Origin: Pocillopora damicornis
Taxonomy: Eukaryota
Direction of reading: 5' to 3'
Length of the DNA: 64,000 nucleotides
Assembly (NCBI RefSeq): GCF_003704095.1
Contig: NW_020844332.1
Coordinates: 186,001-250,000 of the forward strand
In this document: positions 1 to 64,000 of the stretch, one piece after another
Position numbering within the stretch: position 1 is the first letter of the stretch
How the letters are laid out: each line of letters starts with the position of its first letter
The notes under the pieces: generated by a model
What the model was told of the DNA's origin: nothing
The model's database searches: none
The model's input: the letters and a program-made list of their open reading frames with translations, nothing else
Translations under genes and position numbers: made by a program

Positions 1-3000
1 CGTTGTTGTAACGTGAGCAGAGACGAAAATCCTTAAAGAGAAAACGGAATGGTCTCTCAGAGTTAATAGGCTTTTTAAGCTTAGTTAGATTGTAAGCTTA
101 CGTAAGGTAATAAAAATCAAACACAGCTAACACTCGTATAGTATATATAGTTTCGTGTTCAAAAACAAAACAGATCAAGACAGGAATGATGAAAATTACA
201 ACCAAACTGGCATAGCTGTTAAAATTCATAAAAATCGTGACAATGACAGAACGATTACGATCATGCTGAGGTTCATCGCGGCTAGCTCATCATGGGGATC
301 TCCGGTTGTCGCATTGAAGCAAGCCTCACAAGTTGCATCGGCCGCCTTTCGAGTGAACAACTAAGAACTTGCTCTAATAACTTTTTCGATGCGTTGAGTG
401 GAAGACCACATCAGTCATAGAAACCGAGTTTTACGGCACTGTCATCCCGTGCAATCTTCACGTTCCTGGAAATTGGGCTGTCGTTCATTCATTAAGTGTG
501 GGGAAACACACAACTACGTCTCGTGTTTCTCCCTACACTTCTTTCGTGCTCCAGCCGCTTCCTGTGTGTTTTACATCAGGAAAGATCACAGACAAAGCTT
601 ATCTATTACTTAAAAAGGAAATTAACGATGTACGTTGACAACGCGAAGAAAGTTTACGTTACACAGAGTGAACGCTCATTTGCAGAAAGTTAAGTTTATG
701 TACATAAAATAACGCGAAATTTTTAAAAACGATGTACGCCTTACTTTCGAATTTGTTGCCATACAAATGTCTCGACATACACATCTAAAAGAAAAAAACG
801 CAACTTTTCCAACCAACTATGTAATTGATAGCTCCTTGTTATCATGTCAATGCGCTATGAATGGATATAACACTCCCCTGGATTCTGCATTTTCTCGACT
901 TTGAGCAAATATAGTTTCGCTATCTAAATAAAGGTGCTGTAAGAGGTGATGTTAGTTGGTGTCAGATTTAAATTTATGTCAACGTAAATTAAAATGCATT
1001 GAATTAGTGGGTTTTTTGAAATCGCTTTAATAAAGTGCATCGCTAGAATTCTATAATAAGGTAATTTCTGAAAATAAAACAATGTAACATGTACCTGTCG
1101 AGTTTATGTCGCGTATGTCTACCTTATATACAATTTGTACAGATGAAAATATATACGTTCGAAATAGAGGGCGCGGCATGGCAGTCGCTATGCTCATGCA
1201 TATATGGGCTGTCATAACCCACCTATTAAAAAAAAAAGAAAAAAAGCGAAAAGCCAGCTTAAGAGTTTTGTCATCTTTATTACTCAACAGGGAGAAAAAC
1301 GAACTCATTTGGTAGAGTCCAGTGGTAGTGACTATAAAAAGCTGGTTTCAAATTCTGCTCCGAAAAGTACAAAAAAGTCACAAAAATTTACTGTCAAAAG
1401 TTTCGTGATGAAAATTAATGGGAAGGTTAAAATGAATAAATTGCTGGTATGCTGCAGATAGTGTCCTTGGCTGAGAGATTATCCTCAAAATTTCATATCT
1501 GCCTCCGAAACTTTTTGCTTCTCCGCCAAATATTCATTTTGAAAACAATCTCTCAGCCGCAGACGTTATTAGCCGAGATATCAGCTGCCTAAAGGTAAAT
1601 CCCATTAACTCGTTTTAAGGGAAGTTATCAGATAACACTCGAATGATTTTTTTTTTCACAAATTCAGGATTTTTTTTTGGATATGGACGCGCTGTTAAGT
1701 AAGTCTGGCAGGTACGAAATTTTTAAAAATCACACGGGGCCATTTGCGAGATAAACGGAGCTAACATTCAATTAGCGTCTGGTAACATTATGATGAATAG
1801 TATCAAGAGAGTGTTCGTTTGATAGTGCCTTGAATTCACTCATTCTTCATCGATACGAGGACCTATTCTCAAATTCAGCACAATAGCTGCGAACAAATTG
1901 AAAATTTTTGTCATAAAAAAAATATGGTTTATTCTTTTTTTTCGAATAAGGCGTTTCCATAAACCGTACCTTGTCGCAGCTGATATTTCAACAACGAACT
2001 TAGCGGCACCATAACTTTGAAACGGCGAGATTATAGAATTGGTTGAAATTCTCTCAACCGCGAGTGCTTACTCTACAGAGTCAAGATCTTGAACTTTGAT
2101 CAAGGAAAAAGTATATTGGAGATTTTCCGCTACCTTTTCTGAAAACACTGGCAAATTAATGGCGTTTTCGACGCCACGCCCGCTTTTTCTCACTTCAATC
2201 ATTTGTATAACACGTGTGAAAATCTGAATATAAGAGAGTCTCAATGGGGTGTTGGCTTTTACGGCTAATGGTTAAAATTTTGGCCATTTTGCAGCCCAAG
2301 GTTACATTTTTTTCTGTTTGTGAACCCCATTAAGACCGACAATGAGAGACTGAAGCAGTCAGATTTTAAGAACACTATTTTCAACAACCTTGAGTGTGCG
2401 GCAGACTTCCCTCTGGCAAACTTTCTTGTCTGTATTCACAGACAGTATAAGCCTCCTTATCCACCTTTTATGCTAATATCACTGCTAATGTAAACTAAAT
2501 TCATTTTTAATAGCCTCGGCTTGCTTTTTTACATGTGATATTAAATACGTTACAATGGACGCCTAAATAAATCACTACTGCTTTAACTTTATGCTTAACG
2601 AACCTTTTCTGGTCATTTGTTATTTCGTTACTTCAATTAATCGCGTCCCTCCTGTTGATTTATATTTGCTTTAGAACGTTCACTTGATGCGAAGCCACGT
2701 AGCGAGAATACGCGCGATGCGTGCGATACGCGCGGTAAAGGAAAGCAGCTGGCGCAATATTTTCGCCCACGGATGGCTGTCTGAATCAATTGCGTCCGGT
2801 CAGTCGAACGGCCAATAATTCCTTCAACTACTAATGGAGGTTACATATGCTTCTCTATTAATAGGAAAAAAAAATCGAAGAGGACAATGAGGCTTTGAAT
2901 AAGTATACCAATTTTAGCTATTTTTTCTTTGGTTCTTTGTCAAGGCGTGGGAAGCCGGAATCGGGAATCTCGCAATGACAGTTAATCATGTTATACACGC

Positions 3001-3311
3001 CAGGCATTTAGTTAAGATTTCCGGATTTAGGAAATCGAACCCAAGCGAGGTCAGGAGAATTACTAATTACCCTGTCGTGATTTATGCTGTAGTCGTAAGA
3101 TCTAACGGGAAATGAAGGTTTGAACGCTCAAAAAAATGCTTTAACAATCGCAAGTCAACTATTTCTTACACATCACTAGTTTTNNNNNNNNNNNNNNNNN
3201 NNNNNNNNNNNNNNNNNNNNNNNNNNNNNNNNNNNNNNNNNNNNNNNNNNNNNNNNNNNNNNNNNNNNNNNNNNNNNNNNNNNAAAAAATGCTTTAACAA
3301 TCGCAAGTCAA

Positions 3312-4538
3312 CTATTTCTTACACATCACTAGTTTTGCAAACGCATTCGCATAAAACTTGCTCATGGTGCCGTACAAAATGGGATGGAAGGCGCCTGGAA
3401 GACAATACAATAAAAACATGTATCTCCTGACGATTGAGTAATAAGGCCAAGTTGATGGCCTGCCGTTTACTTGCTCGTAGATAAACGAAACTTGGATCGG
3501 AATGTAGCAAATGATAAAACTAATAATGATCACGTATATCATTCTTAGGATATCCAGCTCTAGATCTGTCACGTTTGCATCTGTATGTTGCGAATGTTTC
3601 GCTCTCTTCGATGTTTGGCCTCGAGAAGAGCGATCATCCAAGGAACCTTGTCTCCAACAGCATCCATTCGTAATTTTCGCGATTAGATATTTCGCGTTTC
3701 CCTCGGATCCGTTCTTTTGCGACGATTTATGAACAATTTCCAGTCTTTGAAGATGGATACACACCTGTTCATCTGTTTGTAGCTGTGTTCCGTCCTCTGT
3801 GGAATCACTTTTGCGCGCGGCAGCAGCCCTAGCCATGTGTCTCTTCAGTCTCAGAGCAACAGCACCGTACGATATGACGATTATGAGATATGGAACAATA
3901 TAGCTTAGAAAGAGACGAACAATCGAGTAACGGCTGTGCGTTGGTGCATGGATAGTTGTATCGCCTGGGAACAAAGCTACACAAAAGTGACTTGTTCCAT
4001 ACTTAGTAACACTATGCACGACAGCAGATGGTGCGACAACTGTCAAGGCTGCGCTCCACAGCAGACTCAACACTAAAAATACTTTTCTCTTTGGCAGTGG
4101 CCCTAATTGACCGCGATATGTCCCAATTACTCGGTACCTTCGTGCTGCGATCAAAGCCAGAGTGTAAGTCACCACTAACGTGGCCGTCATTTGCACCGGA
4201 AACACAAGCTTGCATGCAGCTTCACCGAAAGGCCACGCTTCCATCCAATCGTAGACAAAGTAGAATGGAAAACACAGCGAACTGATCATTTCCGCGGCAG
4301 CCAGATTGGTGACCAGATAGTAAGAGAAAGGCAGTTGATGGTGAGACAACAAGAACATGGCTCTGCAGACCACAGCGTTTCCTACAACACTCGCCAGCGT
4401 GATAAGCACCAATACAAAAAGACGGAAAAAACTTGAGAGCGATGGCTCAGCGATGTAAGGATAAACACTCTGGGCGACTGAATCGTTGGCTGTAGAATTG
4501 AATGCAGCTGTAGAATTGAATGTGGCTGTAGAGTTCAT
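3312..4538 (-). CDS. Intronless class A (rhodopsin-like) GPCR, peptide-receptor-like
   Basis: Single ORF with 7 hydrophobic segments, N-glycosylation repeats (NST/NDS) at the N-terminus, TM1 GN, TM2 NLAAAE, WPFG..C, TM3 end ARRY (DRY position), TM6 CYIP, TM7 HPILY. First ATG is at 4538; the ORF track start at 4559 is GTG. Confidence 0.9.
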   Translation of the reverse strand: MNSTATFNSTAAFNSTANDSVAQSVYPYIAEPSLSSFFRLFVLVLITLASVVGNAVVCRAMFLLSHHQLPFSYYLVTNLAAAEMISSLCFPFYFVYDWMEAWPFGEAACKLVFPVQMTATLVVTYTLALIAARRYRVIGTYRGQLGPLPKRKVFLVLSLLWSAALTVVAPSAVVHSVTKYGTSHFCVALFPGDTTIHAPTHSRYSIVRLFLSYIVPYLIIVISYGAVALRLKRHMARAAAARKSDSTEDGTQLQTDEQVCIHLQRLEIVHKSSQKNGSEGNAKYLIAKITNGCCWRQGSLDDRSSRGQTSKRAKHSQHTDANVTDLELDILRMIYVIIISFIICYIPIQVSFIYEQVNGRPSTWPYYSIVRRYMFLLYCLPGAFHPILYGTMSKFYANAFAKLVMCKK

Positions 4539-7500
4539 TTTGAGATGTTCTGTTGACACCTAGTCGTCGCGAAAATAACTCTGAAGAACAATCTAGCGCT
4601 GAATATTGATNNNNNNNNNNNNNNNNNNNNNNNNNNNNNNNNNNNNNNNNNNNNNNNNNNNNNNNNNNNNNNNNNNNNNNNNNNNNNNNNNNNNNNNNNN
4701 NNNNNNNNNNACCTAGTCGTCGCGAAAATAACTCTGAAGAACAATCTAGCGCTGAATATTGATAGCGCTGTTATTGACCTCTCGATTAACCGACCTCTGA
4801 AAACTGGATTGTGCTGATCAGCGAACGTCGGTTTAATTAGGTCGATACGCTCTGTCAGGCTGGATAGGATAACACCAGGAGGTTCCGAAATAAGTCACCG
4901 CTGGTTCACATTTGTCATTAAGTCCTCGAATTTGGACCCGTCTCTGAAAACACTCCGGTCGTAAAAATTTCCCCGCATCACGGCCCACGCTACCGGGATA
5001 TTTTATCACGCGTTGACCTGTGTACCTAAATGATTGTGGCCGACCAACCTTCCGCACGAAATAAGATTCTTTAAATAACTACCATTTAGAAACCTTTCCA
5101 CCTTTTTTTTTGTTTCTTTTTTTTGGGGTTTCATATAGGTTAAACCATCTGATGAAAAAGTAATTTCCAATTCAAAGTGATCGAGCTTGACTTTAGGGTG
5201 AATATTTTATTTCATTTAACCACAAAACATCATAACTACATATATATATCGAAACTGACATTTGGTTATTAACAATTATTTCTGCTTCTAATTGCGATTT
5301 TACACATCTAGATACTCGCTTTGAAATTGCCTTGAAATGAGCCTAAGTAATACTGGTTATCTTCATACATAAATCGATATCAGTCTCATGTTTTTTTGTT
5401 TGTTTCAGAGGAGGATTCGTGACTGGAATCGTGCGGGATCTCAAAATGCAACACTAGTAAATTTGTGTGATGTAAAATTTTCAGATACAAGTCTTGTGTT
5501 AGGCAATCAAAGCGTGCAGGAAGATTTTCAAGCTATTAGATACAGAACACTTCATTTGCATAACAACGCAGCTGACTCGACGGAACAACAGCTACTCACC
5601 GTAAAAACATCCCTACTTAAAATTTACTTTATAACTCTTTCAGAAATCTTTGAAGAGTATTGAAAGCTAACAACCCTAAAATCGAATGAACAAGTGGCGT
5701 TTTCATAAATCCAATCTTTTTTTTTGTGGAATTAAAAAAAACTCGATATTACTTCAGCCACTAAATTTTATTTTTATGCAGTCAAGACGAAGAGTTTGGT
5801 GCATTATTTCTCAATGTAAGTGAAATGGCCCGTTTCATTTGCTTAAGACAATTACCATGCTTCACAGTTTGTGCGGAAAGTTGACTTATTAAAATATGCC
5901 ACAATATTCTATGCAAATATGACAATTTATCAATTAGTTGGAGAATTAATATACCATTTTAGGTACTCCCAGCAAGACATTGTCGCTTACCGTATATCAT
6001 TAGCAAAAGTTATGATTTTTTAAACAAAAGACAAGTCGATGTTGCTCGTTTTGTGTTTTACATCAATTTTTGAGAGAGCATAAACGAGGCACGAAACAAA
6101 GATACTAACCATTGTTTTGTACAGAAGTTGCAGTAAATTGCTTACTCGTTTTAGATCTAAAAACAATATGCTCACTGCTGAAAGAGTAATAGAATTCCTC
6201 CTGTAGACTTTTGCAACTGTTATTCCATCATGCCAAAGGATAGTTTTAATATTAATGTTAGATTCATATTCTTTTGATTACCTATGCAAAATGTAGAGAG
6301 AACTAAGACAGAACAGGGAACTAAACAACTTTGCTTTCAACACATTTTTGTTCTTTAGGCCACAAATCTAACAGCAGCAGCACCCAAATTCAATGTGCAC
6401 AGTAGAGACATCCTCGATATATATCTCTCCATATCTAAACCATATATACAATTATCCTTACGAACACCTGTCTCGATGTAAATCAACAGTCAAATACATT
6501 TGGTTCTTTCTGTTACAAGTCGATAGGATTTGATCATATTCTCGCGCCAAAGTCGCAACGGCGTAATAAGAATGACAGTTGTCCTTGAAGTAAAGAAAAA
6601 GGCTTATGATTATCGTTGAAATTTGCTTGCTCTATTAATTGTTATGGCTTCGTATTTATATCATCATTGTCAGGTAATAAGGGGAAAAAAACATTGTAGG
6701 CGAGGTGGCCTCCAGAAAATATCCGACATCTACAAGAACATCTGTCAGCCTCCGCGCAACCACTTAAATCTGAAGGATTATAACCGCAATAGAGCTGACT
6801 ACAACCCTTGCTGAAACGTGATCGAGTTTCAGATTGCATCTTAGATAACAGGACGATTCCCACAGTCATCTTCGTTCTCTCTGTTTCCCCATTTCCCCAA
6901 GGTCAATAAATTGGCACATTTACGTCTCTTTAACGAAACTCAGTCTCAAAGGCATACAGGTCAAAAAAAATATGTGTTACAAGGAAATGTGAGAAAAAGT
7001 AAGTTTTATAAAATCTCGTCCATTGAAATAAGAAGATCGACTAATCGCTTAAAAATCAAAGTCGCAGGGAGGGACCAGGGTTTTCTGAAAGGAACAGATG
7101 ACGTGCAAATTTGACCGAAGTAAAACAATTACGTAAGTGTGTCAGTTCTGATGATTTACGGTCCAGCCATTTATAACTTCCTAGGAAATAATCTTTGCAT
7201 GAGTGTTTATTTCACGAAGATGGACGCACTTGCCACGGGAAGCATGCGCGCCCGCCAGGGAACTATGAGGCGTCTCGAAGAAACACTTGATTAAGGAAAA
7301 TATTTGCTGATCAGAACCTGCATGAACCAGAATACCCAAAATACCCGACATGCAAGGACAAAAGCATGTTGACAGTATGTTCTTTACGTGGGACACCAGC
7401 ATGCAAAAAGTAAAGTAATTCATTTTAGCGCAAACCGTTTCCATAACCTTATCAAAAATACAGCAGCTGAAATCTTGACATCAAATTACGTTGTCGGAAA

Positions 7501-8637
7501 CAAGAGAGCCATATACAAGACCGATTAAACCATAAATGAATGGGTGACGGTCTAGGGAACCCAGCCGGTGAAAAATCAGAGACAAAGACATCGGTGCTGC
7601 AGTTTCTGTATGGAACTTCCTAATGAAGAGTATTCTTTTATTTTTGTGGTCTCACACTGAGTGAATGAATAAATTGATGGGCGTTTTTATTGATCGGTTA
7701 GTTTGAAATGATTAGGACGCTGTCACACGTTGTGCGAGATAAGGTCCAAAACACTCAACAGTTACCTATAACAAAAAAATTTTTTGGGTTCCCTGACAAG
7801 TCATCTTCACTAACAAATAGTATTTCCCTGATGTGCTAAATATACTCTTAACTACGATAACATAAGAAATATCAGCAACCTAAAATCGAATATTCTCCGT
7901 ATCCAGCAGCCTTATTACAAGCCAGATCTCCCCTTACCCTATGTGGCTGGTGCTTTTGCGTGACTTTTTTTCTTTAGGCGGCGGATCAACGAAAACGAGA
8001 GACGACGCGGAGAAGGGTTCCGGATGAAAAATATTGGTAACAGTGACACTGATAAACGCCAAGTTCGTTTTAACAGGCTTTTTTTAAATTAAAAATTCAG
8101 AGCGGCAGTTGACAATAAAAGCTGTCTGCAGGACATATCTCGTTCCCCGAAAGAAAGGGTAAACTGCACGAAAATAAAAAATAGGTATGCCATGCGTAGA
8201 TGTGTCTACTGTGAAGGCTCGTGGTGTGGGAAGTAATACATGTACTTAACTTCTTCTTAGCTTCGACGACATTGACTTTATAACCTGCAAAGACTATTGG
8301 AAGGAACGTTTACGTGTACATATCTCAATAACACACCTACATAGCGGTAGTGAGTGGGATTTTTCGATAATAGAAGGTTAGAAGAACTTCGGTAAAAATA
8401 AGAACTTCTTAAACGAAATTTATCGAGGTAGATTACTAATAAATGTTAACTTAAATTGTTCAATAGAGAGACAGCGTCGTGTAAATAAAGCATACTAATT
8501 TGCACCATTTTATCAATGCAATTAAAAACCTCATTTTGAACGTGCCGCCGCAAGTGATTTCCGAGTTTTATACTCACAGCTTGCGCTCAAATTGCTGCAG
8601 TTCAGACACGATATCAAAGTTGAATTGACGCACCGGT

Positions 8638-8752
8638 ACGCCTTGTTTTGTTTTTCGGCCTTGCTTTGTTTCCCGGCCTTGCTTTGTTTTCCAGCCTTGC
8701 TTTGTTTTCCAGCCTTGCTTTGTTTTCCAGCTTTGCCTTGTTTTCTGGCCTT
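8638..8752. repeat. 18-bp minisatellite, about 6 copies (ccttgctttgttttccag)
   Basis: Degenerate tandem copies visible directly; they explain the repetitive ORFs (AGKQSK)n and (ALLCFP)n. Confidence 0.9.
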
Positions 8753-10434
8753 ATCTTTCTCGAGATTCAATGCGGTCTTTATTTCACGGCACGTTCTGGC
8801 ATTCACAAAGTGTCAAAAGTCAACCCATGCACGATGCAATCGCGGTTACTGTAGTCGTGGGTCGTTACCTAGTCCACAATTGATAATAGATTGAAGATTC
8901 GCCATCGAAAATATATCAAACTCTCAAACACATCAGACAAACTTTTACAGCAAACTCACAAACAACTCCTCCATTCACTTTCACTTAGGGATAACGCTCG
9001 TCAGCTTTAGAAACTCTTTTAGATGGCCAATTATTACAAACTCAGCTGAGTTGAGTTTAACAAAGTCTGCAGTACCGTTTTGATCTTTCCAAAATCTGTC
9101 CGGTTTTAGTTGTGAAAGCGATCGCGGAAGGCAGCGGAGTAGTTGTTCGGGGCCGACCACTACCAAAACGAGCTTTGCGGCGACTTTTTGACACCTCTTT
9201 TCATTAAAAAGTTTATAAAGATCTCACTCTGCGGATGACCAACCAAGACGTTGTCAAAGACAAAACACTTTTTATGACTTCAGAGCAAAATGAGAACAAA
9301 AATCTCAACATCATTATTTCTACAACTTAGTGTATTTACTTCTTTACCAATTTGTAATAGTTGTTACTGACACTGGCCCCGGCCTTTTTTAAACACTTAC
9401 ATTTTTAAATTAAAATTCTTTTAGGAGTTTATACGAAGCATCGTTGGGCGAAAAACAACTAAATTCGAGTTCAGGTTCAAACCAACCTAAACAGTTTTGT
9501 AAATCGTTTTGATTGTTTACGATATGACGTGAAGTACGAGCCGTGGGAACAGTGAAAGTAATGGGTTGATTGATTTGGTTCAATTGCGGGTGGCTGGGTC
9601 CAAATGTTATTAACACTTAACACACTTCTTTAAAATTTAGCGGGCGAAAATAATCGCGTGCTTTTCAAAGGATATTAGTAGGTTTAGAATCTTTCTTTCC
9701 TTTCAAATCAACAGGAACCTCTGTATTTCACAGCAGTGAACTGTGCTGCCTCGTAAAAATCTTCACTTAGTCTACCACGTGAAATGTGCCGCGAAATTCC
9801 ATGTTAATGAATAATATGGTAACATGCACGTTTGCTGAATTCGAGTCTAGAAATCTGACATTGAAAAAAATGCGGAGAAAACAGTGGACTGCACTTCGCT
9901 TTCCCTTTGACTTTCTTTTCTGTTTATACGAAGCATCGTTAGCCGAAAAAAAAAAAAAAAAAAACCACACTACTATTAGTCGTTTCGATTGCTTACGACA
10001 GTGATGCGAAACACGGGACGTGAAGTTAGAGTCATCAGCTGATTTGACGTCAACACATGCGGCGCGCAAAGGATCTGCAACACTCCCATTTTGAAGATCT
10101 TTTAAGGGATGCAACACACACAGACAATTTTTCGCAACTTCAATTTCCTAGGATAATACAAGCTTATTTTCACTGTGACGATTTCTCAGCCATCGAAATC
10201 CAACACATGGAATTCGTAGCTCGTAATTCATTTGTTCCTAAACGCGTACCTTAGAAACCACAATTGCCTCCAAACATCGGCCGAACACACATACTCACCC
10301 TCTACCACTGATGGATAACCAAAATCTCACCTTGTTTGCAACAAAGAATTTCTGCCTTCATAATTTTTCCTTGGGAGGTTTCGTGAAGGATGAAGTGTTT
10401 TGCCAAAGAACACGAAACATTTACCCAGCCAGCT

Positions 10435-10667
10435 GGGGTTTGTTTTTCGAAAATCCCCGTAAGTTAACGAGCCCTAAGCCATATTTTAAAATCAAAATTT
10501 TATGAAAAAATAGGCAGGTTTTTGTCGCCCTAACCAGACCATTTTATTCTCTAGCTGGTAGTCTAGTTGCATAATTTTCAATAGGTTTGAAACCCCCATC
10601 TTGGATAAAAAAGAACCGAACAGCTTTACGAGCCCGTTTAGTAACTGGGACCTTCGGGAAACGGGCC
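10435..10667. mobile_element. Degenerate MITE-like element with imperfect inverted ends
   Basis: Left end ggggtttgtttttcgaaaatccc is an approximate inverse of the right end gggaccttcgggaaacgggcc; no coding capacity. Confidence 0.4.
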
Positions 10668-10815
10668 AATGTGTCTCGAACCCGGATCGACCCGGAGTTT
10701 TAGCGTAACAATCAATAGGCCGACACGTTTCCCACAAAAATGTCTGTGAAGCACTGAAGAAAATTGAACTCAATCTCCCTAATAAAGAAACCACTGATAA
10801 TGAAATGAATGGTGT

Positions 10816-10821
10816 TTTATT
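10816..10821 (-). promoter_or_regulatory. Candidate polyadenylation signal (AATAAA) for CLTC
   Basis: tttatt on plus, about 300 nt downstream of the CLTC stop codon. Confidence 0.4.
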
Positions 10822-11120
10822 ACCCATACATACATACGTAGGTTTGGCATGCTAGGAGTAGATCAAATTCAAACCAAACAAACTCTATAGCGGAAGTCAA
10901 TTAAAAGTATAAGGGCAATCACTTCACCATTTACTAATTCTACAATTTACTCCTTAATACGGCGACAACTGAATGGCTGCTCAGTTTTCAGTCTTAGATG
11001 AATTCACAATTTTAAGTTACATAGTAAGCCCTAAGCCAGACTAGAATATAAAAAAAAAGCCATTGAAATATAAGGCCTAGCTATTCATGTTCGTTACTAA
11101 TTTTCTTTGAGATTCTCTTG

Positions 11121-34182
<23,062 letters not shown>

Positions 34183-34907
34183 TTTCTCTTAATTCCGTCA
34201 ATAAACGTCGAGCAAGAGTCTGGGCTATTCGAAGGGGCCAGAAGGCACCTACAGAGAGAGAAAAAAACGTAGAAATCGAGTTCCTAGTCAGTGCTTGGTA
34301 CAACCGAACATGGAGGACTCGTTGGCAGCCGGTGTGGTTATTGGAACGAGGCTTGGAGAGGGAGGTGCCACGTGAGAAAAATGGCGGACAGGGTCACGTG
34401 TTCAGTCTGCATTTGTTCCTGAAGTTTGAACTGTGAAAAAATTTTTAATTTTTGATCCCCACTTCTAATTAGTTTTAATCTTGGTTGAACGTTTTGCCTC
34501 ATGACACACAAATAATGCTTTGTCAAGAATGAAATTGATTTTAATCGTTTAGGCTTGTCTGTGTGCGTGATATAAATTCTTGAACCTCTCTGTAACTCAG
34601 AATAGAGAGAAAAAAGGACGGTTCGCGCAGTTGAAGAATTGCTACTAAAAAAAAAAGTTTCAAGTATTCACTGGGACAAAATATCAGGAACCATGAACAT
34701 ATTCATCTTTGCAATGACTCATGGGAAGACTTCATGACGGAAACTTACCTGTTCGAAATGAGTGATGGGAATATTTGTCACGCGTGTGGTTTTCTTAGGT
34801 GAAGGTAATCGCTCTCGCTGAGAACCGAAAGATAGTGTAAGTCTAAAAGGGCTTGAAACAGGTTTATACGGAAAGAGACAGCTCCATGGCTTAGACGATG
34901 AGCGGAA
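34183..34907. promoter_or_regulatory. Bidirectional promoter region shared by CLTC and SETD1
   Basis: Divergent start codons about 725 bp apart; CpG-rich; CACGTG at 34369 and 34395; YY1-like AAAATGGCGG at 34377. Confidence 0.75.
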
Positions 34908-37900
34908 ATGTCCTATGAACCACCAGTTCTTTCAAGGAAGCATGCCTCTACTGATGCAAAACCTCCCGAAAACAACAGTCGTTTACAATCACGTCCTAGC
35001 TATGGAGAGAAGCCAGGCATGTATAATGCATATTTGCACTTCGTAAACCGGCTCGAAATCCGATGATTTTTGAAAAATCGTCGTGTCAGTCTCTCTACCA
35101 TTGTAATGAGTTTTCTTTGCCTCAGTAGTGAACGGTGTGTCGAGACCACTGGGCCGATCTGAAGAGAATGTTCAGCGAGAAGATTTCAAACTTTTGATTG
35201 ATCCCGCCATAAAGAAAGGACATGCTAAAATCTATCGATACGGTGGAGTCTTTCCAGGGGTAAGCAGAGCGACTGTGTACGAAAGTGCCTTGATCTTGCA
35301 CCTTGTTGTACACACTAGCGTTGAAGTTTTCTAAACTTGTTTTACTTCTTCCAGCAACCGCCGGTTGTCCCAAAGGATCCTCGCTCCAGGAGGAAAAGAA
35401 TATGGACCCACAACAAAGCCGATTTACCTGTTCCTAATTTCAAGGTTTGTTTAGGAGTCATTTACTGAGAGAGATCTTTCCACGAGGTTTTAGAGCATCT
35501 TTGTAATCAATTTGTGATCAATTTACCGATAGGGCATTATTGTTTTTGCCTGGCCAATTTTAATTTAAAAACGATTGCCACTTCTAATTTTAGAACTTAT
35601 TGTTTGTGGTGATTCCCTCTTGATTAGGTGGACAAATGGTATGTGGGAATTCCTCCGCAACGTGAAGTTCTGTTTTCGGGATTGAATGATAACGTGGATA
35701 AGAAATTTCTACAAGAAATTTGCGAACGTTATGGACGAATCGAGGCCATCAAAATATATTATGATCCACAAACAAAAAAACACACCGGAAAGGGTCGTGT
35801 GACTTTTGAAACCACTACCGCTGCTAAAATGGCAGTTTCTAAGCTAGACCATACTTCTGTAATGGGGAACATCATAAAGGCTCATATGGAAATCGGCATC
35901 AAAGGTAATCTACTGCACGCGATAAAGTCGTATTATCTGACAAAATTTATCAGCTGTAGAGTTGAATGTTTTTTTTTTGACGTGTTAACATTAATTACGT
36001 TTAATGTTATTGTTTTCCGGTGACAGTTGTACATTTCAATCCATCGTACTCGAGTGCATTATGGGAGAGTTCGTGACATTTCATGCTGCTATTTGGGTGT
36101 TTGATTTTGTAATGTGTTTTTAAGGGAAAACAGAGAGATCATTGTATTACCACAGATCAATTTTGAGTAAAAAGGTTTAAAATAGGATTAACTGCTTCTA
36201 ATCCCAATTCCATGGCTCAAGCAGTGACTGTAAGAATAAAGTACAAGGTATTCGAAGGTCTCAAAGCTGATAAACGAACTACGTCATGTTAACTAAGATG
36301 TAACTGGTGATATCAATTAAATCAGGTCAAATTTTTGTTTACCTTTCCTCTTTCTGTGAGTGATGTCTGTTTCTTTTTCTCCTTCTTCATCACATTTCGT
36401 CATGAGTAGTATTTGAAGTTAATTTTTGACCACTGAAAGTTAGAAATTGTTATCATATCTAACACAAGATATTTGAGTTTGTATTTTAGAATTATGTGGT
36501 AGTTTTTTGTTTAATTTTAACAACTGTGCTAATTTAGAAGCTTTACAGATACTGTCTTGTACTGTCAGAGAGGGTTTAGAACACAGGAGAAAATTTCATA
36601 TGATGTTCTTGTCAGACATTACCCTTTGACTCCTTGCATCTAATTTCCCCTTTCAATTTTACCCCTTAATCACACATTAAGGCTGGGAGATCATCAGCTT
36701 TAGAAGCTCTTAAGTATCAAACAAATTCTCCCTGTCAGCACCTTAGTAAATGTATTGAGAAAAGTTTGGAGAATATGCATACACATGTAAAGTTGTGAAG
36801 GGTTAAAACCTTGTGGGATGTGCAACACACACTTTTGTTCATACAAGAATTGTAATTAGCCAGTAATTTGAACTTGTGTGTTAAAGGGAGTAGGGCTTAA
36901 CTCTCATGAGTGACCAAGACAGAATTTCTCCTTTCATTACCAATACAATATCAAGCGGACAAGTAATGAGAAAGAAGAACAAACAAAGCAATTAGGGTAT
37001 CACTAGTTGATCCAATTCCCAATTTTCCAAATAGAAATCATATGAATTATTTTGCAGACAGTGAGGGGAATTGTTAATGAGACCTTTGGGAGTAAAAGGG
37101 TTAATCCTTTCACTCCCATGATGTCTTTAGTAATTCTCCTTACTGTCTGCGATACATTGCTTATAATTTTAGTTTGGAGAATTTGGTATTGAATCAAATG
37201 ATAATCCACTAATGGATGTTTTTTCTTTATTCTCATCACTTGTTTACTTGAGATTGTATTGATGTTATAAGGAGAAATTCTGTCTTAGTCACTACTAGGA
37301 GTGAAAGTTAAAAGAGTCTAACATGAAATTTGATCCATTTCTATATGTTATGAAGACTTAAGGCTGTAGTCTGTGAACTGCGAATGATTTCCCAGCATAG
37401 ATCATAAAACCAAAGAAATTATTTGATGATGTCAGTATTGACTCGATAGAATTTATTTTTTTGGGAGGGGGAGGGGGGTAAGATTGTGAACAAAGACAAC
37501 CAGAGTAAAGAAGAACTCTTCATGAGTCCATAAATTCATTTCTATGATGCTTTATTTGTCAAATTTAACCTTTACACTTCCAAGATCTTAATAGTAATTT
37601 CCTTACTGTCTGACAGGCATTGCAACCAGAGTTAGTTCTGAGGATTTGGTATTTAACCCTTTAACTCCCAAGATCTGATTGTTAAATCTTCCTTCTACAC
37701 GCTACCCATTTCCTTGTAAATTTAGTTCTGAGAATTTTGTGTAAGATCAAGTTAACAACTTCTACCTGATAAGTTTGTATATTCTCATTATCTGTTTGTT
37801 GGATAATTTAAAGATATTAAAGGGAGAAGTTTCTTGTTGATCACTTCTAGGAGTTAAAGGGTTAATCAATAAGGAGCCAATAGTTGATAGGTTTCTTGGT

Positions 37901-40900
37901 ACTTATCACCTGTTTGATTTACAGTACATCCTTTCTGAAAGGAGAAATTACTTTTTGGTCACTCCTGGTTGTGAAGTAGTTAAAATAGGTAACCCTTTAA
38001 CTCCCAGAAGTGATTCCATACATTATTCAACAAACAGGTGACGAGATTACTCAAATTTATCAGGTACAAGATATTATCTTGATTGAACAGCAAATTCTCG
38101 TGACCAATTTAAAAGGAAATTTGTAGCAGTTAGAAGAGAGAAGTAACAATTTTTACTTTTCTGATTTCAGGACATGAAGTTCATGGCAAACACCCACCTG
38201 CCAGACGGAACTCAGGTCACGATAGTTACTCTTCAGCACACATCCCTACTCCATCTCCTTCCGTAATATCACAGTCATCTACAGATAGTTCAGTGCTATC
38301 ACCTTCACTCATGATGAGGAAAAGCCCTGCAACATCTGTACGACTACAAGGAGATACCCGGGCAAAGTCACTTTCTGCATCTTGGGATGGAACCTCACCA
38401 GCTGTCAAAAAATTAGCTCAAAGTGGATCAGCTTTCTTGTCTCCTCAAAGAGTATCGTCTGCACAGTCTACATTTGAACCTGTCTCACCACCCCATGTTT
38501 TCCACAGAAATGATGAACCCCCACCTCCCCCACCGCCATCATCAAATCCACCTCCTCCACCAGTGGAGAGAGTATCCTCAAAGGAGCCCCCACCACCACC
38601 CCCTAAAGAGAAATCGGATCAGTCTTCCTCTTGCTTAAATTATGAAGACATCTCTCCAGATCCTGTGTTTTCTCCTGGTAGAGATGAAGAACGATCAGTG
38701 CCTATTCACAAAGGCAAGGACGACAATGCAAAAACAACAAATAAACTAATTGAATCATTCAGAAGGGAGTCAATGCGTACTTCTTCACCTCCTAGCAAAA
38801 TTCGATCACCCAGAATTGACAGAAGTGAAAGCTACTCAAAGTGGGAAAAAAGGAAACAGATGGAACGGGAAGAGAGACACAGAGACAAACACAGGGACCT
38901 TGACAGGCTTGGGGAATCGTATGATAGGGAACATGTGTACAAGGAGGATCGTAGGTTTGATAAGTATGGAGATTACCGACATAAGAGAGATGATTATTTT
39001 GAGAAGAAGGTTGATCGCAGAGACAATTACAGATGGGATGATTATGACAGGAGCAGAAGTGGAGGCCGCTGGGAGAAAGATGAACACAAGTATAGAAAAG
39101 ATAGGTATAGCACAAGTCCAAGGAGAGGGGATGATCGTAGATGGGCAGAGGCAAGACCACGGGATCCTAGACTGCGGGACAGAGATAGTGAGATTGGTGA
39201 GGTGCTAAGTAAAAATGCAAGACATAATGAAAGAGATAAAGATGGACTTAATGGGGAAGATGACCACAGTCGTGATTTGAGATCACGAGGAAGAAATCAG
39301 GAAACTTCTGATACTCACATAAGAGACAAGAGAGCAAAAGAATGGCCCAATGAAGTGGGAAGCTCAGATGCGAGAACCATCGAAAGTAAGGAACATAGGC
39401 TGATTGATGGTGATATTAAAGGTTCAGGCAAAGACAGAGAAAATACATCAACTGATCTCAAAATCAGGGATCCCAGACTGAAAGACAAAGATAATGATCA
39501 TGAAAATATTTCTCAGTGCGATTCTGCTCTAAACCTTACCAGCCAGGAAGGTGTTGATCCTCAATCAAAAAATAATGTTGCTGATGAAAAAGACAAGAAA
39601 TTAAAATCAGATTCAAAAATTACTGAAAGTGATGCAAAAGCAGCAACTGCTGCTGAGATTATTTCATCTGTAGTAGCTTGTACTTCACTAAAGGAAACAA
39701 AAGCTGTACACAGATATGCTGAGGATGCATATACAGTTGGTGTGGAAGCTTGCTCTGATGAAGAACCCTTACCTCCTGGAGATGAACGTGATGTTGCTCA
39801 TGAAGTTCAGCTAGACATAAATAGAAGTAAAATCAAAGCCGCTCAGAATGCTGTGAAGAAGCGGAAACTTTCAGAAACTGTCTCAGATGAAAACCAGAGC
39901 AATGGAGCTAAAGCGAAAAAGATACAAATAGTCTTGAAAAGCGTTCAGCTTACTGCTGCAGACTCTAAAATGGATACTCCTGAGAACCTGAATCATTCAC
40001 TCGTTGATGAGGAATATGGAGATGAGGAGGTCAGTGGTTGGAGGACAGTGTCTTTTTCCAGTGATAAGTCAACACCTGAAGTGGCAGCTGATGTTGCAGT
40101 ATCTTCAGAGTCAGGAGCCACCCTATTACAGGAGAAGAACTTACCACTTACAGAGGACATATCCCCCTTTAACTCTCCAGCTATTGAAAGAACAGGCCAT
40201 GCGGAATGCAATGAGTCCCCTGTCCATGTGTCGGCAGAACCAGCTGCACATGACATTTACTCTGACATTGAAGGAAATGATGAGGATGACAATGAGGGTG
40301 AAGATGCGAACAAAGATAGAGATGATGATGCTATGTCATTATCATCCATTAGCTCAAATGAAGACACTTTAGAAGTGACTGAACCTGAGAGCAAACCTCT
40401 CCCCAAATCAAAAGGTATCACTGTTCCACCTCCAAATGTTGTCTTCCCACCTTACCCCCCTCCAATGTTCAATCCCACCATACCACCCCCTCCATTCTTC
40501 AACCCCAGAGTACCCCCTCCACCCATAGGTCCTGTTACTGTTCCTCCCCCTCCCCTCCCTGTCCCTGGTGCTGTCCCACATCCCAACATGCGTCCTCCAC
40601 TACCTCCTGCAAGACCCATTCTACCTCCAGTTGTGCTGCCACCTTCTGGCCCACCTATTCCAGTGCCACCTCCAGCCATACCTCGTTCTGGATTCTATGA
40701 CACTCGGAGAGCACCTCAGTTCCCTAATGCTGGTTTTCCTAACAGTGGAAGTTATGGTTTTCCCAAAGTAGAGCAGAAAAAGACAAGAAGAGCTTTGATC
40801 ATTGATGAAGTTTATAGAAAAATTTGTGTTGAACTGGATGCTGTTCTCAAGAGAGATATCTTTAAGAAACTTGTGGAGGCATCTGCATTCAAAGCTTTGG

Positions 40901-43900
40901 AATCTTGGTGGGATAATCAGACCAAACCAAAGGTATGTTGCTTGTGGCTGCTTAAAGTTCTTGTAGTTAGTAGTTAAGTTAACTTCTTTTGCTAGCCATT
41001 GTCATGATTTCAGCCACTATTTAAGGTAGTATTTTGCCCTTTTTAGCCTTTTGAACTTTAGAATAAAATCTTTAAGGTTCTTTGAGATGAGCCACAACTG
41101 AATGGATATTTCATCTAAAGTAAAGGCTGTAACAAATTTATTTAAGATACATCCAATTGCTCAGGTGATTATCAGACTGAGGACCACTGGATTTTCTTTT
41201 ATTTTACATGTAACACCTTTAAAAACATTAATAATTTTGGCATTGGTCAGTTTGAAGGACAGTATTCAGTTTTGTAACTAACTGTTGCAATTGAAATGAA
41301 GTAATTTTCTGCCAATCAGACAGAGAGCACACATTTTTTTAATCTCCTGAGCAATGATAGTGCTGTTTGACCCTCTAACTCCCAAGATCTGATTGCTAAT
41401 TCTCCCCTGTAGCTGCTACATATTTCCTTGTAAATTAGTTACAAGAATTTGGTGTTCAATTGACAGAGCATCTACTAACTGAGAAGTTTGCGTATTCTCA
41501 TTACCTGTTTGCTGCTTAATGTAGGGAGAAGTTACATGTTAATCACCTTTGAGAGTTAAAGGGTTAATGAAATTGAGTGATAAACTTGATAATGGGTGGT
41601 GGAATTCAGAATGATAATTTTAATGATGATAATGATGACAATGATGACGATGATGGTATTTACTACAGATCCTAAAATACCATTTCCATTAATCAATATT
41701 AGACTGCTTCACCCACAACTGCACCTATCGCAAGAAATCTACAAATGTGCCAAACTCCACCAGCCACAGTTGGTCTTCCATCAAATTCTGGCACCGCAGC
41801 TTCCACAATAGGACCTAGTCCCTTTGAAAGATCTCACAGCATGCTTCTTGGATTGCGTGCCTCACTTCCCAAACTTCCTTCATTTAAAGTGAAACGAGCA
41901 CCAGAGCCTCCAAAGACAGAACAATTGATTAGTTCCTCAAGGAAGCGTAGCAACACGGAATCTTCAGACATCCCCCCGCGAGAGACAAAGAGACGCATTT
42001 TGGATGATGTAGACTCAGAAATGGAGACAGATTTGGAGAACAGCTCTAGTCTGGACAGGCGTCCACGCACCATCAGTAGGCTTGAAGAAGAGGAGCGGAG
42101 CCATTCGCCACTTCAGCTTGATGACAGTTTGGACGTTGCTCCGAAGGCTACAATAGTGAGGAGCAGTGAAGGTAATGGAATTTCTGGAGCAAAAAAGCTG
42201 TCCCGTCATATTAATAACGTGTCCCTGAATACAAGGAACTGTTGTAATTTATGACGGGCACAGAGTAAGTACAGTGCATACAGAGGTCCTTTCCTCAAAC
42301 TCGCCTTGTGGATTGCAGGAAACATACAATTTTCGTGAGAATGTATGTTTGCTTTTTTCCTGAGAACTAAATGATACAGGCTAATTGAGTATTATCACCT
42401 GAGTTGATAACTTGAATTACTCATCGTAAAGAGTTTAAAAGCTGACGTTTCGAGCGTCAGCCCTTCGTCAGAGCGAATCGGAAAGGCTAACGCTCAAAAC
42501 GTCAACTTTGTTACATTTTCCAATGGCCAATTTACGTTATCAACTCAGTTGATAATGGTAACTTACCCTGTTATACTCTCCCACCGACGTAGCACCACAG
42601 TTTCTTTACAAACTCACCTCCTCTCTTCATATCCAATTGTTAGATTGATTTGGAACGAATGTTCTTCATACTTGAACCATGAAAATTGTATTTCACTTCA
42701 TTTAGATGTTTGAAATTTGATTGACGTTTGAAAATGCTAATACCTGAAATCTTACTTTTTCCTTTTTTGACCTAAAAAAAGTGCTCTTAATGCTTACTTT
42801 TGTGTTTTTCTTTTCTCAAGCTGATGAGCGACGACCAAGCACAGGCTCGTCATTGTACCATACATTGTACTCCAGTAGTAGCAACAGCAGTGAGTCAGGC
42901 AGCGACGAGAGTGAGTCTGATGGTGAAGATGAAGAAGAAGAGGTGGAAAGCGGAGAGGGCTCTGGGGATGAGAGCGAAAGTGAAAGTGAAGAGGAAACTG
43001 AATCAGAAAGTGAAGATGACACTAGGCAAGTCATTGACAAAGAACAACAAGAGCTTGAAGTGAACATGGGTGTGGAGCAGGAAATTGATAAAGACTCGAA
43101 AATGGAAGTAGTTCACATGGAGAAACATCAAGGTAACGGGACAGAATGGTTCTTTTCAAACAGAAGTCTTGAAATTTGTTTTATTGGCACTTATTTGCTT
43201 TAAGTAACAAATAGATTCAATGTTGCCGCGCTTCTGTACAGTAAGAGATCACAGAAGATGTGAATTTGTGGTAAGAACAAAAAAGTGACACTGATGTTCT
43301 GACAATATTTTGACGTTTTTCTGTGATCTACTACTGTACAGAGCCACAGCAACACGGATTCTATTCGTTTAATAAGATAAAAAAGCAAAATGATGTTAAT
43401 GATGATGTCATCTAGCGATCACAGATGACTTCATCTCTGGTATGAACCAATCAAAAGGCGCGTAGACGATCACTTTTTACACGTTCTTGAATCTTGAGGT
43501 CTCAAAAACAATTATTAATTTTGATAACAGATATTCTTAATGCCGCATACTGTCCTGCTTTTCTCTTGATAGATGATGTCTTTATAGAAGATCAGGAATC
43601 CTCAAACGAAATGTTGTCTAACTCGATGAACGCTGAGGAAACTAGGGAACCAGAGTCTTTCAGTTTTAAGAGTGGAGAGATATTAAAAACAAATGAGCTA
43701 GAGACTGTCTCAAAAGGAATGAATTACAAGGTGGGAGAATCTGCACCTACCGAGACGTATCGCTCTTTCCACATCGCTCACATTGTGCCTGATTTGTTCA
43801 AAAATGAAGATACGTTGAGCAAAAGCAGAACTTCATCTGTGGAAGAGAAAGACAATTCAAGCGTAAATAGTGGAGAACTTGTAATGAAAGTAGAGCAACC

Positions 43901-46900
43901 GCCGTTGAGAACGTCAGATACTCGAGATACTAGGAATATCGAAGACAGCAGTCATTTCCTCTCGGAAGAAAAAGATATAACTATGAAACAAGGCGATTCA
44001 TTCGAGAAAACGGAGGTTAAAAGTCCATTACGTGCACCTGTGATTGGTTTTCGAGAAAAAGAGACTATTGAACGTGAAAGTTATATGTTTTCCCATGAAG
44101 AGGAACAATTCCCTGAAACGGACCAAAACTTCGATTATTCGGAGGAAAGAATGCCTTTACTTTCCCCTGACAAACCATTGGCTGTTTCGCTTGTTGAACT
44201 TGATCACCCGTATGGATTAACTATCCCAGAGAAACTACCACCAGAGTCAGTAGAAGAAGAAGCTGAATTGTTCAACGACAAAAATATCATAGACACTCCC
44301 CTCCCTGAGGACAGACGACTCGCTGAGTCTCCTATCGTTGACGTAGTGACTATTAACTCGACATTATCCTTGCTGCCTGAACTTACCTCTCCTAAGCCCC
44401 AGTTTCCCGTGCGGTCATTTGAAGCCGATGATGAGCTTGTGTACGAATTTCAGAGAGTGGGCATCGACGCAGAAGACTGTTATTATCTTAAAGTTGGTTT
44501 TGAACAGCTTCAACAGGTTGGATCTGATTCAGTCGTGGACGCACACTGGAGTAGTCACCCACATATCCTTTTTAACTAAATTCAGTATAACTGTAACTAA
44601 AGCAGTTTTTTTTTTAATTCAATGTCGAAGGTAATCCGGGAACGCTTCGGTTTTGTTTAGCAACGCTTTGAAAACTCCTGCCACCCTCTTAACCAATCAG
44701 ATGCTAGGCGAGAAACCTATTGCAATTTAAGTCACCCGCGTTTTCCCGCGCTTTTTTTTACTGAGATGTTATTGGTCCCTTTTGTTAATTACTTTGTTCT
44801 GAGTAGACGCTGTGATCCCGACACTCAGTTTAGACGCGCTCAATTGGGTCTTGCCTTAGACATTTTCGGATGCATTAACTTAAAAGCATTAAATGAATTT
44901 TTGGAACTGAGTAGAAACCAACTCAGCGGGAACACATGGGTCAAAGCGTGCGCCAGAGGATCAATTTTTGCCGCCCGCGCGCCAATTTCCCGCTCAAAAT
45001 TACCATGGAAAGCAAAAGAAACAACCGCTGTCTCGCAAAATGACGGAAAGAAAAAACGAAACGAAAGTAAGGGAAAGGCGGGAAAACTCGAGACTTGACG
45101 AACACATAGCTTATTCATGTACAAGTAACCTGATTATTTGCCATTTTGTTTTGGGCTTTACCAAAAATGTTCTACGCCTCTAAAACACGGTGTCTCACTG
45201 GCCTGTTTGGTTTTTTGTAACTCGTGTGAGACAACTTGACACTTTTTTTGCGCTCTGGGCCGTCTTCATGTGTTAACTCTGAGCTCGTATTAGCTGCTTC
45301 TTTTGTTCCTTTTTGAGCTGAATAGTCGTTTTGTTCAAGTTTGTGTTGATTTTAAGCCGCTTGTTAGAAAAGTGCTCTGTAAGAGTACTGGCATTTTCTT
45401 TAACCAACCTCACCGACCGCTCAAAGTGTAACAAAAGGACGTCGAAAACTGAAAACAGAACACGGTGTACGTGTACATGTGACTGGATGTGCCCGAGCGG
45501 AAGGCTTTTACAAGATTGACATCAAAGAAAAGGCTAAATATCTACAAGCTCAGAGAAGACAGCTACAGTGTCAGGCCAACGTTACGGTTGAGGAACAGGT
45601 ACTCCTACTCTCTCGTTACTTTTAGCCCGCGGTGTTAAAGAGCGCTTTTAATTCAACTAATTCATTCTTGTTTTTCCCTTTACCATGTTCCCGCCAATAG
45701 CGTAGCTCCATTTTCTGCGTACAAACACAGACACACAACCTATAATTCCTTCACCCCTCCGATGAAGAGCTAACACTCGAAACGTCAGCTTTTAAACTGT
45801 TTACAGTGGCTAATTTACGTTATCAACTCAGTTGATAATACCAAATTACCAGGTCATACTCTCCCACCGACGCAGCGCCACAGTTTCTTTAGAAACTTAC
45901 TTACCCCCTTTAATCATTGACTCTCATTCGTCGGGCTATAGTTAAACCCTTTCACTCCTAAGATCTGATTGTTGATTCTCCCCTTTAGCTGCTGCACATT
46001 TTCTTGATTAGTTACGAGAATTTGGTGTTAGAATAAGCTTACAACTTTTACCTGATAAGTTTTCGTATTCTCATTACCTGTTTGCTGTATAATGTATAGA
46101 AGTTGCATGTGAATCACTTCTGGGGGTTGAAGGATATAGACAATGTTTTAACAAATTTCCCGATGTCTTCCTACTAGAGTCATGTTACGATCGCTCGGCC
46201 ACTGTAGTGCACGTTTTCTCGCGCATAATACTGTTCACGTGTGTTTGCTCACTGGATCATTTACCTTTGTTATGATTTGTCGTCGTCATTGCTTTGGTTA
46301 TTGTTTCCCAACACTTAAACGAGAAGCCTCGAGCTGCGTAATGAAAAGCTGACATTTATACGGTTGTGGTGCCAACGTGCTTCTTGTTTGTTTTGACGTC
46401 TGTTCCTTTAGCTTCTATACATGCCATCATCCAAAATAGTGAATCGCATCGTCTAAGGAACGCTTTAGTGATAAACTTTTTTTTTTGCCGTTATCCTCAG
46501 AAAACAGACGGCAACAAGGCTAAACAACAGTCACGTGAACACAGAGCGATACAAAGAAGATTACAGTCAGCGGTGTGTAATGAGGAATTTGGTGACTTGC
46601 TCAAGTTTAATCAGCTCATGGTAAGAAATACGTAACTAACACTTCAAGCATGTGGTTTCTGAACCATGCATCTCCTATTAATTTTACTGAACGCTCAAAA
46701 AACGGCCCCTATTGCGATGACTTAGTGAAAACTTAAAAATTGGAAACTCCTTAACATGTAGTTTTTTTTTATTGCAAGTAGCCTTGTATTTTTCAACACC
46801 TTAAAATTAGTCGCTGCAGTTTTTCTCTGATAGCTTTCCTTTGGATTCAAACCTCGGAAAAAAAAAGATATAAAATTTTAGCCTGTTACCTCTTTCAGTG

Positions 46901-48934
46901 CTCAAAATCTTACTTCTCCTTACGGAGCATCGCCGACTTCAGAAACTTTATCGTCAAACAAATTCTTAATGTGTAGAGCACAGTACAGAGTACAGGATAC
47001 TGGTGTCAGCGTGTAAATGGTTCATGCTGGATTCTTTAGTGTGGGGTGATTTTCAACTGAGTATCAAATGAATATGGATTGCTTGGTTTTTGCTTTGCTT
47101 CGTTTTATGATTGGTTCTGGAGACTCTTTCCGTCCTCTCAACTACTCAGATTCAAATTTACAACAAATGACGACTTGGTCACCGGCGTTTTTCCGTGCGT
47201 CAAGCAGTTAACTTGTTTTACATTTGCGTTCTCGTTGGCTCCTCTTGATATTTTCCTTTTCTCTGATTTGCTGTTTTGATTACACTGGTTTTAGTTTTAC
47301 GTCAACTAATCGAAAACTGCTCAAAAGAGTTCTCTTCATATCCTTTCCATTTGTCGCCAGGTGCGTAAAAAGCAACTTCGATTCGCTAAGTCGGGTATCC
47401 ACGACTGGGGTCTTTTCGCCATGGAGAACATTGCAGCGGATGAGATGGTGACAGAATATGTCGGCGAGATCATCAGGCAGCCCATTGCGGATATCCGTGA
47501 GCGGAGATACGAGGAGATGGGAATCGGATCAAGTTACCTGTTTCGTGTTGATCAGGAAACGATAATTGATGCTACCACTAAAGGAAACTTTGCACGATTT
47601 ATTAATCACTGCTGTGATGTAAGTATCATCTTTTTCTGTCGCTATTAGTTCCCAGGTAGCTTATTAGAACGGTTTTCAATTGAGCGTCGCGAGTAATCCG
47701 AGAATGCATTGGTTTTGCTTAACTTCTCTCCTGTGATTGGTTACAAAAAAATCGCGCCTCGCTTTCAACCAATCAGATGCAAAACTAATACCAATCACGA
47801 TTTGGTCGCCCGCGTTTTCCCGCGCTTTAGGCGGTTTGGTTGTTTTTACTTTGAGTTCTCATTGGCTCTTTCAGTTATTTTCCTTTCTTCTGATTGGCCG
47901 TTGTGATTACTTTGGTTTTGGTTTTATGACACTCAATCGAAAAGTGCTCTTTGAGGAGAAATCAGCCGAGAGCAATTTTGAATTGATTATCGAAGGCAAT
48001 CTTGGAGGATAATGGTTTCTTTTTACTTTTCTCTTTGATCTAAGTCTAAGAAAAAGTTTTGCTTTTGTAACCGATCAGATGCAAGACTGAAACAAAACGC
48101 GATTACGCTTTTCGCGTTTACCCAAGTCCCAGTCACTATGCCTGTTTTTACTTTACGTTTATAATAGCGCCACGTTATATTTTGCTTCGTTCTAATTGGC
48201 CGTTGTTTTGAGTTTTGGTTTTGATTCTGCGACACTCAATGGAAGTGCGCCCTACTAGTCAACTGACTTTACTGAACTACTATGAGGAGAGAATACTATC
48301 ACTCCATCCAGTATGATTTTTCACTACACAAAGCAACACAGGTTCAAATACAAAGGGTTCCTCCAGCACAAAAGCTTACTGAACTAAATAGAGTGTTGAA
48401 AATGTAAGCTTTTTTAAGGCTTAAAAAAAGCTTACGTTTTAAATGCTTTTTTTTAACCTTAGAGTGCTGCTATGTAATATTGCTTATGTTTATTGTTTTT
48501 GTCAATGTTTGTACCTTCAGTGGGGGATTGGAGGGAAGAGTGTGGGTGGTCTGGGCTCTACCTGGGCCAGCCCCTGACCTTGGTTGCTCTTCAATTTTGA
48601 TGCAGGCGGTTCTATGCGGTGTGTGTTTCGATCTTATTTTTCATTCCCTCTCACAAAGGGCTAACGCTCGAAACGTCCGCGCTAGAAACTTTTTACGGAG
48701 GCCACTTTACATACATAACTATTATATCATGTTAAATTATTTTTCTTTCGTTTTCCACAGCCCAACTGCTACGCCAAGATAGTCACTTTAGAGAATGCCA
48801 AGAAAATAGTCATTTATTCCAAGAGAGATATCGAAGTCAATGAAGAAATCACTTACGACTACAAATTCCCCATCGAGGACGAGAAAATCCCATGTTTGTG
48901 TGGTTCTCCACAATGCCGGGGGACTTTGAACTAA
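34908..48934 (+). CDS. SETD1: Histone H3K4 methyltransferase SETD1A/B (Set1/COMPASS) orthologue
   Basis: Exons: about 34908-35016 (start uncertain), 35126-35259 ([17 protein letters not shown]), 35355-35444 (KDPR...LPVPNFK), 35628-35904 (RRM), 38171-40932, 41703-42171, 42821-43132, 43573-44562, 45414-45598 (Win motif GCARAEGF), 46501-46620 (n-SET, LLKFNQL), 47361-47618 ([13 protein letters not shown]...RFINHCCD), 48761-48934 (PNCYAK...ITYDYKFP, post-[16 protein letters not shown]). Phases are compatible. Confidence 0.96.
37657..37861. mobile_element. piggyBac-like MITE nested in an older MITE (about 37565-37983)
   Basis: TTAA duplicated at 37653-37656 and 37862-37865; TIR CCCTTTAACTCC / GGAGTTAAAGGG; the flanks join into one older related copy. 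Confidence 0.9.
42441..42474 (-). ncRNA. Minimal type I hammerhead ribozyme motif in an interspersed repeat (about 42400-42620)
   Basis: Minus strand GCT-CTGACGA-A-GGGC-TGAC-GCTC-GAAA-CG-TC-AGC with an intact core. Confidence 0.7.
44563..45413 (+). other. U12-type (minor spliceosome) AT-AC intron in SETD1
   Basis: 5' site ATATCCTTT at 44563; branch site TTCTTTAAC at 45396-45404; terminal AC at 45412-45413. Splicing gives in-frame [18 protein letters not shown]. Confidence 0.93.
47670..47950. repeat. Interspersed MITE-like repeat (ttttcaattgag...actcaatcgaaaa; CCAAT-rich)
   Basis: Short inverted ends; related copies at about 19880-20070, 44610-44760, 47050-47320 and 47975-48250. Confidence 0.65.
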
Positions 48935-50134
48935 CGCAACATTTTGTATATATCTCTATCGATATTTATGCGTATGAATTTTGTACAAAGGAAGAAAGGT
49001 CTTTTGACGTTTATCCGTAGAAATTGGCTACTTCTTTAAAAGAGCATCATGTCGTGGGAAACCGACTCAAAACAATGCGAATTCCCATGAAAGTTTACGA
49101 AAGCAATTCCTGAAAGGAAACTTCTAGCTACGGAACCAAGTCTTTTAGACTCTTGCTGCGACATTGGTTGTTCTGCGTTGTTGTTGCACTCTGTTTTTCT
49201 TTGTTCCCGCGTAATTCTATTCAGACTGTGTTGTTTTGTGCACCGGGCCTTTTTTGTGTCCGATTTTTCATGGAAGAGTGAATAAAAGGATTTCTGGACC
49301 GAGTGATGGCCTGTTACCTTCTGAATTATCCAAGTCCTTTTCCGACCCTCTTTTCATCGTTTTCTCCCACCCTCTACTGAGAGTTTTGTCTGTTAACCAT
49401 TTAACCCCCTAGAGTGACTGGAATTCAACATCTCCTTACAATATCACCTCTGAATCAAACATTAAGGTCACGAGAATAAATGAATTGATCTACAACTAAA
49501 GTAGCTCTTGTTTGTTAAACAAATTCTCCTTGCAGCATCTTAGAAAATGTATAGAGAATAGTTTGGAGAATATGCATACAATATTAGGGTGTAAAGGGTT
49601 TATTCTTGAACTCTCAAGATCCAGTTTTTCAAAGTCTCCTAAGTTCAGGGCCACTAAATCTTTAGTAGTTGTCTATTAGAGAATTAATGAAATGAGTAAA
49701 AAATTATGTAAAGATGAGCAGCTAACACTGGTAGAGGATGTTGCGTTCCAACATTCTCCTCCCCTTGCATGCTGGGTAAGATCTTGTGGCAGATCGGCTG
49801 GAAGTACGAGCTTAGCCGCGTACCATTTCCATTATAAATTAGAGAACAACTTTGTTAGAAGGATATATTGTAGCACACTGCAGAAAGTTCCCCTTTGCGT
49901 GAGTAAGGGAAAGCAGTTCTTGAGGTCCTCAACAGAGACATTTGTTGCTGTGTATGTTTCCATGAGTACTCTCCTTCGTTAGGAATCTGGAATCTAACTA
50001 GAGATTCTGACAGGTCGATGCTCGACAAAATCTGGATACCACACCCCTAACCTTTACCTTTCCCCTCCCAAATATTCTGCTTCGAGTAGAAAGCAAAATG
50101 AGAGGAGAGCTGGTAACTAGTCCACACGACAAAG

Positions 50135-52583
50135 ATGTTTGGAAGAGGGAAATCGTGCAAAATTATTTTAAAAAACAACCACCTCAGGAATTTACTTTTA
50201 TCAAGAAAGCTGAGTAGTGTGAAAGGTCAGATTCCAAGAAGATCGTTTCTTTACATCCCAGGAAACGAGGAACGAAAAGTATCAAAAGCGACTGGTTTGA
50301 ACTCTGATTGTGTGGTGTTGGACTGTGAGGATGGAGTAGCGTCCAACAAGAAGGTACAATTGGTTAAAAGGAAGCGAAAAAGGCTTAAGGTTTACAAGAT
50401 ACTCGGGGAATTAAATGGTAGGGATGATCATTAAGTATTGAACTTCACGTGAATAGAACAGTTGCATTTTCAAATTTGAGTGCTAGTTTCACTCCCAACA
50501 ATCTCTGTCTTCAGAGAAGGATGGAAAACCCTCTTTCAACAAGGGGGTGGGAGTAAGGGGAGTAAGGGGAGAAAGTGTCAATGAAGCTTAGGTTTGAATA
50601 AAATGAATTTTCTATTTTAAAATGAACTCTTTGCCAATCATAGGAGTTACATACTGAATAAAAGAAAATTCTCTTGAAGATCAGGGATGTCCCTCTGGTG
50701 AATATTGCATTCTTACACGTGGTTGAGTGCCATCACAACAAAGACTATTGGTCAAAGTGGCCTCCCTTTCCCCTCTCACTCGCTGAATATTATAAATCTA
50801 CTGGTTTTTTTTTTTCATTTGGGAAATGTTGTATACATCTTGTTTATGCTGATTGAATAAACTGTAAATTGGGATGATCTTCAAATATTTAAACAAGATG
50901 ATTATTTTCCTCAATTTTTCAATTATTCACCAAGGTGGAGGTGAATAGTGGTAGATATTTGCCAAGCCACAAAGCAGCAAAGTAGGCAGTTTCATAAATT
51001 TATCATTTATCACAGGAAGAAGCAAGGAATACTATCCACAACATACTTGGTCAACTGAAATTTGGTTCCAGCGAAGTGTGTGTTCGTATTAATTCCATTG
51101 AGACTGGTTTAGCAGAAGATGATTTGAAAGCAGCTTTGACAGCAAAGGAACTGCCTGACTCTATTGTGGTACCCAAAGTAGAGACTGTAGAGCATTTAGA
51201 TTGGGTAATTTTAGAATTTATTCCTGAAGAACATTTTGATATCAGAGTTTTAGCTAAGTTATGCAAGAGAATAGTGTCTACTTCCAAGAAAATGCCCTTT
51301 ATGCCTGAATAAAAATTGCCTAGGCCATTGAAATTCAGCAAGTAAATTATGTGTTGTAGAGGAAGAATTTTCCAGTTCATGATATATGATAAGCGCCATA
51401 ACCATAACCATGTATAATACTTGACAGTTGCAGTTTTTCAGACCATTATTTTAAACATGCCATTTTGAAACCTGTTGAGCAGTCCTTTTATGGTTTTACT
51501 GAATTTCAAGTGGTTTTTAGATAGTAATAAGAGGCACAGGTACTATTGGCAGTGAATTGTACTGATTACCGCTTGAAAAGGAGAACACTGCTGTAGTATT
51601 CTAAAGAACTCAAGTAGGTGTACCTGTGTTTGATCAAGAAAACTGACCAAACTCTTTTAGCCACTCGCTGGATAAAAATCCAAAATCACTATTGACTTGA
51701 TCATTCTTTCCCCATGAATGAGACAGCTTGTATCTGTTTACTTGGGATGAATTTTTTTCATTACATTTATAGTTACCTTCAGCTTGGTTGACCTTTGTTG
51801 ATGGTTGGTTCAGCCTCACAAACACCTAATTAATATGCTTCATAAGTTTTTGTCAGGTTTATTTAATATCAAGAATTGTATCTTTGAATTTTTTTTTTTC
51901 AACTTTCAGTTAAGTGATAAAGTGTCCTCCATAATGAAGCCAAGCGCAGACAAAAAGCTGGGGCTTATCACCCAAGTTGAAAGTGCTCTTAGTCTCCTTA
52001 ATCTCCGTGCTGTCTGTGAACATGGCACATCAACTGACAGACCATTCAGATTTGAGGCTTTAGTATTTGGATCAGATGACTTTCTTGTCAGTATAGGTGG
52101 GTTAGCCCTTTCACAGGGAGGAATAACAAAAATAGAATTACTCCTCACTTTGCCAATCAACATTCATGCAGAGAGATGACCAACAGAAAGGGAAATATCA
52201 ACTATGAGATATTTAATAACTAAAGAATTCTTTGAGCTAAAATTCAAAAAATGAACAGCAGGCAGAACAGAAGCCAGCGAGTCTGCTACTAGTGGTTACC
52301 TTTCATTATTTATGGTACTAGGACTGAGTGGAGTTCAATTTTGTGTGTAATCATATGAGTGATATCAAAACTGTATTTGTTTATCTCAAGTATGATTACA
52401 GACTGAATTGGACAACACAAAGTCTTATTACTAATTAATCATAAAAAGTACAATTTCCAAGAAAACAAGAATAGCCAAGTTATGAAAGAAAGGGAAAATT
52501 TGCATTAGAAGATGGACAAAGGAGGCATTTCTATGGTGATTGAAACCAAGATTGTGATTGGTTGATACTACCACTTTGAATGA

Positions 52584-52614
<31 letters not shown>

Positions 52615-54271
52615 GGATTGGTTATTTAAACTACAACTTTGAATATGATTGGCTTATTGAACTATCTGATAACAAACTGTCCGATAACAACTTGGCAAGT
52701 GAATTAGTAGAAAATAGGAGTTTTTTTAAATCAATCAAAGTCAAGGAATTGTAATTTTTATGATTAAAAGTAGGAGTCTGTAGTGATTCCAGAACCTTAG
52801 GTACCCATGCACCACTATTTTACCCTTTTCATTGGTTGAAACTTCTGTGAAGTTTTGTTTTTTAAGAGGTCCAAATGATAATGTTAAGGGCTACAACCCA
52901 TCACGTTTTTTAGTCCCCAGCCATCTAAATATTCATTTGTTGTAGTTAAAGATTTAGGGCTCACTTCTGGGTAATTTTTTTCCCTTCTTCCTTTCTGGAT
53001 TATCTTCTCATTGAATTGATTAACATGTACCTTCTCCCTATAATAATATCCATACATTGTTCAGCAGACAGGTAAAGAGAATACTCAAACTTATATGGTA
53101 TAAGTTGTTGTCTTGATCTAACTCCAAATTCTGGTAACCAATTTACAAGGAATTGTCTAACAGCTAGAGGGAGAATTGAAAATTGGATCCCAGGTGTTGG
53201 AGGGTTACAATAATTAATTTTTTTTACTTTGTACCATTGTCACCTTCTCCACCATCACAATAATAGGTTCTGGTATGCCTATCTATCATTGTGAAAAGCA
53301 CAAATACATTGTGAATAATCTAGGGAGAAAGTTGAAAAATTTATTAAGAAGACAAAATCCCTCTAGGGAAAAGATATCTACATTTGATTTAAAATGCTTC
53401 CCAACGTTTGACATAATTGGCATGGAATCTATTTCAGGAGCTACTCGCACAAAAGATGCAAAGGAATTGATTCATGCTCGTCAGAGTGTAGTTGTTCATG
53501 CAAAGGCTTTTGGTCTACAAGCCATTGATATGGTTTATATTAATTTCAAAGGTAAGAAACATCTGGTGTTAGAGAAAGATGTTCTTTTGTTTTGTTATAA
53601 GCATGGCACAAAGAAAAAATTTTGAGACCCCTTGAGGAATTGAAACTCAAACCTTTGGATTCTGAGCTCTGATGCTCTACCACCGAGCCACTGAGACTCT
53701 ATGGTGAGCAAGGCCATTACAAACTTCATATATGACGTGTGTCCTGCATACTGCTAGGATCAGCAATGTAGATAGCATCATGTTTTGTAAATATAATTTT
53801 TTGAGATATTTCTATTTCTTTACGGAGCTCAAAACTGACCATCTTTCTTATTCTATTTACGTGTGGCGGTTGTTTGCATCCTTGTTCCACTAGGAAGAAC
53901 GTGTTCATTATCATACCGTAAACACTTTAATAAGGCCCTCAGGGGCATTGTTTCAGAAAGTTGATTGAGAGGAGGGAAAAAAGGGGTTGTTAAAAAGAGG
54001 ACACCTATGAGGAACTTTAAACTGTAGAGAGGGGTCTATCAAGGGTAGGCTTATAAGAACAATGTTCTTAATATGTTTATAGCTGTTCAAGTTTGGAGAC
54101 CATATCAATGGTTATTCACTCACTAACTAAAGGCTTTTGAGAGGGAACATGTAAAGCAACTGTTTGAACAAAAGTGACAGCATTTGAAAATAGTCTTTCT
54201 TTTGCTTTTCTTTGCAGACCCTGAGGGTTTACAGGCACAAGCAGAGGAAGGTGCTAGGTTTGGTTACACTG
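50135..54271 (+). CDS. CLYBL: Citrate lyase beta-like / citramalyl-CoA lyase (mitochondrial), exons 1-5
   Basis: Exons 50135-50353 (basic leader, PRRSFLYIPG, VLDCEDGVA), 51016-51204 (CVRINS, VVPKVE), 51910-52096 (LVFGSDDF), 53438-53551 (AKAFGLQAIDMV), 54218-54271 (EEGARFGYT). Confidence 0.93.
52320..52770. repeat. Interspersed repeat with internal tandem units of about 30 bp (gattggtt..tttaaactacaactttgaat)
   Basis: 3-4 degenerate internal repeats at about 52555-52660. Confidence 0.5.
53590..53860 (-). mobile_element. Repeat containing a tRNA-like segment (SINE-like)
   Basis: Minus strand TGGCTCGGTGGTAGAGCATC...GAGTTTCAATTCCTC resembles Pol III A and B boxes but does not form a clean cloverleaf. 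Confidence 0.5.
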
Positions 54272-54971
54272 GTGAGTCTGTTTTTTGTCCTCATTTTTCT
54301 CTTTTGTTTCTGTCAGGACAATTGGTCTCTACTTTGAATTTGTCATGATAAATATAACTGCTCAAGTTTGATGAATCTAACTGTTTTGATTATTTAACCC
54401 TTTAACCCCTAAGAGTGATAGGCATCTAATTTCTTCCAACAGTGTCACCCCTAAACCAAACATTAGACTTATGAGAATAAAGGAAATGGTCACAAACTTA
54501 AAAAACTCTTGATTGTTAGACAAATTCTCATTGTAAGCACCAAAGGAAATGGGGAGAGATCAGTATGGAGAACTTGCATACTGATGTAAGGGTGAACAAA
54601 GTGTTCCTTGTTATGAAGAAAGGGGTAAGTTTCTAAAGAAACTNNNNNNNNNNNNNNNNNNNNNNNNNNNNNNNNNNNNNNNNNNNNNNNNNNNNNNNNN
54701 NNNNNNNNNNNNNNNNNNNNNNNNNNNNNNNNNNNNNNNNNNNCTCCAGTTTTTTATATGCATTTTATCTTTACCTTTCTTTTCTATCAATTTAATCGCA
54801 GTTCCTTGTCTTTTTATCCGCTGGCGACGCTGATTCACTATCCCTACTTTCTATGCTCGAGGTACTGCTGACTTGGTTTTTACGTTTATTGACCTCAGCC
54901 ATAAAAAGACAACGACCGAAAACTATATATCACTCCACATCGGCTACGGAACTTTCTTGGGCACGTCTTAC

Positions 54972-55520
54972 TCAGACGCTGTCATGCCCAGAATCACTAA
55001 CTGGTTTGCCAAGTTTCCAATCAAGGTAACACACGTAGACAAGGACTTCTTCCAAGATACCAAAATCAGTTCCACCATCTGCCATCACTGATATGAAGTT
55101 GCTCTCTCTCAATTTCACTCCAGTCTCCTCTTTTAGTATGTCACTTATGTGGTGTAAAAATTCAGTACAGGCACTTCTTGCGGTGTATGTTTCGCCGAGG
55201 TCAGCTCCATTGAGGTTTTGAAGAGCACAGAATGTTTCATAATCATCAAAAGGCCTTTCAATCGCTACAATGGTAAATGCTGTCAAAATCTTCTTTTCCA
55301 ATTTAGGATCCTTGGCACTAATCAATTTGTTTAGAGATTTGACAAATGGTCTTTCCTGTGGCTTTTAGTGTGCCTTCAGAGATTCAACACAGCTTGCATG
55401 TGCTTGACTTTTATCATGCTTCTTTAGAGTTTCCATCTTCAATATTCTGCTTCCACTCTTCTTAGAAATGTCATTAGTTGATGATGACTGCGAATGCTGG
55501 GAACACACACTACGGTACAT
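54972..55520 (-). pseudogene. Decayed hAT transposase N-terminal part (TTF-type zinc finger plus DUF4371, ZNF862-like)
   Basis: One frame reads MYRSVCSQH...ETLKKHDKSQAH...AH*KPQ...AFTIVAIERPFDDYETFCALQNLNG...FISVMADGGTD...EEVLVYVCY. In-frame TAA at 55365-55367; similarity is lost shortly after the first catalytic Asp motif. Confidence 0.82.
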
Positions 55521-55530
55521 AGGTTAGACT

Positions 55531-56538
55531 TCACAGGTCCCATCTTAAGATAAGATGGGAGAATCTTCTTTCTTTGGTTTCTTTAATGAACTTGCCTTGC
55601 TTTGAAAACCAGTGTTTTAAACACCCTCTCTTTATGCCATTGTTGGTACCTTTGTCATCTGTTTTTGAAGTTTTCACTTTGGGTATCTCTCCAGCAACCT
55701 GAGGAGGCATTACTTTCTTCTTGAGGCTTCCCACTTGTGCCATCTGCTCAATCATGTTTTGACCTTTACCATTTCTTGTAATGGAGAACAGGGGAACAAA
55801 GTGATTTGGCTCAAACCACGCACCAGGTCTATCATCACTTCCTTCCCTTGTCCATAGCAAGAAAACAGTTTCTGATGAGAATTTTGCCATTCGAGGGTAG
55901 ATAATCCCATGCACAAAATCCCTTGTCCATGACGGGCAGTCAGGGTAGGAAAGGAATACTGGCCTAGCTAAAACAACAGTTAAAGCAGACACTTGGAAAT
56001 ATCCACTCCATTCTTTTGGCTTGCTGGCATTGCGTGCCTCTGAGAAGACAGCCAATTCCCTGTTTTGAGCACTGTCATGGAAAATGTCGTTGCTGCGTCT
56101 TGTTAGGCAGAGGGTAAATACTGTATTGGGATGGCAACAACCAGAAGGAAAATAAGTAAATTTGGGATGCTGTGCGTAGAAGCTGACATTGATGTCGAGT
56201 TCAAGAGCAACAAGTAATCGCCAAAGAATAGCATATGATTCATCACCCACTAAAGCAAATGATACCGCATTATATAAGCAGTTTCCGTTCCCAGTGGTCT
56301 TCACTGCTTTATAGATTTTGTCAGCAGAAGAAGGAAGGTCTTCAGGAATAAGAGCATTCAACAGTTTATCTTCTTCAAGACCCACATGGGAATTACATTC
56401 CAGGCTACGAATAAATTGTTTCTGGTTTTCGTACTTTCTCTCAAGAGTACTAAAGTATCCCCTAAACTCATCTTCCGGTTTTCCTTTTACTATCTGGCAG
56501 TCAAGAATCTCGTACAATGCACGAAGATCGTGGTCCAT
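55531..56538 (-). CDS. Vertnin-like OTU-family cysteine protease ORF inside the transposon
   Basis: 335-aa ORF with AVKTTGNGNCLYNAVSFALVGDES (Cys loop), EWSG..QVSALT.VL.RPV..SYP and PNHFVPL (His loop). Confidence 0.8.
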   Translation of the reverse strand: MDHDLRALYEILDCQIVKGKPEDEFRGYFSTLERKYENQKQFIRSLECNSHVGLEEDKLLNALIPEDLPSSADKIYKAVKTTGNGNCLYNAVSFALVGDESYAILWRLLVALELDINVSFYAQHPKFTYFPSGCCHPNTVFTLCLTRRSNDIFHDSAQNRELAVFSEARNASKPKEWSGYFQVSALTVVLARPVFLSYPDCPSWTRDFVHGIIYPRMAKFSSETVFLLWTREGSDDRPGAWFEPNHFVPLFSITRNGKGQNMIEQMAQVGSLKKKVMPPQVAGEIPKVKTSKTDDKGTNNGIKRGCLKHWFSKQGKFIKETKERRFSHLILRWDL

Positions 56539-56689
56539 CTCCTAAATACTCTTTTCTCACATCATTGGTGAACTACACGTGTATCATTGCACAGACTGAG
56601 GGAAAGATAAATCATGGTGGTTAAAAGTGAGAATTCTAGCATGGTGACATACGAAATCCGTCAAGTTTTCGCGCCAAAATGACACGATT

Positions 56690-58162
56690 AAAAAAACCTC
56701 ATTCAGAGATTTTGATTCATGCATGGACTTGAAAGTTTATCTAGCTCTCATTAACGAAAGTTACAGTGAATCGTGAAGCCTTCGTCATTGCAACTTACTA
56801 TTTGCAAGAAAGTTAAAATTTTCAGAAAGTAGACGAAACCATTGATAGGATGTTTAATTAAAAGTTGATTGCAAGTTTGTGCGACATCCAGCCAAGGAAA
56901 CCATTGCTGAATGACAATCTTTACTAATCCGTGACGTTTTGAAAGAGTAGTGTTGTATACTTCCTACAGTTCCAGGGAATTTGCAGAATTGCCAACAGTT
57001 TCATCTCTCTCGTTCAATATTCACTTCACTGGGCACAGGTGGCAAAGTTAGTTACTATATTTAGCAGTCACATACTCTGTTTTGGCGAACTTTTGATATC
57101 ATGAAATCCTGTTATAAATTAACCACACACATGTTAAAACCGCTAAGAAAATTTCTTTGAAGACCACTAAAATAGGTTTCGAAACAAAAGAGTTCTTATA
57201 TTGAAGTTTTATTTTCGTCAAATTTTGATCAAATGATTACAGTTGCAAGCAAGTTGCCAAATATGGTGCTGATAAACATCTTGCATGCCACGGATTAAGC
57301 TAATTAAATAAACACAAATTTGCATAAAGGACGGTTTCGTTTTATTAATCACACGCTCCACTATTGAAACTGTTGAAACAAAAATTAAATATAAGCATCA
57401 ACCACTTCAATTAAAAAAATTAGATCTTCAACACATGCTTGTGCAAAAATCGTAGTTTCCCACGGGCAAGGAAAAAACAATTTTTCGTGCTAAATCATGT
57501 GAAACAATATTACATAACACACGTGACAACTTTGAGTGTGAACAATTCTTGTTGTTGTCCTGCAAAATATTTTTTAGTTCTGCAAATGTCATCAAATTAG
57601 CAAGTAAAATCATAAAATGTTAGTTACAATCAGTTGCTCGCTTTATCGCGTCGTTCAATGGACAAGAAGCCTGGGCTATGTAATATATTAATAAATCAGA
57701 AGAGAAACCACTGAAGCGAAACAAGACCCATGACCTACTTAATGTACAAATCACACAGGCTATTGATTGCACTGTGCTTTCAGCGCTTTTGCTTTTCGGG
57801 CTAACAGGAGCCAGGGAGCATGATGGAGTTTCTTTTTGTTTTGTTCTGTTCCATTTCTATATGTTTGCTGGTTTCGTTNNNNNNNNNNNNNNNNNNNNNN
57901 NNNNNNNNNNNNNNNNNNNNNNNNNNNNNNNNNNNNNNNNNNNNNNNNNNNNNNNNNNNNNNNNNNNNNNNNNNNNNNTGCAATCAAGTTTTAATTAAAC
58001 ATCCTATCAATGGTTTCGTCTACTTTCTGAAATTTTAACTTTCTTGCAAATAGCAAGTTGCAATGACGAAGGCTTCCCGATTCACTGTAACTTTCTCTAA
58101 AGAGAGCTAGATAAACTTTGAAGTCCATGCATGAATCAAAATCTCTGAATAAGGATTTTTTT
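56690..58162. repeat. Inverted repeat pair of about 185 bp (56690-56873 and 57979-58162)
   Basis: The right copy is the reverse complement of the left with a few substitutions and abuts a gap. Confidence 0.9.
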
Positions 58163-58523
58163 ATTGTTAATTATTAACTGATTCAACTATAAAATGGATT
58201 ATTAATTAATTAATCAATTAATTATTTATTAATTAATCAATTCGGGCGACCAACCTGGAAGGCTGGGCGACCTACTTGTCATGGTTAGGCGCCCCTTGTT
58301 ATAGAGCACAGCCTTGCAGTGTCACTTGTATTTCTGAAGAGACCTTGCATATCACTGTGTCTACAAGGTAATCTGGATCTTAAAGCAGGAGGGAGGAAGG
58401 GTCCTGCAGAGCCCACTCAACATGTCCCTTTTTCTTGTCCACAAGGTGGGTCATATGCAGTTCTGGGACTCTCCTAAACCATGTCCTTGCATCAAGCCTG
58501 GCTCAAAAGCTATTATTTACTTT

Positions 58524-58849
58524 TTACTTTTTCTGTGTAGCTTCTGCCAATCGAAGAACATTCCTGGCTTGCTGAACTGTTGGCATGTCAATCATGTTGC
58601 CATGGAAATTAATGGCACCCTTTTTAAAGAGAAAAACAAGGAGATGAAATGAAGTTTCCAAAGTAAATTTTATACCTACTTAGCTTTCTTGCCTACTTTG
58701 CTTTACATCTCAGATCAAACTGACCTTTCCAACTCTTTCTTGTTCCTCAAAAGCATTTACCAGATCTCTTGCCCATTTAACCTTCTCTTCACTTGGTGAA
58801 AATGCCTTGTTAACAATTTCAATCTGTCCTGGGTGTATTATTTGTTTAC
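58524..58849 (-). CDS. CLYBL: CLYBL exons 6-7, on the opposite strand from exons 1-5
   Basis: 58725-58849 GKQIIHPGQIEIVNKAFSPSEEKVKWARDLVNAFEEQERVGK and 58524-58619 GAINFHGNMIDMPTVQQARNVLRLAEATQKK*. The phase-1 acceptor matches the exon 5 donor. Confidence 0.93.
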
Positions 58850-60405
58850 CTGTTTGCACCAAATGATACAAGAAAATGGTTTAACCCTTTAATTCCCAAG
58901 ATCTTATTTGTTAATTCTCCCTTCTAGCTGCCTCACATTTCCTTGTAAATTAGTTATAAGAACATGGTGCTAGATCAAGATAGCAGCNNNNNNNNNNNNN
59001 NNNNNNNNNNNNNNNNNNNNNNNNNNNNNNNNNNNNNNNNNNNNNNNNNNNNNNNNNNNNNNNNNNNNNNNNNNNNNNNNNNNNNNNAGACCAAATGTTA
59101 GTCGCCTGAGGCGACCGGGCGCCGCTAGAGCACAGCCTTGCACTGAGATTCAGAAAACTGTTAACACTTTTATGTCATTCTGGTAGATCAAATGAGTATT
59201 GACCTGTTGCAATAAAGTAAAGTAAACTGAAACAAACGTCTGAATCTACAAATTGTTGCTTTTCTGGGTTTTGTTTTCTTTCCCTTGGCTCACTCCTTGG
59301 CACACCTAGAGATTTTATTATCTGGGGGCATCTGCCTTAAAAGGAGCACAAACGTACAGGGCATATCTATTGAAGGGTCCAATTTCCTTAGTTCTGAGCT
59401 TGTCCGCTAAATGGAATGTCCATTAACTGCAGTGGGAATTGCATTCAAAATGTTACTCTTACCTTGATTTTACAGCTGAATGGGTACTTCTCAAAAACAT
59501 AGTTCATTGTATGTCATGTGGGTGCCTAGCAATTATGCAAGAAATTCATGTAAGGAAGAGAGAGTGTAACTTCTTTCCATGTCCTAATTTTCTAATTACT
59601 TACTCCTGGTTTAATCGAACACCTGCTACTCAGGCAACAGTTTTATTATATTTACATGGTCTTCCTCTGAGTCCTGTGAAATTACAGTGAAGTCCATTAA
59701 TGAAGAGTGTTGAGTAAATGAAAATATGAAGAATGTTAGATTCATTCTAGAAGCAGGTTAGTTATATAACTACTAATTTTAGAATGCTTTTAACCCTTTA
59801 ACTCCCATCAGTGACTGAGACAGAATTTCTCCTTACAATATCAACACAATATCAAGCAGACAAGTGATGAGAATTAAGATACATATCAATTAGGGGATTA
59901 TTAGTTGATCCAATACCAAATTCTCAAACCTAACATCATAAAAATTGTATGGTAGACAGTAAAGAGAACTGACTAATGAGATCTTGGGATCTTGGTTAAA
60001 ACATTATATGGCTAAGGTTCCTTTGACTTGAGAGCACTCTAGGTATTCTCCCTCAAGCAATGAAGTTCTAAAATCATTCAAGTTTTGCTGTCATCTCATT
60101 TCTGAAGTTGTTTCCCTCATTTCCATTTGGCCGAGATTTTATGAGATTGTATGTGTGTACACCTAACATTGGCAAAAACTCTGACTTAAAACCGGAGAGA
60201 AGTGCGGAAAAAAATAAAATGTTGAAATATTGGTGAACACCCGCCTTAAAGTAAGATGGAAGGTGGGACATACAGGTGTGTAAATAGCCCACTTTTTGCA
60301 TAAGTAACTTGCTTATGTTTGGTCTCTTATGGTCCTTGATAACAGTCAATTTCAAAGAACTTCACACATCCACTTCTGGTCAATAGATCAGTGCGGCAAT
60401 ATTTC

Positions 60406-61680
60406 CTAAGGCCGGACCACTGAGTGGGGCTCTACTGTATTTTTGCGTATTTTACCTCGGCATAGTACTCGGATTACATCTTTAAATGCCATTTTGAACT
60501 GCTTATTCAAGAATGCATATATGATAGGATTGCAGATTGTGTTTGAAAATGCCAGCCATGCTGCCACCAGAGGAAACGATGAAGAATCACTCGCATGCAG
60601 GTCTAGAGTTTCGAGGATGCTATACACAGCGAAAGGAAACCAACAAACTTTGAATGCCAGAATAGTCACCAACAATACTTTAACTAGCTTTTCTTGTTGA
60701 TTAAATCGTTTCTGCGTTTTGCCGAGCCGCACGATACCTGATTGTTCTGACGGAGTTGGAGAAATGACCCGAGATGTTTGGCTGTTGTTGTCCTCTATGA
60801 CTGTTGCGTCTTTAACGCTAAACGTTTCTACTGGAGCCAGTCCTGAAGATGTTGAAGGCGTTGTGCCTACTGCTCGCATATGCAACTTAAAGTTATGGAT
60901 TGTTCCTGTTTCGGCAATCAGTGTGCTTGCACCAGTCTGAATGCTAGAATCAGGAAAGTTAATTATTACCTCAGGCACTTTGCCAACTTGATCAAGGTTG
61001 GAACAGCTCAACTGACTATCGGTAGCACCACACCACCCTTTACTGGAGCGAAAATTCTTGTTATGCTTACGAACAAACTTCATAATCTTGTAGTAAAACA
61101 CTGTCATGAGGCACGAAGGTATACAAAATAGCGACACAAGTATTAATATACTGTAAGACATATGTTTTGACCAGTTCAGCGAGCACGTGGAAATACTAGA
61201 GTTGAAATAAAACTCGCCCCACCCAAACACAGGGGGAAGGGTGAAAAAGATACTTACACCCCATATGGCGCCCACCATACATTTTACCAATCTCCATAAT
61301 TCAAGCGTGGAGTATTTATAGTAAGAAGTGATGGTTTTATATCTGTACCAGCTGAAGCTAAACAAAGTCAACAAAGTCACGTTGGAGAGCAGAACTATGA
61401 CAAAAGCCTCCACTTGGCAGATAGCTTCCCCAAAAATCCAATTGTTATTACAGAGCACGGTGATGTAGGAAAGAGGTATGCAGATAAGACCTGCTGAAAT
61501 GTCCGTCACGGCTAAATTCAAGACAAATATATTGGCTGGCACACGCCGAATGACTTTTTTTGTCGCAACAGAGATGACAACAATAGAGTTGCCACCTAAA
61601 GCCACCAACGAAATAAATATCATTGGAATGGCTTTCCCAACAGAAGACCAAGTAACTGAAGGAGTTGAGGAGTCATTCAT
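60406..61680 (-). CDS. Intronless class A GPCR (aminergic/GPR161-like orphan)
   Basis: TM1 GGNS, TM2 NLAVTD, WIFG..C, WYRY at the DRY position, PPVFGWG, CWFP, NPIIY, helix 8 NKQFK.AF; long ICL3. First ATG at 61680. Confidence 0.92.
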   Translation of the reverse strand: MNDSSTPSVTWSSVGKAIPMIFISLVALGGNSIVVISVATKKVIRRVPANIFVLNLAVTDISAGLICIPLSYITVLCNNNWIFGEAICQVEAFVIVLLSNVTLLTLFSFSWYRYKTITSYYKYSTLELWRLVKCMVGAIWGVSIFFTLPPVFGWGEFYFNSSISTCSLNWSKHMSYSILILVSLFCIPSCLMTVFYYKIMKFVRKHNKNFRSSKGWCGATDSQLSCSNLDQVGKVPEVIINFPDSSIQTGASTLIAETGTIHNFKLHMRAVGTTPSTSSGLAPVETFSVKDATVIEDNNSQTSRVISPTPSEQSGIVRLGKTQKRFNQQEKLVKVLLVTILAFKVCWFPFAVYSILETLDLHASDSSSFPLVAAWLAFSNTICNPIIYAFLNKQFKMAFKDVIRVLCRGKIRKNTVEPHSVVRP

Positions 61681-64000
61681 AGTTTGGCTAAAGCACAATT
61701 TAGCTAAGTACTAAACTGCCTTAAATAAGCGCGCACTTTCGGTCGGGTTGTTTTTAACGAAAGGAGTCAATGTTTGAATAACAACTTCCGTCCGATGCTT
61801 GTTCACTAGGAAAAGGTCTTCAACCAAATATGACGAATTTCTTCAAACGGTCTTTCAGCGATTTGAAACCAACGTTTCACCAAGCGTAGGATCCTCCAGA
61901 CCTAGTTGGCTTGAAAATTTGAAAAGTGATAGCGAATAACTTGCTCCTTAAAAGTGTATTTGCGAGAATAACTTTTAAAGATCTTTCAAGTAGCTTGACT
62001 CACTGCAATGTCTGATTCTTTTGGCGGGTTTTCCTGAAGCTCATCGAGAACTTAATTCCATTTAGATGTGTACTCCTCTTACGGCTTTTTCATTCAATCT
62101 GAACAAATGTTGTTATTCTTTACCAGGTATTCTATCTTTTCTGGCGACCCCTGCTTTTAATTAAACGTCAAAATGTCAAGAAATGTTCCATTAGTAGACC
62201 AAAGTAATCTCCGCTCCATCATCAGTTTTTTCGTTTTTGTCAAATATTGAATGACTAGGAAAATAGTGCCTCAATAGAGCCACCTGTTTCCACTTTTACA
62301 TTGTACATCGGCGGCAAATTGGTTGTCAGTCCGATTCTTTCGGTGGTAGCGGAGTGACTGAAGCACTCAAAAATTGAACTTGACCCAAATAAAAGCTCAT
62401 GGGTTGGAAACGAGGAGAAAAACGTCCAGTTTTGACACTTCGTAGATCATACGAACGGCGTGTGCCCCTCTGGGAAGGGCTTAATCTCTCTACACCTGTA
62501 TTTACCTGAGGTTGTTGCCTGTCGGAGAACAGACGATTATATTTACCGTCTTTTTCTTCATTCTTTGGGAGTGTTTAATTAGAAAACTAAACGAAAAAGG
62601 CGTCTTTTCTTTCACCCTTTGATTCCCACGGGTGACCAAAACAGTGTTTCTCCTTACAATATCAATACAATATCAAGCAGATAAGTGATGGCAATAAATA
62701 AAAATATCAATTATAGGGGGTTGTTGGTTGATGCAATACCAAATTCACCGAACTAACAGCATATGAATTGTATGGTAGAAAGTAAGGAGAATTACTGACG
62801 AGATCTTTGAAGTGGAAGGCAGAGGGGGATGAGTGAGGGGTCAGTCCTTAGAAAGGCCTTTACACGTTGAGTTATTGTGGAAGGTGTAAGGAAAACTACA
62901 TATTTGAAAGGTTTTACGTGTTAAAAAAAGGTTTCAACCACAGTGAAGCGATTTAAAGCTTTTCACTGAGTTGAGCAGAGCACTTGTTTCTGGCTTTCTA
63001 AAGTCTAGTCACAGACCCTCCATTCTGTCCAGGGTCAGCATCGAGGGCGCGAGCGAAAATAGAGTTTCGGGGGATTTAATACTTTTATTTTCACCATTTA
63101 TGTAATTTTTCCTTTCTTTCTGGTTTTTTTTCATCTTATTTTGGACCTCTTGCGCTCGTTCTCGCTACCCCGCTCAGCAAAAACAAAAATAATGAACAGC
63201 AAGTAAGAAAACAAATATTTACAATGAAACACGGACTGGGAGGGACACCAGTCTCTTATTTGTCTTCAGACAAGTCACAGGGATACCAGGTGGATTGCTT
63301 TAGTTCTACTTAGGGGACGCCCTGTTAATCCTTTAACTTCTACGAATGACCAAGACTAAATTTCTCCTTACTACTTTGAAACAACATCAAGCAGGCGAGT
63401 GATGTAAATAAAGAAAAATATCAATTAGGGGATTATCAGTTGATCCGATACCAAATTCTCTAAAACAACATCAAAAGAATTATATAGCTTATAGTAAGGA
63501 GAATTACTATTGAGATCTTAGGAGTCAAACGGTTGATAGTGGGTGTAGGAACAAGTGCAACATTTTTTTCAAGCGAGTAAAGCCTCTACTTTCCTCAAGT
63601 TTAAAATATTCTTCCAACGAGTTGTGGAGGAAATAATGAGAAGCTATGATTTTTCTCTGTGATTGGATGAAAAAATTCACGCCCCACTTCCTCGACCAAT
63701 CAGATGCATACTATGCTTAACCTTTAACTCCCAAGATCTGATTGTAAATTCTCCCCTCTAGCTGCTACACATTTCCTTCTAAATTAGTTCTGAGAATTTG
63801 GTGTCAGATCAAGAAAATCAACTTCTACGCGATAAGTTCAAGTATTATCATTATCTGTTTGCAAGATAGTGTGAGGATATTATAGAAGAAGTTACCTCTC
63901 AATCACTTCTGGGTGTTAACGGGTTTAAGCCAGCTGTCGTTTTTACTTTGAATTCCTTCAAAAAATACTCGTTGTCACTGGGTGTTGAAATAATTACACA

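Follow-up and report, generated by a model that had tools for sequence, protein, structure and literature searches.

The window analysed here, a 64,000-nucleotide stretch of the Pocillopora damicornis genome, contains what is very probably a dead copy, truncated at its 3' end, of a coral hAT transposon of low copy number and ZNF862/C17orf113/Buster-like type with an OTU domain at its N terminus, whose role we infer. In intact relatives a single intronless ORF runs from an A20/Cezanne-like OTU domain through a linker and a TTF/C17orf113 zinc finger to a DUF4371/RNase-H-like core and a hATC dimerisation domain. The features on which this reading is based are listed in Table 1.

Table 1. Features in and around the OTU-hAT copy (window positions)
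Feature	Position	Strand	Basis
Start of a 5'-truncated non-LTR retrotransposon (LINE)	54744..54993	minus	Tara contig L016
hAT transposase remnant, one frame	54994..55523	minus	C17orf113/TTF-type zinc finger half and N-terminal DUF4371-like region
335-aa ORF	55531..56538	minus	Pfam OTU score, AF2 model, Foldseek, family profile against PDB
Deletion scar	55539..55557	minus	BLAST coordinates and pairwise alignment with L015
Leader, 5' TIR to ATG, ~1.4 kb	56539..57878	minus	L015 leader; genome-wide copies; divergence profile
3' end of an internally deleted (non-autonomous) relative, most likely a separate copy	57979..58321	plus	leader fragment, 3' subterminal region and 3' TIR
5' TIR (59126-59140) and 5' subterminal sequence	59088..59140	minus	92-98% identity to 5' ends in L012, L014, L015, L016-19

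An OTU domain in one frame with a hAT transposase

The 335-aa ORF carries both of the OTU-type loops attributed to it in the preliminary description, GNGNC(87)LY and PNH(246)FVPL, with Cys87 encoded at 56278-56280 and His246 at 55801-55803. The OTU domain spans approximately residues 50-262 and is followed by a linker (263-308) and a frameshifted tail (309-335). Its Pfam OTU score of 22.2 bits lies just below the curated cut-off of 23.3. The same description had proposed that the fold be checked by profile search and by structure prediction, and both approaches found an OTU fold: the profile of the family matched OTUD1 in the PDB at E 1.5e-7, and the AF2 model (pLDDT 89.3) had Cezanne, A20, TRABID and VCPIP1 as its best Foldseek matches (probability 1.0, E 5e-6 to 3e-5). 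These matches extend over ~200-250 aligned columns and share the Cys-loop motif TGxGNC; however, identity is 15-21% and TM-scores are 0.4-0.47, and the matched proteins are cellular signalling enzymes without a transposase. The catalytic Cys and His are almost invariant across 75 homologues and are present in all intact fusions. As modelled, the ORF product has an A20/Cezanne-type OTU fold that retains catalytic Cys87 and His246. The label 'vertnin-like' given to it earlier is not supported, since the nearest folds are those named above, while the cluster of vertnin comes no higher than rank 15, as a distant look-alike whose score (0.82) counts as no more than a lead. Vertnin (VRTN) is reported to be an OTU-like papain-fold protein (PMC10318531) and is described as an inactive OTU homologue, without the catalytic residues; unlike the coral protein, it contains HTH_Tnp_1, HTH_23 and Vertnin_mid, and no hAT domains.

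Ten nucleotides downstream of the ORF, on the same strand and in another frame, lies a remnant of 176 codons (read from 55523 to 54994). It includes the C-terminal half of a C17orf113/TTF-type zinc finger (24.5 bits, under the cut-off of 29.5), matches the DUF4371-like N-terminal part of hAT transposases, and aligns at 72.8% identity with residues 427-606 of an intact fused protein of 1,096 aa (P0171). In P0171 the OTU domain (84-195), the zinc finger (428-481) and hATC (985-1029) are read in one ORF. The intact fused proteins measure 1,094-1,211 aa and combine OTU with zinc finger, RNase-H-like core and hATC in this way. Among them are P0175, P0177 and P0178 (1,122-1,167 aa), the first of which clusters with proteins of Porites lutea that NCBI calls 'zinc finger protein 862-like', and P0235, whose 1,211 aa are encoded by one ORF of a 4.1-kb contig and include OTU, DUF4371 (82.6 bits) and hATC, an architecture shared by six relatives (P0243-P0249). 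Chimeras of gene models or assemblies are an unlikely source of these long ORFs, since the single-ORF contigs stem from independent projects. In P0152 and P0215, the closest relatives of the window copy, one unbroken frame joins OTU to the zinc finger and DUF4371-like region. The linker between OTU and zinc finger is basic in the intact relatives and contains the conserved motif KRGCLEQFGF.

A second locus of the same genome (C1122, L012) encodes OTU, zinc finger with transposase core, and hATC in a single frame that only two in-frame stops interrupt (OTU ORF at 3820-4710, then the same frame at 4717-6498 and 6520-7170). Its OTU reaches 24.2 bits against a cut-off of 23.3, and its hATC 26.7 bits against 21.4. 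The locus is bounded by CAAGGCTGTGCTCTA TIRs, each adjoined by GTAGAT, a 6-bp target-site duplication. The preliminary description had called for a search for uninterrupted fused copies between TIRs; single-ORF fusions exist, the TIR-bounded C1122 copy has its two stops, and no intact OTU-hAT copy was found in this genome. The TIRs of related copies are 15 bp long and their target-site duplications 5-8 bp, and there are non-autonomous derivatives, such as L043 (1,239 bp) and L044 (903 bp, duplication TAGGC), in both of which the two TIRs are present; the C2822 element has a ATATCTAA duplication.

Could the two parts be neighbours by accident, an OTU element or host gene fragment beside an unrelated hAT fragment, or a host gene captured in this one copy? 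The region is a mosaic of repeats and gaps, and the same OTU family has other partners elsewhere (DUF7869 in Mytilus, LRAT in Dreissena). However, OTU-hAT order and strand are repeated in L012, L014, L015, L013 and L031, and again in no fewer than 15 predicted proteins with identities as low as ~30%, and there are continuous ORFs across the junction. Chance nesting, which would have left no other locus linking the two domains, is refuted by these linked loci and intact fused ORFs, and accidental adjacency in any form is scarcely credible. The same evidence bears out the two central proposals of the preliminary description, namely that OTU and hAT parts derive from one ancestral ORF and that a hAT lineage has its own OTU module. 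The point at which OTU is severed from the transposase differs among the window copy, L012, L014 and L015, and the breaks hence represent independent decay events. The fusions fall into two well-separated hAT clades, and on a quick tree the OTU domain requires two gains or several losses.

Decay and limits of the window copy

The window copy is dead through a 2-nt deletion, a deletion of ~220-240 nt, a stop codon and the insertion of a LINE. Alignment with L015, to which the remnant stretch is 95.2% identical in nucleotides, places the 2-nt deletion at codon 309 of the ORF (55612-55614). The larger deletion took what was left of the linker together with the zinc finger's N-terminal half, and the sole TAA stop of the remnant is at 55365-55367. 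Similarity to hAT relatives ceases at 54993/54994, because there the LINE cuts off the copy; the LINE ORF starts at 54838 and runs into an N gap, and the Tara contig extends it for 486 aa (RVT_1, 132 bits). The ORF tail at residues 309-335 (HWFSKQ...LILRWDL) had been compared with the lead-in of the zinc finger. That comparison is rejected, since after the 2-nt deletion at codon 309 the tail is an out-of-frame reading of the linker.

Runs of N occupy 54644-54743, 57879-57978 and 58988-59087 of the window. The junction between ORF and remnant is unaffected by them, because it sits on an ungapped 3.1-kb contig (54744-57878) between two of the gaps, and it is reproduced in 20 independent contigs from Tara Pacific and Logan. 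The leader recurs in L015, where TIR and ATG are 1,415 nt apart. The proximal ~340 nt of the leader in the window are single copy, and the distal part (~56880-57878) is ~90% identical to non-autonomous copies elsewhere in the genome.

The outer limits proposed for the element, 54972-59145, fail. The TIR copies at 58302-58316 (a 3' TIR) and 59126-59140 have the same orientation and both lie beyond gaps; most likely they belong to a separate non-autonomous copy, and not demonstrably to the OTU copy. The leader fragment at 57979-58167 is an inverted duplicate of 56684-56873. The 1,009-bp contig that holds it (57979-58987) is flanked by two N gaps and is probably inverted in the scaffold; flipping it brings CACTG next to both TIRs. 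This island is missing from four Tara contigs, in which a 5' TIR is found ~64-68 nt from the position equivalent to window 57878. The flank at the 59126 TIR differs from those joined to the OTU copy in other assemblies, which attach the ORF to two different 5' flanks. With a distal leader that is repeated in many copies and two alternative 5' flanks, the place of the ORF contig in the scaffold is uncertain. CLYBL-like exons on opposite strands were also observed, in agreement with an inversion of the 1,009-bp contig.

Selection on the OTU domain and the persistence of the open frame

Between subfamilies, dN/dS is 0.06-0.14 for OTU versus 0.12-0.20 for the transposase; judged from these ratios, purifying selection has acted at least as strongly on the OTU domain as on the transposase. 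Within the window copy, the intact OTU part beside a dead transposase had raised the suggestion that the 335-aa ORF was co-opted as a Pocillopora host deubiquitinase gene. The public annotation model pdam_00013925 splices the ORF to the DUF4371 remnant, although its intron does no more than bypass the broken zinc finger. The ORF retains its catalytic residues, its cluster has 152 members, and the same 335-aa frame including the frameshift tail was present in 20 of 20 contigs inspected, which derive from many samples of Tara Pacific and Logan. In the population sample, the 1,008 nt of the ORF contain four nonsynonymous and three synonymous variable sites, and the single-copy non-coding neighbour contains 15 in 829 nt; from such neutral sequence ~11-14 nonsynonymous sites would be expected (rough Poisson p 0.002-0.02), a deficit that could reflect residual constraint. 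Against this, the same cluster contains frameshifted alleles, one diverging after residue 229, ahead of the catalytic His (P0212), and one after 287 (P0205), as well as six distinct amino-acid variants amid very low overall divergence. In comparison with the nearest relative, L015, dN/dS is 0.44 for the OTU part versus 0.33 for the dead remnant, so that OTU is no more constrained than that remnant. With one stop per 530 nt of remnant, ~1.9 stops would be expected in the ORF, and the estimated chance of its staying open is ~0.15. Host use, which these data do not bear out, is quite improbable; more probably, the frame is still open because the copy is young.

Relation to other transposons and possible role of the OTU domain

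Fusion of OTU or Ulp1 domains to transposases is already known from Ginger1, Helentrons and MULEs. Ginger1 elements are, like the coral family, cut-and-paste transposons, described from a cnidarian, Hydra, among other hosts; they have OTU (pfam02338) or Ulp1 joined to the transposase ORF, and ubiquitin/SUMO cleavage was proposed to function in their transposition (Bao, Kapitonov and Jurka 2010, PMC2836005). However, the Ginger1 transposase is Gypsy-integrase-like and its OTU is C-terminal, whereas the coral family is hAT with OTU at the N terminus. Helentrons and Helitrons of many animals, including cnidarians, carry OTU-like cysteine proteases and VTD deubiquitinases with conserved catalytic residues; helitron VTD domains are demonstrated active deubiquitinases, whereas the activity of Helitron OTU is putative (PMC4067079, PMC9741609). 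The idea of protecting transposition proteins from degradation is common to both, but those elements are rolling-circle, and the Helentrons described in PMC4067079 encode OTU as an additional ORF. Mutator-like elements, according to work cited in PMC2836005, carry Ulp1/SENP protease domains; they too join a cut-and-paste transposon to a cysteine protease for ubiquitin-like modifiers, but theirs is C48, not OTU, and the transposase superfamily is another. In the literature consulted, no report of OTU fused to a hAT transposase was found. The transposase itself resembles the ZNF862/C17orf113/FAM200/ZBED5-type (Buster-like) hATs, matching zf-C17orf113, DUF4371, FAM200-ZBED5_RNase-like and Dimer_Tnp_hAT; all recovered mollusc relatives of this type (511-789 aa) lack OTU. 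The vertebrate genes of this type are usually viewed as domesticated and no longer mobile.

Its fold, its catalytic residues and the selection on it suggest that the OTU domain would be an active deubiquitinase or ubiquitin-like-modifier protease carried along with the transposase. It might aid transposition by deubiquitinating the transposase, which would then be shielded from the proteasome, or by altering the ubiquitin marks that chromatin or repair factors carry where the element excises and integrates; the same role has long been proposed for the OTU/Ulp1 domains of Ginger1, Helentron and Mutator elements. An unlikely alternative is that OTU serves mainly to free the transposase by self-processing, as in arterivirus PLP2, rather than as a deubiquitinase. 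Certain viral OTU-like proteases do perform both tasks, and in the coral proteins OTU is N-terminal with a long low-complexity linker after it. The linkers of the aligned fusions, however, have no conserved LxGG-like cleavage motif, only SGE/SGG by inspection, and the nearest solved folds are isopeptidases throughout. Docking of coral ubiquitin to the OTU domain likewise speaks for a deubiquitinase, with weak support: the score was 0.42 versus 0.00 for the best control, possibly explained by already solved OTU-ubiquitin complexes, with a partner pLDDT of at least 82 and at least 60% of contacts shared by three runs.

The OTU domain of the 335-residue reading frame

The preliminary description had recorded an intact 335-aa ORF with OTU-type Cys and His loops, and coordinates, motifs, AlphaFold2 model and Foldseek matches all agree with it. 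Against the Pfam OTU profile (PF02338) the ORF scores 22.2 bits, slightly short of the curated cut-off of 23.3, which is exceeded by its relative at locus L012 (24.2 bits) and by the predicted proteins P0171 and P0198 (26.6 and 24.9 bits). A family profile of 75 homologues matches the solved structure of OTUD1 with an E-value of 1.5e-7, and also those of OTUD7B, VCPIP1 and A20. The AlphaFold2 model of ORF residues 1-270 (pLDDT 89.3, pTM 0.88) has OTU domains only among its top Foldseek matches (E down to 4.7e-6), the first-ranked being Cezanne/OTUD7B, A20, TRABID and VCPIP1, with a probability of 1.0. Model and matches point to the OTU variant of the papain fold. OTU domains have their catalytic Cys in a G-N-C-type loop where a helix starts and their catalytic His in a beta-strand; here these residues are C87 (GNGNCLY) and H246 (PNHFVPL), both almost invariant across the 75 homologues. 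As judged from profiles and predicted structure, the OTU assignment is sound.

Two amino-acid changes in the ORF, R106W and A269V (window positions 56223 and 55733), set the reference assembly apart from all 20 other contigs examined; they may be genuine private variants or errors in the consensus. Other weak OTU matches in the genome (contigs C3832 and C2711) have no informative ORFs adjoining them.

Features in and around the window copy (window positions), and uninterrupted relatives of its OTU ORF (residue numbers)
Feature	Position	Strand	Length	Description
OTU ORF	55531-56538	minus	335 aa	loops GNGNC(87)LY and PNH(246)FVPL
hAT remnant	55523 to 54994	minus		one reading frame, single TAA stop
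CLYBL/citrate-lyase-beta-like exon pieces	53275-53622; 58710-58871	plus; minus		HpcH_HpaI 27.5 bits; C-C_Bond_Lyase 21.2 bits, under cut-off
TIRs	58302-58316; 59126-59140			identical orientation
Island	57979-58987		1,009 bp	contig between two N gaps
N runs	54644-54743; 57879-57978; 58988-59087
P0171	OTU 84-195; zinc finger 428-481; hATC 985-1029		1,096 aa	uninterrupted
P0175, P0177, P0178			1,122-1,167 aa	uninterrupted OTU-hAT fusions
P0235			1,211 aa	single ORF on a 4.1-kb contig; OTU, DUF4371 (82.6 bits), hATC; distant group

OTU-hAT fusion proteins across the family

The proposal that OTU domain and hAT transposase were once a single ORF is borne out by further loci that link the two, in the same genome (contig C1122) and in relatives. 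On C1122, locus L012 has CAAGGCTGTGCTCTA TIRs at either end with GTAGAT abutting each. Its OTU ORF (3820-4710, 68% identical to that of the window) shares its frame with the zinc finger and core (4717-6498), followed by hATC (6520-7170; 26.7 bits, above the cut-off of 21.4), in total about 1,117 codons in a single frame that two stops interrupt. The window ORF reaches its stop only after the conserved linker motif KRGCL, and in L012 the stop comes ahead of that motif. At L014 the OTU ORF is split from an uninterrupted 779-aa transposase by one frameshift just after CLEQFGF, and the first ORF of L015, the nearest relative of the window copy, extends for 635 aa from the OTU domain past the zinc finger and into the core. 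Breaks between OTU domain and transposase differ in position copy by copy and are therefore independent decay events.

Uninterrupted fusions are represented by P0171, whose cluster includes P0198 and P0199, and by P0175, P0177, P0178 and P0235. The P0175 cluster contains a Porites lutea "zinc finger protein 862-like"; NCBI already holds such fusion proteins under that name. A distant fusion group consists of P0235 and P0243-P0249, and P0015 (locus L013) is a further distant continuous ORF with OTU, zinc finger and DUF4371. The zf-C17orf113 domain is complete in P0175, P0177 and P0178 (31.7-36.7 bits, cut-off 29.5), hATC (PF05699) scores 30.3 bits in P0175, 39.3 in P0177 and 37.0 in P0235, and the RNase-H-like core of the relatives was assigned by domain matches PF27073 and PF14291. 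The catalytic Cys and His are kept in all intact fusions. Between subfamilies dN/dS is 0.06-0.14 for the OTU domain and 0.12-0.20 for the transposase of the same elements, values that are rough at dS above 1 and both far below 1. The link between OTU and hAT is real at the family level, and the transposase polypeptide includes an OTU fold that is conserved, under selection and equipped with an intact catalytic dyad.

TIRs of 15 bp are present at the family level. Two non-autonomous copies have both TIRs: L043 (1,239 bp) and L044 (903 bp), the latter with the target-site duplication TAGGC. The other duplications are ATATCTAA on contig C2822 (offset by 1 nt), GTAGAT at L012 and an inferred GTTTCTGT at L015; a classical hAT target-site duplication is 8 bp. 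These TIR-bounded copies and duplications show that the family has moved. In a quick maximum-likelihood tree of the transposase part, the members with an OTU domain fall into two strongly supported clades, with OTU-less mollusc ZNF862-like transposases placed between them; P0244-P0249 are OTU-positive by homology, though missed by the motif flag of the tree script. A single old fusion with later losses and two independent fusions are both possible.

The OTU family has 1,024 representatives at E up to 0.001, and in other animals it is fused to different partners. P0034 from Mytilus coruscus carries DUF7869, P0009 from Dreissena polymorpha has three tandem OTU domains and an LRAT domain, and P0139 from Ciona intestinalis is also among the members fused to other partners. 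P0068, P0085 and P0143 are long proteins with a C-terminal OTU copy and no other recognisable domain.

Possible function and relation to known transposon proteases

Fusions of ubiquitin or SUMO proteases to transposases have been known for about 15 years from Ginger1, Helentron and Mutator elements. OTU or Ulp1 domains are fused to Ginger1 transposases, including those of Hydra (PMC2836005), OTU ORFs have been described in Helentrons (PMC4067079), and active VTD deubiquitinases in Helitrons (PMC9741609); as of 2022, no activity test of a transposon OTU domain had been reported (PMC9741609). Transposon-protease fusion as such is thus already known, and what appears to be new here is the combination of the hAT superfamily with an N-terminal OTU domain. 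A literature search, outside which Repbase and Dfam lie, found no description of an OTU-hAT fusion. The name "vertnin-like", given to the ORF at first, is not supported: vertnin, reported as an inactive OTU homologue (PMC10318531), has HTH_Tnp_1 and Vertnin_mid and no hAT domains, whereas the window ORF has the catalytic residues and no HTH domains. The similarity to vertnin was a weak lead (atlas score 0.82, rank 15), and the two are set apart here on domain content and catalytic residues.

We infer that the OTU domain is a putative deubiquitinase, or a protease of ubiquitin-like modifiers, whose activity would benefit transposition, perhaps by making the transposase more stable or by editing ubiquitin marks where the DNA is broken. 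When the OTU domain was paired with ubiquitin from the same coral, the predicted complex scored 0.42 against 0.00 for the best control, at a partner pLDDT of 82 or more and with 60% or more of the contacts shared between runs; this is weak support that amounts to little evidence because the model may remember solved OTU-ubiquitin complexes. That the domain instead self-processes the fusion protein is only a minor alternative, since the linkers of the fusions show no conserved site of the GG type.

Among cut-and-paste superfamilies, hAT is one of the best served by biochemical and structural tools. A natural hAT lineage whose N-terminal OTU domain is conserved and under selection, all within one intronless ORF of 1.1-1.2 thousand codons, is a tractable system that could reveal whether deubiquitination shields the transposase, adjusts repair at the break or works against a ubiquitin-dependent host defence. 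The same OTU solution arose, or was kept, in another transposon superfamily, which adds weight to the view of ubiquitin signalling as a general point of conflict between transposons and their animal hosts.

Decay, possible co-option and surroundings of the window copy

The hAT remnant of the window copy is 72.8% identical to the intact relative P0171 over residues 427-606 of the latter. It keeps the C-terminal half of the C17orf113/TTF-type zinc finger (zf-C17orf113, 24.5 bits, under the cut-off of 29.5), in which a conserved Cys is changed to Arg. The RNase-H-like core is not retained, the match being limited to these P0171 residues, and hATC is absent from the window copy, which is cut off at 54993. 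Alignment to L015 revealed four lesions: a 2-nt deletion at codon 309, directly after KRGCL; a deletion of about 220-240 nt in which the remaining linker and the N-terminal half of the zinc finger were lost; the TAA stop; and the end of the match to every hAT relative at 54993/54994, where a 5'-truncated LINE starts (RVT_1, 132 bits, in a Tara extension). Given the first of these, residues 309-335 are linker read out of frame, and not the lead-in of the zinc finger for which the ORF tail had been taken. The P. damicornis genome (234-Mb assembly, 4,393 contigs) holds no intact copy of the family, only the C1122 copy with its two stops, the window copy, and fragments on C790, C2590 and C1227.

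The survival of the OTU part beside a dead transposase had been read as compatible with co-option, and the truncated product (OTU, partial linker and frameshifted tail) might be a recently domesticated Pocillopora deubiquitinase, selected after the death of the transposase. The same 335-aa ORF is present in 20 of the 20 contigs examined, and variable sites are scarcer in it: 7 in 1,008 nt (3 synonymous and 4 nonsynonymous), compared with 8 in 537 nt of the remnant and 7 in 292 nt of the proximal leader. However, the ORF cluster contains alleles that lose the frame behind residue 229, ahead of the catalytic His, or behind residue 287, as well as six different amino-acid variants, and the copy is young enough for an open 1-kb frame to be unsurprising. 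Compared with L015, the OTU part has a dN/dS of 0.44 and the dead remnant 0.33, which gives no sign of stronger constraint on the former. Selection specific to the ORF, suggested by the population counts, is contradicted by the frameshift alleles and the remnant comparison, and we consider domestication improbable. If true, it would be a live example of a transposon-borne deubiquitinase turning into a host gene, the route proposed for VTD (PMC9741609). The 90% cluster of the ORF includes RMX51010.1 (hypothetical protein pdam_00013925, Pocillopora damicornis), a 449-aa gene model in which the OTU ORF and the downstream DUF4371-like remnant are spliced via an intron that skips the broken zinc finger; this public model is probably an annotation artefact.

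The junction between ORF and remnant lies within the ungapped contig 54744-57878 and recurs at about 98-99% identity in 20 independent contigs of Tara Pacific coral metagenomes and of Logan assemblies, so the core observation is free of any gap. Across the gaps, the comparison was confined to the coordinates of flanking matches. The element limits first proposed, 54972-59145, do not hold. The two TIRs lie in the same orientation, and in four Tara contigs the island is missing, the 5' TIR being followed by about 64-68 nt and then by the position matching window 57878. Within the island the order is leader fragment, 3' subterminal region, 3' TIR and flank, which reads as the 3' end of an internally deleted relative. 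When the island is flipped, CACTG abuts both TIRs and its CLYBL-like exon takes the same direction as the one at 53275-53622; the opposite strands of the two exons fit an inverted 1-kb contig in the scaffold, and inversion is probable. It follows that the two TIRs are most likely the ends of a distinct, non-autonomous copy.

The distal leader (about 56880-57878) is repetitive, and four to six further loci or more share it at about 90% identity. All other assemblies differ from the window by 3-9% in the distal leader and by 0-1% below about 56880, and join the OTU ORF to two different 5' flanks, neither of them that of the window. Given these divergence profiles, short-read joins in the distal leader are all unreliable, and because of gaps and repeat-induced joins no TIR or duplication can be securely assigned to the window OTU copy. 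A nested MITE in the 5' UTR, considered for the 190-nt inverted repeat 56684-56873/57979-58167, was ruled out: the 1.4-kb leader is a subfamily feature, as L015 indicates, and the second repeat arm lies on a separate, probably inverted contig. Placement of the ORF contig on C2822 was likewise withdrawn. A same-family element at C2822:12310-12766 (L060 7152-7608) has both TIRs and the ATATCTAA duplication around a 100-N gap; on the 5' side, C2822 and the Tara scaffold L048 match at 100% identity for 7.4 kb, after which L048 runs on into the OTU ORF. Both TIRs around the gap fit a non-autonomous copy, and other Tara contigs carry a different flank; either C2822 is the true locus of the ORF or L048 is chimeric in the repeated leader. 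The window copy itself is an ordinary one, a dead, truncated element in a mis-scaffolded repeat patch.

At window 59088 and L012 3678, two family copies break off into a 100-N gap at one and the same subterminal position, directly behind ...CTAACATTTGG, where other assemblies have about 64-72 nt; the gap is probably a structure that short-read assembly failed to cross. A SINE- or MITE-like repeat of about 107 bp at 58880-58987 has at least 40 genome copies at 88-94% identity, and shares the motif TTTAACCCTTTAAC with window 54393-54414 and 59789-59810. Beside the repeat patch, 60406-61698 (minus strand) is an intact ORF without introns whose 430-aa product looks like a rhodopsin-type G-protein-coupled receptor.
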